A DNA stretch of 54,028 nucleotides from an uncultured Bdellovibrionales bacterium (lineage in GTDB: Bacteria > Patescibacteriota > Minisyncoccia > Moranbacterales > UBA2206). Positions within the stretch are counted from its first letter, which is position 1. Every line of letters starts with the position of its first letter. The DNA lies in assembly GCA_964438025.1 (NCBI GenBank), contig CAYTIK010000001.1, forward strand, positions 47,557 through 101,584, in the 5' to 3' direction. Made by a program: the position numbers and the translations under genes. The notes below the pieces were generated by a model. The model was not told where the DNA came from. It did no database searches and saw only the letters and a program-made list of their open reading frames with translations. Positions 1 through 54,028 of the stretch are shown piece by piece.

Positions 1-1230
1 ATGGGAGGGACGTTTTCGGCGTTACCGAAAAATTATCAACAAAAATTCATTTCTGAATGTTTTCGGGCTTGTAATGACTACCCTAAAAAGTTCAAAGTTC
101 AAAGTTCAAAGTTCAAAGATTTTAATTTATTATTATCTAAAGAACAAAAAAGAAGCGAAAAAGCCAAACACCGGATTATTGGACTGACTTTGGAAACTCG
201 GCCGGATTTTATTAATGAAGCAGAAATTTTAAATTTTCGCCAGCTTGGTTGCACGCGCGTAGAACTGGGCGTGCAAAGTATCTTTAATGATGTTTTGGAA
301 ATTAATAAGCGCGGCCATAAAATAGAGGCCTCTATAGAAGCCACTAAATTATTGAAGGATGCCGGCTTCAAAATCAATTACCATATGATGCCTGGTCTCC
401 CCGGCTCTAATCCCAAAAAAGATTTTTTGATGTTTCAAAAATTATTTTCCAACCCCAATTTTCAACCGGATATGCTGAAAATTTATCCGACCGTGGTTAC
501 CAAAAATAGTGCGTTATATAAATTATGGCGCCAGGGAAAATATCAACCGCTCAATGATAACCAATTTAAAAAGTTGATTTTAAAAATTAAAAAAGAGGCC
601 ATTCCACCTTACGTTCGCATTTCCCGCCTGGTGCGCGACGTTCCCGCGACTTCCATTGTGGCCGGGCCGAAAATTTCCAACTTGCGCCAACTAATTATTC
701 CCGAGTCGCTTTGCCAGTGCATCCGTTGCCGGGAAGTGGGCAGTAATTATGCTTTAAAAGAAAAAATAATTCTCGACCGCATTGATTATCCAGCTTCCGA
801 TGGAAAAGAAATATTTTTACAGTACATTTCTAAAGATAAGCAGAAACTGTTTGCCCTGCTTCGTTTACGCATACCTAGCCTTTGCCATTCCGGACTTAAT
901 CCGGAATCTAGAGAAAAAAAAGAAAAATATTTTCTGGATTCCCGCATTCGCGGGAATGACAAGTTGTATGGATTACTACCTATTTTAAAAAATGCCGCCC
1001 TCATCCGTGAAATCCATACTTACGGCCAGCTGACCCAAATAGATAAATATGATAAGAAATCTCCCCAGCATTTCGGCCTGGGAAAGAAATTAATGGCCAC
1101 AGCAGAAAAAATCGCCAAAAAAGAGTTTCAGTTAAAGAAAATCGCCGTGATTTCCGGCATCGGCGCGCGCGGGTATTACCGTAAATTGGGTTATAGTCAA
1201 AAAGATGGCTATATGGTAAAATCGATTTAA
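1..1230 (+). CDS. elp3: Elp3-family radical-SAM/GNAT tRNA modification enzyme; N-terminus lies outside the window
   Basis: ORF is open from base 1. Radical-SAM core motifs RIIGLTLETRPD, GCTRVELGVQS, HMMPGLPG, LKIYPT. C-terminal GNAT-like FGLGKKLM...GARGYYRKLGY. Confidence 0.8.
   Translation: MGGTFSALPKNYQQKFISECFRACNDYPKKFKVQSSKFKDFNLLLSKEQKRSEKAKHRIIGLTLETRPDFINEAEILNFRQLGCTRVELGVQSIFNDVLEINKRGHKIEASIEATKLLKDAGFKINYHMMPGLPGSNPKKDFLMFQKLFSNPNFQPDMLKIYPTVVTKNSALYKLWRQGKYQPLNDNQFKKLILKIKKEAIPPYVRISRLVRDVPATSIVAGPKISNLRQLIIPESLCQCIRCREVGSNYALKEKIILDRIDYPASDGKEIFLQYISKDKQKLFALLRLRIPSLCHSGLNPESREKKEKYFLDSRIRGNDKLYGLLPILKNAALIREIHTYGQLTQIDKYDKKSPQHFGLGKKLMATAEKIAKKEFQLKKIAVISGIGARGYYRKLGYSQKDGYMVKSI
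91..118 (+). repeat. Perfect tandem heptanucleotide repeat (TTCAAAG)x4 inside the elp3 CDS
   Basis: Read directly: ttcaaag ttcaaag ttcaaag ttcaaag, translated as FKVQSSKFK. Confidence 0.9.
887..957. repeat. About 71-nt element with two 8-bp-stem GC-rich hairpins, in frame inside elp3
   Basis: ATTCCGGA-cttaa-TCCGGAAT (887-907) and ATTCCCGC-attc-GCGGGAAT (938-957), separated by an A-rich spacer. Encodes HSGLNPESREKKEKYFLDSRIRGND in the variable LRLR...ALIRE(I/L)H segment. Confidence 0.75.
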
Positions 1231-1253
1231 GTTTATAAATTAAACTTTAAGAT

Positions 1254-1652
1254 ATGAACTCTAAGATAATTATCGCTTCCGGACCGGTTATTGTAGAAGA
1301 TAATAAAGTACTTTTAGACAAGGATAAAAAAGAAGATTTGTGGAAATTTTGCGGTGGAAAAGTATCTGAAAATAATTTAGATCTTATTAACACTGCCAAA
1401 AAAAGAGCTCAAGAGGAAATGGGAATAACTATTGAAATTCTAGATGAAAATCCTTTTGTTATGTATCTAAAAAGAAATATACAAGGAGAATTAATTGATG
1501 TTCTTTTGGTTCATTATCTAGCCAAAAGAATAGATGAAATTAATCCCGGAGGAGAAACAAAAGAATGGAGTTGGTTTGAGCTGAATAATTTACCTTCTAA
1601 TCTCGGACCCAACATTATTCCCGCTTTAAAACATTTTGGCTTTATTAAATAA
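1254..1652 (+). CDS. NUDIX hydrolase
   Basis: Nudix box GGKVSENNLDLINTAKKRAQEEMGI (GX5EX7REUXEEXGU pattern). Confidence 0.8.
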   Translation: MNSKIIIASGPVIVEDNKVLLDKDKKEDLWKFCGGKVSENNLDLINTAKKRAQEEMGITIEILDENPFVMYLKRNIQGELIDVLLVHYLAKRIDEINPGGETKEWSWFELNNLPSNLGPNIIPALKHFGFIK

Positions 1653-1656
1653 ATTC

Positions 1657-1795
1657 ACCCCGTTAAATAATTTTGCTAAAGCAAAATTAAGATTTGAATG
1701 CTTTCAAAAAAACAGGGTATATTTATTAAAGATAAATTTTTAATTTAAAAATAAGCTTGCATTTCTAAGGGAAATTCAAATCTTATTTAACAGGG
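1657..1795. repeat. Nested inverted-repeat element in the NUDIX-yjbQ spacer
   Basis: Outer IR CCCCGTTAAAT (1658-1668) / ATTTAACAGGG (1785-1795), 10/11. Inner IR AAGATTTGAAT (1689-1699) / ATTCAAATCTT (1774-1784), 11/11. Side hairpin AATTTTGC-taaa-GCAAAATT. The 16-mer ACCCCGTTAAATAATT recurs at 36325-36340 on the minus strand. Confidence 0.6.
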
Positions 1796-1798
1796 TAA

Positions 1799-2242
1799 AT
1801 GAAAATTATCCATCACGTTATCAAGATGAAAACCGCCGCGACTTTGGATTTCATCGACATTACCGAAAAAATCCAGCAAAAAATCAAAGAGACTGGCATT
1901 AAAAATGGTGTAATTAATATCCAAAGCTTGCACACGACCATGGCCATCATTATCAATGAAGCCGAACCACTGCTCATTTCTGACATGAAAACGCTGCTGG
2001 AAAAAATGGCGCCGCGGACTTTTAAGTATATGCACGATAATTTCGAAATCCGCACTGTCAATATGTGCGATGGAGAATGCCAAAACGGCCATGCCCACGC
2101 CAAGGCTATCCACTTGCCAAGTTCCGCTTTTTTAAATATACTACAAAACCATCTGCAATTGGGCCGATGGCAGCGGGTTTTCGCGGTCGAACTCGACCGC
2201 TCGAGAGTGAGAGAGGTTTCACTGCAAATTATAGGTCAATAG
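1799..2242 (+). CDS. YjbQ/UPF0047 family protein (secondary thiamine-phosphate synthase-like)
   Basis: Family-typical SLHTTMAIIINE..., NGHAHAKA..., LQLGRWQRVFAVELD pattern. Confidence 0.8.
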   Translation: MKIIHHVIKMKTAATLDFIDITEKIQQKIKETGIKNGVINIQSLHTTMAIIINEAEPLLISDMKTLLEKMAPRTFKYMHDNFEIRTVNMCDGECQNGHAHAKAIHLPSSAFLNILQNHLQLGRWQRVFAVELDRSRVREVSLQIIGQ

Positions 2243-2258
2243 AAAGGAGGATTCGAAA

Positions 2259-2402
2259 ATGTTCCTTAAAATTCTGTTGTTGGTTAGTTTGATAATACTG
2301 CTTATGGACATGCATTATTATCCACGTCCCTTCTTTTTAATGCGCATTGTGAACTTTATGTTAAAAAAGTGGGATAATTTCAAAGGTGTGGCTGGTTGGT
2401 GA
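2259..2402 (+). CDS. Small hydrophobic protein (47 aa), below the ORF-track size cut-off
   Basis: AAAGGAGGA lies 7 nt upstream of the ATG. Product MFLKILLLVSLIILLMD... has one predicted TM helix. Confidence 0.45.
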   Translation: MFLKILLLVSLIILLMDMHYYPRPFFLMRIVNFMLKKWDNFKGVAGW

Positions 2403-2446
2403 ATTCATATTGGATATTCTCACTATTTTGAAGAAAGGAGGAAAAA

Positions 2447-2689
2447 ATGAAGTTCTGCAATATCATATTGCCATCGGTTTTGTGTCTATCGGTCTATATT
2501 GTTCAACAAATATGGCTTGGGATCAAAAAAATCCCATCCCTCAATGTGGGCAGGATTTTACTTTCCCTTCTCATAATTTGTTTATGCATTCCCGCATCGG
2601 CAATTTGTGAGATATTCCTGCTTCCCAAAACAATCCCCGACATTTTCCGATCTTGGTTTCCCAAACTCCTGCAATACGACTACCCATAA
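2447..2689 (+). CDS. Small membrane protein (80 aa)
   Basis: GAAAGGAGGA Shine-Dalgarno 6 nt upstream of the ATG; two hydrophobic segments. Confidence 0.5.
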   Translation: MKFCNIILPSVLCLSVYIVQQIWLGIKKIPSLNVGRILLSLLIICLCIPASAICEIFLLPKTIPDIFRSWFPKLLQYDYP

Positions 2690-2779
2690 TGTCAATTGCC
2701 ATTTCATCCCATCAACTGGCCCCGGATATTTCTTGTTCGGGGCTTATTTTATTTCTCCGTTTTATTATGCAAAGCTTCA

Positions 2780-3071
2780 CCCCGCACTAATTTTTATTTA
2801 AAGATTTTTTTATTCTTTTTTTCAATTGAGCAAGCGCTTGGCCATGCTGTTTTATTTGTTTTTCTTTTTCCCATGCATCTTCTTCTGCAAAATAAGCTTC
2901 GTAATAAACAAGCTTCCATTTGTGATTTTTTGTATATAAAGAATGGCTATCATTATGTTGAAAAAATCTTTTTTTAAATCACTCGTACAGCCATAATATA
3001 ATTCGTTTTTTTCATTTTTTAGCACATAGAAGTAATGCATACGAATTAAAATAATAAAAGTTAGTGCGGGG
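2780..3071 (-). mobile_element. TIR-bounded GIY-YIG mini-element, copy 1 (ORF frameshifted)
   Basis: Arms CCCCGCACTAATTTTT (2780-2795) and AAAAGTTAGTGCGGGG (3056-3071) are 15/16 complementary. Same architecture and size (292 bp) as 37624-37914. Confidence 0.7.
2787..3040 (-). pseudogene. GIY-YIG (YhbQ/UPF0213-like) nuclease gene, interrupted by a 1-nt frameshift in an A7 run
   Basis: MHYFYVLKNEKNELYYGCTSDLKK continues in another frame as RFFQHNDSHSLYTKNHKWKLVYYEAYFAEEDAWEKEKQIKQHGQALAQLKKRIKKSLNKN*. The shift is at A7 (plus-strand T7, 2969-2975). About 65% identical by eye to the intact paralog at 37631-37885. Confidence 0.7.
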
Positions 3072-3112
3072 CAAGCTGTCCACAAGCGCCTTGGATATCA
3101 TTGCCAAAGCTT
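3061..3112 (-). pseudogene. Relic of an rlmN-like 3' end fused to the element arm
   Basis: Encodes KSFGNDIQGACGQLAPH*. The resident rlmN ends KSLGTDIQGACGQLTSGK* (5199-5255). The last codons and stop lie inside the TIR. Confidence 0.55.
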
Positions 3113-3133
3113 TTTTTATTTTTGAATATCAAA

Positions 3134-3173
3134 AGGACTTGAGAAAATATTTCTCTCAAGTCCTCATTTTTTT
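3134..3173. terminator. Bidirectional hairpin terminator
   Basis: AGGACTTGAGA (3134-3144) / TCTCAAGTCCT (3154-3164), with a T-run on the plus side and an A-run on the other. Confidence 0.6.
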
Positions 3174-3182
3174 ATAACCTTG

Positions 3183-3749
3183 TCATTTCTTATCAATTAT
3201 GTCTATTACGTTTTTTGGTAAGGGAATCTTTTTCATATAGCTCCATATAAAATTACCCTTCGCCATTATCGCATGCATAATCAAGCGCAGTAGAAACAAA
3301 ATTAACGCTTCAATGCCTAAGAGTATATAATAATCCGCCCAAACAATACCCGCGACAGCGTTTATTATTATCTTAGGTAAGGGCCCTGAAATAATCATTA
3401 TATAGATATATGCTACGCTTTTATTGTATTTGATTTCTTCTTCCAATCCCAACGATATTGGCCGCATTATGAATGGCATGCTTTTTGATTTGTTTTTTGT
3501 GGTCACAAGTATGTCAGTAATTGCTATCGCATAACCAGCGACAGAATTAATGATGATACATAACACAAATTTGTAAGGCTGATTAGTAATCGCCAATAAC
3601 AGCCAGTCCGCCACGCCTGTCCACCATTTTGATTCAACGCTAAGCTGAAGAATGTACATAACAGCAACAAATTCAATTGAAAGCAATGATGCTAACAAAA
3701 TTATAAGCACACCCGCACTAAAACCTCTACGATCATCCATTTTTTTCAT
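3183..3749 (-). CDS. Multi-pass membrane protein, unknown function
   Basis: Start moved to the internal MKKMDD: AGGAGG lies 6 nt upstream, and the longer ORF would run through an upstream hairpin. Several hydrophobic helices. Confidence 0.6.
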   Translation of the reverse strand: MKKMDDRRGFSAGVLIILLASLLSIEFVAVMYILQLSVESKWWTGVADWLLLAITNQPYKFVLCIIINSVAGYAIAITDILVTTKNKSKSMPFIMRPISLGLEEEIKYNKSVAYIYIMIISGPLPKIIINAVAGIVWADYYILLGIEALILFLLRLIMHAIMAKGNFIWSYMKKIPLPKNVIDIIDKK

Positions 3750-3829
3750 GACTTTCCTCCTTTTTTTAGAGAAGGCTTGAGAAAAAAAATCTCTCAAGTC
3801 TCAAGCAACTTAATTTACCCAGAAAACTT

Positions 3830-4249
3830 TCAAGGAGCTTTCATGTCTTGTTTCTTTTGCTCCTCCTTGATATCTGCCAGAATTTTCTTGCGTTTTTCGG
3901 TTTCCGAAATCCACTTTTTAATTTTTTCTCCTTGGTTATAAAAATCATTGAATTCTAGCCTGGACAAAACAACTACTCCATCGGGAAATTCAACCACAAA
4001 GTATCTGATATCTTTATACCTTTCGCTAGGTTCACTAGGTTCGATGTCTCCATGTTTTGAATGTCTTATTATTTCAAGAATGCGGACCCTTTCAATCTTG
4101 CCATTTCTCGCAATCTCAAAATGCGCTCCTACCATTTTTTCTACCCGATCAATTTCTCGGTCGGTTAATATATGCTCACCAACAAGCATAGCTAGCACAA
4201 ACACAAAAAAAACCACCCATATCTTATATTTCCTGATCCAATTTTTCAT
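3830..4249 (-). CDS. Single-pass membrane-anchored protein, unknown function
   Basis: Start moved to MKNWIRKYKIW (GGAGAAGAGG upstream). N-terminal TM helix. Confidence 0.55.
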   Translation of the reverse strand: MKNWIRKYKIWVVFFVFVLAMLVGEHILTDREIDRVEKMVGAHFEIARNGKIERVRILEIIRHSKHGDIEPSEPSERYKDIRYFVVEFPDGVVVLSRLEFNDFYNQGEKIKKWISETEKRKKILADIKEEQKKQDMKAP

Positions 4250-4461
4250 AACCTCTTCTCCTTTCATTGGTTGTTGCGTTTTTGGGTTAATTGTCAAAAA
4301 ACTGCTTAACGGCTTATTGTAAACTAAATGAATTAATTTAGGTCATTTTTCAGCATTTTTAATATATCGCTGTTTATTTTTCTCATTTTTGGCTCAACAT
4401 TGACATTATTTATCCTTTATGCTATCTTTTTAAAAACGACCTTTTTGGCGACAAAAAAACT

Positions 4462-5196
4462 ATGCTTAAAAAAGAATTGGGAAAATTGAATCTTACGGAT
4501 AGAGAAGCCGGCGTATATATGGCTCTTTTGGAGCTGGGCGAAACCTCTATTGAAAGAATTTCCATGAAATCAAAGATAAAGAGAACCACAGTATATGATG
4601 TAATTGAAACGTTAAAAGACAAGGGCCTTATTGGAACCATTAAAAAGAAAAAACGAACTTTATATTATGCTGAGGATCCCCGAATTCTCGGGAATCAACT
4701 GGAAGAAAAGAAAACCGTCTTGAATAACATCCTCCCCCAGCTATTGTCTATCGCTAATTTCATAGATAAAAAACCTGATATCAGATTTTTTGAAGGCGCT
4801 GAAGGAATAAAAAATGTTTACCAAGATACGCTGAATTATCCCGGACAAGAAATTCTTATGTGGGGATCGACCGATGTATTTAAATATTTCGATGAAGATT
4901 TTATGTGGAATTATTATCTGCAAAAAAGAATTGAAAAGAAAATTTGGATGCGGGCCATCGGACAAGATTTGGAAGTTGTACGCAAGATTAAATCCGCTGA
5001 TAGTAAAAGCCTGCGCCAAACGCGCCTGCACAATTTCAAAGAATTCCCCTTTGATGTGGAAATTAATCTTTATGGAAAAAGTAAAATAGGCGTTATGGCA
5101 TTTCAAGAACAGATCGGGCTGATCATCGAAAGCGAAAAAATTTATAATACGCTAAAAAGCATCTTCGAATTGAATTGGAAAATGCTGGAAAAATAA
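4462..5196 (+). CDS. TrmB-family transcriptional regulator
   Basis: N-terminal winged-helix LTDREAGVYMALLELGETSIERISMKSKIKRTTVYDVIETLKDKGLI. Confidence 0.8.
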   Translation: MLKKELGKLNLTDREAGVYMALLELGETSIERISMKSKIKRTTVYDVIETLKDKGLIGTIKKKKRTLYYAEDPRILGNQLEEKKTVLNNILPQLLSIANFIDKKPDIRFFEGAEGIKNVYQDTLNYPGQEILMWGSTDVFKYFDEDFMWNYYLQKRIEKKIWMRAIGQDLEVVRKIKSADSKSLRQTRLHNFKEFPFDVEINLYGKSKIGVMAFQEQIGLIIESEKIYNTLKSIFELNWKMLEK

Positions 5197-5198
5197 AG

Positions 5199-6284
5199 CT
5201 ACTTGCCAGATGTTAGTTGTCCGCAAGCGCCTTGGATGTCAGTGCCGAGACTTTTTCTGATTGTCGTTTTGATACCATTGCGCAAAAGCAGATTTTGAAA
5301 TTTTTTGATCCTTTGAAAATCCGACGGTTGGAAACTACCCTTGGTCGTATTGGCGGGAATCAAGTTTATGTGCAAGAGATAACTATCTTTGATGGATTTT
5401 AAATAATCAATAAGGCTATCCGCGTCATATGGAGAATCATTGAGACCCTTGAACATCGCGTATTCGATAAAAACTTTTCTCCGGCTTTCTTTAAAATAGC
5501 CTTGCAGGGCGTAGCGCAAGTCCCGTAGATCGTATTTCCGGCTGACCGGCATATACTTATTCCTTTTTTGCTCGTCGGCAAAGTGGAGAGAGATGGCCAG
5601 ATTAACTTGCGGAAATTCTTTGACCAGTTTTTCTATTCCATCGGGAATGCCGGCGGTCGAAACCGAAATACTGCGCGAACCAAAACCGAAAAGTTCCGGA
5701 TTGATAAGATTTTCGATACTTTTCCTCACTTCTCCCCAATTTAAAAACGGTTCGCCCATGCCCATGAAGACGATGTTGTTTAGTTTGTAGTTTGTAGTTG
5801 GTAGTTTGTGGTTTGTGCTTTGTGTTTTGTTTGTGTTTTGGATTTTGTGTTTTTGTGTTTTATTCAGATAATTTTTCCAAAACAAAATTTGGTCCGTGAT
5901 TTCTTCGGCCGATAAGTTTCTCTGAAACCCGCTTTGGCCGGTGGCGCAGAAAGCGCATTTGAGCGAACAGCCAACTTGGCAAGAAAGACACACGGTCCAA
6001 TTATCAACTTTCGAAAAAATAATTACGGATTCAATATATTTTCCGTCGTTAAGTTTTAAAAGCGCCTTGATGGAATCTTTATCTTTGGAGACTAAAACTT
6101 TTTCTGTTTCGAAAGACAATATTTTAACTTGTTTTTCGAGTTTTTCTCTTAATTCCTTGGAAAAAGTCGTAATTTCGGCAAACGAAATAGCGCTGTCTTT
6201 ATAGACTGCTTTTTTGACTTGCTCCAGCCGATACTTTGGCTGATTAGTCTCTTTTAAAATTTTCGCTATTTTTTCAATATTCAT
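5199..6284 (-). CDS. rlmN: 23S rRNA/tRNA adenine-C2 methyltransferase RlmN (radical SAM)
   Basis: CxxxCxxC cluster GCSLKCAFCATG, VFMGMGEP, and C-terminal DIQGACGQL. Confidence 0.9.
   Translation of the reverse strand: MNIEKIAKILKETNQPKYRLEQVKKAVYKDSAISFAEITTFSKELREKLEKQVKILSFETEKVLVSKDKDSIKALLKLNDGKYIESVIIFSKVDNWTVCLSCQVGCSLKCAFCATGQSGFQRNLSAEEITDQILFWKNYLNKTQKHKIQNTNKTQSTNHKLPTTNYKLNNIVFMGMGEPFLNWGEVRKSIENLINPELFGFGSRSISVSTAGIPDGIEKLVKEFPQVNLAISLHFADEQKRNKYMPVSRKYDLRDLRYALQGYFKESRRKVFIEYAMFKGLNDSPYDADSLIDYLKSIKDSYLLHINLIPANTTKGSFQPSDFQRIKKFQNLLLRNGIKTTIRKSLGTDIQGACGQLTSGK
5778..5861 (-). repeat. Degenerate 7-nt-period repeat (TAGTTTG / TGGTTTG / TGTTTTG ...) in frame inside rlmN
   Basis: Plus strand reads tagtttg tagtttg tagttgg tagtttg tggtttg tgctttg tgttttg.... 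Encodes the low-complexity NKTQKHKIQNTNKTQSTNHKLPTTNYKLNN just before IVFMGMGEP. Confidence 0.7.
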
Positions 6285-6304
6285 ATTCTAATTTTCTTCA
6301 TTCC

Positions 6305-6342
6305 ATACTACATTTTATTGCATATGCAATGATTTATAGTAT
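6305..6342. promoter_or_regulatory. 38-nt composite palindrome immediately 3' of the PaaX-like gene
   Basis: ATACTACATTTTATTGCATATGCAATGATTTATAGTAT. Central perfect 14-bp palindrome ATTGCATATGCAAT plus outer 8-nt arms. Confidence 0.8.
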
Positions 6343-6912
6343 TTAGTTTAATCTAAAAAAGGATCTTACATTTTGATCATTTTCTATTTCACAAGCAGTT
6401 ATAATTTTAATTTCTTCTTTGCTTAAATTAAAGAAATTTCTTAAAACCCCTGCTTCCTTTTGAAAATCATATGGATAGACCCAAACACTTTTTTGCAATT
6501 GAAACAATCCCAATTCTTTGATTTTTCCTCTTAAATATTCTCTCTTTATATTATCTCTGTTTTTTATATCAAATATTAAAATTCTCCATTTTTTATCCCA
6601 TCTTTCTGGTTTTTGTATTTTCAAATCATCAATTTGATATTTCCCCGCTGCTTTTTTTCCTTCTTTGGTGAGAGAAATATAAATTTGCTTACCTCTATAT
6701 TCAAATTTTATCATATCCCTTTTTTTCAAACGATAAAAAGTATCGTAAAATTCTTTCTTCTTTTTCGCGCTGTTTACTTTATAAGAAATACTTTTTATTA
6801 TTTTCGGAAGCACACGCATGAAAAAATGCGGATCATTAGCTGAGATAATTATAGCACCCCCAATCAAAAGACTTTTAAAAATTGTTTTAGTTATTTCTTT
6901 TTTATTCAACAT
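6343..6912 (-). CDS. PaaX-like / Cas2-fold domain protein with an N-terminal hydrophobic segment and a winged-helix-like region
   Basis: WDKKWRILIFDIKNRDNIKREYLRGKIKELGLFQLQKSVWVYPYD matches the PaaX central Cas2-like pattern. Paralog at 35502-36080. Confidence 0.6.
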   Translation of the reverse strand: MLNKKEITKTIFKSLLIGGAIIISANDPHFFMRVLPKIIKSISYKVNSAKKKKEFYDTFYRLKKRDMIKFEYRGKQIYISLTKEGKKAAGKYQIDDLKIQKPERWDKKWRILIFDIKNRDNIKREYLRGKIKELGLFQLQKSVWVYPYDFQKEAGVLRNFFNLSKEEIKIITACEIENDQNVRSFFRLN

Positions 6913-6938
6913 AATCCAATATATTATTACTACTAATT

Positions 6939-6976
6939 ATACTACATTTTATTGCATATGCAATGATTTGTAGTAT
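6939..6976. promoter_or_regulatory. Second copy of the 38-nt composite palindrome, 5' of the PaaX-like gene
   Basis: ATACTACATTTTATTGCATATGCAATGATTTGTAGTAT, 37/38 identical to 6305-6342. Confidence 0.8.
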
Positions 6977-7006
6977 TGATAAAAAATGCCTTCCCTAAAT
7001 TAAAAA

Positions 7007-7036
7007 GGGGGCAGGATCGTCAGACGACCTGCCCGC
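7007..7036 (-). terminator. Rho-independent terminator after the 7045-7437 gene
   Basis: GGGGGCAGG...CCTGCCC stem followed by a T-run on the minus strand. Shares the 11-mer TTGCGGGCAGG with the 36-nt hairpin family. Confidence 0.6.
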
Positions 7037-7044
7037 AAGATTCG

Positions 7045-7437
7045 TTAGATTGTTACCTCCCACACATAGCCACACTCCTTACATTTATACCACACATCTT
7101 CACTGCCAACTATCTTTTCATTGGCTTTTCTTTGGAATATTTCCCCGGCTAACTTCCAGCATTTTAAGCAAAGGTACCAGTTTTTTACCAAGGTTTCTCC
7201 GGAGAAATCCTGCACTATGTAAACATTTTTAGGATCGTCAAAAGTCTTGATAAACCCATCCGTTCCTGGGAACTTTGCCCACAAAAGCCCTACTGCTTCT
7301 CCCTCGGGTATTTCGATTATTCTCAGCACTTCACAGGGAAGCAGAAAGGGTCTGAGAAGCAACTTTTGATATTCCAGAAGAATTGGAAGCAATGGAGCTT
7401 TTGGATCAACAACAATTTGAATTCCTTTCGCAGACAT
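7045..7437 (-). CDS. Hypothetical protein with a C-terminal CxxC...CxxC zinc ribbon
   Basis: AAGGAGGTG lies 6 nt upstream of the ATG. CLKC ... CKEC. Confidence 0.5.
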   Translation of the reverse strand: MSAKGIQIVVDPKAPLLPILLEYQKLLLRPFLLPCEVLRIIEIPEGEAVGLLWAKFPGTDGFIKTFDDPKNVYIVQDFSGETLVKNWYLCLKCWKLAGEIFQRKANEKIVGSEDVWYKCKECGYVWEVTI

Positions 7438-7522
7438 AGTTTCACCTCCTTGTTATTTTATTGGATAAGAACTTAAAAAATCTTCCATCAAATCTAGCAG
7501 AGCTATGCTAAAAAGTCAATTT

Positions 7523-9352
7523 TTATTCTACTGTCACACTTTTAGCTAGATTTCTAGGCTTGTCCACATCCAAACATCTAGCTATCCCAACATAGTAAGC
7601 AAATAATTGCAAGGGAATGACGGAAAGCAATGGCGTCAGCATTTCCAAGGTTTTGGGAATATACATGACATCATCCGCCAGTTTCTGAATTTTTTTATCG
7701 CCCTTGGTCGCGATGGCGATGATTTTTCCTCCGCGTGCTTTGAGTTCCTGGAGGCCGCTTAAATTTTTTTCATAGACACTGTCACTCGGAACGATGATTA
7801 TTGAAGGAAAATTACCATCAATGAGCGCAATCGGACCATGTTTCATCTCCCCTGATGGATAGCCTTCGGCATGGACATAAGAAATTTCTTTGATTTTCAA
7901 TGCGCCCTCCAAAGCGATGGGAAAATTATATTTTCGTCCGAGATACAGCATATCTTGATACTTGGCGTATTTTTTAGCAATTTTTTTAATGTCTTTATCT
8001 TGTTTTAATATTTCTTCGATCAACCGAGGAATCCTACTCAACTCTGCGGCAATTCTTTTGCCCATTGTCAGCGCCATATCTCTTTGACGTCCTAAAAACA
8101 AAGTCAGCAAGACAAAGATTACCAGCTGTGAAGTAAAGGCTTTAGTCGAAGCCACGCCGATTTCCGGTCCAGCATGATTATAAACTCCAGCATCCGTTTC
8201 CCGCGCAATAGTTGAACCGACCGTATTAACAATTCCCAATGCCAGTGCACCTTTGTTTTTTCCTTCCCGGATAGCCGCTAAAGTATCGGCGGTTTCACCT
8301 GATTGGGAAATGGCAATAATGGCCGTGTTTTTATCCAGTTGTGTTTTACGATAACGGAATTCGCTGGCATATTCCACTTCCACGGGAATCCCGGCGTACT
8401 CTTCCAGCATATACTCGCCGACAAGTCCCGCGTGATAAGAAGTCCCACAACTGACAATAATAATCCTTTCGATGTTCCGTAATTTTTCGGAAATATCTTT
8501 GAGTCCTCCTAACTTAGCCAAACCATCTTTGACAACCAACCGACCCCTTAATGCATCAGCAATGCTGGTCGGCTGTTCAAAAATTTCCTTGAGCATAAAA
8601 TGCGCAAAGCCTTGCTTCTCCGCTTTTTCCAAAGACCAATCCAATTCCGTCGCGTCCTTATTTACCACTTTGTTTTTCGCGTTAAAAATTTCGTAATTCT
8701 CCGGCGTGATAACCGCCATTTCCCCATCTTCCAAAAAAATAACTTTATTGGTATGCCGGATAATCGCCGATGCGTCCGAAGCCACAATATATTCCTCTTT
8801 TCCGATGCCTAAAATCAGCGGGCTACCTAATCTGGCAATAATAATTTTCTGTGGTTCTTTTTTATTGATAATGGCCAAGCCGTAAGTACCCTTGATAACT
8901 CTTAGAGTTTTAATGACGGCATTTTTAAAATCGGTTTTTTTATTGAATTCTTCAATCAAATGCGCGATAACTTCCGTATCCGTTTCAGAAGAAAATTTAT
9001 GTCCTTTTTTCTCAAGACTATCTTTGAGTTCTTGATAATTTTCCACTATCCCATTATGCACCAAAAGAATATCTCCCTTGCAATCGGAATGTGGATGAGA
9101 ATTTTTGTCGCACGGTTTGCCATGAGTCGCCCAGCGCGTATGGGCGATACCTAAAAAACTGGCAATTTCCTTGCCATTAATTTTCTTTTCCAATTCCGCG
9201 ATTTTCCCAACTGCCTTAAAAGTAAAGATATTTTTTCCTGCAAAAACAGAAATTCCAGCACTGTCATAACCACGATATTCCAACCTCTTTAAGCCTTCAA
9301 TTAGGATGGGAACGGCTTGTTGTTTGCCGATATAACCAATAATTCCACACAT
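7523..9352 (-). CDS. glmS: Glutamine--fructose-6-phosphate aminotransferase
   Basis: MCGIIGY N-terminal nucleophile, two SIS domains, C-terminal KSVTVE. Confidence 0.95.
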   Translation of the reverse strand: MCGIIGYIGKQQAVPILIEGLKRLEYRGYDSAGISVFAGKNIFTFKAVGKIAELEKKINGKEIASFLGIAHTRWATHGKPCDKNSHPHSDCKGDILLVHNGIVENYQELKDSLEKKGHKFSSETDTEVIAHLIEEFNKKTDFKNAVIKTLRVIKGTYGLAIINKKEPQKIIIARLGSPLILGIGKEEYIVASDASAIIRHTNKVIFLEDGEMAVITPENYEIFNAKNKVVNKDATELDWSLEKAEKQGFAHFMLKEIFEQPTSIADALRGRLVVKDGLAKLGGLKDISEKLRNIERIIIVSCGTSYHAGLVGEYMLEEYAGIPVEVEYASEFRYRKTQLDKNTAIIAISQSGETADTLAAIREGKNKGALALGIVNTVGSTIARETDAGVYNHAGPEIGVASTKAFTSQLVIFVLLTLFLGRQRDMALTMGKRIAAELSRIPRLIEEILKQDKDIKKIAKKYAKYQDMLYLGRKYNFPIALEGALKIKEISYVHAEGYPSGEMKHGPIALIDGNFPSIIIVPSDSVYEKNLSGLQELKARGGKIIAIATKGDKKIQKLADDVMYIPKTLEMLTPLLSVIPLQLFAYYVGIARCLDVDKPRNLAKSVTVE

Positions 9353-9437
9353 ATTTTTAAGAATTACGAATTAGGAATTATGAATTAAGAATAAATTTTT
9401 AAAAATATTTGAATTTTTACTGCGGGGCACATATATT

Positions 9438-10091
9438 TTATTTATTTCCTTTTATTATTCTCAAAGCTTTCTTTAAATTTTTCGCCGTAAAGTTGCAATA
9501 ACAGTTTTTTTGGTCCCAATAGCGCCCTTCTGGTCTTTTGATCAAGATAGTTATTATCTCCGGCAAACATTTTTTTACTTCTTCTATATAATGAACGCGG
9601 TCATCCAAAAATAAATATTTTTCTTTTTTTCTAGAACAATCACTTTTGTTAATAATTTTTTTAATTTCTTGGGATTTAAATATTCTAGAAATTTTAACCA
9701 CACCAAAAAAGTGGCTGATTCCTGAATTATTTATTTTTTTCTTTTGAAAATTAGGATCGCCGTGAGAAATCAAAAAAAGTTCTTTGCGGGAAAAATTTTG
9801 AAGAAGCGATTCGACATCAGAAAAAACATATTTTCGGGTATCCTTCAGAAGATTTTGAATTTTTCTCTTGAGCGCTATCTCATCGAAAGAAATAATTTTA
9901 CCGATTTTTTTCAAATGTTCCTCCAAAATATAAATTGTTTCCGGAAAATTCTGGTTATTAGGAGGATAATTATAATAATTTCGAGTATAAATATCGTCTG
10001 CTATGCCGAATTGAGAAAAAATATTCTGAAAATCAGCCCTAAAATTCCGAGTATCAAAAAGCACATCGTCGAAATCAATAAAAATTTTCAC
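9438..10091 (-). CDS. HAD-superfamily hydrolase-like protein
   Basis: Motif I IFIDFDDVLFDT near the N-terminus; otherwise weak. Confidence 0.5.
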   Translation of the reverse strand: MKIFIDFDDVLFDTRNFRADFQNIFSQFGIADDIYTRNYYNYPPNNQNFPETIYILEEHLKKIGKIISFDEIALKRKIQNLLKDTRKYVFSDVESLLQNFSRKELFLISHGDPNFQKKKINNSGISHFFGVVKISRIFKSQEIKKIINKSDCSRKKEKYLFLDDRVHYIEEVKKCLPEIITILIKRPEGRYWDQKNCYCNFTAKNLKKALRIIKGNK

Positions 10092-11086
10092 CTCGTTAAA
10101 ATTTTAATGATTATTTTGGCCAACTTCTCGCCGTCATGGCGGATAAATGACCGATGCCGGGCAATGGCATCCAGCGCGTTGCCCTTTATCTTAACTACTT
10201 TTTTACTTAATAAGTCGGCACTAATTACTTTAAATTCTTTTTTTTCTTTCCCCCATAAAACCAGCGAGTTTTTTCCTTCTTGTTTCTCATATTTTTTTAT
10301 CAAATCGACAGTTGGTTTTTTATTATTAAAGAGAATCCGATTAATTCTATTTTCCCCAATGAGTTTGTTTATTTCTCCGGCATATCTATCCAAGTCAAAT
10401 CTTTCCGTCTGTCCTTTTTTATTGGTCAGATTACAGATAAAAATTACTGGTGCCTTAGCTTTTTTAACCGCTACACTAATCCCTTTTATTAAAAGATTGG
10501 GCAAAATAGAACCAAAAAAATCTCCTGGTCCGATAATGATAACATCCGCTTTTTTTATTGCCGAGATAGCTCGCAGGTTTGGTCGTACTTTTGATTTGAG
10601 ACCAATATTTTTAATCCCAATTCTCCGAATTTCTTCATTGCTGTCCAATTCCTTTTCTCCATTAAGAATCTTGCCATTTTTAAGTTTTATCAGCAGACGC
10701 ATATCGCCTTCTGACACTGGAATAATTTCTCCGTTAACTTTTAATATTTCTGAAGCAGCAATGATTCCTTTTAAAAAACTTCCATTTGTTTTTTCCAGCG
10801 CAGAAAGAAAAAGATTGCCAAAATTATGTCCTTTCAAATCTCCACTTTCAAACCGATAATTCATCAGTTCCCGCAAATTTTTCGGCGAATTAGATAAAGC
10901 TACCAAGCATTGGCGCACATCACCCGGCGGCAAAACGCCTAACTCATCGCGCAATCTTCCGGTCGAGCCGCCATCGTCCACCATCGAAACAATAGCCGAA
11001 ATGTTAACTGGATATTTTTTCAGGCCCGAAAGTAAAGTAAAGCTGCCTGTTCCGCCTCCAATAGTTACAACATTTTTCATTTTCAT
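10088..11086 (-). CDS. yvcK: YvcK/CofD-like gluconeogenesis factor family (UPF0052)
   Basis: VVTIGGGTGSFTLLSGLK, VSMVDDGGSTGRLRDELGVLPPGDVRQCLVALS. Confidence 0.85.
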   Translation of the reverse strand: MKMKNVVTIGGGTGSFTLLSGLKKYPVNISAIVSMVDDGGSTGRLRDELGVLPPGDVRQCLVALSNSPKNLRELMNYRFESGDLKGHNFGNLFLSALEKTNGSFLKGIIAASEILKVNGEIIPVSEGDMRLLIKLKNGKILNGEKELDSNEEIRRIGIKNIGLKSKVRPNLRAISAIKKADVIIIGPGDFFGSILPNLLIKGISVAVKKAKAPVIFICNLTNKKGQTERFDLDRYAGEINKLIGENRINRILFNNKKPTVDLIKKYEKQEGKNSLVLWGKEKKEFKVISADLLSKKVVKIKGNALDAIARHRSFIRHDGEKLAKIIIKILTR

Positions 11087-11826
11087 TAAGATTTTTTTCC
11101 GGCTACTTTTAAGTTTTTCTTTCCGCTTTTTTCGATTTTTATGCCGAATTTAGGCAATTCTTGCTCAGCTTTTTCCAAATCTTCCGGATTGCCAATCGGA
11201 TACCAGGCTCTGGCTTTTACCACTTTAATTTTATGGTCTTTAGACATCTGGGCTAAAGTTTGCGGCAAGCCTAACTCCCTGTCACCGGCTTTTTTGGGAA
11301 TCAAATCATATTCAAAAAATTTCTTGTTCAAAACAAAGGCGCCCGTATTTACCAATTTGTATTTATTATCTTTAGGGAATTCAATCACTTCAATCATATT
11401 TCCCTTTTTATCAGTTTTAATTACTCCGAAACGGCTAGGATTGTCTACCTTGAAGCCCAGAATTGAAAAATTATGCTTCAACATTTTTTTCAGATCTTGT
11501 TTATGGTAAAAATCATCTCCGTTCATCACGAAGAATTTATTTTTCAACATTCCCTTGGCCAGATGCAAGGCTCCACCGGTTCCATTAAGCTCTTTTTGGA
11601 AAATATATTTTATTTTTTTACCTTTAAAACAGCAACCGAAATAATTCATTATGCATTCTCCGTAATAGCCAACAATAAAAATAATCTCATCCACTTCTTT
11701 GGGCAAAATATCCAATTTATGTTCCAAAATCGGCTTGCCATCAATCTTGACCATTGGCTTAGGAATATTGTCAGTGAGGTGCAACATCCTCTTTCCCCGG
11801 CCCGCGGCTAAAATAACTGCTTGCAT
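11086..11826 (-). CDS. Sugar-phosphate nucleotidyltransferase
   Basis: MQAVILAAGRGKRM...PKPMV...GKPILEH signature. Confidence 0.85.
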   Translation of the reverse strand: MQAVILAAGRGKRMLHLTDNIPKPMVKIDGKPILEHKLDILPKEVDEIIFIVGYYGECIMNYFGCCFKGKKIKYIFQKELNGTGGALHLAKGMLKNKFFVMNGDDFYHKQDLKKMLKHNFSILGFKVDNPSRFGVIKTDKKGNMIEVIEFPKDNKYKLVNTGAFVLNKKFFEYDLIPKKAGDRELGLPQTLAQMSKDHKIKVVKARAWYPIGNPEDLEKAEQELPKFGIKIEKSGKKNLKVAGKKS

Positions 11827-11863
11827 GAAAATTAATTAAAAAATGAAAATGAAAAATAAAAAA

Positions 11864-14326
11864 TTAAATTACAATATTTATCAGCCGATTTTTAACAAAG
11901 ATGGTTTTTTTAATTTCTTTTCCGGAAAGATAATTTTGGATTTTTTGGCTTTTTTTAGCCAATTCTTTCGCCTCGGCTTCGGCTGTATCTACAGAAATTT
12001 TTATCCTATCCCGCACTTTTCCGTTGATCTGAACCACTAATTCTATTTCCTCATCCCGAATAAGCGCGGGATTATACTCCGGCCATTTTTGTTTGAAAAT
12101 ACTATCCTTATGCCCGAGTCTTAACCATAATTCTTCCGCCAGATGCGGTGCGAATGGCGCTAAAAGTTTCAAAAAATTTTCTAGCGCCCTTTGCGGCATT
12201 TCATTAAACTTGCTGGCAAAATTTACGAATATCATCATCTGGGAAATGGCCGTATTGAAACGCAGCTTTTCTATGTCTTCGGTTACTTTTTTTATAGTTT
12301 TATGCAGCATTTGTGGCAAGCCTGATTCTTTCATCTGACAATTCTCGCCTTGACAATCGTATAATTTTTTATCTTTTAATTTATAAACATTTTCCAAAAA
12401 TCTTTTTATCCCCACGATGCCTTGGGTGTTCCAAGGCTTAGCATCTTCCAATGGTCCCATAAACATTTCAAACATCCGCAAACTGTCGGCGCCGAATTTT
12501 TTAACCACTTCGTCCGGATTGACGACGTTACCCTTGGATTTCGACATTTTATTTCCATCTTCCGCCAAAATTATACCTTGATGGCGCAGTTTTAAAAAGG
12601 GTTCATCAAAATCAATATAACCCAAATTATGGAGCACTTTGGTAAAAAAGCGGGAATATAGAAGATGCAAGACGACATGTTCCGCTCCGCCGACATACAA
12701 ATCCACCGGCAGCCATTTTTTCAGCATTTTTTTGGAAGAAAATTCTTGAGTGTTCTGTGGATCGCTATAGCGGAAATAATACCAAGACGAGCAGACAAAA
12801 GTATCCATCGTATCCGATTCTCTTTCGGCTTTGGTGCCACAAATAGGACATACGACATCCTGGAATTTTTTAGAATACTTCAGTGGCGATTCTCCGGTCG
12901 GATTAAAATCCACATCACCTGGAAGTAAAACCGGCAAATCTTTTTCCGGAACGGGAACTTCGCCGCATTTTTTGCAATAAATGATCGGAATTGGAGCGCC
13001 CCAATAACGCTGTCGTGAAACCAGCCAATCGCGTAATTTATAATTTATCGTACCCTGGCCAATTCCCTCTTCTTCTAGCCATGCGGTTAATTTTTTTCGC
13101 GCTTCGGCTGAAGTTAAAAAATTATATTTTCCGGAATTATTCAAAACTCCGTCATCAATATAAGCTTCTTCTGCAATTGAAGATTTTTTGTCCACACTCT
13201 TAATAACTTCCTCAATTGGCAGATTAAATTTTTTGGCGAATTCCCAATCGCGTTGGTCGTGCCCTGGCACTGCCATGACCGCGCCCGTGCCGTAATGTGC
13301 CAACACAAAATCGCTAGCAAAAAGCGGGATGGATTTTTTAGTAAAAGGATTAATAATTTCAATGCCTTTAAGCTCGACTCCAGTTTTATCTTTGACTTCC
13401 GTTTGGCGCTGTAAATCAGTTTTTTTCTTGGCTTGCTGGATATATTTTTCTACTTCTGGCCAATTGGTAATTTGCGGTTTTAATTTTTGCACCAATCCGT
13501 GCTCGGGTGCAATTAAAGCAAACGTCATACCAAAAACCGTATCTAAACGAGTAGTAAAGACTTCCATCTTCAGATCGCTATTTTTTATCGACATTTTGAA
13601 TTGCGCGCCTTCACTTTTCCCAATCCAATTGCGCTGGCCAGCCTTAGTCGATTCCGGCCAATCGATTTTATCTAGACCGCTAAGCAACCCGGAAGTACGT
13701 ACCTCAGAGGCTTCTATAGAATCCTCTATAAAATCGGTTATCTTGAAATACCACTGCTCCAACTCTTTTTGCACGACTGGTTTACCGCAACGATCGCACA
13801 CTCCGCCTTCAGCTTGTTCATTAGCCAAAACCGTTTGGCAAGAATCGCACCAATTGACCTGGCCTTTCTTTTTATAAGCTAAACCATTTTTATAGAGCAG
13901 TAGAAAAAACCATTGTGTCCATTTATAATATTCCGGAGCGGAAGAATTGATTTCGCGCGACCAATCATACGAAAAGCCCATCATGTTCATCTGTTTTTTA
14001 AAGGTAGTGATGGCTTTTTTGGTCGTTTCCGCCGGATGTATCTTAGTCTTAATAGCGTAATTTTCCGCTGGTAAACCGAAAGCATCCCAGCCTTGTGAAT
14101 GTAAAACCTCGCAACCTTTCATCCTTAAGTAGCGAGAGACTATATCCGTGGCTGTGTAGCTTTCCACATGCCCCGTGTGCAGTCCTTCTCCCGAAGGATA
14201 AGGAAACATATCCAAGATATACTGCTTCTCCCCTTTTTTGGTTTCAGAGGCTTTATTTAAGCCAGAATCTTGTTCCCAAACTTCCTGCCATTTAGATTCA
14301 ATTTGTTTTGGATCGTATTTTTCCAT
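11864..14326 (-). CDS. leuS: Leucine--tRNA ligase
   Basis: HTGHV (HIGH), KMSKSKGN, CP1 editing domain; 820 aa. Confidence 0.95.
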   Translation of the reverse strand: MEKYDPKQIESKWQEVWEQDSGLNKASETKKGEKQYILDMFPYPSGEGLHTGHVESYTATDIVSRYLRMKGCEVLHSQGWDAFGLPAENYAIKTKIHPAETTKKAITTFKKQMNMMGFSYDWSREINSSAPEYYKWTQWFFLLLYKNGLAYKKKGQVNWCDSCQTVLANEQAEGGVCDRCGKPVVQKELEQWYFKITDFIEDSIEASEVRTSGLLSGLDKIDWPESTKAGQRNWIGKSEGAQFKMSIKNSDLKMEVFTTRLDTVFGMTFALIAPEHGLVQKLKPQITNWPEVEKYIQQAKKKTDLQRQTEVKDKTGVELKGIEIINPFTKKSIPLFASDFVLAHYGTGAVMAVPGHDQRDWEFAKKFNLPIEEVIKSVDKKSSIAEEAYIDDGVLNNSGKYNFLTSAEARKKLTAWLEEEGIGQGTINYKLRDWLVSRQRYWGAPIPIIYCKKCGEVPVPEKDLPVLLPGDVDFNPTGESPLKYSKKFQDVVCPICGTKAERESDTMDTFVCSSWYYFRYSDPQNTQEFSSKKMLKKWLPVDLYVGGAEHVVLHLLYSRFFTKVLHNLGYIDFDEPFLKLRHQGIILAEDGNKMSKSKGNVVNPDEVVKKFGADSLRMFEMFMGPLEDAKPWNTQGIVGIKRFLENVYKLKDKKLYDCQGENCQMKESGLPQMLHKTIKKVTEDIEKLRFNTAISQMMIFVNFASKFNEMPQRALENFLKLLAPFAPHLAEELWLRLGHKDSIFKQKWPEYNPALIRDEEIELVVQINGKVRDRIKISVDTAEAEAKELAKKSQKIQNYLSGKEIKKTIFVKNRLINIVI

Positions 14327-14450
14327 AATGGCGCTGAAATACCTATTTTAAAGCTTTTTTAGATTACCCTTTCACTTTACCTTATTTCGGGTTAATTTTC
14401 AACTTTTGGATTCTTTTGGCTCTTTTACTTTTTTTGCGCTTTTTTATCCA

Positions 14451-14503
14451 AAAAATAAAAAGACCTGGACATCTGTGAGTGGTGATTCACAAACATCCAG
14501 GCC
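14451..14503 (-). terminator. Strong hairpin plus T-run ending an unassigned minus-strand transcript upstream of leuS
   Basis: GGCCTGGATGT...ACATCCAGGTC-type stem, followed by TTTTTATTTTTT on the minus strand. Confidence 0.5.
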
Positions 14504-14869
14504 CTTATTCGAAAAAAGAGATTAGACTCTTTTTTCTGGGAAACGAAATCTCCAGATTTCCCATCCGCCCGTCAGAACAAAACAAAGTGGGAAGTAAAAC
14601 CATTTAATCCTCCATTTGCTTTTCAAAACAAAGCAAAAAATGCGATCGAAGGATCCGCTTAAGTCCTTCCGCGCGATATGCCACAATCGCTCTCGAGCTT
14701 TTTTATCATTGGCATATCTTTCGGTTACATGGAGACTTGCCTTAATAATTCTCCTGCCCTGGCAGCATCTTTTCCTAAAGCAAATGACAAAGAGTTGATA
14801 CTTTCTTCCTTTTTTCACAGATTCTCCTTTCTCAGGCTTCCAAAATAAAATTGCGTGAAAAAACAATCG

Positions 14870-15322
14870 CTAAGGAATAACTATGAACCCGACATTATCT
14901 CCGTCATCGACCAGCTTAGCGTAAATCAAAATTACTTCTTTATCTGGATATTTTGCCAAGATTTTTTCTTTGGCTTTTTGCAGTTCGTTTTCATGGAATT
15001 TTTGTTCCGCTTCAATATCTCCGTCAAATTTTTCCGCTCCGCCATAAGCTCCGCAATCAGCATGATTTACGATAATTATTTCCTCGGCATGATGTAAATC
15101 GCAAGGAACGCTGATACATTTAAGGGAAATATCGTCTTCGTTTTGGCATTCATTGATCGCTTTAGCCGCTCCAGGAAGTGAAGGAAAATCAAAATCTTGA
15201 ATCTTCAGTTCAGTTTCCGCAAAATCAACCGTCTCTCTCCAAAATCGAAAATCGATACAAGTTAGAAGAACTGCTTTACAATGGTGAATTCCCTTGTGCT
15301 TAAACGGATACTTTTTTGCCAT
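14870..15322 (-). CDS. Beta-carbonic-anhydrase-like superfamily protein
   Basis: CIDFRF ... HADCGAYGG resembles the CxDxR / HxxC zinc-ligand pattern. Confidence 0.45.
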   Translation of the reverse strand: MAKKYPFKHKGIHHCKAVLLTCIDFRFWRETVDFAETELKIQDFDFPSLPGAAKAINECQNEDDISLKCISVPCDLHHAEEIIIVNHADCGAYGGAEKFDGDIEAEQKFHENELQKAKEKILAKYPDKEVILIYAKLVDDGDNVGFIVIP

Positions 15323-15391
15323 AAATTTTTCTCTCCTTTTTAAATTTTAATTTTCAAACAACAACATTCAATAATATTCTAAAAAACCAAT

Positions 15392-15829
15392 TTAGTCAAT
15401 CTTCATCCCGTGCCGGCTGTGGTGTTTTTTAGCCACTTTAACCCGCGCCATTTCTTTTTCAATCGCCGCCGCCACACGCGCATAATCTGTTTCGTCCATC
15501 GACGCTTTTTGTTGCATCGCTTCCTGGGCCCGTTTCTTGGCTTCCTCTGCCCGCGTCAAATCAATTTCCTCCGCCATTTCCGCCGTATCCGCTAAAATCA
15601 CCATCTCATTTTTATTGAATTCCACAAAGCCGCCGGAAGTCGCCAAATTAAATTCCTTGTTTTCTTTTTTAATCATAATTTCCCCAGGCTTTAGTGAAGC
15701 GATATACGAACGGTGATTCGGCAAAATCGTCACTTCCCCGTCCGTCACCGGCAGCGTCGCTTGATCAATTTCCTCTTCTAAAACCGTCCGTTCGGGAGTA
15801 ATAATCTTAAATTTTATTCGTAAACTCAT
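15392..15829 (-). CDS. atpC: F1 ATP synthase epsilon subunit
   Basis: Position after atpD; typical ...TILPNH...L.PG.... Confidence 0.85.
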   Translation of the reverse strand: MSLRIKFKIITPERTVLEEEIDQATLPVTDGEVTILPNHRSYIASLKPGEIMIKKENKEFNLATSGGFVEFNKNEMVILADTAEMAEEIDLTRAEEAKKRAQEAMQQKASMDETDYARVAAAIEKEMARVKVAKKHHSRHGMKID

Positions 15830-15962
15830 AAAATTAATTTACAATTTTCAATTCACAATTTTCAATGAATTTTCAATTTTCAATTAAAAAAATTTGAAAA
15901 TTAAATCATTGTAAATTTATTGTAAATTGATCATTAATCATTGAAAATTCTGAAATCAAAAA

Positions 15963-17441
<1,479 letters not shown>

Positions 17442-18401
17442 CTAATTTTCTAACGCCGCTCTGCCAGCTGAAATTTCCGCAATTTCCTGCGTAATCTTCA
17501 TTTGCCTAATCTGGTTGAAAGCCAGCATCAAATCATCCGCCATTTCGTTGGCCGCGTCGGTCGCATTGCGCATGGCCAGCATCCGGGAAGCTTCTTTGGA
17601 AGCGTTGGATTCCAAAATCGCGTGATAAATCTGCATCTCAATCAGGCGCGGAAAAATAGATTGCAAAACTTCCTTGGGACTGGGTTCCACTTTATACTCC
17701 GTCGCCGGTTCCGTGAGTCCGTATTCCTTGCCTAAAACTGTCATCTCCGCGATTTGTTTTTCCAAATCTACTTTGGAAATAGGCAAGATCTGCCGGACTT
17801 TAGTAGTTTGCTTAATCGTTGAAAGAAAATCCGTATAAAAAATAACCACTTTGTCATATTTCTTGGCTACATATTCATCCATCGCCATCTTGGCAATATC
17901 CCGCGCATCAATCATCCGCGGCACGAACATCGATTCAGGGAGAGCGGCCACGATGGTCTTGCTCATTTTTTTCACCATATTCTCACCTTTGCGTCCGACA
18001 GTAATAAAATCAATCATTAATTTCTCGTCCGAAATGCTGGATTCGATTCTTTTTTCGCCCGCCCGGTTGATTTTTAAATTCTTGGGATTAGCCAATTCGT
18101 CTTTCACTTTTTTATAAATCTGGGAATTAAAAGAGCCGCATAATCCCCGGTTAGAAGTTATCAGAATCGCTAAAATATTTTTAACTTCGCGTACTTCTAA
18201 AAGCCCTTCTTGATACCGGCTAAAAGCTCTGGCCAGATTGGTCAAAATCCCCCAGGCGCTCTGCGCGTAAGGCCGGATTTGCAAAACACTAGCAATGGCT
18301 TTGCGCATTTTCGCCGCCGAAACCATTTCCATCGCCCGGGTAATCTTCCCCGTGTTTTTGGTGGACTTTATTCTTCTTTTGATATCTTTAACGCTGGGCA
18401 T
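17442..18401 (-). CDS. atpG: F1 ATP synthase gamma subunit
   Basis: Operon position, N-terminal IK.RI.S..NT.KIT.AM..VSAAK, C-terminal ITQEI.EI..GA.A. Confidence 0.9.
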   Translation of the reverse strand: MPSVKDIKRRIKSTKNTGKITRAMEMVSAAKMRKAIASVLQIRPYAQSAWGILTNLARAFSRYQEGLLEVREVKNILAILITSNRGLCGSFNSQIYKKVKDELANPKNLKINRAGEKRIESSISDEKLMIDFITVGRKGENMVKKMSKTIVAALPESMFVPRMIDARDIAKMAMDEYVAKKYDKVVIFYTDFLSTIKQTTKVRQILPISKVDLEKQIAEMTVLGKEYGLTEPATEYKVEPSPKEVLQSIFPRLIEMQIYHAILESNASKEASRMLAMRNATDAANEMADDLMLAFNQIRQMKITQEIAEISAGRAALEN

Positions 18402-18524
18402 AAATAGGAAATTTTATAATTTTTAATTTTGAATTTTGATTGAATTTTTAATGTTTTAATTTTTAAACATTCTATTATTCGAAATTGATTCGAAATTGTA
18501 AATTCGAAATTCAAAATTGCGCGT

Positions 18525-20030
18525 TTATACAGATTGGCATGTCTCTTTAAAATCTTTTATTGCCTTCTCTAGTTTTCCCACAATATCTTCCGTCAATTCT
18601 TTCTTTTCGGCCAGTTCCTGCATAATTTTTTTCTGTTGAGTATTCAGATATTTATGAAAATCGGCTTCCCATTTCCGGATTTTTTCTACCGCCACTTCAT
18701 CCACAAAACTATTAGTCAGAGCATATAATATCGCTATTTGATTTTCCACCGACATCGGCTCATATTGGTTTTGTTTCAAAATTTCCACTGTCCGTTTGCC
18801 TCTTTCAATCTGCTTGCGCGTCGCTTCGTCCAGATCCGATCCGAATTGCGCGAAAGCTTCCAATTCTCTATATTGCGCCAAATCCAAGCGCAACTTGCCC
18901 GCTACTTTTTTCATAGCCTTATTTTGCGCCGAAGAACCGACGCGCGAAACTGACAGACCGACATTTAAAGCCGGACGCACACCCTTATAAAATAAATCAG
19001 ATTCGAGGTATATTTGTCCGTCCGTGATAGAAATCACATTGGTCGGAATGTAAGCCGAAACATCGCCGGCTTGCGTTTCAATGATTGGTAAAGCCGTGAT
19101 GGAACCGCCGCCGTATTCTTCGCTTAAGCGCGCCGATCTTTCCAGAAGCCTTGAGTGCAGATAAAAAATATCTCCGGGATAAGCTTCGCGTCCCGGCGGT
19201 CGGCGCAGAATCAAAGAAATCTGGCGGTAAGCCCAAGCATGCTTGCTTAAATCATCGTAAATAATCAAAACGTCTTTGCCTTGGTCCATAAAATATTCGC
19301 CCATGGCACAGCCGGCATACGGCGCGATAAAAGACAACGCCGCCGGATCGGAAGCGCCGGCAATGACTATAATAGTATGTTCCATGGCTCCATTTTTTTC
19401 CAATTCTGCTCTAATTCTGGCAATGCGGGATTCTTTCTGGCCGATGGCGACATAAATACAAATTAAATCTTTACCTTTTTGGTTAATTATGGCATCAATC
19501 GCGATGGCCGTTTTTCCGGTCTGCCGATCGCCAATGATCAATTCCCGCTGTCCGCGGCCAATCGGAATGATGGCATCAATGGCCTTGATACCGGTTTGTA
19601 CCGGCACGCTCACAGATTTTCGGGAAATAACTCCCGGTGCGATTTTTTCCACCGGATAAAATTTATCCGATTCTATTTTCCCTTTGCCGTCGAGCGCTTC
19701 TCCCAAAGGACTAACTACCCGGCCGATCAATTTTTCTCCGACCGGCACCGATAAAATTTTTCCGGTGGATTTAACCGTGTCGCCTTCTTTGATATTTTCG
19801 AAAGCGCCCAAAATCATCGCTCCAATTTGTCCTTCTTCCAAATTGAGCGCCACACCGTAAATTTCCCCCGGAAACTCCACCATTTCCGAAGCCATCACGT
19901 CGGACAATCCTGATATCTTAGCCACGCCGTCCCCGACTTCCAAAACCGTTCCAACTTTTTCGGTTGTCGTCGTGGTTTCAAAATTCTCAATCTGTTTTTT
20001 GAGTTGCTCGATTATGTAATCCTTATTCAT
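18525..20030 (-). CDS. atpA: F1 ATP synthase alpha subunit
   Basis: Walker A GDRQTGKT; 501 aa. Confidence 0.97.
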
Positions 20031-20035
20031 AAAAA

Positions 20036-20472
20036 TTAATTAGATAAATTATTTTTTAACTCTTGTAATTGCCTCAATACACTACTATCCAAAATTTCAT
20101 CTCCGACTCGAATAATGATTCCGCCCTTGACTTTTTCATCAATAATATTATGCAAAATCACTTCCTTAGCCTGACCCGCCTGCTTTGCTACGCGAAGCGT
20201 TGCAGACAGGTATTTTTCTTTGATATATTTACTTACCTTATTACGTAATTCAGTATGTAATTCTTCATGGCTAGTAATCTCCGCTTCCACAATGCCTTTC
20301 TCTTGATTCCAGATTTCACCAAATTTTTATAAATTTTTGGAACTAACTTTAGTTGCCTATTTTTTTGCAAAATTTTCGTTAAATTTAAAACAGCCTCGCC
20401 AATTTCTTTTTGACTCTTATCTACAGTCGCTGCGTATAAACTTTTGGCGTATTGATTGACGGTAATCTTCAT
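20036..20472 (-). CDS. atpH: F1 ATP synthase delta subunit, split into two frames at an A5T3 run
   Basis: ORFs 20233-20472 and 20036-20290 together make a delta subunit (...[13 protein letters not shown]...[16 protein letters not shown]). The frames meet at plus-strand aaattttt, 20321-20328. Confidence 0.7.
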
Positions 20473-20591
20473 ATTTATAATTTTTAATTTCCAATTTTTA
20501 ATTTCGAATGAATTTTGAATGTTTTAATTTTAAATTTTTAAACATTTAGTCACTCAATTTTGATTCAAAATTCGAAATTCATAATTCAAAA

Positions 20592-21080
20592 TTATTTAAT
20601 TGCTTTAGCAATTAAATCTCTGTCCCTGCCAGAATCCATCTTCTCCCCGATAATTTTTTCCGTCGCCGACATTATGAGCTCCGCAATTTCCGTCTTGGCT
20701 TCTTTGACGGCTTTATCCTTTTCCTGCTGGATCTGTTTTTTGGCGTCTTCCAAAATTTTACCCGATTGAACTTTCGCCGTTATTTCCAAATCTTTAGCAT
20801 TTTGCAGAGCGGTTTTTTCTGATTGTTGGATAATTTTTTGCGCTTCTTCTCTAGCCTTCTGCAGCACTGCTTTTTCTTTTTTCTCCATCTCGGCTAACTT
20901 TATTTGAGAATTTTCCGCATCCTGGATGCCTTTTTCAATTTTGGAACTTCTGTCGTTAAGCGTCTTAAGAATCGGTTTGTAAGCGAATTTCCACAGCACG
21001 AATAAAACTATCCCAAAATTCACGGCTTGCGCGATAATTAACTTAATGTCGATGTGAAATGTTTTTATGAGTTCTTCCAT
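20592..21080 (-). CDS. atpF: F0 ATP synthase b subunit
   Basis: N-terminal TM helix followed by a long charged coiled coil; operon position. Confidence 0.85.
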   Translation of the reverse strand: MEELIKTFHIDIKLIIAQAVNFGIVLFVLWKFAYKPILKTLNDRSSKIEKGIQDAENSQIKLAEMEKKEKAVLQKAREEAQKIIQQSEKTALQNAKDLEITAKVQSGKILEDAKKQIQQEKDKAVKEAKTEIAELIMSATEKIIGEKMDSGRDRDLIAKAIK

Positions 21081-21195
21081 AGTTTAAATTGTTAGATGGT
21101 TATATTGTTAAATGGTTTAAAATTTATTTCAGCCATATGACAATTTAGCAATTTAGCCTTTTCTAATTGATTGCTAATGGCCTTAATCTGATCCC

Positions 21196-21211
21196 TCCGC
21201 CAGCTGGCGGA
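21196..21211. repeat. Perfect 16-bp palindrome TCCGCCAGCTGGCGGA between atpE and atpF
   Basis: Read directly. An identical 16-mer is at 53188-53203. Confidence 0.9.
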
Positions 21212-21233
21212 TTGGGACCAAATAAAGTCACTA

Positions 21234-21521
<288 letters not shown>

Positions 21522-21607
21522 TTAACAATGGTTAAATAGCTAGATTGTTAAATGGTTTTTTTAATTTTATCTTAACAATTTAACAATATAACAATTCAAC
21601 AATATAG

Positions 21608-22450
21608 TTAATGATTTTCCGCGTGATCTTGAGTGGCGATGGTCATAAAAACCAATGTCAGCATGGAAAAAATCAAAGCCTGAATAATGCCTACAATGAT
21701 TTCCAAAAAGATAAACGGCAACGGCAAAATGAAAGCGAACAATGCCATCATGGAAGCCAGCAGCACTTCGCCGGCAAAAATATTCCCAAACAACCGGAAA
21801 GACAGCGAAGCTATTTTTGCCACTTCTCCAATCACTTCCACCACTCCCACAAAAGCCTTGATAGGATTGATTAAAATTACCGCCGGATCTTTTTTAATTT
21901 TTTTGGGTATTTCCCAGAAAACTTCCAGATTGATAAATTTATTCAAATGTTTCCAAGCGCCCACCGCGACTACTCCCATAATATGTGAAAGGATGACGGC
22001 AATCAGTGCGATGGCTAAAGTTGTATTGAGATCGGCCGTCCCTCCGCGTAGCAGTGAAACAAAAACATTGTGGCCATTTCCGCTTTCTATAAATCCGATT
22101 GTGCCGATACCGGGCAAAAGTCCCAGCCAATTATTCACTAAAACGAAAAGGAATAGTGCCAGCGCTAATGGTAAAAATTTTTCGGTTTTTTTTCGTTCTC
22201 CCGTCACCGAATCGCCCAAGTTTAGCGCGCTTTCCAATAAAAATTCAAAAATGTTTTGGATGCCTCTGGGCACTTTCTTTATTTTTTTTCCGATTAAAAT
22301 AAAAAGGGTTACGAGGATGATGACCGTAACCCAACTGGTAATGAGCGAATTGGTGATGGTGAATTTTCCGATTTCCATAATCGGTTCCGCGAAGAGAGTC
22401 GCTTCGTGAGAAATTTCCGTTGACGCTAAATTGTTATTATCTTCGGTCAT
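21608..22450 (-). CDS. atpB: F0 ATP synthase a subunit
   Basis: SLSFRLFGNIFAGE motif with the essential Arg. Confidence 0.92.
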   Translation of the reverse strand: MTEDNNNLASTEISHEATLFAEPIMEIGKFTITNSLITSWVTVIILVTLFILIGKKIKKVPRGIQNIFEFLLESALNLGDSVTGERKKTEKFLPLALALFLFVLVNNWLGLLPGIGTIGFIESGNGHNVFVSLLRGGTADLNTTLAIALIAVILSHIMGVVAVGAWKHLNKFINLEVFWEIPKKIKKDPAVILINPIKAFVGVVEVIGEVAKIASLSFRLFGNIFAGEVLLASMMALFAFILPLPFIFLEIIVGIIQALIFSMLTLVFMTIATQDHAENH

Positions 22451-22730
22451 ATTTAATTGCTTCCAAATCTTTAGCTTTTTTTAATCTAGCTTCCTTTTCA
22501 ATATCTTTCATGGCTTTTAAGGCATCACGCACTATGCCGAACATCGACAAGATAAACGCAACTCCGACTGATAGTAGAAATAACCAAGGTTCCGTGCCAT
22601 ATTTCCGATCTAGCCACTTTCCGACAAACACTCCCATGATAACGGGGATTCCGATCCAGCCACTCAATCTACAAAAAAGAAATATACCCGGTTGCCACCA
22701 GGGATTATTTTTTCCGCCGTTGCTTTCCAT
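22437..22730 (-). CDS. AtpZ/AtpI-like small membrane protein heading the atp operon
   Basis: Two TM helices; overlaps the atpB start; position typical of AtpZ/AtpI. Confidence 0.65.
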   Translation of the reverse strand: MESNGGKNNPWWQPGIFLFCRLSGWIGIPVIMGVFVGKWLDRKYGTEPWLFLLSVGVAFILSMFGIVRDALKAMKDIEKEARLKKAKDLEAIKYDRR

Positions 22731-22787
22731 AAAAATATTATTTTGTACCCCAGTTATTATTTTCTACTAGGATTTAAAAAAAGTCAA

Positions 22788-22852
22788 CCCCGCACTAACT
22801 TTTTACCTTTTTTATTTTTTGCGCTTTGGCGCAGTAAAAAGTTAGTGCGGGG
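22788..22852. mobile_element. ORF-less 65-bp derivative of the GIY-YIG element (TIRs only)
   Basis: CCCCGCACTAACTTTTT (22788-22804) and AAAAAGTTAGTGCGGGG (22836-22852) are 17/17 complementary. The 31-nt loop has its own TGCGC-tttg-GCGCA hairpin. Confidence 0.75.
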
Positions 22853-22861
22853 CAAGCCCCT

Positions 22862-23728
22862 TCAAAAAACTGGTAAATCAAACAGTTTCTGCGTATTTTG
22901 CGTGGTAATTTCCGCCACTTTTTCCGGAGTTATTTGCTTTATTTTAGCGATTTTTTCAGCGACATAAGCTACATACAGCGGTTCATTGCGCTGCCCTTTA
23001 AAAGGAACGGGAGTTAAGTATGGACAATCGGTTTCCACCAGTATTTTTTCCAAGGGTATTTCTTTTATCAATCGATCAAAACTGTCCGAATACGTGATGA
23101 CTCCATTAAGTCCGATCAAAAATCCCAGTTCGATAAACTTATTTGCCGTCTTATAGCCTCCGATAAAACTATGGATTACTCCTAACTTTTTAACCGGCTT
23201 ATTTTTTAATATCTCATACAGATCGTCATAAGCATCCCAGCAATGGATAATCATAGGTTTTTCTAACTCATTGGCCAGATCAATAAATTCCGCAAAAATT
23301 TCTTTTTGCTTGGTTTTTAGTTTTTCTATGTCATCTTCTGGTTCGAAGTGATGATAATCCAATCCCACTTCCCCAATCGCCACTACTTCTTTATTTTTCG
23401 CCAAGAGGCGATATTTTTCCATATCCATCTCTTCTCCGCTGGTTGTAATTTCCGTTTTTTCCAATTCGTTATTATCTTCATAGGTAAAACTTTTCGCTTG
23501 CAAATGCACTGGGTGCGTTCCGACCGCCGCCCATAACTTCCCAGGATATTCCTTAGCGTATTTGAGCGCCCGGACGCTGGTCGAATATTGCGAACCGACA
23601 TTGATAAAAAAGACGCTTTTGTCGAAAGCTCTTCTTATCACTTCTTCCGCGTCATCCTTAAACGCGCTGAAATTTACATGGGCGTGGGTGTCGATCAACA
23701 TAAACTTTTTATTTTTTTCTATATTCAA
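22862..23728 (-). CDS. tatD: TatD-family metal-dependent hydrolase
   Basis: LIDTHAHV N-terminus, ...GEVGLDY..., ...HCW..., ...ETDCPYL. Confidence 0.9.
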   Translation of the reverse strand: MNIEKNKKFMLIDTHAHVNFSAFKDDAEEVIRRAFDKSVFFINVGSQYSTSVRALKYAKEYPGKLWAAVGTHPVHLQAKSFTYEDNNELEKTEITTSGEEMDMEKYRLLAKNKEVVAIGEVGLDYHHFEPEDDIEKLKTKQKEIFAEFIDLANELEKPMIIHCWDAYDDLYEILKNKPVKKLGVIHSFIGGYKTANKFIELGFLIGLNGVITYSDSFDRLIKEIPLEKILVETDCPYLTPVPFKGQRNEPLYVAYVAEKIAKIKQITPEKVAEITTQNTQKLFDLPVF

Positions 23729-24269
23729 TTCTTTTTTGATAAAGCTTTTCGTTAAAACCTTCCTCTTTCATATGCTTATCCTTAAGAGAAATTATCAATT
23801 TATCAATCAAATAGTTGGACTGATTTATCAAAGTTATCATTAAATTAACCGCCTTTTCTTTTTCCTTAGGAAGATTGGGGAAATCAGGGTTATCAGGTAG
23901 TGCGGGATATTTTTTTATAATAACCCAAATTACTCCCATTTCCCTTATTTCCCCAATGGATTTTTCTTTTGGCCAGATTGGAATTTTATTCTGCCTAGCG
24001 TATGACAAATAATCACCCAGAAGTTCTTCCAATGAACCCCTGGCTACTCCGCAGAGTTTTATATAGCCAGCCAGGCTTTGTTGTTTGTTTCCTTCAGCAA
24101 TATTCTGCATTCCGGAACGAGCCGCTTGAACCATTTGATCAACAGTCCTGGAAAAACGGCTAACATTTTGTTCTGTAAATTGAACGGTCAAATCATAAAT
24201 CGGAACGGTTACTTTGTAAGCTAACAAATATTCATAGCCAGCTTTTTTATTTTGATTTTCGCTTTCCAT
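23709..24269 (-). CDS. Four-helix-bundle protein (23S rRNA intervening-sequence protein family) with suffix domain
   Basis: YKVTVPIYDLTVQF..., MQNIAEGN..., ARGSLEELLGDYLSYARQN pattern. Confidence 0.65.
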   Translation of the reverse strand: MESENQNKKAGYEYLLAYKVTVPIYDLTVQFTEQNVSRFSRTVDQMVQAARSGMQNIAEGNKQQSLAGYIKLCGVARGSLEELLGDYLSYARQNKIPIWPKEKSIGEIREMGVIWVIIKKYPALPDNPDFPNLPKEKEKAVNLMITLINQSNYLIDKLIISLKDKHMKEEGFNEKLYQKRIEYRKK

Positions 24270-25774
24270 TATTTAATGCGTTGAAATAAAATTTCGGTTT
24301 GTTTAGTTTCCAGGGCTTTTTTAATTTTTTCGGCAGTTTCTGGCAAAAAGGGGTTGAGCAAGACAGAATAGAGTGCTAAATGAGAAAACAAATATAATAT
24401 ACTTTCTTTAAATTGTTTATCGTTCTCTTTTAATTCCCATGGTCTATTATTTTCAATATAATCATTCATTTGTTTAATTCCTTTTAAGCTCCAATTACTA
24501 ACAACCTTCCCTGCATCATAATAGCTCCCTTGTGTCCCTAGCCAAATTGCGTAAAATATTTGTTCTAATTTAAATTCAGAAAACATAGATTGATACCATT
24601 CTTTTATGTCTTTTAAATCAATATTTTTTTCTGTGTAATCATCCATTTCTTTAAACAATTCTTCGCTATTCAACTGCAGCTTTTCACTCATTTTTACTAC
24701 CCTTGAAACTAAATTACCTAATCCATTCGCTAAATCTGCGTTATACTTCTCAATCATTCTTTCCATTGTAATATCAATATCCTGTCCGAAAGGACCAGAA
24801 GCAAGCAAGAGATAGCGCGTGCCGTCTGTGCCGAATTTTTCCAACATTTCATCAATGGAAATAACATTGCCGAGAGTCTTGCTCATTTTTTTGCCTCCGG
24901 AAAGGATATGTCCGTGCGTAAAAAGCATTTTGGGCAATGGAATGCCCAAGTGCATCAAAATGGCCGCCCAAATAGTGGCGTGGACACGTAAGATATCTTT
25001 ACCGATTAAATTAACATCTACTGGCCATTGCTTGGGAATATTTTTTAAATCGCCGTCCCAACTGATACCAGTCAGATAATTCAAGAGCGCGTCTATCCAG
25101 ACGTAAGTCGTATGTTCCACATCAAATGGCAACGGTATCCCCCAAGAAAGATTCTTTCTGGAGACAGAAACATCTTTCAAAACCTGATTTTTTAGGAAAG
25201 AAAGTATTTCATTTTTATATTTTTCCGGAGCAATTTTGAACTCGTCTGATTCTATTTTTTTAATTAGATCCTCTTGAATGGAAGTCATTTTCATCAGATA
25301 GCATTCTTCCTGCATAATTTCCGGAGCTATATCGTGATCCGGACATTTTCCGTCCACTAATTCATTTTCATTTTTAAATTGTTCACAACCAACGCAGTAC
25401 AACCCCTCATATTTACCTTTATAAATAGCCCCTTTGTCATAGAGAGTTTGCAAAACTTTTTGGATAGCAGCTTTATGTTTTTTATCTGTCGTTCGGATAA
25501 AATTATCATATTTTATATCCAATTTTTTCCATAAATTCTGAAATTCTCCGGCAATTTCATCCACAAATTCCTGTGGGTCTTTGTTTTGAGCTTCGGCCGC
25601 TTTTTTAATTTTCATCCCATGTTCATCCATGCCGGTCAAAAAGAAAACGTCGTCGCCTTGCAATTTATGAAAACGCGCCAAAACATCCGCTGCGATCGTT
25701 GTATACGCATGCCCAATATGCGGCTTAGCATTGGCGTAATATATAGGAGTAGTGATATAAAACTTATTTGGCAT
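24269..25774 (-). CDS. metG: Methionine--tRNA ligase
   Basis: PHIGHAYT (HIGH), KMSKTLGN, and zinc knuckle CVGCEQF...CPDH. Confidence 0.95.
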   Translation of the reverse strand: MPNKFYITTPIYYANAKPHIGHAYTTIAADVLARFHKLQGDDVFFLTGMDEHGMKIKKAAEAQNKDPQEFVDEIAGEFQNLWKKLDIKYDNFIRTTDKKHKAAIQKVLQTLYDKGAIYKGKYEGLYCVGCEQFKNENELVDGKCPDHDIAPEIMQEECYLMKMTSIQEDLIKKIESDEFKIAPEKYKNEILSFLKNQVLKDVSVSRKNLSWGIPLPFDVEHTTYVWIDALLNYLTGISWDGDLKNIPKQWPVDVNLIGKDILRVHATIWAAILMHLGIPLPKMLFTHGHILSGGKKMSKTLGNVISIDEMLEKFGTDGTRYLLLASGPFGQDIDITMERMIEKYNADLANGLGNLVSRVVKMSEKLQLNSEELFKEMDDYTEKNIDLKDIKEWYQSMFSEFKLEQIFYAIWLGTQGSYYDAGKVVSNWSLKGIKQMNDYIENNRPWELKENDKQFKESILYLFSHLALYSVLLNPFLPETAEKIKKALETKQTEILFQRIK

Positions 25775-25777
25775 TTT

Positions 25778-26449
25778 TTAATATACAATAATTACAAACT
25801 CCCCCTTTATCTTATCTTTATTTTCTCTAAAGTATTTCAAAACTTCATTAACTTTCCCTCGGACAATTTCTTCAAACATTTTGGTTATTTCCCGGCCTAA
25901 AATGACATTTTTTTCTGCGGAGAATTTTCCCAAAAGTTCCAGATTTTTGATGACCCGGTGCGGCGATTCAAAATACATAACCGGAAAATTCAGAGCTAAG
26001 ATTTCTTTAAAAAATTTCTCCCGGCCTTTTTTGTGCGGCGGAAAGCCCCAAAAAGCAAAGTGTTGGAGATCGATTCCCGCGACACTCGCGAGCGCCGTCA
26101 CAGCGGAAACGCCGGGAATCGGAATTACAGCAATGTCTTTTTGAATGGCTAATTCCACCAGAAGATTGCCCGGGTCGGAAATCCCCGGTGTACCGGCATC
26201 CGTCACCAACGCAATATTCTCTCCGGATTCCAAAGCTAGAATTATTTGGTCAAAACGCAATTTTTTGGAATGCTGATGGAAAGAAAGGAGCGGTTTTTTA
26301 ATCTCAAAAAGCACCAGCAGTTTTTGCGTCACGCGCGTATCTTCACAGGCGATGCGGTCAACTCGTTTCAAAGTCTCCAAGGCCCGCAAAGTGATGTCTT
26401 GCCGGTTGCCAATCGGTGTCCCGACAATGTATAATACTCCTGTAGTCAT
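25778..26449 (-). CDS. rsmI: 16S rRNA C1402 2'-O-methyltransferase RsmI
   Basis: LYIVGTPIGNRQDITLRALETLKRVDRIACEDTR. Confidence 0.9.
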   Translation of the reverse strand: MTTGVLYIVGTPIGNRQDITLRALETLKRVDRIACEDTRVTQKLLVLFEIKKPLLSFHQHSKKLRFDQIILALESGENIALVTDAGTPGISDPGNLLVELAIQKDIAVIPIPGVSAVTALASVAGIDLQHFAFWGFPPHKKGREKFFKEILALNFPVMYFESPHRVIKNLELLGKFSAEKNVILGREITKMFEEIVRGKVNEVLKYFRENKDKIKGEFVIIVY

Positions 26450-26515
26450 AAAAATTCTTAAAATAACCTTCTCTTATAAATTTATCAACAATTTAACAAT
26501 TTAGCAATTTAATTT

Positions 26516-26977
26516 ATGATCCTGGCCACTCACGCGCTGGTCGGCGCGGCTTTGGGGAAAAACCTGGAAAATCCTTGGCTCATCATTGTTCTTTGTTCCA
26601 TCGTGCATTTTGCCCTGGACGCTTTCCGCCACGGAGAATATATCGATCACCGCGAAAAATTGAAAAACTTAGGCCGCAATGTCAGTTTGGATTTATTTGT
26701 TGGCGGTTCTATTGTTTTTTCTATTTTATTTTTTCAAGACTGGGAATTGATTACCGTCCGCAATATTTTTTTAGGAATCCTTTTTTGTATGCTACCGGAC
26801 TTCTTGACTCTCATGCATTATAGATTCCCAACTTTCAAAATCCTGCGAAAAATTTACCGCTTCCATCAAAGAGTCCACCCTTACCCACACCCTTCGCAGC
26901 AAACTCAATGGAACCTGCGCAACGCCACTAATGATATCCTATTTTCTTTCATCGCCATCCTCTTCTTAATCTTCTAA
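26516..26977 (+). CDS. Membrane protein, possibly a DUF457/YdjM-like metal-dependent hydrolase
   Basis: Hydrophobic; His/Asp-rich loops; N-terminus resembles that of 45502-45939. Confidence 0.4.
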   Translation: MILATHALVGAALGKNLENPWLIIVLCSIVHFALDAFRHGEYIDHREKLKNLGRNVSLDLFVGGSIVFSILFFQDWELITVRNIFLGILFCMLPDFLTLMHYRFPTFKILRKIYRFHQRVHPYPHPSQQTQWNLRNATNDILFSFIAILFLIF

Positions 26978-27194
26978 CGCTTACGCTAGAACATCTATTC
27001 CGCTCTTAACATAGCAAAAAGCTACAATTTTGAGATGAAGCGAACGTTAAAAAACTTCTCTTTTAGCGTAGCGCTTTGAGAAGTTTTAGTGAGCAAATCC
27101 AAAGTTGTCTTTTTGCGAGTTGGAGCGAGCTTTTCTTTCTCCACTTTCTTTTCTAAAAAGAAAGTGGAAAGATTTTTGCGGAAAGAAAAAATAA

Positions 27195-28223
27195 TTAAAT
27201 CTTTTCCGGTTTTTTCATCAGATCTTCCACCACTACGCCGATAGCGGTCGCAATCGGTATGGACAGAATCACGCCCAAAACCCCTCCCAATTTCAATCCA
27301 ATCAATAAGGCCAGAATAACCGCGATGGGATTAAGGCCTAAAGCTCTTTTCATAATTTGCGGAACAATCACATGATTTTCAAACTGCTGGACGGCAAAAA
27401 CCAACAGTAATACCAGCAAACCAGTCATCGGTGAAACCGTTAAACCTAAGATTATCGCCGGAATAGCGGAAACAATCGGGCCGACATAAGGAATAATCTC
27501 CATGAGTCCCGCAAAAATCGCCAGCGATAAAGCATAAGGCACACCGATAAAATAAAGTCCGATAAAATCTAAAATAAAAATAATTACCATCAACAGCAAC
27601 TGGCTAGTCATCCAATGGCCAATCTTTGTTTTGATCCGGCTAGTAAGAGAAAGGGCGTATTCTTTATGTTTTTCCGGAACGACTAAGGCCACAAAGCTAC
27701 TGATACCATCTTGTTTGACGGCCATATAAAAAACCAGTGCAAAAACCACGATCGTCGAAACAAAACCCGAAAAAACTCCTACTGTTTTAGAAAAAATATT
27801 GCCGGAAATTTCGGAAAAACCGCCGCTTGATTGACCGATCAGCTCTTGGATATTCAGCATAGTGCCTTGAGTTTGAAAATAATCTTTCACTCCTTGCAAG
27901 GATTGTTCGACATTTTGGGAATATTCCGGCAATTTTTGATAAAGATCGCGGAATTGTTCTGTCAGTGGTGGAACTAAAAAAGATATCGATAATCCAATAA
28001 TAGAAAAAAGGAGAAAATAAATAATAATCACTCCTAAAGAACGCGGAATTTTTCGTTCATGCATCCAATTGACCGCCGGCTCAATCCCGGAAACAATTAC
28101 AAGAGAAATAAAAAGCAAGGCAATAATATCTCTGATGAGGAAAAGAAACCAGCAGCCTAAAACTACCAGCAAGATGCGAAAAATTATTCCGATAGAAATT
28201 TCCACGTGAGTTTTTTCCAGCAT
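27195..28223 (-). CDS. AI-2E family transporter (PerM/UPF0118)
   Basis: Eight-helix pattern and the conserved IPYVGP region. Confidence 0.85.
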   Translation of the reverse strand: MLEKTHVEISIGIIFRILLVVLGCWFLFLIRDIIALLFISLVIVSGIEPAVNWMHERKIPRSLGVIIIYFLLFSIIGLSISFLVPPLTEQFRDLYQKLPEYSQNVEQSLQGVKDYFQTQGTMLNIQELIGQSSGGFSEISGNIFSKTVGVFSGFVSTIVVFALVFYMAVKQDGISSFVALVVPEKHKEYALSLTSRIKTKIGHWMTSQLLLMVIIFILDFIGLYFIGVPYALSLAIFAGLMEIIPYVGPIVSAIPAIILGLTVSPMTGLLVLLLVFAVQQFENHVIVPQIMKRALGLNPIAVILALLIGLKLGGVLGVILSIPIATAIGVVVEDLMKKPEKI

Positions 28224-28227
28224 AAAT

Positions 28228-29499
28228 TTATTCTAAATTTAAAATGTTTTTAATTTCCGGCGCGTTCTTATGTGGTCCAATTATGGCTAAATTAAGCCTT
28301 TTTTTCACAAAAATCTCTTGTGCTACTTTTAGAATATCAAATGGCGTCACTTTGTCAATTTTAGTAAAAATCTCGCTAGGCGTCAGGATTTTTTTCTTTT
28401 TTATTTCCTGGCTGGCAAAAAACATCGCCACTTCATCGGAAGCTTCCAAACCCATCAAGCTCTTACCTTTGATAAAATCTTTGGCTTTTTGCAGCTCTTT
28501 TTTATTAACTTTAAAATTTGCTATTTTTTGATATTCCCGCAAAATTGTTTCAACAGTTAATTCTAAATTTTTATGTTCGACTCCGACTTGCGTGGCTAGA
28601 TAACCGCAATCTGCGTAAGCTTCCACTTCGGTTTTGACATAATAAGCCAAGCCCAGTTTTTCCCGGACTTCAATGAAAAGGCGACTAGACATATTGCCGC
28701 CCAAAATAACAGAGAGCAGCGCTAGGGAAAAACGTTTGGGATGATTCTCCGGATAAGCCCGCGTGCCTAAAATAAAATGAGTCTGGTCGGTTTTTTTAAA
28801 TTTTATCCTAATAGCCGGCTGATTCTGTTTATCTTTAATATCAGCTAATTTGGCTGTTTTCTTTTTCGGCATCCGAGAAAAATATTTTTCTATGGCTTTT
28901 AATGATTTCCTTTCATCCAATTTTCCGGCCACGCAAATTATCGTATTATTGGCCACATAAAAATTTTTAAGATACTCCACAAATTTTTCGCGCTTGAGAG
29001 TTCTGATAATTTCTTTCGTGCCGATGATTTCTCGGCCTAAGGAATTGCCGGCATACAAGAGATTTTCAAAAACATCGGCTACATTTCGGACAGGCGTATC
29101 TTCATACATATTTAATTCCTGCAAAATCGTCCCTTTTTCTTTTTCAATTTCCTCTTTTTCCAGTTTGGAATTAAGAAAGATATCCGCCACCACGTCCAGA
29201 GCCGTTTCGAAATGCTTAGCATCAGCTTTGGCGTAATAAAGCGTCCAATCTTTGGAAGTAAAAGCATTGAATTCTCCGCCGATAGCGTCCAATTCTTCCG
29301 AAATATCCAAAGTCGTCGGCCGCTTAGCTGTGCCTTTGAAAAACATATGTTCCACAAAATGCGACAATCCCGCTTCTTTTTTTGTTTCATATCGCGACCC
29401 CACTCCAACCATCACGGTTACTGTCACTGTTTGCGTCCCGGCTACCGGAACCGTCAGTACACGCAGGCCGTTTTTTAATAAAGTTCTTTTATATTTCAT
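28228..29499 (-). CDS. M16-family (pitrilysin-like) zinc peptidase
   Basis: Inverted zinc motif HFVEHMFFKGT. Confidence 0.9.
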   Translation of the reverse strand: MKYKRTLLKNGLRVLTVPVAGTQTVTVTVMVGVGSRYETKKEAGLSHFVEHMFFKGTAKRPTTLDISEELDAIGGEFNAFTSKDWTLYYAKADAKHFETALDVVADIFLNSKLEKEEIEKEKGTILQELNMYEDTPVRNVADVFENLLYAGNSLGREIIGTKEIIRTLKREKFVEYLKNFYVANNTIICVAGKLDERKSLKAIEKYFSRMPKKKTAKLADIKDKQNQPAIRIKFKKTDQTHFILGTRAYPENHPKRFSLALLSVILGGNMSSRLFIEVREKLGLAYYVKTEVEAYADCGYLATQVGVEHKNLELTVETILREYQKIANFKVNKKELQKAKDFIKGKSLMGLEASDEVAMFFASQEIKKKKILTPSEIFTKIDKVTPFDILKVAQEIFVKKRLNLAIIGPHKNAPEIKNILNLE

Positions 29500-29504
29500 A
29501 AAAA

Positions 29505-30476
29505 TTATTTCTTTCTTACCCTACTTACCCTAATCAACCCACTACACGGCACAACTTCTATCCCCCGTTTTTGCAGTTCGTCCAAAAAGAGATTCATACC
29601 GATGGAATCGGAAGAAATATGGCCCGCAATGACAACATTGATATGCGCTTTTTCCGCTTCCTTTTTGTGTTCTTCGCTCTGATGCATAGAAATAACCGTT
29701 CCGACGCCGGCTTTGGCTAGCTGTTCGTAAATTTTCGGGCTGCCTTCCGTTCCACCGGTTATTTCCGTAAAAACAATTTTCCCGGCATGGCTATCCTCCG
29801 ATCCGGTAAAAAGGCATGGTCCTGATCCTTTTTTGGCTGCTTCGCGATATTCGGGAATTTCCAAAAGCGATTCCAAAACTTCTCCCAGATATTCCGGACG
29901 GTCTTTCTGGATTTTTTTCTGCACAAACTTGGCTACTAAATTATCAGCGGGAGTATGAATATTAATGAGATTGACATTTAAAAGATTAGCCAAATCCACT
30001 GCCATAAAATGATTAATCGGATTAATACCCCGGCTAACTTCGCTGATTTTTACTTTCAAAAGATTTTCGGCAATATTGATGGGAATACCCGATTGCGCCA
30101 AAATATCGGCTTGCATCTGCATCACCTCGCTTAAATCGGCCAAGGATTTCCCTATCGGATGATGATTGATTAGCAAATCAATTTCTTTTTCGGGATTTTT
30201 ATCGTTAAGATATTTCGTAGCCAAAATTTCCGCTCCACCTAAATCAATTCCTGCCATTACTCTTTTTATTTCCTTTTTCCCGCTGTCCAAGTGGATGCGG
30301 GAATCGAGGTATGGATTGCGTAATTTTTCCAGATCAAAAAGTTTCTTTTCTTTGGGAGAAAGTTTTTCATATTTTCCCTTAATTCTTTTCAGATATTTAT
30401 CAACATCCTTGGCCGAACGGAAATCAGCCTTACGGCCCATCTCAATCGCCAGATCAAAAATTTGCTTGATATTCAT
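29505..30476 (-). CDS. Nif3-like dinuclear metal centre protein (DUF34)
   Basis: DLLINHHP and C-terminal AGHISSDSIG pattern. Confidence 0.6.
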   Translation of the reverse strand: MNIKQIFDLAIEMGRKADFRSAKDVDKYLKRIKGKYEKLSPKEKKLFDLEKLRNPYLDSRIHLDSGKKEIKRVMAGIDLGGAEILATKYLNDKNPEKEIDLLINHHPIGKSLADLSEVMQMQADILAQSGIPINIAENLLKVKISEVSRGINPINHFMAVDLANLLNVNLINIHTPADNLVAKFVQKKIQKDRPEYLGEVLESLLEIPEYREAAKKGSGPCLFTGSEDSHAGKIVFTEITGGTEGSPKIYEQLAKAGVGTVISMHQSEEHKKEAEKAHINVVIAGHISSDSIGMNLFLDELQKRGIEVVPCSGLIRVSRVRKK

Positions 30477-30481
30477 AAATT

Positions 30482-31876
30482 TTAAAATCCTAGCTCTTTT
30501 TTTAGATACTCGCTTAATTCTTTTATCGCAACTCTTTTCTGCTCCATCGTATCTCTATCTCTCACCGTCACATCTCCTTTTTCCAAGCTGTCAAAGTCTA
30601 TTGTAATGCAATAGGGCGTGCCAATCTCGTCCTGCCGGCGATATCTTTTCCCAATATTACCATTATTGTCGAACTCGCACATATACTGGGACTTCAAAGC
30701 ATCATATACTTCTTTGGCTTTTTTGACAAGCTCCGGCTTATTGCGAAGCAGTGGGAAAACCGCTACTTTAATCGGCGCTAATTTTTTGTCTAACTTGAGG
30801 ACCGTCCTTATTCCTCCCTCTATTTTTTCTTCGGTATAAGCATCGCAAAGTACGGCCAGAAACGCCCTGGCAACTCCGCCGGAAGATTCAATAATATGCG
30901 GCATGTATTTTTCTTGCGTAGTTGGATCGGCATAAGATAAGTCTTGGCCGGAAAACTTGGAGTGCTGGGTCAAGTCGTAATCTCCGCGCGCGTGGACTCC
31001 TTCCAATTCGGAAAAACCAAAGGGATAATTATATTCAATGTCGTAAGCTTCCTTGGCGTAAAAAACCAAATTCTCATGCTTGTGCCATTTGAGATTTTCT
31101 GCTTTTATGCCGAGATTCAAATAAAATTGCCAGCGATAATCTTTGAGTTTTTCGTATTCCACCATTTCCGTTTCGGGTTTGACAAAATATTGCATTTCCA
31201 TTTGTTCGAATTCCCGAGTGCGGAAAATAAATTGCCGCGCCGTAATTTCGTTGCGGAAAGCCTTGCCAATTTGCGCAATTCCAAAAGGAATCTTTACTCG
31301 GGCTGAATCCAAAACATTTTTATAATTTACATAAATTCCCTGGCAGGTTTCCCCGCGCAAATAGACTGGACTTTTCGTCCAATCTTCCGTAAAATTTCCT
31401 AAATTGGATTTAACTAAAAGATTAAATTTTTTCACTTCCGTCCAATCATTTTTACCGCAATCAGGACATTTTATTTTAGCTTTATTTTCCAAAAATATTT
31501 TATTGATTTCTTTTTCCTCTATCTTCTCGTCCGCTTTAACATTGATACTCTCCAAAAGATGGTCCACGCGGAGCCTCGAATGGCATTTCTTACATTCGGA
31601 TAGCGGATCGGAAAAACCGGACACATGCCCCGAGGCTTCCCAGATTTTCGGATTCATAAAAATACTCGAATCCAAGCCAACGATATCCTCTCGTATCTGA
31701 ACCATAGTTTTCCACCATTCTCTTTTGATGGCATTTTCCAACTCCACTCCATAGGGACCAAAATCATAAACAGCCGAAAATCCGCCATAAATTTCCGAAG
31801 AAGGATAGACAAATCCTCTTCGCTTGCATAAAGAAATAATTTTTTCCATCAAATCGTTTTTATTTTGATTGGGCAT
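30482..31876 (-). CDS. glyQS: Glycine--tRNA ligase (homodimeric class II)
   Basis: RGFVYPSSEIYGG, FRNEITARQFIFRTREFEQME, APIKVAVFPL. Confidence 0.93.
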   Translation of the reverse strand: MPNQNKNDLMEKIISLCKRRGFVYPSSEIYGGFSAVYDFGPYGVELENAIKREWWKTMVQIREDIVGLDSSIFMNPKIWEASGHVSGFSDPLSECKKCHSRLRVDHLLESINVKADEKIEEKEINKIFLENKAKIKCPDCGKNDWTEVKKFNLLVKSNLGNFTEDWTKSPVYLRGETCQGIYVNYKNVLDSARVKIPFGIAQIGKAFRNEITARQFIFRTREFEQMEMQYFVKPETEMVEYEKLKDYRWQFYLNLGIKAENLKWHKHENLVFYAKEAYDIEYNYPFGFSELEGVHARGDYDLTQHSKFSGQDLSYADPTTQEKYMPHIIESSGGVARAFLAVLCDAYTEEKIEGGIRTVLKLDKKLAPIKVAVFPLLRNKPELVKKAKEVYDALKSQYMCEFDNNGNIGKRYRRQDEIGTPYCITIDFDSLEKGDVTVRDRDTMEQKRVAIKELSEYLKKELGF

Positions 31877-31963
31877 AAAGATGTTAAATTATGAGTTATT
31901 AAAACTCCTAGGCTTATTCTAGAGGAAATTTAGTGATTTGGAAAGTATACGAAGTATTAACGT

Positions 31964-31995
31964 AAAAACCGACGGAAAAATTTCGTCGGCTTTTA
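31964..31995. terminator. Bidirectional terminator between glyQS and the accessory block
   Basis: CCGACG-gaaaaattt-CGTCGG flanked by an A-run and a T-run. Confidence 0.6.
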
Positions 31996-32035
31996 TTATT
32001 TGGTGGACATGTCTTAATTATAATTTTTTGGCAAT

Positions 32036-32485
32036 TTAATCGTTATACGGATCTTGTTCGATATATTTATTCAGATCGGAGAGCGCATCTTCAAGAGCTT
32101 CTAAGTTCTCTTGCTTAATTTTTTGACCGCTTCTTCTTGCAGAATCATAGATATTCATTAAAAATGCAAGAAGTCCATGAATATCAAGTACTTTGTCATA
32201 ATTTAACATTTTTCCATTTTCATCAAACGCTTCCGTGTATAACCCCTCTAATCTTAGGCTTAATGCCTCTAGTACTGGCGCTGTTGATTTGAAACTTAAT
32301 TCTGGTTCAATCATTACTTCTCTATTATCTCTACGACCTTCAAATACTGATGAAATAATCGGTTTTTCATGTGGTTTAAACGAAAATATTTGTTTAAATT
32401 TACCCAAATTTTTTATGGGATCTGGGATCTTTTTTTTATCCTCTTGTGACATAGGTATGCCTCCAAATATTTTTGCTTCATCCAT
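32036..32485 (-). CDS. Hypothetical protein
   Basis: Clean ORF, last gene of the accessory block; no motif recognised. Confidence 0.5.
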   Translation of the reverse strand: MDEAKIFGGIPMSQEDKKKIPDPIKNLGKFKQIFSFKPHEKPIISSVFEGRRDNREVMIEPELSFKSTAPVLEALSLRLEGLYTEAFDENGKMLNYDKVLDIHGLLAFLMNIYDSARRSGQKIKQENLEALEDALSDLNKYIEQDPYND

Positions 32486-32645
32486 ATTTTTATTCTTTAA
32501 TTATTATAATTAAACTTCGTCACAACTTAGCTAGACAGCAATAATTCCTAATTCAGCCGAAAGTTTCTTAAAAATTTTATATAAATTATTCGGATGTAAT
32601 TAAAAGTTTTTGTTTTTCCAATTAGGCAAAATGGATTATTTAGAG

Positions 32646-33692
32646 CTATTTTTTATTTTTATCCATTTTCGTTTTAATTCCCTTGATTTCTGATTTTAGT
32701 ATGTTAATTTCTCCAATCGCATTATTAAGCATTTTTCTCAAATCCTCGTTATCATGAACAAGTTCTGCGACATTTGGATCGTTAATTCTACTTTCCTGCC
32801 TAAATCCTTTTTGTCCAACACCTTCTTCTTCTAAGTCAACAAAAACTACTCTCTCCTGTTCATCGGTCCAGCTGTCAATTTTTTTAGTATAATCGGCAAC
32901 AGATTTTTGATACTTAATTATTTCCTCCAATGCAACGGCAGGATCTTTTGGCATTTCATTCCAGCGAGGCTCTTTTGGCGGCCTAGGCTTTCTGTTGCTT
33001 GGATCTCCGTAATGAGCTGTTGAAATAAGCCAATCTCCTTCAGGATCATCGATGGTTGGCCCATCAGCAGCCTCATATTTAGGGGGGTTAGAATTTGGAA
33101 TTTCGTTTTTCTGCACAATTACATATATCGATGACTCTAATTCTATCATCCATCGAGGTATATCGCTTTTTTTAATTACAAAACATTTTTTACCATGCCT
33201 AACCTTAATATCACCATTCTGATTCCAATCTGCAATGTGCTCAGCAAGCTCAGTCCCGCTTTCATTTGGAATTACAAATCGGCCTGGCATTCCGGTACCG
33301 TCAGGTAGTTCCAGCTTAAAATATCTTGAACCTACCTGCGGAGATTTAATTTTATCAGTAACCTCTTTGCCATTAACTAAACATTGAACAATATGTTTCG
33401 TATTTATTTTCTTTTCAAATAAATGACCAGCGATGTACATATTTGCAACGGCCTTTTCATTAATAGGCATCGCCGGTTTTACGCCATCTGGTAAATTTTT
33501 AATTGCTTCTGACCATTCCCCTCTAAACTCCTCGAGCAGCCGTTGTTTTTCAATTACTAACTTGGCTGTTTTTTGCATCGTTTCATATTTTTGTCTTATT
33601 GGATATACATCATCTACTTCTTGATTTATTTTCCAAGCATCTTCCTGTATTTTTTCCATTTCTACTGGTGTTGGCGTAAATTGTTCTTTCAT
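32646..33692 (-). CDS. Hypothetical protein (MKEQ N-terminus, C-terminal coiled coil)
   Basis: Clean 348-aa ORF; the 5' end ATGAAAGAACAA is shared with its two upstream neighbours. Confidence 0.55.
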   Translation of the reverse strand: MKEQFTPTPVEMEKIQEDAWKINQEVDDVYPIRQKYETMQKTAKLVIEKQRLLEEFRGEWSEAIKNLPDGVKPAMPINEKAVANMYIAGHLFEKKINTKHIVQCLVNGKEVTDKIKSPQVGSRYFKLELPDGTGMPGRFVIPNESGTELAEHIADWNQNGDIKVRHGKKCFVIKKSDIPRWMIELESSIYVIVQKNEIPNSNPPKYEAADGPTIDDPEGDWLISTAHYGDPSNRKPRPPKEPRWNEMPKDPAVALEEIIKYQKSVADYTKKIDSWTDEQERVVFVDLEEEGVGQKGFRQESRINDPNVAELVHDNEDLRKMLNNAIGEINILKSEIKGIKTKMDKNKK

Positions 33693-33697
33693 GTTTT

Positions 33698-34360
33698 TTA
33701 ATTAGCTTTTAATTGATTGTTGTTTTCAATTAATTTTAATAGTTTTTCCTTTATTTTTTCTTTATTTTCTTTTGTGTAAAAAGCGTCTTTATGAAAGTGA
33801 CCACCAATCTTTCCGAATCCTTTAATCCTTACTCCTTTCCTAATCTTTCCATGTTCTTCTATTTCTTTTAATCCTATAATTACGTCTACTAATTGATTTC
33901 CTTTAATTAAAGCTTCTTGTCCTCCTAATTTTTCTGCAAGGTATGAAATAGCCAATAGATTTTTTTCCTTAAGAATACTCTCTACTAGTAACTTTTTAAA
34001 ATCTATGCCACATTCGTCAAACTTTTCTATTTGTTTAGCAATTTCATAACCATCGCCTTTATCAAAAATTCTTTCGATTATATCTTTTTTATCAATGTCT
34101 TTAAAATATTCTAAACAATCTACTAATGGTTCGTACCAACCTTTTTCTATAAATCGACGAGCCATTTCCTGACGCATTTCATCTGGACAATACTTTAGTT
34201 TTTTAAGCATATCGGGATATTCGGCGCCGGACATAGATAATGCCGTTTTCTTTTCAGCCTCAGGATAATCCTCGGCTTTTCCTGAATCGACTAGTTTTTT
34301 TAAGCGTGAGGCTTCATCTTGTGCTTCTTCAAAAGTATATTTTGGCATTTGCTCTTTCAT
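33698..34360 (-). CDS. Hypothetical protein sharing an approximately 42-aa N-terminal module with 34408-35169
   Basis: MKEQMPKYTFEEAQDEASRLKKLVDSGKAEDYPEAEKK versus MKEQMPMPQYSHDEAREEASRMEEFIKKGEAKDCPSAEKK. Confidence 0.55.
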   Translation of the reverse strand: MKEQMPKYTFEEAQDEASRLKKLVDSGKAEDYPEAEKKTALSMSGAEYPDMLKKLKYCPDEMRQEMARRFIEKGWYEPLVDCLEYFKDIDKKDIIERIFDKGDGYEIAKQIEKFDECGIDFKKLLVESILKEKNLLAISYLAEKLGGQEALIKGNQLVDVIIGLKEIEEHGKIRKGVRIKGFGKIGGHFHKDAFYTKENKEKIKEKLLKLIENNNQLKAN

Positions 34361-34407
34361 AGAATTATTTATTTTAATTGTAAAAAAATTATATATATCA
34401 GCCTAAG

Positions 34408-35169
34408 CTATTTCTCAAAAATTATTCCAAAAGTTGGTGAAAGTTGCTTGTCGACTTTTACTCCAATTTCTTCCAATGATTTTTCCTGCGATCCGACAAA
34501 AGTAAGTTTTCCTTCCTTGACCGCAGCAAATTCTTCACCTGACCAATAAGCAGAAGCAAAACCTCGGTCAGATGTGTATATCCTCATTTTTACTCCGTTA
34601 ACTTCACCCTCTTCAAATGGAATACTAAGGATTTTTTGTAATTCTTTATCGGCCGCTTTCTTTTTTTCATCTTCCGAAGCATTTTTCAGCCAATTTAAAG
34701 CATTATGAAATTGTTCAAATTTTTTAGTAGGTGGTAAATCTGCATGAGAATTTTCATCCATTGAAACGGAAGCTAGAACTAGCCAAGGTTCTTTTTCTTC
34801 AGTTTTTAAAGAACCCGGTCCCATACGATGGGCACGCATTGTTGGCTCACTAATTTTGCCATTTAAAGCTAACTCCAAAGAAGCCGGATCTGAACCACGG
34901 GATAATACTCGATTAGCAAACATAGCCTCATTGCCTTCTAATTTAAGTGCGTCAGATACAAGATTTGCTGTTTCATTATCTATTAAACGGTTCTTCCTTG
35001 CTTCTTCTATTTTTTGTGTAATTTCCTTGATAGCCCTCTCACGCTCAACTTTTTTTTCGGCTGATGGACAATCCTTAGCTTCTCCTTTTTTTATAAATTC
35101 CTCCATGCGAGAAGCTTCTTCGCGAGCTTCATCATGAGAATATTGCGGCATTGGCATTTGTTCTTTCAT
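34408..35169 (-). CDS. Hypothetical protein, first gene of the accessory block
   Basis: Clean 253-aa ORF with the shared N-terminal module. Confidence 0.55.
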   Translation of the reverse strand: MKEQMPMPQYSHDEAREEASRMEEFIKKGEAKDCPSAEKKVERERAIKEITQKIEEARKNRLIDNETANLVSDALKLEGNEAMFANRVLSRGSDPASLELALNGKISEPTMRAHRMGPGSLKTEEKEPWLVLASVSMDENSHADLPPTKKFEQFHNALNWLKNASEDEKKKAADKELQKILSIPFEEGEVNGVKMRIYTSDRGFASAYWSGEEFAAVKEGKLTFVGSQEKSLEEIGVKVDKQLSPTFGIIFEK

Positions 35170-35373
35170 AATGTTTTTAAATTAATTATAAAAATTAACC
35201 TCTAATGATCTCGCCTATGATGGAAAAACTTTTAATTATTTCCAATAACTAGTTACATGCGAAGTATTTATAATTTAATTATACCACAAGTTCCAACCTA
35301 TTCTAAGGCAATAAAAACAAGGTCCAAGAGGCTTTATTTTTAACCCGTAATCCCACAAATTCCTGTTAAATTC

Positions 35374-35407
35374 ATAACAAATTATTGCGATAGCAAAAAT
35401 TTGTTAT
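35374..35407. promoter_or_regulatory. 34-nt composite palindrome
   Basis: ATAACAAA-tta-TTGCGATAGCAA-aaa-TTTGTTAT; the outer arms are perfect 8 bp. Confidence 0.75.
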
Positions 35408-35440
35408 TTTTATCACTTATCTAGTGCTAAAATAATCCAT

Positions 35441-35476
35441 TACCTCATTTTCATGCGATAGCAAGAATTTGAGGTA
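35441..35476. promoter_or_regulatory. 36-nt composite palindrome 3' of the second PaaX-like gene
   Basis: TACCTCA-ttttca-TGCGATAGCA-agaatt-TGAGGTA. Confidence 0.75.
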
Positions 35477-35501
35477 CATAATTTTTAGTTATCTCTAAAC
35501 A

Positions 35502-36080
35502 CTATCCTATCTCGAAATGATTTTTTAATTCCCTATCATTTTCTATCTTGCTGGCTACAATAAATTGCATTTCACTTGAGCTAAACCCAAAAAATGATCT
35601 AAGAAGTTCTATTTCTTTTTCAAAATCATAAGGATAAACCCAAACGCTTTTTTGCAGTTGAAACAGTCCTAGTTGTTTTATTTTTCCTCTTAACGCTTCC
35701 CTTTTGAGTTTTTGCTTATCTTTAATATCAAAAATAAGTATTCTCCATTTTTCATCCCACTTACTGGGTTTTTTTATTTCCAAATCGTCTATTTGATACT
35801 TCCCAGCCTTTTTTCTGCCTTCCTTAGTCAGAGAAATATAAATTTGGCCGTTTTTATTCTCAAATTGAATTAGGTCTTCTTTTTTCAGTCGATAAAAAGT
35901 ATTGTAAAATCTTTTTTTATATTTTATATTTTTAATCTTATAACCGGCATATTTAACAATTTTCGGTAAAACTCTCGAAACAAAATATGGAGAAGTTGCG
36001 GCGACTGCGATACTTCCCACCAAAAGCATACCTCTAAATATATTTTTAGCTATTTGATTTTTATTTTTTAAAGTCTTCAC
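35502..36080 (-). CDS. PaaX-like / Cas2-fold domain protein, paralog of 6343-6912
   Basis: WDEKWRILIFDIKDKQKLKREALRGKIKQLGLFQLQKSVWVYPYD. About 75% identical to the paralog over the C-terminal half, by eye. Confidence 0.6.
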   Translation of the reverse strand: MKTLKNKNQIAKNIFRGMLLVGSIAVAATSPYFVSRVLPKIVKYAGYKIKNIKYKKRFYNTFYRLKKEDLIQFENKNGQIYISLTKEGRKKAGKYQIDDLEIKKPSKWDEKWRILIFDIKDKQKLKREALRGKIKQLGLFQLQKSVWVYPYDFEKEIELLRSFFGFSSSEMQFIVASKIENDRELKNHFEIG

Positions 36081-36133
36081 GACAAAAACCTTTTTTAAAA
36101 CTTAATCCCGTCTCATATAATTTATAATTATTA

Positions 36134-36169
36134 TACCTCATTTTCATGCTATAGCAAGAAAATAAGGTA
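36134..36169. promoter_or_regulatory. 36-nt composite palindrome 5' of the second PaaX-like gene
   Basis: TACCTCATTTTCATGCTATAGCAAGAAAATAAGGTA, 32/36 identical to 35441-35476. The core TGCTATAGCA is a perfect palindrome. Confidence 0.75.
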
Positions 36170-36189
36170 TAAACAAAAGTTAATGTTTG

Positions 36190-36218
36190 TGGACCCAGGC
36201 AGAATCGAACTGCCGTCT
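36190..36218 (-). tRNA. 3' portion of a tRNA-Ala-like gene (variable loop, T-arm, acceptor 3' strand, discriminator)
   Basis: Minus strand reads AGAC GGCAG TTCGATT CTGCC TGGGTCC A. The acceptor strand pairs 7/7 (with G3.U70) with GGGCCCA at 36389-36395. Confidence 0.6.
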
Positions 36219-36242
36219 CAACAATGCGCCCCATTAAATTAT

Positions 36243-36316
36243 TGGTGGACTTAGCGAGAATCGAACTCGCGTCTCCGCAATGCGAATGCGGCGTGCTACC
36301 ACTATACCATAAGCCC
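36243..36316 (-). tRNA. tRNA-Ala (anticodon CGC), CCA encoded
   Basis: GGGCTTA TG GTAT AGTGGTA GCAC G CCGCA TTCGCAT TGCGG AGAC GCGAG TTCGATT CTCGC TAAGTCC ACCA. G3.U70 is present. Confidence 0.9.
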
Positions 36317-36350
36317 GAATAATGAATTATTTAACGGGGTAAAAATGTCG

Positions 36351-36395
36351 CGTCTGCCTGCTGGCAGGCAGGTTATACCACTAGACCATGGGCCC
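36351..36395 (-). tRNA. 5' portion of a tRNA-Ala-like gene (acceptor 5' strand, D-arm, aberrant palindromic anticodon-arm substitute)
   Basis: GGGCCCA TG GTCT AGTGGTA TAAC C, then the 18-nt palindrome CTGCCTGCCAGCAGGCAG. Only 4-, 6- or 8-nt loops are possible. No T-arm follows. Confidence 0.55.
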
Positions 36396-36400
36396 TAAAA

Positions 36401-37585
36401 TTATAAATATTTTTTTCCTTTTAATTCCTTCGGTAAATATTCTTGCTCCGAGCTATCCTCTACTGGCGTATATTTGTAGCCCTGGCCGTATTTTAAATCT
36501 TTCATTAATTTTGTGGGCGCGTTCCGGATATGGAGCGGCACCGGCAAATTACCCCATTTTTCCACATCTTCCTTGGCTTTATTATAAGCTTCATAAGCTA
36601 CGATGCTTTTCTGACTTTTGGCCAAATAAATTACGCATTGCGCCAAATGGACGTTGCATTCAGGATAACCTAACTTGTGGCAGGCGTCAAAAACCGCATT
36701 GGCTAAAAGAAGAGCTGTATTATTAGCCAGCCCGATATCTTCACTAGCAAAACGCACTAATCTCCGAGCAATATAGAGCGGATCTTCCCCGCCTTCCACC
36801 ATCCGCGCCAGCCAATAAACGGCCGCATCCGCATCGCCGCCGCGCATGGATTTATGCAGCGCGGAAATTATATTATAATGTTCTTCCCCGCTTTTATCAT
36901 AAAGCAGATGGGATTTTTGCAAAACTTTTTTGACCAATTCTTCCGTCACTTCCACCCTTTGATTTAAACACGCTTCCAAGGTATTGAGAGCCATCCGGGC
37001 GTCGCCGTTGGAAAAACGCGCAATCATTTTCAAAATATCCGTTTTGACTTTTTTCTGTATTTTCTGCAACGCTCTTTGGAGAATTTTTTCAATATCTTCA
37101 TTGCCCAATCTTTGCAAAACAAAAACTCTGGCGCGAGAAAGTAAAGCGGAGATAACTTCAAAACTGGGATTTTCCGTGGTCGCCCCGATTAAAGTCAGCG
37201 TTCCGTTTTCTACTTGCGGCAAGAGCGCGTCCTGCTGGGCTTTATTCCAGCGATGAATTTCATCGATAAACAATACTGTTTTACGCCCGATTTTTCTATT
37301 CCCTTTGGCTCTTTCAATAATTTTCAACAAATCTTTTTTACCGCTCGATACCGCGCTTAAATTCAAAAAATCCGACTGCGTTTCTTTGGCAATAATAAAA
37401 GCCAGGGTGGTTTTGCCGCTCCCTGGCGGTCCCCAAAAAATCAAAGACGGTACGCGATCACTCTTAATTGCCCCCCTCAAGAAGGAACCTTGGCCCAAAA
37501 GCTCTGCCTGCCCAAAAACCTCCTCAAGACTTTGAGGACGGATAATATCGGCTAAAGGTGCATTGAGTGCAGAGTTATTTTCCAT
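36401..37585 (-). CDS. rarA: Replication-associated recombination protein A (AAA+ ATPase)
   Basis: [21 protein letters not shown], MgsA C-terminal domain. Start moved to MENNSALN. Confidence 0.92.
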
Positions 37586-37623
37586 CAAGTCTATCTTAAG
37601 CCATAACCGCCATTTCCGCAAAA

Positions 37624-37914
37624 CCCCGCGCTAACTTTCGTTCAAAGATTTTTTGATTCTTTTTCGCAGTTGCGCCCAGGCTTGTCCGAATTGTTTAATT
37701 TGTTTTTCCCTCTCTTCAGCATCCTCTTTTGAAAGATAAGCTTCGCAATAAATAAGTTTCCATTTATGATTTTTCGTAGAAAAAGAATTGCCATTGTTAT
37801 GCTCAAAAAATCTTTTTTTTAGATTATTAGTATAGCCATAATACAATTTCTGGATTTCATTTTTAATCACGTAAAAATAATACATATAGAATAATAACGA
37901 AAGTTAGTGCGGGA
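37624..37914 (-). mobile_element. TIR-bounded GIY-YIG mini-element, intact copy
   Basis: Arms CCCCGCGCTAACTTTCGTT (37624-37642) and AACGAAAGTTAGTGCGGGA (37896-37914) are 17/19 complementary. 291 bp in total. Confidence 0.75.
37631..37885 (-). CDS. GIY-YIG nuclease family protein (YhbQ/UPF0213-like, 84 aa)
   Basis: YFYVIKN...LYYGYTNNLKKRFFEHN...CEAYLSKEDAEEREKQIK (GIY / YIG / R / E pattern). Confidence 0.85.
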   Translation of the reverse strand: MYYFYVIKNEIQKLYYGYTNNLKKRFFEHNNGNSFSTKNHKWKLIYCEAYLSKEDAEEREKQIKQFGQAWAQLRKRIKKSLNES

Positions 37915-39052
37915 CTCTTAATTTTTTCATCAAATCCAGATAAAATTTCAGATTATGGAGAGAAGCCAAGCGCATCGCCAACGGTTCTTTGGCCGCAAAT
38001 AGATGGTGCAAATAAGCCCGGCTGTAATTCCGGCACAATTCACAGGTGCAATTTCTATCTACCGGCTTAAAGTCTTTCTTAAATTTTTTATTATTGATAT
38101 TTAGCGTTTCGTAAAAATTTCCAGAAAGTGCTTTCTTTTTCCAAAGAAAAAGCCGTCCATGACGTCCCTCGCGCGTGGGAATCACACAATCAAACATATC
38201 CCAGCCGTAGGAAACCGCACGGACAATGTCTTCCGGCGTGCCAATGCCCAGCGCAAACTTAAGTTTGTCATCCGGAATAAAGCTGGCAGTTTTTTGCAAA
38301 ACTTCGGCCAAAAAATTACCTTCGCCATCCACATGGCGAGCGCCAAAGCCGTAGCCATCCCAGCCTACGGCTGGTCCGTCCGCTCCCTGGCGGACGGAAG
38401 AACCAATTTTAATCAGTTCTTCCACACATTTTTTCCTTAAGTCTAAATATTCGCCTCCTTGAATAACACAAAAAATTAACGGCCTATCCGCTTTTTTTAT
38501 TTTTCTAACTTTCAACTGCTTTTTATACTCAATCATACAACGCTCCGCCCAAATAATCGTCCGCTCCACCGCTTGCCTGATTTTTTCTTTGCTAAAGTCG
38601 TTAGGCGGTGGATCATCCAGGCACACCAGCATATCCACTCCCAAATCAAATTGAATTTGAATTGATTTTTCCGGAGTTAACTCATGATGGGAACCATCCA
38701 GCGGCGAACGGAAAACAACTTTCTGGTCCGTAATTTTTCCCACCTGCGGATTTTTGTGAATCAAAGAGAAAACCTGGTAGCCGCCGCTATCGGAAAGCAA
38801 CGGTTTCTGCCATTGCATAAATCGATGTACGCCTCCCGCTTTTTTGATAATTTCTATTCCCGGTTGGAGATATAAATGATACGTGTTAACCACCATCGGA
38901 CCAATATTAATATCTTCCAAGTCTTTTTGGCTCAAGGATTTGACAAATCCTCGCGTCGCATCCGGCATAAAAAACGGAGTTTTAATTACTCCGCTTTTAG
39001 TTTCCAATCGGCCTTGGCGATTTTTTTTTCCTGCTAGTTTAAACATGCGCAA
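37904..39052 (-). CDS. tgt: Queuine tRNA-ribosyltransferase
   Basis: TPFFMPDATRG, SDSGGYQVFSL, zinc site CTCELC...H. Confidence 0.93.
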   Translation of the reverse strand: MRMFKLAGKKNRQGRLETKSGVIKTPFFMPDATRGFVKSLSQKDLEDINIGPMVVNTYHLYLQPGIEIIKKAGGVHRFMQWQKPLLSDSGGYQVFSLIHKNPQVGKITDQKVVFRSPLDGSHHELTPEKSIQIQFDLGVDMLVCLDDPPPNDFSKEKIRQAVERTIIWAERCMIEYKKQLKVRKIKKADRPLIFCVIQGGEYLDLRKKCVEELIKIGSSVRQGADGPAVGWDGYGFGARHVDGEGNFLAEVLQKTASFIPDDKLKFALGIGTPEDIVRAVSYGWDMFDCVIPTREGRHGRLFLWKKKALSGNFYETLNINNKKFKKDFKPVDRNCTCELCRNYSRAYLHHLFAAKEPLAMRLASLHNLKFYLDLMKKLRVPH

Positions 39053-39054
39053 AA

Positions 39055-40974
39055 TTAATCGGCTGATTTAACTTTATACCTATCTTCCAATTTAATATCC
39101 TCCCTCAAGGTAGTATTTTTTTCATTTCCGAAAAATCTGATTTCTTCTCCGGTAAAAAGATCTTGGGCGCTAAAAACAGTCTCGCCTACCAAGTTAACCG
39201 GCGAACTAATCTGATCGGGAGAAGGCTTTATTTTTACTTGAAAGACCACTTCCCGGGGAGAATTAAGAATTCCCGTACCTGATTCCAGCTGGCCAATTTC
39301 CCAAACTAAATTATTAGTTCTTTCATTGAAAGTGTAATGCAGAACCGCATCGGATGGATTCTTTATTTCTGTTACAGTCGCACCAGTAGGAATAACGGCT
39401 TCCACTTTAGCATCACTTAACTCATTAAAAGCATTGGAAATTTTCCAGTGGATAGCATAAGTAGTTTCTTTTCCGACTTGGGGAGGAACCGGTCCGGAAT
39501 TTTCAATCACGGAATCGAAATAATAGCCCTTCGTTTCCAGCGAGACTTTGGAATTAAGTTTCATATCCATCCGATTGCCGGAAATAATTTTATTCGCTTC
39601 GATAGGCGTTGGCACATCCTGACTGTCAATTTTAGCCAAACTGGAAATAATAAAGTTTTTATCAGAACCTTTTTCTACCGGCAAAGAATTTCTTACCCTA
39701 ATACTGAATTTTACCGATCCTTCCTGTCCCGGATTGAATTTTTCTAACTCGGAAAAATCTGAAGCTTTCCAGGTGATTATTCTAGAATTTGAATCAAAAG
39801 CTCCGCCTTTTTCTAATTTCAAAGAGGAATAATCCAAGGCCTCTCCTTCCAATTTTTCCGTCACAATGACATCGCGCAATCCAATATCTCCATCGTTTCT
39901 GAATTTAACTTCAAATCGGAGCAATTCGCCCAAATTAACATTCAAACTATCTTTGCCATTAACTGCCTGGCGGATAATCAAGGGCGAACCAATTATTTGC
40001 GTCGCCGCATTTTCTTCGTCATAAATGACAAAATCCTTTCCGTCCATCACCCCGACATAGGCTTTAACTGTTCGAGTATAATTCCTCTCTCCGGAAAGTT
40101 TTCCGCTGATTATAATTTTCCCGCCTTGTCCGGGATTGAGCGTCCCGATGTGCCAGAAATTATTGCCTTCAGAATTAAGCGGTTCAGCTTTGGAAAAAAC
40201 AAAACCCTCCGGATAATTTATCTTAATTTTCATGTCAGCGATTTCTTTTTCTCCGTCGTTCTGGTAATTGATTTGATAATCAATGGCGTCGTCACTGGCT
40301 AAATTCTGCGGAGCGCTGATTTCCAATTTAATCGGAGAAGATTGGACGGCCACGCTTAATTGCCCTTGGGAAACAAACTGGCCGCTAAGGCTTGCAGGCG
40401 TATAATTAATTTCTGCTTTAAGATAAATCAAAGCTCCCTTAGGGCTAAAAATTTTTCCCTTAAATTCCACGCTGCCTTCTTTTCGGCCGGGAATATCGCC
40501 CAAGTTCAGCAAAAAACTATTAGATCCTTCCGGACGAAAATCCGGATTATTTTCCGGAATGAAATTTTTAGGAAAATTAATCTTTAAAACTGCATCTTTT
40601 AAAGTGCTCCGGTTGTTATTTTTGTATTTTACCTGATAAATTAAACTTTTACCGCTCAATACTTCCTGAGATCCGCTAAGAGAAACTTCTACCCGCTCTT
40701 GGCTGAAAGACATCTGGCGGAATTTAAAAAATCCCAGCAGCAGTAGAATAAATAAAACTACGCCGCCGGCAAGCATAAAGCCGGTTTTCCAAACTTTTTT
40801 CCGCGCCAAACGTGCTTGTTCCGCCTCAATAATCCAAGCATCATCCTTGACAAAGCTTTTTTTGGCAATGTCCATCGGCGCAAAACGCGGATCAAATCCG
40901 GTCTGCCCTAGCTGGGAAAGCTTCTCATCATTTTCCCGCTTATAAAGCTTATTTTTTATATCGTAAAGTGACAT
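39055..40974 (-). CDS. Membrane-anchored protein with about four repeated DUF11/CARDB-like beta-sandwich domains
   Basis: One TM helix near residue 70, then repeated ...Y.I.Y.N.G......v.i...p.g modules. Confidence 0.55.
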   Translation of the reverse strand: MSLYDIKNKLYKRENDEKLSQLGQTGFDPRFAPMDIAKKSFVKDDAWIIEAEQARLARKKVWKTGFMLAGGVVLFILLLLGFFKFRQMSFSQERVEVSLSGSQEVLSGKSLIYQVKYKNNNRSTLKDAVLKINFPKNFIPENNPDFRPEGSNSFLLNLGDIPGRKEGSVEFKGKIFSPKGALIYLKAEINYTPASLSGQFVSQGQLSVAVQSSPIKLEISAPQNLASDDAIDYQINYQNDGEKEIADMKIKINYPEGFVFSKAEPLNSEGNNFWHIGTLNPGQGGKIIISGKLSGERNYTRTVKAYVGVMDGKDFVIYDEENAATQIIGSPLIIRQAVNGKDSLNVNLGELLRFEVKFRNDGDIGLRDVIVTEKLEGEALDYSSLKLEKGGAFDSNSRIITWKASDFSELEKFNPGQEGSVKFSIRVRNSLPVEKGSDKNFIISSLAKIDSQDVPTPIEANKIISGNRMDMKLNSKVSLETKGYYFDSVIENSGPVPPQVGKETTYAIHWKISNAFNELSDAKVEAVIPTGATVTEIKNPSDAVLHYTFNERTNNLVWEIGQLESGTGILNSPREVVFQVKIKPSPDQISSPVNLVGETVFSAQDLFTGEEIRFFGNEKNTTLREDIKLEDRYKVKSAD

Positions 40975-41030
40975 AACATTAATAGCTTAGATGCCTTTAT
41001 TATAAAATTTTATCACCTTCATGGCAAATC

Positions 41031-41750
41031 CTAAATTCCTTCCATCCAAATCAAATATCTCTTCGCGATTTTTTCCAAATCCTGGATTTCTTCCGGCGTG
41101 ATTGCCAGTTTCTTCAGATTTTTGAGAAGATTTTTGGCAAAAATCCGGATAATTTTAATAGAACTGTCTTTGACTGGAAAATCATCTTCTAAGTCTTTGG
41201 GACAATTAGCACATAAAAATCCCCCTCGACTAGGACTGAAAAAATTCTTTCCCGCTTTTAATGTTTTTCCGCAAGACAAGCATTTTCCAACCTCTAATCC
41301 ATATCCTAACTGATGTGTAAATTTAAATAAAAACCCCAATCGAAGCAGCGTTATTTTTTCCATTTTTTCTCCGGTTATTTTTTCTAAAGTTTCCAAATAA
41401 CTTAAAAGCAGTTGGAAGACTTTTTCATCTGGTTGTTGCTCGGGAATTAGTTTATCCGCCAATTTAAAAACAACAAAAACATCTTTGGCCAATTCCCAAT
41501 TTGAGCGGATGGCGGGAAAACTGTTTTCAATTATCGAGCCGGAAATTTGCCCCAAGCCTTTTCCCCGAGAAACAAAAATTTCCGCAAAAGTTAAAGGTTC
41601 TAAAAAGCCGGCCAGTTTGGCGTTGATTTTCCGCACGCCTTTGCCTAAAACTCTAATTTTCCCCGCCTCCATTGTCAAAATCGTATAGACTCTGTCTGCC
41701 TCACCTACCTCCCGGCTATTCAATACGATTCCGCTATAACGATAATCCAT
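41031..41750 (-). CDS. recO: DNA repair protein RecO
   Basis: N-terminal OB fold GIVLNSREVGEADRVYTILT and zinc motif CLSCGK...CANC. Confidence 0.88.
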   Translation of the reverse strand: MDYRYSGIVLNSREVGEADRVYTILTMEAGKIRVLGKGVRKINAKLAGFLEPLTFAEIFVSRGKGLGQISGSIIENSFPAIRSNWELAKDVFVVFKLADKLIPEQQPDEKVFQLLLSYLETLEKITGEKMEKITLLRLGFLFKFTHQLGYGLEVGKCLSCGKTLKAGKNFFSPSRGGFLCANCPKDLEDDFPVKDSSIKIIRIFAKNLLKNLKKLAITPEEIQDLEKIAKRYLIWMEGI

Positions 41751-41755
41751 GAAAG

Positions 41756-42217
41756 TTAAAGCTCTTCTTTATCTGAAAAGCTTGACCATCTTTGGCGGGA
41801 ATAAAGATAAAAGAAGTATATAATTACGCCAGACTCGATGACGCAATAATAAAACCAAGGCTGCATCTCGCAAACATCCAGTTTTTTCCAAGTCCACAAA
41901 GCTAAAAGCGTTATTAATAATTCCCAAAACCACTGGATCTTCTTTTTATTTTTTAAGCCAAAAGATAAATTAAAGACTAGTAAAAACAAATACGCGCCAA
42001 AAAGAGAAATCCAGAATTTTTCCGGCCACTCCTCACAATCAATTTCTCGAGTGACATTTTCTTCCCGCACCGCGAAAGCCGCTTTTTCGTCAATCCGGCC
42101 AGAGAAAATCTTGCCCGCTGAATTTTGCGCTAAGACTGTAGTGAAAAATCCCAATATCAGGCCCACAATCGCCAAAAAAATGACTCCTCTTTTGATTGTA
42201 TTTATACTTAAATCCAT
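41756..42217 (-). CDS. Membrane protein, unknown function
   Basis: Four hydrophobic segments. Confidence 0.5.
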   Translation of the reverse strand: MDLSINTIKRGVIFLAIVGLILGFFTTVLAQNSAGKIFSGRIDEKAAFAVREENVTREIDCEEWPEKFWISLFGAYLFLLVFNLSFGLKNKKKIQWFWELLITLLALWTWKKLDVCEMQPWFYYCVIESGVIIYFFYLYSRQRWSSFSDKEEL

Positions 42218-42321
42218 AATTTTAATCTATGTGTTAATTATATGGGCAATGTTAAATAATGTAAAAGAGGCTCCAGCGCACGCGCTAAAGCCTCCCTAGA
42301 TTCCTACCTGATTTAAGGGCT

Positions 42322-42438
42322 CTACTTTCCATCGTCGGATTCTTTATTTTTTTTGATCCTTACCAATGCCATAATGGCAAGAATCAATATAAAAATAATA
42401 AATCCATACTTCATTGCAAATGCTACCATCATTTCCAT
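42322..42438 (-). CDS. Small membrane protein (38 aa), below the ORF-track cut-off
   Basis: AGGAGG lies 6 nt upstream of the ATG. Product MEMMVAFAMKYGFIIFILILAIMALVRIKKNKESDDGK. Confidence 0.45.
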   Translation of the reverse strand: MEMMVAFAMKYGFIIFILILAIMALVRIKKNKESDDGK

Positions 42439-42464
42439 GATCCGCCTCCTTGAGTTTTTGATAG

Positions 42465-45400
42465 TTAGTCTTTTTTTATCTGCAATTTTATTTTTTCTCC
42501 GTCGATGACGGATTCCTTTTCCAGATCTGCGTTTTCAATATTTTCTGATTTTAGCTCGTTGGCCAAAATCTCCTTAGCAATAATATCGCCGAATTTTTCA
42601 AAGACCTGCGACATTCCAGAATAGCTGACAATTATGCGATTGTCAACTTCATAACCCGCTTCCTTGCGCATTTCCTGGATGAAGCGGATAATTTCGCGGG
42701 CTTGGCCTTCGAGTTTTAGTTCTGGAGTAATTTTGGTATCCAGTTCGATTTCTTTAAATTTTTTATCTTGAATAACTTTTTTAACATTCACTTCTTCTTG
42801 GATGATTTTCAAAAATTCCTTGCTTAATTCCTGACTCATAATTCTTAATTCCGCTAAGGGTTGGCGCACTTTTATACCATTTTTGGCTCTAAGCTGCAGC
42901 GCTACCGTAATAATATTCCTGGTTTCCGCCATTTTGTTATTTAATTTTTCATCAATCAGTTTTTCATCCGCTTTGGGAAAATCGGTCAGATGCACGGACC
43001 CGCCTGCATCGCTATGCGAAGCATTGCGGGCAGGTTCTTCACCGGTTAGATTTTTATAGATTTCTTCCGCAATAAATGGCGTAAACGGTGCCATCAGCTT
43101 GGCCAGTTCTGTTAATACCGTCCAAAGTGTCTGATAAGCATTTTCTTTATCGGCGTCGTCTTCCGATTTCCAAAATCGCTTACGGCTGCGGCGGATATAC
43201 CAATTAGAAAGATTATCAACAAATAACTCGAATGGTTTGGTTGATTTTACCAAATCATAACCTTGCATGCTTTCATCCACTTTTTTTATCAATTTATGCA
43301 GTTCGGAAATAATCCATTTATCTAATAAGTTTTTAGTTGGTGCTTGGTGGTTAATAGTCTTTAACGGTTCCCACTTATCCACACCGGCATACAGAACAAA
43401 GAAGGAATAACTATTCCACAAAGTCGCCAAGACTTTTCTTTGAATATCCTGAATCGGTTTTTCGGAAAAATTAATATTCTGCGCATCCAGCAGCGGCGAG
43501 GATAAAAAATAAAAACGTAAGGCATCGGCGCTATATTTTTCCAAGACAACATCTGGCAAGGTGTAATTTCCCAGTGATTTAGACATTTTTTTGCCATCTG
43601 ATCCGGCAATAGTCCCTGTCGTCACAACATTTTTGAAACTTTCTTTGCCGAATATCCCTACGGAAACAACATGCAGCACGTAGAACCAAGCTCTGGTTTG
43701 CGCGATATATTCGGAAATAAAATCAGTTGGAAAACTTTTTTCAAATTTTTCCTTATTCTCAAAAGGATAATGAAATTGGGCGAAAGGCATTGAGCCGGAC
43801 TCAATCCAGGAATCAAAAACTTGCGGAATTCTTTTCATAACTCCTCCGCATTTACAAGCAAATGAAATATTATCTACCCCCGGCCGATGATAATCTTCCA
43901 GTTCTACTCCGGAAACTTCCTTCAGCTCCGCGTATGATCCAAAAACTTTAATCTCTTGGCAATTTTCCCTATCGCATTTCCAAACCGGAATGGCTGTCCC
44001 AAAATAGCGATCACGAGAAATATTCCAATCCGGCGCGCTTTCAATTCCGTTCTGAAAACGACCGTGTTTGAGAAAATCCGGAAACCAACTAATATTTTCA
44101 TTCTGAGCGATTAAATCTGGCCGCATTTTAGCAATGTTTACATACCAAGCCGGTTGTGCCTTATAAATCAATTTTGTATGACACCGGTGGCAATGCGGGT
44201 AACTATGCGTTATTTGTTCTCGTTTAAAAAGTATCTTGTATTCTTTTAGCCAAGCTACAATTTTATCATTGGCATCCCAAACTTTTTGTCCCTGCCATTT
44301 GCCTTCCGTAAGTTTTCCCTCATCATCTACATTCATAATAATTGGCAAATCGTCAGTTTTTCTGGCATTAAAGTCATCTTCTCCGAAAGCTGGCGCAATA
44401 TGCACAATCCCCGTTCCGTCTTCAGTTGTTACGAAATTAGCTACGATAACTTTGTAAGCATTTTCTTCAAGCTTATCATGTAATTCAATATTTTTGACAA
44501 CATCTTTAGATCTTTTTTTAAAATTATTATCTTCTTTAATAGCAAATACTGATTCCTTATTTTCCTTTAAATCTATATTTTTAAGTGACGGAATAAACAT
44601 CCCTGCCTTAATATTATTTTGATAATAATCAAATATTGGCTCATATTTTTTACCCATTAAATCTTTACCTTTAAATTCTGCTTCAACTTTATATTCTTTA
44701 CCGGCAAAAACTTCTTCAACCCTATCTTTGGCTAAAATATAATAATCTTCTCCGCAAATAATTTTAACGTAATTAATTTCTCCGCCTACCGCCAAAGCCA
44801 CGTTAGCTAAAAGCGTCCAAGGCGTCGTCGTCCAAACGAGAAAATAAGCATTCTCTTCGCCTCTAATTTTCATTTTCACATATACCGACGGATCGCTGTC
44901 CATTTCATAACTATTATCCATCGCAATTTCAAAATTTGATAATGGCGTTGAACAGCGTGGGCAATAAAGTGAAACGCGCACATCTTCATAAATCAAACCT
45001 TTTTTAAACAATTCCGAAAATGCCCACCAAACCGATTCCATATAACCTTTATCCATGGTCTTGTAGGCATTTTTAAATTCCACCCAGCGGCCGATGCGAT
45101 CAATAATATCTTCCCATTCGCTGGCAATTTGGGAAGTCTCAGAGAGGCAAGCTTCATTGAACTTGGCAATTCCGATTTTTTCCTCAATTTCTTTTTTGCT
45201 CTTGATCCCCAATTTTTTTTCCACCATATTTTCCGCCGGCAGACCATGGCAATCCCATCCCCAGCGCCGTTCTATTCGGTAACCTTTCATAGCCCAATAT
45301 CTCGGCACAGTATCTTTAACAATGGAAGAAAGCAAGGTTCCATAATGCGGCACCCCTGTAATAAAGGGTGGGCCATCATAAAAGCTGTAATATTTATCTT

Positions 45401-45509
45401 TGCTTCTTTGCTCAATCGACTTTTCAAAAGTTTTGTCTTCTTTCCAAAATTCGATTACCTCTTTTTCCATTTCGGAATATTTTTTTCGCGCGTCGACTTT
45501 TTTAAACAT
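42465..45509 (-). CDS. ileS: Isoleucine--tRNA ligase (type 2 / eukaryote-like)
   Basis: PHYGTL (HIGH variant), KMSKSLGN, CP1 editing domain; 1014 aa. Confidence 0.95.
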   Translation of the reverse strand: MFKKVDARKKYSEMEKEVIEFWKEDKTFEKSIEQRSKDKYYSFYDGPPFITGVPHYGTLLSSIVKDTVPRYWAMKGYRIERRWGWDCHGLPAENMVEKKLGIKSKKEIEEKIGIAKFNEACLSETSQIASEWEDIIDRIGRWVEFKNAYKTMDKGYMESVWWAFSELFKKGLIYEDVRVSLYCPRCSTPLSNFEIAMDNSYEMDSDPSVYVKMKIRGEENAYFLVWTTTPWTLLANVALAVGGEINYVKIICGEDYYILAKDRVEEVFAGKEYKVEAEFKGKDLMGKKYEPIFDYYQNNIKAGMFIPSLKNIDLKENKESVFAIKEDNNFKKRSKDVVKNIELHDKLEENAYKVIVANFVTTEDGTGIVHIAPAFGEDDFNARKTDDLPIIMNVDDEGKLTEGKWQGQKVWDANDKIVAWLKEYKILFKREQITHSYPHCHRCHTKLIYKAQPAWYVNIAKMRPDLIAQNENISWFPDFLKHGRFQNGIESAPDWNISRDRYFGTAIPVWKCDRENCQEIKVFGSYAELKEVSGVELEDYHRPGVDNISFACKCGGVMKRIPQVFDSWIESGSMPFAQFHYPFENKEKFEKSFPTDFISEYIAQTRAWFYVLHVVSVGIFGKESFKNVVTTGTIAGSDGKKMSKSLGNYTLPDVVLEKYSADALRFYFLSSPLLDAQNINFSEKPIQDIQRKVLATLWNSYSFFVLYAGVDKWEPLKTINHQAPTKNLLDKWIISELHKLIKKVDESMQGYDLVKSTKPFELFVDNLSNWYIRRSRKRFWKSEDDADKENAYQTLWTVLTELAKLMAPFTPFIAEEIYKNLTGEEPARNASHSDAGGSVHLTDFPKADEKLIDEKLNNKMAETRNIITVALQLRAKNGIKVRQPLAELRIMSQELSKEFLKIIQEEVNVKKVIQDKKFKEIELDTKITPELKLEGQAREIIRFIQEMRKEAGYEVDNRIIVSYSGMSQVFEKFGDIIAKEILANELKSENIENADLEKESVIDGEKIKLQIKKD
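42999..43034. repeat. 36-nt GC-rich hairpin element, in frame in ileS
   Basis: Plus strand CCCGCCTGCATCGCTATGCGAAGCATTGCGGGCAGG. On the coding strand it encodes PARNASHSDAGG just before SVHLTDFP. Confidence 0.85.
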
Positions 45510-45939
45510 AAATTTTAATTGAAATTAATAATAAAATTATGGTAAAAACTATTTCTGTCTTGGAAAAAATTGGCAACCAGCCTTTAATTTTTATTTTTAA
45601 GGGATAAAAATATTGCTTTTCATCTTTATCCGGAAAATCCAAAGCTAAATGCAACATATAGCCTGAAAAAAAATAAATACCCCCGGAAAAACTTATAACA
45701 AAAACGATTAGGGACAACAGTAATCCTCCTAAAATAGAATGCCCGTATTTTGTTTTATACCTGATACCGTATTTTTCTTCGTTCACTACGCTATCTACTA
45801 ATTTATTTATAGAAAATAATTTATTTTTAAAAATAATGAAAATATGATCAATGTCAGGAATTACCGAACCCAGAAACCAGAACCAGGAAAAATGATTTTC
45901 AGCAGGAAGTGTTCCGATTATAATGTGCGCCAATATCAT
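45502..45939 (-). CDS. DUF457/YdjM-like membrane-bound hydrolase, co-transcribed with ileS
   Basis: Overlaps the ileS start by 8 nt. Hydrophobic; IPDIDH and LHLALDFPD motifs. Confidence 0.5.
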   Translation of the reverse strand: MILAHIIIGTLPAENHFSWFWFLGSVIPDIDHIFIIFKNKLFSINKLVDSVVNEEKYGIRYKTKYGHSILGGLLLSLIVFVISFSGGIYFFSGYMLHLALDFPDKDEKQYFYPLKIKIKGWLPIFSKTEIVFTIILLLISIKIYV

Positions 45940-45940
45940 A

Positions 45941-46155
45941 AAATAAAAAACATCCTTAAAGTCATATAAGGACGCTTCCGCGTGGTACCACCTTAATTTT
46001 CCCGTCAGTCGTGACTGACAGGACTCAATTTTGGCTATTACGGGCCCTGCCCGCAGTTGCTACGCATAAGCGTTGCAGGCGGGCTAACCGGCGAGATCTA
46101 CTCATCAATAAAGATTTTCTTCTCGCAGCTCCGAGGTGATAGCCTCATCATCGCT
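45941..46155 (-). promoter_or_regulatory. T-box riboswitch leader (Ile) with terminator/antiterminator
   Basis: Minus strand reads AAAAUUAAGGUGGUACCACGCGG (45978-46000). Antiterminator: UAAGG / 7-nt bulge UGGUACC / ACGC-GGAA-GCGU / CCUUA. Competing terminator CGUCCUUA...UAAGGAUG plus a U-run (45941-45974). The 5' end carries a GAUGAUGA K-turn-like motif. Confidence 0.8.
46046..46083. repeat. 38-nt member of the GC-rich hairpin family, embedded in the T-box leader
   Basis: Plus strand CCTGCCCGCAGTTGCTACGCATAAGCGTTGCAGGCGGG. Both 10-nt ends are identical to the ileS copy. Confidence 0.8.
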
Positions 46156-46185
46156 TTTATATGATTTAACTATAAATTAAACCCG

Positions 46186-46230
46186 ATAAAAAAACAAGGG
46201 CACCGATACAGCAACGCTGTTGATGCCCTT
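46186..46230 (-). terminator. Rho-independent terminator after the parB-like gene
   Basis: AAGGGCA...TGCCCTT stem, then GTTTTTTT on the minus strand. Confidence 0.7.
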
Positions 46231-46237
46231 AACTTCT

Positions 46238-46852
46238 TCAAGTTACAGATCGGATTTTTTCTTCGACTCTGTCCACAAATAGCCTTATTCTTTTCATCAA
46301 TTCAGACATGTCCAACGGATGAGGATTTCTCACTTTTGCAACTTCATCATCATTAAGCGACAGCAGTTCTTTGATGCTTTGCAAAAATTCATTCCCCTTA
46401 ACGTGTGTATTGCTAAGAACTAGTTCCTCGTGAGTTTTATGACTTCTGCCCTTTTTACTTTTTTGCGGTTTTATTCCTTTGTTTTGGGCAGCTCCGCGCA
46501 GAATACGCGCCGCTTCATTAGGATGCAAGGGTTTACCCTTAGCCGTTGCCGCTTTCCATAAAACATCCAGCATAAACCCCTGATCAGCCTTCGGATATGT
46601 GGCCAATTGCAACGCTAAGCCCTTGTCTATTTTGCCCACCAGGAGCAATCCTTGGATTTCATCGTTTAATTTCAGATACTTCAAAAGATTGTAAAGAGTT
46701 CCGGCGCCTTTCCCCATCTCTTCGGCAATTTCTTCTATGCCGTAGCCCATAGATTGAAATCTTTTAACGACATGCGCTTCTTCGATGGGAGACATGTTTT
46801 CCTGATTCCAGTTGGTCTTGGCGCTAATAACAAAAACCTCGCTATCCGTCAT
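46238..46852 (-). CDS. ParB/Spo0J-like HTH protein; N-terminal domain appears disrupted
   Basis: QENMSPIEEAHVVKRF...GYGIEEIAEEMGKGAGTLYNLLKYLKL matches ParB box III plus HTH. The RRWRAA arginine patch is encoded upstream of the first Met. Confidence 0.6.
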   Translation of the reverse strand: MTDSEVFVISAKTNWNQENMSPIEEAHVVKRFQSMGYGIEEIAEEMGKGAGTLYNLLKYLKLNDEIQGLLLVGKIDKGLALQLATYPKADQGFMLDVLWKAATAKGKPLHPNEAARILRGAAQNKGIKPQKSKKGRSHKTHEELVLSNTHVKGNEFLQSIKELLSLNDDEVAKVRNPHPLDMSELMKRIRLFVDRVEEKIRSVT

Positions 46853-47095
46853 TTCCTCTCGGATAAAACAAGAAATTACTTTAAGATTAGCCTTTTTTGC
46901 CGCCCTCCAACGTCTTTGGGAAGTTTAACTATTGATCCCACACGCGCCGTGATCTTTCCGTTTTCAAAAACACCAGGAATGTCATTCGTATTTATCATGA
47001 AACATAGTCTCCTTTCTCATTTTATTTGTCAAAGAAAACAAAAACATTTTGGCTAATTTAAGCACGTGTCTTGAGATAAGTCAACTTTTATCAAA

Positions 47096-47138
47096 TTTTG
47101 TGATAATTGTAATTTCAAAAGTTGTTTTTATCACAAAA
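47096..47138. promoter_or_regulatory. 11-bp inverted repeat upstream of the parB-like locus
   Basis: TTTTGTGATAA (47096-47106) / TTATCACAAAA (47128-47138). Confidence 0.5.
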
Positions 47139-47160
47139 AAATGGCATGAATTACTGCCAT
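47134..47160 (-). terminator. Terminator after the glycosyltransferase gene
   Basis: ATGGCA-gtaattca-TGCCAT followed by TTTTTT on the minus strand. Confidence 0.6.
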
Positions 47161-47193
47161 TAAAGATCTGAGGCATCCTTAACTTACTTTAAA

Positions 47194-48357
47194 TCATTTT
47201 TTAAAGTTTTTGTAAATCTCTAAAGTCTCCCGAGCGCATTTTTCCCAATTGAATTTTTCGAGCTGTCTGAAGCCTTTTTCCCGATAAGTTTGCTTTAATT
47301 CTTCACTGCGAGAAAATTTAGTCATGGCCTGGGCGATATTTTGCACATCGATGGGATTGACCAATTCGGCCGCGTCCCCCGCAATTTCCGGAATGGAAGA
47401 AACATTGGAAACAATCGCCGGAGTGCCGGTCGCGAAAGCTTCGAGCACGGTCGTACCAAAACCTTCATAGAGAGACGGCATCACAAAAAAATCCGCATTA
47501 TGGAACAATGGAACTAAATCGTCTCCGATAACATAGCCGGTAAAAATAATATCTTTGGCTAAACCTAAATCCTTGGCAATTTGCCGATATTCTTTAGCCA
47601 GCCAGCCTCTTTTTCCAGCTAGCACTAATTTATAGTCGCCAGCAATTTTATCTTTTTTATTCCTTTCTTTAAAAATTTTGAAAGCTTCAAGAAGACGCGT
47701 AATATTCTTAACCGGTTCCAGCGTTCCCAAGAAAAGCGCGTATTTGTCCTTGATAGAATATTTATCCAAAACTTTCTGGCGGCCTATTTCCGGATTTTCA
47801 AACATTCGTTTGTCAAATCCGCTATAGATCACTTGGATTTTTTCTTCCGGACATTTGAGAATTGACTGCAGATCATTTTTTATCGATTGGGAAACCGCAA
47901 TCACTTTTTCCGCTTTACTGACCATCAGGCTGATCAGTGCCTTATTTTTGGCTTGAAAAAGACTAGGGAAAACGTCATTTAACTTATAGACTGCCACATC
48001 ATGAATAGTCACGATGGTTTTTCCTCTATAGCTCACTGGAATCCGACTAGTGTGGGAAGTTGTATGGATCAAATCCAATTTTTCCTTGCTCAAAATCGCC
48101 GAACCTAAAATTTCGTTATATATTCCTGGCAAATATTTTTTATAGTCGGAAAAAGGATAAAATCTGATTTTCACATTCGGCTGAGAAAATTTTTTGACAT
48201 CTTTTTCCCGGACGCGGAAATCAAAAAACAAAACATACTCGTTTTCTTTGTCGATTTCCAAAAGATGGCGGATGAGCTGATACGTATAGTGGCCGACTCC
48301 GATGGCGTCGCCTTTTTCTGGATTTAAAATTGTTCTGGCATCGATACCGATTTTCAT
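47194..48357 (-). CDS. GT4-family (group 1) glycosyltransferase
   Basis: C-terminal EGFG...LEA..G.P motif: PSLYEGFGTTVLEAFATGTPAIVS. Confidence 0.85.
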   Translation of the reverse strand: MKIGIDARTILNPEKGDAIGVGHYTYQLIRHLLEIDKENEYVLFFDFRVREKDVKKFSQPNVKIRFYPFSDYKKYLPGIYNEILGSAILSKEKLDLIHTTSHTSRIPVSYRGKTIVTIHDVAVYKLNDVFPSLFQAKNKALISLMVSKAEKVIAVSQSIKNDLQSILKCPEEKIQVIYSGFDKRMFENPEIGRQKVLDKYSIKDKYALFLGTLEPVKNITRLLEAFKIFKERNKKDKIAGDYKLVLAGKRGWLAKEYRQIAKDLGLAKDIIFTGYVIGDDLVPLFHNADFFVMPSLYEGFGTTVLEAFATGTPAIVSNVSSIPEIAGDAAELVNPIDVQNIAQAMTKFSRSEELKQTYREKGFRQLEKFNWEKCARETLEIYKNFKK

Positions 48358-48405
48358 AAAATTGCATACGTCGTATATGTCATATATGACTTATACGACA
48401 TACTT

Positions 48406-50139
48406 TTACATTTTTTCTGGTGCAGATACGCCCATAAGCCTCAATGTTTCCGCCAACACTATTTTAACAGCATTTATGAGCTTTAGTCTAGAGCGGGAAA
48501 CTGCCAAATTATCCTCATCGATAACTTTCAAATCGTTGTAAAAAGAATGGAATTTATCAGCCAATTTTATGGCGTAATGAGGCAGTTTATGCACCGTATA
48601 ATCCTGAACTATTTCTTCCACTAATTCCGGAAATTTATGTAATTCTTTAACCAAGCTTAGCTCTTTTTCCTCCGCAATTTTAGCATAATCCGCTTGGGAA
48701 AAATCCAGATTTTTTTCTTGCGCTTTGCGCAAGATGCTGCAGATCCGCGCGTGCGCGTATTGCACGTAGGGACCGGTTGCGCCTTCCAATTTTATTGATT
48801 CATCAATGTCGAATTCTATTCTGGTTCGACTGGAAACTTTCAGCAAGGAAAAGCGGATAGCTCCCAGCGCGATCTCTTCAGGGTGTGGAGATTCGGGAAA
48901 TTTCTGCTTGATTTTTTCTATTACTTCCGCAATAAGTTTCTTGGCCGGAATAACATTACCTTTACGAGAAGACATACTTTCTCCATCTTTCAAAGAAACA
49001 AACTCATACGCCACATGAATCAAATTTTTTTTAAATCCTAAAAGTTCCAGGATTTTGAATATTTGCTTGAAATATAATTCTTGCCGGACATCAGCCACAA
49101 TAATGCTTTTACCAATTTTATATTCACTAAATTTCTTTTGCGCCAATGGCAAATCTTTCAGCCCATATAAAATACTACCGTCTTTTCTTACTAAAACAAT
49201 CACTCCCAAATTATATTCTTCCAGATTGGCAATAATTGCGCCCTCGCTTTTTTCAATATGCGCTTTACCTAAAAGTTCCGGCAGAATTTTCTTTCCGGCT
49301 TGTTCTTCTTCGCTTTCGTAAAAATAAACATCAAATTTTACCCCTAATCCTTCGTAAATGGCCTTGAATTCATCCAAACTCCATTGGCGCGTTTTTTGCC
49401 AGAGAGCAACTAGCTCAATATCCCCTCCTTCAAGTCTTTTTTGTACCAGTTTGAATTCTTCCTGATTTTGCGGATCAGCTTCTATTTTTTGCACCGCTTC
49501 CGAATAAATTTTTCCCAAAAATTCTGTTTTATTTTCTCTGGCGTCTAAATTTTCCTCTGGATGGAATTTTTCCAATGCCCACAGACATTTGGCAATGTGC
49601 GTTCCGGTATCTCCGATATAATTGGCCGCCATGACTTCGTTGCCATTTTTTCTCAAAACATTAACTAAAGCATCGCCGATAAAAACATTCCGCAGATGGC
49701 CGATGTGAAATTCTTTATGCGTATTGGGCTGGGAATATTCAATCATCACTTTTTCTTTTTTCTTTTCTAAACTTCCCCAATCGTTTCCTCGCTGATTAAT
49801 TTCTTCGATTTTTTCTTGAAAATATTCCGGTTTTAAATAAAAATTCAAATAACCTGGCGCTGCTACTTCGATTTTCTCCAAACTTAACTTTACGGAGTTC
49901 GACTCCAAATCGGAGTCGAACTCCGTTTTCAGCGTTGTTTTTAATGTTTCCGCAATTTCTAATGGTTTTTTTCCGACTTTTTTGGCTAAAAGCATGGCAA
50001 TATTGCTGGCATAATCTCCAAATTTCTCCTCACTGGGATAATCCACCTGAATCTCTTCCAATGTAAAATCCGGCCAAGCTTTAGCCTTTTGTAGAGCCTT
50101 AACCGCTTCCGTTAAAATTTTTTGGATTTCCTCTTTCAT
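48406..50139 (-). CDS. argS: Arginine--tRNA ligase
   Basis: SQPNTHKEFHIGHLRN (HIGH) and the C-terminal DALR anticodon-binding domain. Start moved to MKEEIQKIL. Confidence 0.93.
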   Translation of the reverse strand: MKEEIQKILTEAVKALQKAKAWPDFTLEEIQVDYPSEEKFGDYASNIAMLLAKKVGKKPLEIAETLKTTLKTEFDSDLESNSVKLSLEKIEVAAPGYLNFYLKPEYFQEKIEEINQRGNDWGSLEKKKEKVMIEYSQPNTHKEFHIGHLRNVFIGDALVNVLRKNGNEVMAANYIGDTGTHIAKCLWALEKFHPEENLDARENKTEFLGKIYSEAVQKIEADPQNQEEFKLVQKRLEGGDIELVALWQKTRQWSLDEFKAIYEGLGVKFDVYFYESEEEQAGKKILPELLGKAHIEKSEGAIIANLEEYNLGVIVLVRKDGSILYGLKDLPLAQKKFSEYKIGKSIIVADVRQELYFKQIFKILELLGFKKNLIHVAYEFVSLKDGESMSSRKGNVIPAKKLIAEVIEKIKQKFPESPHPEEIALGAIRFSLLKVSSRTRIEFDIDESIKLEGATGPYVQYAHARICSILRKAQEKNLDFSQADYAKIAEEKELSLVKELHKFPELVEEIVQDYTVHKLPHYAIKLADKFHSFYNDLKVIDEDNLAVSRSRLKLINAVKIVLAETLRLMGVSAPEKM

Positions 50140-50613
50140 GGCTTCATCATACCGCAAAAAGCAAAAAAAGTAAAAATAATCAAATAATTTAAACTCTAAA
50201 TCTATCCGATTCTTCATCTCTCGCTACTTCATTTAATTACCCTCTATCTTCCTTTTCTCATCTTAAAATTACGACACACTTTCAGCCTAGGCTAAAATTG
50301 TGTAGTAATATTTTTTGAGTAATATGCACTGTTATGCTAAGAATTGCAATAAGATCCTGCCCTACTAGACAGGATATTAAGAATCGAGGATTTTTAGTTA
50401 AAAACTGCTCAGCCTACTGACGGAAAAGTTTCTAAAAATTACCGAGAATTTAAAATTCTAAAGCTCTAACTTGCCTACCTCACCGGCAGATGGGCGGAAC
50501 CGAAAAACAAACTCGTGGGCAACATACCATCTGCTGTCGGACCTGGCGCCGTGGCCACTTCGGGAGTGTTGTGCAGGTCGTATTTTTGTTTGAGGAAGTT
50601 AGGGTTTTCCATA

Positions 50614-51198
50614 TTATTTATTTTTAAACCCAATTACTTTTGTCATATCGTCTTTTGGATTAGTTTTTAGAAATTTAGCGAGCACCTTAAAGACAATCTT
50701 GAAATTTTTATCGTATTTTCCTTCCATTTTTTCAATTTTTTCTTGTAGCTCTTTATGGGTCATCAGCATTTTTCGCATTTGCGTAAATGTCCGCATAATC
50801 TGAATATTAACCTGAACAGCTCGATCGGAATTGAGAACGCTAGAAAGCATAGCCACGCCTTGTTCGGTAAAAACAAAGGAGAAGTATTTTGAATACCTCC
50901 CTCTACCCCGACCTTTTTCTAAGGTCACAAATTGTGATCTTAGAGATTTACTATTGAAACTTGAAGTCACAAATTGTGACTTCAAAAACAAATCAGCTTC
51001 TTGTTTGTTTAACTGGAACATAAAATCATCAGGAAATCTTTTTATATTTCTTTTTACCGACTGATTTAAAACCCTCGTTTCTACTCCATAAAGTTCCGCG
51101 AGGTCTTTATCGAACATTACTTTCTCGCCGCGAATGAAATATATTTTTCCGATAATCCGCTCGTTAGGTATGATGGCTAATAATTTTTGTTTTGACAT
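50614..51198 (-). CDS. ORF6N (KilA-N-like) domain DNA-binding protein
   Basis: VMFDKDLAELYGVETRVLNQSVKRNIKRFPDDFMFQL ... FTEQGVAMLSSVLNSDRAVQVNIQIMRTF. Confidence 0.8.
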   Translation of the reverse strand: MSKQKLLAIIPNERIIGKIYFIRGEKVMFDKDLAELYGVETRVLNQSVKRNIKRFPDDFMFQLNKQEADLFLKSQFVTSSFNSKSLRSQFVTLEKGRGRGRYSKYFSFVFTEQGVAMLSSVLNSDRAVQVNIQIMRTFTQMRKMLMTHKELQEKIEKMEGKYDKNFKIVFKVLAKFLKTNPKDDMTKVIGFKNK

Positions 51199-51329
51199 TA
51201 GTTTTTTTTATCAATACTTTTTTAGCTCTAAGCGCCAAAAAATCAAACTTTTGACTATTTAAAATATAGCATAAATTTAGAGAAAAAACATACTTGCATT
51301 GCTTCGTAAGCAAGCTATATACTAAATAT

Positions 51330-51884
51330 ATGACTACCGTAGCCACTAATAAAAGAGCCCATTTCGACTATCTCATCTCGGATAAATATGAGGCGGGTTT
51401 GGTTTTGACTGGCCAGGAGGTAAAATCAGTTAGAGCGGGACATATTAGCCTTAAAGAAAGCTTCGTCACCATCAAAGAATCTGAATTATTTTTAACCAAC
51501 GCCCATATCTCTTTTTACAAGCAAGCGGGTGAGATAAAAAGCTATAATCCGACCCGCCCGCGCAAGCTGCTCCTCAAAAAATCGGAAATCAAGCATTTAA
51601 TCGGAAAATTAAGGTTGCTTGGCTTGACACTCGTCCCTCTTCGCGTGTATACTAAAAAGCGTCCTGCCCGCAATGTTTCGCCTTTAAATAAGAACTTTTT
51701 TAACAAAACACTTGGTTCTAATTCAAAAAAAGAGTACTATCCAGAAAGTAAACATAGCGATGCAGGCGGGCTACTGAAGCTCGAATTCGGTATCGGCAAA
51801 GGAAAAAATAAGTTTGATAAACGGGAAGATCTGAAGAAGAAAGATGCGGATCGAGATATGCGGAGAGCTTTAAAAAATTACTAA
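51330..51884 (+). CDS. smpB: SsrA-binding protein SmpB carrying a 36-aa insertion
   Basis: NKRAHFDYLI...EAGLVLTGQEVKS...LLLKKSEI...LTLVPLRVY...KGKNKFDKRED. Start moved to MTTVATNK. Confidence 0.92.
   Translation: MTTVATNKRAHFDYLISDKYEAGLVLTGQEVKSVRAGHISLKESFVTIKESELFLTNAHISFYKQAGEIKSYNPTRPRKLLLKKSEIKHLIGKLRLLGLTLVPLRVYTKKRPARNVSPLNKNFFNKTLGSNSKKEYYPESKHSDAGGLLKLEFGIGKGKNKFDKREDLKKKDADRDMRRALKNY
51663..51770. repeat. GC-rich hairpin element with a nested 72-nt AT-rich insert, in frame in smpB
   Basis: CCTGCCCGCAATGTTTCGC + 72 nt + ATAGCGATGCAGGCGGG. The ends match the 36-nt ileS copy (reverse complement) at 35/36. Confidence 0.85.
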
Positions 51885-51922
51885 CTAAACATCCGCTGTT
51901 TGTTACGCTTGTAGTGTGAGGG

Positions 51923-51958
51923 CCCGCCCGCATCGCTACGCGAAGCGTGGCGGGCGGG
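51923..51958. repeat. 36-nt GC-rich hairpin element abutting the tmRNA 5' end
   Basis: CCCGCCCGCATCGCTACGCGAAGCGTGGCGGGCGGG, 31/36 identical to the ileS copy. Confidence 0.85.
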
Positions 51959-52371
51959 GGTTGTTAAGTTTCGACAATTTGTACTTTCCAAACAAGCAAG
52001 CCGAGGATGATAATAGCTCGCTAAACCTTTATCAAAAGTTATAAGTGCCAACTTCATAACTAAAGCAAAATCGGTATTAGCTAACGCTTTTACCGCAAAT
52101 TTTGCCCTAGCCTTAGCCTAACCGCTTCCAAGCGGAGTTAAGGTTCATCGAATTGCCGATTTCTCATAGGCAAACCTCGGTGTCATATATGAGGATAGTC
52201 AAATAAGGCGTTCTAAACTTTTTTGGCGAAGCTAAATTTAGAAATAGATTGAGAAGGTTTTGTCCGCTTTCCACTTCCTAATCGAAGCTCGCAAGGCTTT
52301 AAAGCTGAATACGCTTGTAGAATGTTTTGAAAGAATAAATTTGGACGCGAGTGCAATTCTCGCCAACTCCA
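51957..52371 (+). ncRNA. ssrA: tmRNA (SsrA)
   Basis: 5' GGGGUUG...UUCGAC. 3' T-arm GCGAG-UGCAAUU-CUCGC and acceptor CAACUCC-A, giving a 7-bp stem with G3.U70. Tag ORF ends ...ANAFTANFALALA-UAA (52065-52121). Lies directly after smpB. Confidence 0.88.
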
Positions 52372-52382
52372 CTAATCATTAA

Positions 52383-52931
52383 ATTAAAACTATAAAAATA
52401 GGACCACGCAGATTTTTTACACAAAGAGCTCCACGCGAAAGGATTAATGAACAAATTAACTACCCACAAATCCGGGTAATTGATGATGATGGCTCGCAAT
52501 TAGGCCTAATGAGCTCTTTGGAAGCGCTACAAATTGCTAAAGAAAGAGAAACTGATTTGGTGGAAATTGCCCCTTTAGCCAAACCGCCGGTCTGCAAGAT
52601 CATGGATTATGGAAAATTCCAGTATCAGCAATCTAAAATCAAACAAGGCAGCAAAACCAAGCAAAAAAATGTTGAAGTCAAAGGCATCCGCATCGGTTTC
52701 CGCACGGATGTCCATGATTTGGAATTTAAAAAGAATCAGGCGGAAAAATTTTTAAAAAAAGGCAACCGCGTCCGAATTGAAATCCGGCTCAAAGGCCGGG
52801 AAAAAGCCCACCAAAATATCGCCCGCGCTAATTTGGAAGAATTTTTAAAAGCTATCGCCCTCCCCTATAAAAAAGAGCAGGAAATTAAAAGAATGCCGGG
52901 AGGGTTTAACACATTGATTACTCCAGAATAA
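52383..52931 (+). CDS. infC: Translation initiation factor IF-3; non-AUG start (AUU 52383, or AUA 52392/52398)
   Basis: The conserved N-terminal RINEQINYPQIRVIDDDGSQLG lies upstream of the first ATG (52509). The frame is open back to TAA at 52380-52382, with no ATG/GTG/TTG in between. Confidence 0.8.
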   Translation: MKTIKIGPRRFFTQRAPRERINEQINYPQIRVIDDDGSQLGLMSSLEALQIAKERETDLVEIAPLAKPPVCKIMDYGKFQYQQSKIKQGSKTKQKNVEVKGIRIGFRTDVHDLEFKKNQAEKFLKKGNRVRIEIRLKGREKAHQNIARANLEEFLKAIALPYKKEQEIKRMPGGFNTLITPE

Positions 52932-52956
52932 AAAATAATCCACAATTTTAGAATTT

Positions 52957-53154
52957 ATGCCTAAATTAAAAACCAACAAATCTGTCGCTAAAAAAGTCCG
53001 CCTGACGAAAAAAAGAAAAGTTATGCGCCGCATAACCGGCCAGAACCATTATAATTCTAAAGATAATGGCCGCGAAGGACGCGTCAAAAGAACGGATGTT
53101 CGGCTTTTTAAAGCCGACGAAGTCAATGTCCTTAAGGCGCTGCCTTATTGTTAA
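52957..53154 (+). CDS. rpmI: Ribosomal protein L35
   Basis: MPKLKTNKSVAKK...; operon position. Confidence 0.9.
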   Translation: MPKLKTNKSVAKKVRLTKKRKVMRRITGQNHYNSKDNGREGRVKRTDVRLFKADEVNVLKALPYC

Positions 53155-53187
53155 TTAAATTTTAAATTCTAAATAGATTTCATTGAA

Positions 53188-53203
53188 TCCGCCAGCTGGC
53201 GGA
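53188..53203. repeat. Perfect 16-bp palindrome TCCGCCAGCTGGCGGA between rpmI and rplT
   Basis: Identical to 21196-21211. Its 3' half overlaps a GGAG that could serve as the rplT Shine-Dalgarno. Confidence 0.9.
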
Positions 53204-53226
53204 GAAAATTGAAAATTACCGATAAT

Positions 53227-53574
53227 ATGACTAGAGTAAAAAGAGGCGTCGCCGCTTCCAAGAGAAGAAAAAATCTTTTAAAAGACGCCAAAGGCTACCG
53301 CTGGAAAAGAAAATCCCTCTATGCCGCCGCTAAACAAGCGGTGATTAAGGCCGGCAGTTACGCTTATCGCGACCGCCGCCAGAAAAAAAGAGCGATGCGC
53401 GCGCTGTGGATTACCCGTCTCAATATCGCCGCCCGGGAATTTGGCATTAAATACAGCCAATTGATAAAAATCCTCGCGGAGAAAAAAATTGGTTTAGACC
53501 GCAAAGTGCTTTCCCAATTAGCCGTCGAAAATCCCGCCATTTTCCAGAAATTCATGGAAGAGGTCAAAAAGTAA
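53227..53574 (+). CDS. rplT: Ribosomal protein L20 (alternative TTG start at 53209)
   Basis: MTRVKRGVAASKRRKNLLKDAKGYRW.... Confidence 0.9.
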   Translation: MTRVKRGVAASKRRKNLLKDAKGYRWKRKSLYAAAKQAVIKAGSYAYRDRRQKKRAMRALWITRLNIAAREFGIKYSQLIKILAEKKIGLDRKVLSQLAVENPAIFQKFMEEVKK

Positions 53575-53597
53575 TAACTAACTCATAAAAAATTACA

Positions 53598-53625
53598 AAA
53601 ACTCCGTAAAAAACGGAGTTTTTTA
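53598..53625 (+). terminator. Rho-independent terminator of the infC-rpmI-rplT operon
   Basis: ACTCCGT-aaaaa-ACGGAGT followed by TTTTTT. Confidence 0.8.
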
Positions 53626-53660
53626 AATTCGTTTGATTTTTTAATTTTCAGTTGTTTCTC

Positions 53661-53990
53661 TCATTTCAATAAATCTTCAATTTTCTTTTGAATATTATAG
53701 CCCTTACGATGTTTCAAAATTCCCAAATACGATTGCAAACTTTGGTTAAAAGATTCTTCAGAAATAATACTGTCTTTTAAATCTTGCCGCCTGTGTTTTA
53801 TTTTATTAATAACCCTTCTCTTCGTTTTTGTTCGTAAAACTCTATGCTGTGGCAAAACAATGTAGCCAAGAAAATCTATTCCTTGTCTATATTTCTTGAT
53901 CAAAATTTTTTCAGGATGCAAATTTAATTTTAATTTACTTTGCAAAAATTTATCAATCTCATTAATTAAGCCAAATAAATATCCCCGAGC
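53661..53990 (-). pseudogene. C-terminal part of a reverse transcriptase (RVT_1-like), cut off from its upstream part by a stop-containing hairpin
   Basis: ...LKLNLHPEKILIKKYRQGIDFLGYIVLPQHRVLRTKTKRR is the post-YxDD RT region. The frame is open only back to TAA at 53991-53993. The window ends at 54028. Confidence 0.6.
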
Positions 53991-54002
53991 TTACGCTCGG
54001 GG
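53983..54002 (-). repeat. 8-bp GC hairpin with a GNRA loop, inserted in the RT reading frame
   Basis: Minus strand CCCCGAGC-GUAA-GCUCGGGG. The loop contains the in-frame TAA. Confidence 0.8.
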
Positions 54003-54028
54003 TTTTCTATCCGAGTGCAAGCTTCGCT

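Follow-up and report, generated by a model that had tools for sequence, protein, structure and literature searches.

Within the stretch of DNA analyzed here (the window, 54,028 nt), the gene ileS (42465..45509, minus strand), encoding an IleRS of 1014 aa, carries an in-frame 36-nt palindromic element, which raises the question of what this sequence is and how it came to reside in such a gene. The element, the canonical variant (v1) of its family, occupies 42999..43034 on the minus strand, where the coding strand reads CCTGCCCGCAATGCTTCGCATAGCGATGCAGGCGGG (plus strand, cccgcctgcatcgctatgcgaagcattgcgggcagg), and supplies codons 826-837 in the translated context ...NLTGEE-PARNASHSDAGG-SVHLTDFP; the predicted translated stretch across the insert is ...GEEPARNASHSDAGGSVHL.... 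The first-pass annotation had reported an in-frame 36-mer at this position, and its presence was borne out by sequence and translation, by shuffled sequence, where the expected number of occurrences of the pattern was 0.00 and chance is thus excluded, and by a covariance model of the family, against which the ileS copy scores 65.3 bits (E=7e-13). Its 9-nt ends pair as an outer stem that includes one G.U and one C.A, and its folding energy is -19 kcal/mol (z=-3.2, RNAfold). That exactly 12 codons had been added to ileS was likewise upheld. The 12 residues are absent from 118 of 120 IleRS orthologs, in which NLTGEE is directly followed by SVHL, and the only ortholog possessing them also has the DNA repeat, identifying them as an insertion. 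In the closest ortholog DNA, from the relative L126, GAAGA runs straight into GTCAGTGCAT and the gene is 36 nt shorter. Mapping onto IleRS structure, also proposed in the earlier annotation, placed the insert in a coil between two helices (residues 825-836, pLDDT <50 in an AlphaFold model), and solved IleRS structures have a gap where it falls. The host is a member of the Moranbacteria (Patescibacteria) as judged by its IleRS relatives; an exact-protein look-up with the window's IleRS gave no match.

The window contains five copies in total, located in ileS, smpB and atpH, at tmRNA +1 and in the Stem III loop of a T-box leader. They are dispersed, 3-23 kb apart, and are split three on the minus strand and two on the plus strand, with no chromosome-strand bias among the five. 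In smpB (51330..51884, plus strand; the ATG at 51330 matches 184-aa orthologs, the mechanical ORF start being a TTG at 51294) the copy has the same frame and peptide ends as that in ileS, as had been claimed, but its nature as a long form of 108 nt (51663..51770, plus strand) had escaped notice. Its architecture is 18 + 72 + 18, comprising a left arm (51663-51680), an AT-rich core (51681-51752) and a right arm (51753-51770), and it adds 36 residues in the turn joining the last two beta strands, a position at which solved SmpB structures have a gap. A 36-nt copy of variant v2 with a perfect 9-bp outer stem (51923..51958, minus strand) abuts the 5' end of the tmRNA gene (51957..52374, plus strand), overlapping tmRNA bases 1-2 by its last two G (tmRNA start 51957). 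The differences previously quoted between this copy and that in ileS (inner stem ATGC/GCAT to ACGC/GCGT, T3 to C, A30 to G) are correct, with A10 to C as an additional change. A 38-nt copy, v3-like with two 1-nt insertions (46046..46083, plus strand), sits in the apical loop of Stem III of the T-box leader (45965..46160, minus strand) upstream of a ydjM-like ORF and ileS. The presence of copies at the tmRNA and T-box had been recognized correctly, whereas their antisense orientation to both RNAs had been missed. All four copies originally listed are therefore real, but the list lacked the one in atpH (20175..20210, minus strand), a v2-like 36-nt copy with 6 differences from canonical v1 that is read in frame as a 12-residue peptide in a second frame, differing from that of the ileS copy. 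The OSCP profile positions 104-172 are covered in the atpH product by 81 residues, 12 above the profile. Three further candidates within the window were rejected: a GC-rich stretch in TGT (38348-38404), with a score of 8.8 bits and a sequence for the most part conserved in L126, and the hairpins at 7009-7036 and 36352-36373, which are terminator-like. Identity as a CRISPR repeat was also rejected, as the copies are dispersed and Rfam CRISPR-DR20 scores 12.5 bits versus a gathering score of 42.

The search for further copies that the first-pass annotation had called for extended the family well beyond the window, to more than 100 additional copies in public MAGs. The scale it had envisaged was too small, since the family spans phyla with near-invariant sequence. 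The identical 36-mer occurs at 29 other loci in MAGs labeled as many Patescibacteria lineages, Verrucomicrobiota and Kiritimatiellia, and near-identical sequences occur in MAGs of Patescibacteria, Verrucomicrobiota, Kiritimatiellia and Margulisiibacteriota, a spread that follows MAG labels of which several ('Bdellovibrionales', 'Gammaproteobacteria') are unverified. Neither main variant matched any plasmid in PLSDB or phage in INPHARED, and only 6 contigs matched in IMG/VR. The element is apparently undescribed; the literature searched, including by DNA strings and peptides, contained no description of it, and in Rfam no family reached its gathering score, matches at E up to 10 being noise. 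Besides the main form of 36 nt, the family includes a long form of 105-108 nt. The left 17 nt of the collected copies are nearly invariant although they lie outside the search pattern, while the right half of most copies was fixed by that pattern, so that conservation there is overestimated. Across 53 distinct sequences 87.6% of the pairs formed by the outer 9-nt arms are standard ones, and two overlapping inner 4-bp stems (11-14/18-21 and 16-19/23-26) are each about 97% paired. These inner stems are kept by compensatory changes, with two-sided substitutions at 12:20 (UA27/CG22) and 11:21 (AU42/UA6) in the first and at 16:26 (UA42/AU9) in the second, and the earlier hint of selection on the fold thus holds across the family.

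Such conservation invites the view that the sequence is a structured RNA or DNA motif beneficial to its host, for example a hairpin for mRNA stabilization or processing, a site of ribosome pausing or one bound by a conserved nucleoid or partition protein, with insertion being only the route by which it arrived. For a parasite in passive decay, arms that stay nearly identical across phyla are unusual and could reflect a function at the level of the host; the compensatory changes in both inner stems and the location of copies in or beside structured RNAs point in the same direction. So does the smpB copy shared with L174, a relative nearer than L126, in which the arms differ at 1 of 36 positions compared with roughly 12% in the core and flanks, a difference resting on too few sites for significance. 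Against this, the same essential genes lack copies in the closest relatives. In L126, the closest syntenic relative, the ileS, smpB, tmRNA-5' and T-box sites are all empty and its 22.8-kb contig has zero copies of the element. Older orthologous smpB copies have kept frame while decaying to unrecognizable peptides (PASTRGDGSSTRGG, PASPAGG), both orientations are found in non-coding DNA (7 A, 3 B) and in RNA genes, and the motif matches no Rfam family. A role as an intrinsic terminator is excluded, there being no T-run in the flank after the element and three copies lying inside ORFs. Overall we judge a benefit to the host to be a rather unlikely basis for the family.

Comparison of filled and empty sites is informative about how the element enters DNA. 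L174 shares only the smpB copy, so the insertions in the window are of different ages. No target-site duplication was evident either between the filled and empty ileS sites or in 106 flank pairs. Pairing or complementarity between flanks, as expected of insertion into pre-existing palindromes, was not above that of shuffled sequence, and the flanks contained no conserved stretch such as a fixed tetra- or pentanucleotide 5' of the insertion. There is, however, a symmetric flank preference, T being depleted at -1 (0.07) and A at +1 (0.08). Nested copies and other cargo sit exactly at the dyad center, between positions 18 and 19 (18/18). Sites are also reused: a 70%-identical ortholog has a different subfamily at the same nucleotide position of ileS, and the locus L089 carries a copy at the same tmRNA +1 junction. 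Neither an ileS allele of this strain lacking the insert nor presence/absence polymorphism within the same population turned up in a metagenome search.

Coding inserts measure 36, 54, 72, 105 or 108 nt, all multiples of three, whereas versions of 35, 38, 45, 46 and 52 nt are non-coding only. Of 116 pattern matches, 72 fall within ORFs that are 150 codons or longer, and about 40% of copies are non-coding. The element is stop-free in five of its six frames, orientation B being open in all three, and the stop-containing frame is never used in host genes. Orientation A in frame 0 accounts for 51 of the 72 ORF-embedded matches, and in AT-rich genomes 36 copies are in orientation A versus 3 in orientation B. 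The retained frame encodes the Pro/Gly/Ser/Asp/Asn-rich peptide PARNASHSDAGG, and the insert is predicted to be translated as a disordered loop on the protein surface. The bias toward one frame and orientation, despite orientation B being fully open, could be taken to mean that this peptide is itself the selected unit, a functional module added to many proteins, for example a motif for recognition, cleavage or modification. That appears improbable given the large non-coding fraction, the use of the other frame in atpH and others, the lack of relationship among the host proteins, the predicted disorder of the insert and the loss of the motif in old copies. The frame bias is moreover what purifying selection for a harmless loop would be expected to produce, since peptides read from the other frames are hydrophobic or Cys/Arg-rich.

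More improbable still is an RNA-level process, intron-like excision or byp-like bypassing, that removes or skips the hairpin to give proteins devoid of the 12 residues. In its favor, the hairpin is stable and GC-rich within an AT-rich mRNA, and some copies lie inside tRNA-like sequences, where they would be lethal if unremoved. Yet every real coding insert is a multiple of three and open in the frame of its host gene, versions of other lengths are confined to sites outside ORFs, and decayed copies still evolve as in-frame codons. The hairpin-bearing tRNA sequences, for their part, are redundant fragments that adjoin an intact tRNA copy; in silico excision followed by ARAGORN gave a tRNA for the locus L075 only, and with the redundancy revealed by inspection the idea that hairpins interrupt functional tRNAs was rejected.

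A possible pointer to what mobilizes the element comes from its neighbors in other genomes. Pfam scans detected no transposase, recombinase, HUH or Y1/RAYT genes in the 54-kb window, and no transposase family recurs in the 8-kb neighborhoods of hairpin loci. The most recurrent neighboring family is instead that of GIY-YIG nucleases, a non-random neighbor in tRNA and tmRNA contexts: 9 of 12 GIY-YIG ORFs have a hairpin no more than about 100 nt away, and the setting is in every case a duplicated tRNA fragment or tmRNA +1. The window encodes a small GIY-YIG nuclease (37631..37885, minus strand), which we regard as a possible trans-acting partner only, since linkage to hairpins derives from other genomes and not from this copy. 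None of the five window copies adjoins a GIY-YIG gene, and in a sample chosen blind to hairpins, close homologs of the window's gene had a hairpin nearby in 0 of 4 independent loci; obligate linkage was accordingly rejected.

These associations could alternatively mean that the hairpins mark where small GIY-YIG homing-endonuclease cassettes land or have left scars, and are not an element in their own right. The frequent abutment of the two, and the fact that the cassettes in the window carry a GC-rich terminal inverted repeat of their own, of which a mini version devoid of an ORF also occurs, are consistent with this idea. Nevertheless, we consider it unlikely, as a GIY-YIG gene is absent from the vicinity of more than 90% of hairpin loci, the window's five among them, and the hairpin is missing from the four loci sampled independently of it. 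Precise, identical boundaries in hundreds of unrelated contexts fit a discrete element better than a repair scar, and adjacency could also reflect the safety of redundant tRNA fragments as places to land. Nonetheless, the only candidate with any evidence here for mobilizing such a discrete element is a structure-specific small GIY-YIG nuclease. A further proposition, itself unlikely, is a two-part mobile system of an undescribed kind, made up of the hairpin and a horizontally mobile small nuclease of the GIY-YIG type (Slx1/YhbQ-like). The nuclease would cut hairpin-prone DNA, such as tRNA D/T arms, the tips of other palindromes or the dyad center of the element itself, after which copying or ligation would bring the folded 36-mer into the break, leaving the target unduplicated. 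Such a system would explain nesting at 18/18, the symmetric flank rule and the conservation of the arms across phyla, as well as the recurrent order of tRNA fragment, hairpin, GIY-YIG ORF and intact tRNA.

The element can be compared with several classes of known repeats. The likeness to Rickettsia palindromic elements (RPE) drawn in the first-pass annotation is apt as a description of behavior. For RPE, Ogata et al. (2000) reportedly described one preferred reading frame, a peptide located at the protein surface and one copy in the tmRNA gene; to our knowledge, RPE are confined to Rickettsiales. They are interspersed palindromic repeats of 100-150 bp, intergenic and protein-coding, that proliferate in a lineage-specific manner and insert in frame in essential genes, including those for aminoacyl-tRNA synthetases (PMC1779305). 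The present element is similarly palindromic and interspersed, both between genes and in frame within host genes such as ileS, and its proliferation is likewise lineage-specific; unlike RPE, it is mainly 36 nt, with only the long form reaching 105-108 nt, it occurs in MAGs of several phyla and here in a Moranbacteria host, and it nests at its own center. REPs are extragenic and species-specific, with a conserved GTAG head beside a RAYT gene. Our element shares with the REP/REPIN systems (RAYT, IS200/IS605-type Y1) the form of a highly repeated, imperfect GC-rich palindrome of 20-40 nt that makes no target duplication and is presumably recognized as a folded single strand. It differs from REPs in that more than half of its copies are in ORFs (three of five in the window are coding), its sequence is common to several phyla, and GTAG/ATAG is internal. 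Pfam scans of the 54-kb window revealed no Y1 gene. Unlike palindrome-associated elements derived from IS200/IS605, it has no fixed tetra- or pentanucleotide before the insertion.

MITEs duplicate their target sites and have ends in common with a parent IS, and all those known to us are longer than 36 nt. The element resembles them in being short and non-autonomous with terminal inverted repeats, but shows neither target duplication nor parent-IS ends. Like the element, MITEs (Correia, Nezha and enterobacterial RU/ERIC) are in some cases intragenic and translated (PMC2759123, PMC3184786). As in the GC clusters and other palindromic mini-elements of fungal mitochondria, GC-rich hairpins are here scattered through an AT-rich genome with some copies in frame, though those clusters are organellar and species-specific. 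They are sometimes in frame and often adjoin free-standing or intronic endonuclease ORFs, including GIY-YIG; we know of no sequence relation between them and the element. Related reports are PMC7218506 and PMC6140425. Like the byps of Magnusiomyces, the element is a short GC-rich hairpin in protein-coding genes; unlike them, it always keeps frame and its decayed copies evolve as codons. Byps in Magnusiomyces mitochondria disrupt the reading frame, and ribosomes pass over them during translation.

The repetition of the element, its empty sites, the absence of target duplication, the 3n rule and frame bias, together with nesting at the dyad center, the long form, structural covariation and the decay of old copies, lead us to regard the 36-nt sequence as probably a non-autonomous selfish palindromic insertion element, mobilized in trans and kept where the host tolerates it. 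It would spread as DNA, inserting without target duplication, and would persist only at tolerated sites. Tolerance in coding regions would follow from its 3n length, its five stop-free frames and the disordered surface-loop peptide that it is predicted to encode, while in RNA genes the tolerated sites would be the tips of helices (T-box Stem III) or positions bordering the mature RNA (tmRNA -1). A horizontally mobile enzyme acting in trans would recognize the folded form, either hairpin or cruciform, as suggested by the same architecture on both strands, the symmetric flank preference and arms that are nearly invariant across phyla.

If this reading is true, few mobile elements known from bacteria are as small, and the element is the first found to be common, almost base for base, to the candidate phyla radiation and Verrucomicrobiota-type lineages. 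On that reading the same 12 residues would have entered dozens of essential proteins, aminoacyl-tRNA synthetases, SmpB and an ATP synthase subunit among them, with consequences for how proteins of uncultured bacteria are annotated, aligned, placed in phylogenies and predicted in structure, and would illustrate a route by which reduced genomes acquire surface loops. The element also lends itself to tracing horizontal exchange of episymbiotic lineages with free-living ones. Its near-invariant arms imply a conserved mobile recognition machinery, the discovery of which could reveal a new way of moving DNA.

The 36-nt palindromic element at 42999-43034, whose plus strand is the reverse complement of CCTGCCCGCAATGCTTCGCATAGCGATGCAGGCGGG, lies in the minus-strand coding sequence of ileS (42465..45509, 1014 codons), an ORF identified as IleRS by matches to solved IleRS chains (E ~1e-215) and by orthologs in the thousands. 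The element is 67% GC in a window of 33-47% (per 2 kb), its pattern has a chance expectation of 0.00 in the window and, as RNA, it has a fold energy of -19 kcal/mol (z=-3.2). The in-frame insertion proposed in the first-pass annotation was upheld: in L126, the contig of the closest syntenic relative, ileS is exactly 36 nt shorter at the site, and among 120 IleRS orthologs the 12 residues are present in the window protein and P0012 only, the other 118 reading NLTGEE|SVHL or having other inserts there. Structural mapping agrees, with a 13-residue gap in IleRS chain 8c8u and a loop 6 residues shorter in chain 1ile; in an AlphaFold model of the window IleRS (alignment of 41 sequences, mean pLDDT 77) the insert, residues 825-836, is predicted as coil with pLDDT <50, flanked by helix 811-822 on one side and the SVHL segment on the other. 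Relatives of this IleRS place the host in Moranbacteria (Patescibacteria).

The NLTGEE|SVHL loop is a hot spot for insertions, and the genomes concerned contain several hairpin families. Other, unrelated GC-rich insert families occupy it in orthologs including P0003, P0011, P0041, P0045, P0099, P0104, P0113 and P0118 (peptides such as SPTSPQSSPQAGEE, CHSGLDPES...RGND, ETHCNASL and PSPLQGEG), and at locus L011 the 36-mer is nested within the loop of another GC-rich insert family. A second insert in the window IleRS, of ~51 residues in the editing region (297-348; ~44465-44620, minus strand), is AT-rich and without hairpin arms, missing in the closest ortholog and partly disordered by prediction (pLDDT <50).

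Four window copies of 36-38 nt were identified alike by repeat finding, by pattern search and by a covariance model (filters off): those in ileS and atpH (20175-20210), at 51923-51958 and at 46046-46083. The smpB copy expected from the first-pass annotation (51663-51770) has the same frame and peptide ends as ileS, in a long form missed by the covariance model, its two 18-nt halves being split by 72 AT-rich bases. Orientation A (the ileS coding strand of the element) is read in both genes in the frame encoding PARNASHSDAGG, as PARNVS + 24 residues + HSDAGG in SmpB, which has 35-36 extra residues between its last two strands where solved SmpB chains run straight through. The atpH copy, also in orientation A, is in the frame after that one, and 81 residues of the product match Pfam OSCP positions 104-172, 12 above the profile. 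This atpH (ATP synthase delta/OSCP; 20036-20472, minus strand) consists of two overlapping ORFs (20233..20472 and 20036..20290) with a frameshift at an A/T-rich run near 20290-20310, which may reflect misassembly, pseudogene formation or recoding.

Copies were also found, as anticipated, 5' of the tmRNA (51923-51958) and inside the T-box leader (46046-46083). The former is antisense to the tmRNA, its last two G being tmRNA +1 and +2; the latter is antisense to the leader (45965..46160; 57.9 bits, E=4e-12, local search), where 41 nt stand in Stem III in place of the 3-nt apical loop. In the region 45502-46160 (minus strand) this leader, whose Stem I is very short (6 nt vs 76 in the model), is followed by a ydjM-like membrane protein gene that overlaps the start of ileS; the T-box of L126 immediately precedes ileS. 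ARAGORN found a tRNA-Ala (36243-36316) and missed the tmRNA (51957-52374; Rfam, 129 bits), as it did in L089, a locus from another genome (84 bits). GC-rich hairpins at 7009-7036 and 36352-36373, downstream of minus-strand genes, were rejected as family members; they resemble intrinsic terminators, with a T-run immediately after the first, on the transcribed strand, and a few bases beyond the second.

The closest IleRS ortholog, P0001 (82%), is encoded on L126, where all four comparable sites are empty: ileS reads GAAGA|GTCAGTGCAT, smpB reads KKR|LIKLEF, no hairpin lies upstream of the tmRNA and T-box Stem III is CGGG-TCGG-CCCG. A covariance model search of its whole 22.8 kb found no element. 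Judged from these sequences, the window copies are insertions. L174, a nearer relative (SmpB 84%), also has the long form in smpB, but its 15.7 kb contain none of the other window copies, which makes the smpB insertion the older one and the others younger. The window ArgRS gene (48406-50217, minus strand) looks mosaic, its N and C termini matching the L126 and L174 orthologs and its catalytic core being of another type, with a HIGH-region sequence unlike theirs. The TGT of L126 (16722-17885) has an 11-residue insert, LSLLRRGSKGE, missing in the window TGT and probably another small element.

Three main subfamilies, v1 (CCTGCCCGCAATGCTTCGCATAGCGATGCAGGCGGG), v2 (CCCGCCCGCAACGCTTCGCGTAGCGATGCGGGCGGG) and v3 (containing ...GCTACGCATAGCGTTGC...), differ by paired changes. 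In a set of 53 distinct sequences, pairing is 97.2% for stem 11-14/18-21 (12:20, UA 27 and CG 22; 11:21, AU 42 and UA 6) and 96.7% for stem 16-19/23-26, which overlaps it (16:26, UA 42 and AU 9; 17:25, CG 42, UG 5 and UA 2), values not equalled by any shuffle or slid register. In the outer stem of 9 bp a U.G persists at 3:34, and 32 of these 53 sequences retain a C.A at 7:30; in v2 this stem pairs perfectly. Because the two inner stems mirror each other about the dyad, each strand has the same architecture. The earlier hint of selection on the fold is strengthened by inner stems ~97% paired with changes on both sides; independent events are few, since the changes define only a few subfamilies.

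When the right half, GCRTAGCRAWGCRGGCGGG, was searched for in GTDB species genomes, at least 119 loci matched. The left half, outside the search pattern, is present and nearly invariant in ~100 of these, so that further copies do exist beyond the window, at ~100 loci with both halves among the matches listed; the remainder, in GC-rich genomes and with no left half, were dismissed as chance. The exact ileS 36-mer occurs at 29 loci among the matches listed, in MAGs labelled Saccharibacteria, Nomurabacteria, Daviesbacteria, Staskawiczbacteria, Moranbacteria, Parcubacteria, Verrucomicrobia/Verrucomicrobiales, Kiritimatiellia and 'Gammaproteobacteria', the taxon being the MAG label only. The family, not necessarily as the exact 36-mer, extends to MAGs labelled Margulisiibacteriota and 'Bdellovibrionales' and to six IMG/VR contigs; it is absent from plasmids of cultured bacteria and from deposited phages.

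No target duplication was seen, either between the filled and empty ileS sites or in the flanks of collected copies, which sets the element apart from MITEs, and no pairing was seen between those flanks. Flanks follow a rule symmetric about the dyad: T is scarce at -1 (0.07), as A is at +1 (0.08). The element departs from IS200/IS605 derivatives in having no fixed target. Among the matches listed, 72 of 116 pattern matches lie in long ORFs, 51 of the 72 in orientation A frame 0, and in genomes of <=50% GC, for which ORF calls are reliable, the coding split is 36 A vs 3 B. It differs from REP/RAYT elements as well, the copies not being confined to extragenic DNA; a search of the window gave no RAYT gene. 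Real coding inserts are all 3n (36, 54, 72, 105 and 108 nt), and versions of 35, 38, 45, 46 and 52 nt are non-coding. Cargo sits exactly between positions 18 and 19, as second copies, 9-18-nt palindromes, a related 33-nt hairpin or the ~70-nt AT-rich core. The long form makes up a family in its own right: 13 of 15 metagenome loci matching a pattern for it have the 105-108-nt version (the remaining two represent nested copies or neighbours), and most cores share an AGTACT motif. In some genes the long form lies in frame, and in intergenic DNA it contains stops.

Sites are reused. An ortholog of 70% identity has a v3 copy at exactly this ileS nucleotide, closer orthologs being empty, and L089 also has a hairpin at tmRNA +1. 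The SmpB turn holds long, short and decayed versions across many lineages (PARNAIFLNK...HNVAGG, PVRNVSQAKRSDTGG, PASTRGDGSSTRGG, PASPAGG); this decay, together with empty sites in intermediate relatives, argues for selfish DNA rather than a host function.

No transposase-like gene lies within the 54-kb window. Near hairpins, the gene family that recurs most often is that of a small GIY-YIG nuclease (12/126 sequences). Nine of the 12 ORFs have a hairpin no more than ~100 nt away, far above chance, since we estimate ~6% for a position picked at random in an 8-kb locus. A recurrent order is a redundant tRNA fragment whose D or T arm is interrupted by the hairpin, the GIY-YIG ORF and an intact tRNA, as for tRNA-Glu in L020 and tRNA-Gln in L024, L054, L084 and L102. 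For tRNA-Val the order is the mirror image in L012 and L021 (intact tRNA, ORF, hairpin-interrupted fragment), and in L075 a full-length hairpin-interrupted tRNA precedes the ORF and intact tRNA. This architecture is seen in different lineages, probably also at L119; the order in L089 is smpB, GIY-YIG, hairpin, tmRNA. The window's own GIY-YIG gene (37631..37885, minus strand) lies in a cassette (37625-37913) between TGT and mgsA that is absent in L126 and is bounded by a terminal inverted repeat of its own, CCCGCACTAACTTT / AAAGTTAGCGCGGG, different from the element. The same repeat bounds a decayed second cassette (2770-3097, minus strand) and forms an ORF-less hairpin between atpB and tatD (22788-22852), and the flanks are the same for homologs of the gene from four other genomes. 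Close homologs of this gene lie at four independent loci, none of which has the element. A functional link between hairpin and nuclease is possible but fairly unlikely; the adjacency may only mean that an element with a preference for hairpin-prone DNA can insert harmlessly into redundant tRNA fragments.

A search of the literature outside subscription journals, by sequences, peptides and descriptive terms, returned no description of the element. Rickettsia palindromic elements are 100-150-bp repeats found in intergenic and coding DNA, including a tRNA synthetase gene, and spread in lineage-specific bursts (PMC1779305). The likeness to them noted in the first-pass annotation holds for behaviour, copies here also being both intergenic and coding, but the element differs in size, host range and cross-phyla sequence identity, and is set apart by its central nesting and dual inner stems. 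We consider it likely that this is a selfish, translated palindromic element that is mobilised in trans.

Follow-up and report, generated by a model that had tools for sequence, protein, structure and literature searches.

T-box riboswitches are a model for RNA-RNA recognition and have been proposed as antibiotic targets. Natural loss of a domain is exemplified by the transcriptional glyQS T-box of Bacillus subtilis, which has no Stem II and whose Stem I is long and retains the elbow platform. Ultrashort Stem I T-boxes upstream of actinobacterial ileS genes were reportedly described by Sherwood et al. in 2015. The "ultrashort" Stem I T-boxes have been defined as a class of translational switches, all of them on ileS (bioRxiv 10.1101/2023.02.28.530422), and the actinobacterial representatives are from Mycobacterium smegmatis, Mycobacterium tuberculosis and Nocardia farcinica (bioRxiv 10.1101/2023.02.28.530422; PMC7583486). 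Transcriptional T-boxes, unlike translational ones, generally need a long Stem I with an elbow platform (PMC7583486 section 6.2; PMC11297988), with which tRNA is captured in the brief interval until the polymerase arrives at the terminator (PMC7583486; PMC11297988).

Here, we analyzed a leader upstream of a ydjM-ileS operon in a genome of the candidate phyla radiation (CPR), contained in a window of 54,028 nt (the whole stretch of DNA analyzed). The regulatory unit extends from about 46160 to 45945 on the minus strand, slightly wider than the interval 45941-46155 noted at first. Judged from its sequence, the leader is a real T-box that joins an ultrashort Stem I decoding module to a terminator output, and we consider it likely that it is a functional, tRNA-Ile-responsive riboswitch that would control the ydjM-ileS operon by transcription attenuation.

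The ydjM-ileS locus and its relatives in CPR genomes

The genome is 914 kb in size and 98% complete. An initial examination of the DNA letters (referred to as the sequence-only reading) had described it as CPR-like, and IleRS bears this out, being 70-72% identical to proteins from Candidatus Moraniibacteriota/Patescibacteria MAGs; Saccharibacteria are next nearest, at ~48% identity. The size and composition of the genome are likewise those expected of CPR. Upstream of the leader, a terminator scan and the sequence place the intrinsic terminator of a ParB-like gene at 46188..46228 (minus strand), a GGGCAUC...GGUGCCC stem followed by a U-run that marks where the independent transcription unit of the leader begins. 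The first operon gene, taken from the ORF list (45502..45939, minus strand), encodes a YdjM/DUF457 membrane protein of 145 aa (Pfam PF04307, E 2.6e-13). Its ATG is at 45939, 6 nt past the U6 tract of the leader's own terminator, and it overlaps ileS by 8 nt. The latter gene (42465..45509, minus strand) encodes an isoleucine-tRNA ligase of 1014 aa (NCBIfam TIGR00392, 860.6 bits; cut-off 621.4). This IleRS is of the eukaryote-like type 2, with scores of 722 bits to PDB 1ILE versus 282 bits to S. aureus 1FFY. Mycobacterial IleRS is also of this type.

The genome has a single tRNA-Ile(GAU) (G000 C5:31535-31609), with the anticodon loop CU-GAU-AA and discriminator base A73; the CCA end is not encoded. 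A73 is complementary to the U of the UGGU bulge in the leader. Thus, the discriminator of the only cognate tRNA, singled out in the sequence-only reading as a point on which the T-box assignment could fail, is compatible with UGGU.

We compared the leader with two covariance models. A cmsearch with Rfam RF00230, which the sequence-only reading had named as a check, gave a significant match at 45965-46160 (minus strand) that covers the full model (positions 1-219; 57.9 bits, E 3.7e-12), though it falls below the RF00230 gathering score of 93 bits. Two features account for the deficit: 6 nt stand in place of 76 Stem I positions of the model, and Stem IIA has a 41-nt insertion. A default scan of the window at the gathering threshold lists no T-box, and the match is recovered when an E-value threshold is applied to the local region. 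The second model, R1, was built from eight ileS leaders of related genomes with the window left out; it scored the leader at 118.3 bits (E 3.2e-25), its sole match in the 54-kb window. Neither Rfam nor R1 gave a T-box signal in the structured region upstream of leuS (14100-15000). Apart from a 38-nt repeat, the leader retains the conserved blocks of the family alignment.

The sequence-only reading had also held that T-boxes are not generally associated with CPR lineages, a view that the related genomes do not uphold. RF00230 matches, all of them below the gathering score, turned up in 31 of the 41 genomes examined from this order, and most of the top matches lie directly upstream of ileS. R1 matched 45 of 151 Patescibacteria genomes drawn evenly across the phylum, some of them with 2-5 copies. 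Of 80 CPR genomes retrieved via IleRS, 56 have a full-length R1 match ahead of ileS, including Nanosynbacter and Nanogingivalis (TM7), Paceibacteria and Parcubacteria. The truncation of Stem I is what keeps these CPR T-boxes under the Rfam cut-off. Sister leaders that likewise carry the codon in a terminal loop are present within the order upstream of thrS (codon ACC; no Stem II), glyS (codon GGC; neither Stem II nor pseudoknot, with lengths down to 113-118 nt) and aspS (codon GAC).

For analysis of the family, 75 compact leaders upstream of ileS from Moranbacteria, Saccharibacteria/TM7 and Paceibacteria, including that of the window, were aligned. With this alignment, which was fitted to the model, 90.8% of cells formed standard pairs versus 62.5% in shuffles, both-side changes were counted in 34 of 37 pairs, and the covariation score was 0.728 versus 0.05-0.16 with slid partners. 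RNAalifold run on a plain MAFFT alignment recovered the same helices, with compensation in 20 of 32 pairs. These data bear on the possibility that the leader is a chance resemblance or a structured RNA other than a T-box, which could draw on the score under the Rfam gathering threshold. We regard it as negligible and effectively refuted already: it has to contend with E-values of 3.7e-12 and 3.2e-25 from full-length models, with conserved synteny, the leader accompanying ileS in dozens of genomes, with helices that all covary, and with a codon and discriminator that fit the cognate tRNA.

Leader architecture and expression platform

The sequence, together with the RF00230 alignment, places every leader element of the sequence-only reading on the minus strand where it had been proposed: a Stem I loop with AUC followed by A, a Stem II candidate with an S-turn-like internal loop, a T-box 3′ domain and, overlapping the latter, a mutually exclusive terminator with a U-run. 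Stem I (46128..46154, minus strand) consists of a K-turn, a 4-5 bp helix GAGG/CCUC and a 6-nt terminal loop, CUAUCA. The K-turn at its base is recognized by sequence (GC-GAU-GA ... GA-GC), with a GC/GC C-stem, the 3-nt bulge GAU and tandem G.A/A.G pairs, and its closing pairs covary in relatives. Stem I is without the distal double T-loop platform (IDTM), the 76 model positions being reduced to 6 nt in the RF00230 alignment. Among the 75 leaders, the helix shows double changes in 4 of 4 pairs and 91.6% of its cells are paired.

The specifier codon AUC (Ile) at 46138..46140 (minus strand) sits in this terminal loop and is complementary to the anticodon GAU of the only tRNA-Ile in the genome; a conserved purine, A, follows at 46137. 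All 75 leaders have AUC in the loop; the base after it is A in 68 of them, and the base before it is U in 64. Two other AUC triplets, in GAAAAUCU and UAGAUCU, which the sequence-only reading had named as alternatives, were rejected as specifiers: both are part of Stem II helices, and AUC occurs at these positions in just 2.7% and 4% of homologues, respectively.

Stem II (46091..46126, minus strand) has the sequence GCGAGA-AGAAA-AUC...GAU-GAGUAGA-UCUCGC, with a basal helix GCGAGA/UCUCGC, an S-turn-type internal loop formed by 5′ AGAAA and 3′ GAGUAGA, and an upper helix AUC/GAU. The blocks GAAGAAA and AGUAGA are nearly invariant among relatives. The basal helix is 99.7% paired in the 75 leaders with covariation in 5 of 5 pairs, and the upper helix covaries in 3 of 3. 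The Stem IIA/B pseudoknot follows, its 5′ half being CGGUUAG (46084..46090, minus strand), which aligns with CGGGnnnG of relatives, and its 3′ half GCCCG UAAUAGCC (46033..46045, minus strand), with an F-box-like CCGUAA. At the fourth base of Stem IIA, this leader has U where the family has a near-invariant G. The IIB pairing covaries by eye, with the combinations UUGAU/AUCAA, AGUG/CACU, GAUC/GAUC, ACCG/CGGU and CCACU/AGUGG; since this was read by eye, the support is weaker than for the helices. In a fixed register, the pseudoknot columns are 55.8% paired, a low value because loop lengths vary among the leaders.

Stem III, UCCUGUCAGUC-ACG-ACUGACGGGA (46000..46023, minus strand), was located with the RF00230 and R1 alignments. 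It is preceded by a purine-rich UUGAG and followed by AAAA, and 6 of 6 pairs covary across the leaders. The T-box 3′ domain is the antiterminator with its discriminator core (45967..45995, minus strand), composed of A1 (UAAGG/CCUUA), the 7-nt T-box bulge UGGUACC (45984-45990, minus strand) and A2 (ACGC-GGAA-GCGU). UGGU is present in the bulge of 69 of the 75 leaders, and A1 and A2 are 96.6-96.7% paired and covary. In the predicted minimum-energy structure, the specifier loop region paired over a long range with the T-box bulge (UAUCACC/GGUGGUA). We treated this pairing as an artefact of the sequence in the window because it draws on the 3′ strand of Stem I, which is variable among relatives.

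The terminator scan (consensus call) identified an intrinsic terminator, CGUCCUUA-UAUGACUU-UAAGGAUG followed by U6, at 45945..45974 (minus strand). It and the antiterminator are mutually exclusive because its 5′ arm and the 3′ strand of A2/A1 are one and the same. With 8 bp, the terminator has a modest stem, and its predicted folding energy is -10.5 to -14.4 kcal/mol versus -7.5 kcal/mol for the antiterminator (local). Equivalent terminators were seen in Moranbacteria-type relatives, in most of them by script and in the remainder by eye; overall, the script called terminators in 40 of the 75 leaders. In the Saccharibacteria leaders, a U-run is visible 10-20 nt past the discriminator, but the stems are weaker, and we therefore claim terminators firmly for the Moranbacteria-type leaders only.

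The 3′ arm of the terminator contains an SD-like AAGGA 13 nt upstream of the ydjM start codon; the stretch from the terminator to this ATG has no further SD-like sequence. The leader could therefore be read as a translational or dual-level switch of the actinobacterial kind, in which AAGGA within UAAGGAUG would be sequestered and ydjM translation controlled, and the architecture otherwise equals that of the translational ultrashort class. However, U6 directly after the hairpin makes this a canonical intrinsic terminator. In relatives, moreover, a distance of 25-40 nt or more separates the UAAGG arm from the start codon, and every one has the U-run. This pattern argues that the terminator, and not SD spacing, is what has been conserved. 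Since the AAGGA spacing is not kept in relatives, we rate translational control as highly improbable.

For the preferred reading, attenuation of transcription, we infer tRNA binding, the role of the S-turn and termination in vivo from the elements above. The nascent leader would present AUC-A in the terminal loop of the K-turn-kinked 4-5 bp Stem I, where AUC would pair with GAU, the tRNA-Ile anticodon. The resulting codon-anticodon helix, weak and rich in A/U, may be clamped laterally by the S-turn of Stem II, with the K-turn and the IIA/B module positioning Stem II. If the bound tRNA is uncharged, its 3′ ACCA would pair with the UGGU bulge and Stem III would help to stabilize the antiterminator, allowing read-through into ydjM-ileS. 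With charged tRNA, or with none bound, the more stable terminator would form and transcription would stop at the U-run. We note that the published requirement of transcriptional T-boxes for an elbow platform, for fast tRNA capture (PMC7583486), stands against such a mechanism.

A palindromic repeat in the Stem IIA loop

The leader carries a 38-nt copy of a GC-rich palindromic repeat at 46046..46083 (minus strand). The repeat family has a 36-nt consensus, CCCGCCTGCAACGCTTTGCGTAGCAATGCGGGCAGG, and at least 12 copies in the genome, one of which lies in frame within ileS (42999-43034). The sequence-only reading had set this element where Stem IIA/B would be. Its position, 46046-46083, was exact; Stem IIA/B itself is present, and the repeat lies inside its loop. 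Exact excision of the repeat gives CGGUUAG|GCCCGUAAUAGCC, a standard 20-nt IIA/B module, and the excised module, CGGUUAGGCCCGUAAUAGCC, differs by a single base from CGGGUAGGCCCGUAAUAGCU of leader L010. The corresponding sequence in a leader of the same genus (L005) is CGGGCAGGCCCGUAAUAGCC, without an insert. The comparison of ileS leaders with and without the hairpin, as the sequence-only reading had proposed, thus yields a relative that lacks the repeat and an excision that restores the consensus module. From these two results it follows that the repeat was inserted into the Stem IIA loop, dividing the 5′ strand of IIB, and we take the insertion to be recent.

We then asked how this site looks across the family. 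None of the other 74 aligned leaders has a large insert in the IIA loop, so that the window stands alone among the 75; at the apices of Stem II and Stem III, 50-100 nt are often inserted. One further leader, L051, appeared to be a second case and was discarded as an alignment artefact because its pseudoknot is intact. No obvious target duplication flanks the repeat at its insertion site in the leader. Exact-match searches of metagenome contigs, a weak negative, found no allele with an empty site or a shorter insert.

The insert splits the 5′ strand of IIB in a pseudoknot that actinobacterial homologues require for tRNA binding, and function could be impaired. In a homologue, deletion of the pseudoknot costs ~1,200-fold in tRNA binding, and replacement by a hairpin recovers ~200-fold (PMC7583486). 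The leader may alternatively be a T-box by descent that the palindrome has crippled, a riboswitch broken only recently, with sensing lost or badly weakened and ileS expressed through terminator leakage or from another promoter. The repeat lies between two bases of the IIB 5′ strand, no other leader in the alignment has a large insert at this site even though the Stem II and Stem III apices often hold 50-100 nt, the ~1,200-fold loss upon pseudoknot deletion (PMC7583486) fits such an outcome, and the G-to-U change in Stem IIA points the same way.

Several observations nevertheless make a crippled switch unlikely. Elsewhere, the leader has kept all conserved blocks of the family as well as the terminator, and Stem II, Stem III and the discriminator have the same predicted fold with or without the repeat. 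The repeat copy folds on its own at -18.6 kcal/mol, and because it forms a self-contained hairpin, its two ends are brought together. The hub of the pseudoknot could, moreover, be rebuilt in either of two ways. In the first, a nested helix GGUUA/UAGCC would form around the hairpin. In the second, the 3′ arm of the repeat (CGGGCAGG + GCCCG) would mimic the native CGGGCAGGCCCG, such that repeat and native bases together give CGGGCAGGGCCCG, almost the pseudoknot of L005. Finally, ileS is essential and the T-box is OFF by default, so a dead sensor before an intact terminator would be selected against; a leader that had lost sensing should have shed its terminator quickly, and the terminator has been kept.

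Taken together, these data favor a functional switch. The recovery reported upon hairpin replacement (PMC7583486) makes it plausible that the leader tolerates the 38-nt repeat, and we infer such tolerance here. Most likely, the repeat would protrude as a hairpin of its own or turn the pseudoknot into an extended hairpin, and the switch would keep working.

Significance and comparison with known systems

The prevailing view is that CPR genomes have little regulation. The leaders analyzed here point, by their sequences, to sensing of tRNA charge on core translation genes, and annotation at the Rfam gathering score misses this phylum-wide T-box regulation, since 0 of the 41 relatives pass. In a full-text search with incomplete literature coverage, we found no papers linking T-box riboswitches with CPR, Patescibacteria or Saccharibacteria, and within the same incomplete coverage no publication on terminator-coupled ultrashort T-boxes of CPR. 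We tentatively propose, with slightly less than even confidence, that these leaders form a phylum-wide T-box class in which transcription is switched without an elbow platform, that its ileS subclass, which retains all of Stem II and the pseudoknot and precedes a type-2 IleRS gene, is a possible evolutionary link to the actinobacterial translational class, and that the copy in the window represents a pseudoknot tolerating a 38-nt hairpin. Transfer of the gene with its leader between Saccharibacteria-like epibionts and their actinobacterial hosts is one possible route.

If this proposal is true, it would contradict the current view that transcriptional T-boxes cannot do without the platform and that a short Stem I is tied to translational control. 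Because a large CPR family joins an ultrashort decoding module to a terminator and extends to thrS, glyS and aspS, the kinetic argument for the platform becomes directly testable. The copy in the window would, in addition, be a natural experiment on how far the IIA/B pseudoknot tolerates a 38-nt hairpin, the inserted palindrome providing a ready-made structure-function variant.

The repeat itself resembles Rickettsia palindromic elements and REP/MITE-like repeats in being short, GC-rich, palindromic and multi-copy and in lying inside functional sequences. It differs from them in its length of only 36-38 nt, in having no obvious target duplication at this site, and in its location inside a riboswitch pseudoknot.

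With canonical transcriptional T-boxes (RF00230; Bacillus subtilis tyrS type), the leader shares the order of domains from Stem I and the K-turn to the terminator, an F-box-like CCGUAA in IIA/B, the UGGN bulge, a specifier ending in C and an aminoacyl-tRNA synthetase gene downstream. In contrast to these T-boxes, it is without the specifier internal loop, the AG bulge and the distal loop/IDTM, and its codon is in a hairpin loop, whereas theirs is in a side bulge. [quoted passage not shown]

The actinobacterial ultrashort class, compared here through its published descriptions, shares with the leader of the window a very short Stem I whose terminal loop holds AUC followed by a purine, a basal K-turn and the absence of the elbow-binding double T-loop. 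In both, Stem II has an S-turn and the IIA/B pseudoknot is compact, features that would compensate for the lost elbow contact. The actinobacterial switches regulate ileS and sense tRNA-Ile, and the leader of the window would do likewise, judging by its gene context and the codon/anticodon match. Unlike the actinobacterial T-boxes, the leader of the window ends in a terminator/antiterminator and not in an SD sequestrator, belongs to a CPR/Patescibacteria host, and has a pseudoknot with a 38-nt mobile palindrome. What the copy in the window adds to the CPR family is twofold: a mobile palindrome inside the pseudoknot, and an ileS form that retains Stem II and the pseudoknot in full and is the nearest counterpart to the actinobacterial class.

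A second ultrashort T-box, upstream of thrS

The genome of the window (G000) carries a second ultrashort T-box, of 136 nt, on the minus strand 5′ of thrS (contig C14:5983-6118, positions 1501-1636 of leader locus L002). This leader displays ACC-A in the terminal loop CUUAACCAA and lacks Stem II, and it contains a pseudoknot formed by CGCG-AGUUGCC-CGCG...GGCAA, a UGGA bulge, and a terminator. In an alignment of seven homologues, 17 of 28 pairs were compensated. The thrS specifier is ACC, yet a whole-genome ARAGORN search of the 40-contig G000 assembly detected only tRNA-Thr(CGU) and tRNA-Thr(UGU), and not tRNA-Thr(GGU). tRNA-Asn(GUU) and tRNA-Ser(GCU) were likewise not found by ARAGORN in these 40 contigs. 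Either the missing tRNAs are located in assembly gaps, or the thrS switch reads a tRNA that escaped this search.

Palindromic repeats and structural variation in the leaders

The 23-nt Stem III sequence UGUCAGUCACGACUGACGGGAAA is identical in the ileS leader (window 46000-46023) and the thrS leader (G000 C14:6027), and its palindromic core, GTCAGTC-NNN-GACTGAC, was also present at two G000 sites outside T-boxes (C5:6084 and C2:482). The shared Stem III could reflect a second small palindromic repeat family that occupies this position, or it could have arisen by gene conversion between the two leaders. A GC-rich palindrome that differs from the repeat in the window, CCCGCCUUCGUCCCGCUGAGCGGGACUACGGCGGG, was found at the Stem II tip of the ileS leader L018 from a related genome (G006 C1:151618-151820). 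Palindromic repeats of this kind enter such leaders repeatedly, usually in peripheral loops. In several ileS leaders, an additional hairpin separates the Stem I helix from the K-turn 3′ strand, resulting in a three-way junction at Stem I; these are L016 (G005 C4), L007, L020, L021, L029, L031, L055, L056, and L089.

Regions flanking ydjM and leuS in the window

No Shine-Dalgarno-like sequence was detected from the terminator U-run to the ydjM start codon (window 45939-45974), where the sole AAGGA lies within the 3′ arm of the terminator. The structured region 5′ of leuS (window 14100-15000) gave neither a T-box match nor any other credible Rfam match.

Other T-box leaders in the order

In this order, the T-boxes that precede glyS are minimal, at 113-137 nt, as in L116 (G004 C8:14709-14826) and in L022, L026, L027, L033, L120, L125, and L126. 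Their K-turn hairpin has (A)UUGGC(U/G) as its terminal loop and is followed by Stem III and the discriminator, UGGA; both Stem II and the pseudoknot are absent. Members of a third T-box class in these genomes (L003:1501-1819, corresponding to G000 C10:1567-1885, and L025, L028, L115, L123, and L127) have a Stem I that is long and GC-rich, carry either UGGUACC or UGGCAAC in the bulge, and score 25-41 bits with the Rfam T-box model RF00230. Their downstream genes do not encode synthetases: these code for a 235-amino-acid protein that matches no family and, next to it downstream, an M20 peptidase, for a TrpD-like protein, and for a YbdK-like ligase. The aspS leader L011 (G030 C1:186496-186683) has the full ileS-type architecture, with an S-turn Stem II and the pseudoknot, and differs from the ileS type in its terminal loop, CUGACA, which displays GAC-A.

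Follow-up and report, generated by a model that had tools for sequence, protein, structure and literature searches.

A 36-codon hairpin insert in smpB, probably the translated long form of a mobile palindrome family

The question raised by this locus is what 36 surplus codons are doing in the gene for SmpB, and how a palindrome split by AT-rich DNA came to lie there in frame. The insert, 108 nt at 51663..51770 of the window (the whole 54,028-nt stretch of DNA analysed here), is stop-free and lies within the smpB reading frame of a genome whose SmpB has its closest protein relatives in Candidatus Moranbacteria (Patescibacteria / candidate phyla radiation, CPR). It is probably a translated mobile hairpin, similar in kind to Rickettsia palindromic elements (RPEs), REPs and MITEs, and present in the long form of its family.

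The smpB insert and its site in relatives

smpB is an essential gene of ribosome rescue, and its product here is firmly identified as SmpB (Pfam PF01668 at 1.3e-48; NCBIfam equivalog score above cut-off). The gene and the parts of its insert are as follows.

51330..51884, plus strand: smpB, coding for 184 aa from the ATG at 51330, of which residues 112–147, between Arg111 and Leu148, come from the insert
51663..51680, plus strand: 5' arm of the hairpin element (CCTGCCCGCAATGTTTCG), encoding PARNVS, identical in L001 and L089
51681..51752, plus strand: 72-nt AT-rich core at the dyad centre, in frame and stop-free, its boundary ambiguous by 1 nt
51753..51770, plus strand: 3' arm (CATAGCGATGCAGGCGGG), encoding HSDAGG

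Written out, the insert is CCTGCCCGCAATGTTTCG(C), 72 AT-rich nt and (C)ATAGCGATGCAGGCGGG, the common C leaving a 1-nt ambiguity at each junction, so that the split can be read as 19+72+17 or 18+72+18. Between the outer 18+18 nt and the ileS hairpin, 35/36 positions agree and the reading frame is shared, and the 108 nt make up 36 codons with no stop, keeping SmpB in frame; both points bear out an earlier note on this DNA. That note had further placed the insert in a β-hairpin loop, and alignment to solved SmpB structures agrees, assigning it to the loop of the last SmpB β-hairpin: query residues up to 110 pair with residues up to 121 of 7ljp, and query residues from 146 onwards with residues from 122 onwards. 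Because the alignment breaks exactly there, the segment is a clean insertion between two β-strands, at the consecutive 7ljp residues 121/122. A low-confidence AlphaFold model from a shallow alignment (pLDDT 46, too poor to show the direction of the loop) has strands at 99–109 and 148–158, with coil between them. Judged from sequence, the insert is likely to be translated, giving a loop of 36 residues that is probably disordered.

The arms of the insert are able to pair across the core, with a fold z of the hairpin of −3.2 to −4.6, and the chance expectation for half-site matches in shuffles was 0.04 and 0.09. The 72 nt do lie inside the hairpin element, as first described, but not simply in its inner stem: the split falls at the dyad centre, which, according to the register of the fold, is the apical loop or the upper end of the inner stem. 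The insert is no product of misassembly, being present in independent assemblies (L001, L089 and the cluster members P0121 and P0122). An intein or self-splicing intron was considered and rejected, as Pfam detected SmpB only, Rfam detected nothing in the insert, and 108 nt is too short; Rfam likewise held no family matching the hairpin.

Most relatives have an insert-free SmpB of 148 aa, P0002 and P0003 have the same 36-aa insert, and inserts of 14–15 aa or 33–35 aa occur in other lineages at exactly the same SmpB position. Filled and empty sites (AAAAARCGN/CTN) differ in their DNA by the element alone, which sits between the Arg and Leu codons, and comparison of these smpB sites showed no target-site duplication or footprint. 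Related hairpins occupy the site in L086 (45 nt, 9 of them additional nt in the middle), L081 (105 nt) and L083 (99 nt, decayed). The centre content at orthologous smpB sites differs by species, with 45 nt in one form as against 105–108 nt in the other, and the smpB inserts of L002, L010 and L013 are hairpins of another family with the same CCYGCC...GGCGGG ends.

Among five sampled close lineages, the insert is present in three (window, L089 and L001) and precisely absent from two (L088 and L090). A codon-based smpB tree computed with the insert excluded has the form ((L090 empty, (L088 empty, window filled)), (L089 filled, L001 filled)), with a bootstrap value of 90% for the window and L088. 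The tree therefore implies at least two events, whether gain or precise loss, in the history of the 108-nt element inside this tight clade. The element at smpB is at least as old as the common ancestor of this small Moranbacteria clade. Next to the gene, about 1.1 kb of the argS–smpB interval (window 50177–51283), containing an ORF6N-domain ORF at 50614..51198 on the minus strand, is found in this genome only, and is absent from L001, L088, L089 and L090.

Selection on the insert was estimated by comparing the window, L001 and L089.

Rest of smpB: omega 0.07–0.14, dS 0.75–0.87
72-nt core: omega 0.22–0.28, dS 0.48–0.81
Arms: omega not informative, dS 0–0.12

The insert is a multiple of three in length and stop-free in all three lineages. 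Its core has a dS similar to that of the remaining gene; going by these substitution patterns, it dates back to the species split and changes in the manner of translated sequence under weak constraint. In the arms, 0–1 synonymous change was counted per pair where about 4.6 would be expected. Such near-frozen synonymous sites hint at function or constraint, and the conservation of the arms in situ, far beyond the prediction for a selfish insert in decay, is a point against the mobile-hairpin reading. It contrasts with the ileS site, which holds the 36-mer in the window, a different hairpin in the relative L001 and nothing in L090, and at which, as at smpB, filled and empty sites revealed no target duplication. 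The T14 variant is common to all three smpB copies, which argues against homogenisation from other copies. Arm identity is an unbiased measure in the smpB group only, the other host groups (A–C) having been found via the arm pattern and being biased accordingly.

One could instead see in the insert a functional, lineage-specific extension of SmpB that was favoured for its part in trans-translation; this would fit some purifying selection on the core and the reuse of the insertion site in several Moranbacteria lineages. The relatives nearest to this SmpB, with 97% identity over the remainder of the sequence, are nevertheless entirely insert-free, and the same element is found in IleS, AtpH, GyrA, kinases, glycosyltransferases and non-coding DNA, which makes such a selected extension very improbable. 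The pairing of the arms across the core and the conservation of arm nucleotides, synonymous sites included, would also be expected if the segment were removed before or during protein synthesis, by excision from the RNA or by ribosomal bypass, to give an SmpB of normal length; bypassed GC-rich hairpin inserts are known from yeast mitochondria. A removed segment would have no need of a length divisible by three or of a stop-free core, yet both are kept in three lineages with a core omega of about 0.25. Throughout the family, moreover, genic copies keep the triplet length and an open frame whereas intergenic variants do not, and Rfam gave no match to an intron or ribozyme family. We consider removal highly unlikely, and prefer the reading of a translated hairpin.

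A dispersed hairpin family with a recurrent long form

A covariance model located five copies of the 36-nt hairpin family in the 54-kb window. Outside smpB, the features concerned are the following.

20175..20210, minus strand: 36-nt copy in the C-terminal part (OSCP domain) of atpH, in the other tolerated forward frame
42999..43034, minus strand: 36-nt copy in ileS, frame PARNASHSDAGG, the same frame as the smpB copy
46046..46083, plus strand: 38-nt intergenic variant copy
51923..51958, minus strand: intergenic copy in the smpB–tmRNA spacer, its end abutting or overlapping the tmRNA 5' end
51957..52374, plus strand: tmRNA gene (Rfam RF00023, 129 bits)

The same layout, with a hairpin abutting the mature 5' end of tmRNA, is seen in L037 and L116. 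The window tmRNA was missed by ARAGORN and detected by Rfam. Two of the host genes have further peculiarities. The IleRS gene (ileS, 42465-45509, minus strand) has a window-specific, AT-rich, in-frame insertion of 51 aa (YYQNNIKAGMF...HDKLEE) at about 44430-44585, which is absent from L001 and L090, and the ileS of L001 has insertions of its own at other places in the gene. The atpH gene (ATP synthase delta, 20036-20470, minus strand) is divided into two reading frames with a break near 20320-20335 at an A5T3 run, reflecting either a frameshift or an assembly error.

The consensus 36-mer consists of CCTGCCCGCAATGCTTCG followed by CATAGCGATGCAGGCGGG, and exists as two subfamilies that differ by four linked transitions. 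A scan of one genome per GTDB species with a 19-nt arm pattern returned at least 119 loci. Their CPR hosts include Daviesbacteria, Nomurabacteria, Paceibacterota, Giovannonibacteria, Portnoybacteria, Wolfebacteria, Jorgensenbacteria, Dojkabacteria, Moranbacteria and others; beyond the CPR, matches lie in metagenome-assembled genomes labelled Verrucomicrobiota, Kiritimatiellia and Margulisiibacteriota, several of them on Verrucomicrobiae contigs of 0.4–1.3 Mb. The family also occurs on five viral contigs. Fourteen of 122 arm-pattern matches lack a 5' arm; some of these are chance matches in GC-rich genomes (Streptomyces, Actinomycetota), and at least two, L136 and L167, are long forms with the 5' arm further upstream. 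An apparent PARN... match in L019 was dismissed as due to chance. The literature search found no published description carrying these sequence or peptide strings, its topic matches being papers on RPEs, REPs and MITEs.

Of the 122 copies among the matches listed, 82 have a length of exactly 36 nt, and 35 of these 82 lie in ORFs of at least 150 codons in the PARNASHSDAGG frame, which is the frame of most genic copies (for example, in the GyrA gene of L186 and in a Ser/Thr kinase gene of L173). The 36-mer itself is open in five of its six frames. In AT-rich hosts most copies lie within long ORFs, and 46 of 47 units in long ORFs there have a length divisible by three (36, 54, 72, 105 or 108 nt), as against 0 of 9 intergenic units of lengths other than 36 nt, a comparison that is partly circular owing to the ORF criterion. 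Non-coding copies are often found at the apex of a host hairpin. Three element-derived peptides, PARIAMQSIAGG and then PARNASLSDAVG and PARNASRSDAGG in tandem, occur together in one class I aminoacyl-tRNA synthetase of a Gribaldobacteria genome (L132:1647-4733); its similarity to the window ileS marks the enzyme as isoleucyl-type.

The size of the smpB element is not peculiar to it. A gapped-pattern scan found long forms of 100–111 nt at 16 loci, eleven of them exactly 105 nt long, with an architecture of an 18-nt arm, an AT-rich core of about 69 nt and a second 18-nt arm that recurs at no fewer than four host sites: a GT4 glycosyltransferase gene (five species), a radical-SAM/ELP3-like gene (four species, in another frame), the 16S leader and smpB. 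In the 16S rRNA leader of Moranbacteria, about 130–150 nt upstream, three species have a form of 105–107 nt and two a form of 52 nt; a hairpin at this conserved position was noted in L223, L156, L092, L167 and L219. The AT-rich cores of the long forms change rapidly, with no significant resemblance between different host sites or, in some cases, between orthologous cores. At the same central position, a 36-mer is nested in another 36-mer in L017, L107, L121, L125, L135 and L151, and the dyad centre carries short stem extensions as well.

It had been suggested that the 72-nt segment might itself be a repeat. Beyond the orthologous smpB of L001 (85% identity), blastn and tblastn gave no second copy, either in the window or in 87 related loci with a total of about 1.2 Mb. 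The earlier description of a nested insertion therefore stands in part: extra DNA of 72 nt does lie inside the element, and central nesting is recurrent in the family, but a one-off second hit is not what the data describe. With no other copy of the core, a composite element in all three carriers and an architecture that recurs elsewhere, the smpB element is better called a long form of the family. The dyad centre is a real hot spot, and the smpB composite is of a type that belongs to the family.

These observations bear on whether the insert arose by two successive events, a 36-nt hairpin arriving first and an unrelated 72 nt entering its centre later, in situ. Insertion at the exact centre has occurred repeatedly, as the six 36-in-36 loci illustrate, other Moranbacteria have a short hairpin (42–45 nt) alone at the same smpB site, and in the 16S leader the centre content differs by species. 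A 36-nt-only intermediate is, however, absent from the clade with the 108-nt form, the 72 nt has no second copy anywhere searched, and the near-constant length of about 105 nt of the long forms elsewhere suggests that they are a defined composite or have their origin in common, and not that a second hit fell there arbitrarily. Two independent steps at smpB are thus a possible, if unlikely, history. The core may have entered in situ, may have arrived together with the arms, or may be what decay has left of nested copies or a cargo gene.

GIY-YIG ORFs, sister hairpins and possible mobilisation

Small GIY-YIG ORFs (PF01541, about 80 aa) were the only candidate nucleases seen near the hairpins. 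They lie within about 10–60 nt of a 36-mer hairpin at some 10 of about 119 loci among the matches listed, where they adjoin an intact tRNA-Val, tRNA-Glu or tRNA-Gln gene, with the hairpin lying inside a partial tRNA duplicate across the ORF. Units of this kind, with a hairpin-interrupted tRNA duplicate, were observed in L111, L114, L166, L112, L103, L159 and L230, the last of which has two complete hairpins in tandem GIY-YIG units. The smpB–tmRNA spacer contains a GIY-YIG ORF in L031, L037, L088 and L089 and the hairpin alone in the window.

Sister hairpin families hold such ORFs between their arms. A second family, with the pattern CCCCGCACTAAC...GTTAGTGCGGGG, is represented in the window by three of the features listed here; the fourth carries the arms of a cassette type found in L148.

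1653..1800, plus strand: arms of the L148-type GIY-YIG cassette with the right end of the cassette, a 112-nt AT-rich core and no ORF
2781..3071, minus strand: second hairpin family bracketing a frameshifted GIY-YIG ORF
22788..22852, plus strand: second hairpin family, empty, with a 27-nt spacer between arms of 19 nt
37625..37913, minus strand: second hairpin family (CCCGCACTAACTTTCG / CGAAAGTTAGCGCGGG) with an intact GIY-YIG ORF (37631..37885, 84 aa) at its centre

GIY-YIG ORFs bracketed by hairpin arms also occur in L058, L148 and L199, and the segment at 1653..1800 is probably a GIY-YIG cassette with an internal deletion. An ORF inside the arms was found in the sister families only, the smpB copy having none. 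Arms of the 36-mer family lying 120–4000 nt apart were not found in the loci examined, nor were arms 236–357 nt apart bracketing cargo in the GTDB genomes; the sole match of these scans, L230, was rejected as the two complete hairpins of its tandem units. As no 36-mer-family arms were found around a gene, the connection of this family to GIY-YIG nucleases is one that we infer. No transposase was detected among 50 ORFs of the window scanned with Pfam, and a Y1 (RAYT) transposase was absent both from these ORFs and from the gene clusters near copies. An ORF at 23712-24269 on the minus strand of the window encodes the domain of 23S rRNA intervening-sequence proteins (PF05635), and comparable ORFs are present in several CPR loci.

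The core of the smpB insert may alternatively be decayed DNA: two inner 36-mers worn down by mutation with an AT bias, or what is left of a cassette of the GIY-YIG type. The length of 108 nt equals 3 x 36, and the core compared with two 36-mers gives z values of 2–3 (p 0.002–0.03) in an ungapped, transition-tolerant comparison, a signal that is weak and post hoc. Recognisable decayed 5' arms are present in the cores of L213 and L083, and the segment at 1653..1800 illustrates how a GIY-YIG cassette can be reduced to its arms and an AT-rich core. Long forms are mostly 105 nt and not 108 nt, the translated core has no similarity to GIY-YIG proteins, and arms of the 36-mer family surrounding a gene are missing from the loci examined and from the GTDB scans. 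Taken with these points, an origin of the core by decay is doubtful.

The translated, mobile hairpin that we favour would belong to a non-autonomous element that lands in many places. Within genes, only copies with a length divisible by three and a stop-free frame, placed in permissive loops, would survive, with the hydrophilic frame PARNASHSDAGG predominating. The dyad centre would be the preferred place for extra DNA, be it nested copies, stem extensions or AT-rich cores of about 69–72 nt; in the sister families the centre takes up whole GIY-YIG genes. The smpB core would be one instance of such extra DNA at the centre. The folded hairpin, in single strands or as a cruciform, would probably be the substrate of mobilisation by a trans-acting enzyme, for which the small GIY-YIG nucleases next to or inside hairpins are the best candidate, offered as a lead only. 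Recent, near-identical long-form copies at different sites were not found, which counts against transposition.

A more far-reaching and quite unlikely version is that the 36-mer and its sister hairpins are the ends or landing pads of an undescribed mobile element in which minimal GIY-YIG nucleases (about 80 aa) act on folded hairpins. Cargo would enter at the dyad centre, stripped derivatives, first of 105 nt and then of 36 nt, would have spread across phyla and into coding sequences, and the arms would be kept as substrates or for a role at the level of the host.

Comparison with known repeats and significance

The functionally closest known system is that of the RPEs, which are palindromic repeats found in frame in many genes, where they encode a conserved, tolerated peptide (MITE review PMC10969869). 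The present hairpin, too, is found in many dispersed copies, with in-frame genic insertions that encode a conserved peptide (smpB, ileS and atpH). Both are dispersed palindromes, lying in frame in unrelated and often essential genes and near or in stable RNA genes, and both are patchily present among close relatives. RPEs, in contrast, are about 100–150 bp long, form ten families and are restricted to Rickettsia, whereas the family described here has a 36-nt unit and a 105-nt long form, has nearly the same sequence in many CPR classes and in the Verrucomicrobiota, Kiritimatiellia and Margulisiibacteriota genomes, is open in five of six frames and accepts nested insertions at its dyad centre. 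Since size and hosts differ, we regard the family as RPE-like in action and do not file it as an RPE.

With REPs and REPINs the family shares GC-rich imperfect palindromes of 20–40 nt in many copies with no target duplication, and a GTAG or ATAG motif; REPINs, hairpins of about 100 nt with two inverted arms and a spacer, resemble the long form. REPs are described (PMC3733652) as extragenic and genome-specific, with GTAG or CGTC at one end. Most CPR copies of the 36-mer are instead intragenic, and their G/ATAG lies at the dyad centre and not at an end. MITEs (Correia, ERIC, BOX, Nezha and others) are likewise short and non-autonomous with terminal inverted repeats, and are sometimes intragenic, giving in-frame fusions (PMC10969869); they normally have target-site duplications and share their ends with identifiable IS elements, neither of which was seen here. 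The family accordingly fails the defining features of REP/REPINs and MITEs, being intragenic, with no target-site duplication, no terminal GTAG and no RAYT or IS partner seen. Free-standing GIY-YIG homing-endonuclease cassettes are similar in having small PF01541 ORFs by tRNA or tmRNA genes, in partially duplicating their target and in being present or absent among close relatives. The putative nuclease ORFs described here differ from them in being only about 80 aa long, in lacking a DNA-binding domain and in lying beside or inside hairpin repeats.

If this reading is correct, CPR bacteria and some Verrucomicrobiota would have an RPE-like system, in which a tiny palindrome has been written into the essential proteins SmpB, IleRS, ATP synthase delta and GyrA without breaking them, and in which almost the same 36 bases have been kept across very distant lineages. 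It would amount to a natural experiment on the tolerance and recruitment of inserted peptides by proteins, would provide a marker of horizontal DNA flow among uncultivated groundwater bacteria, and would serve as a warning for the annotation of CPR proteins, in which unexplained insertions are common. The GIY-YIG link, together with insertion at the hairpin centre, would make the mechanism of mobilisation directly testable.
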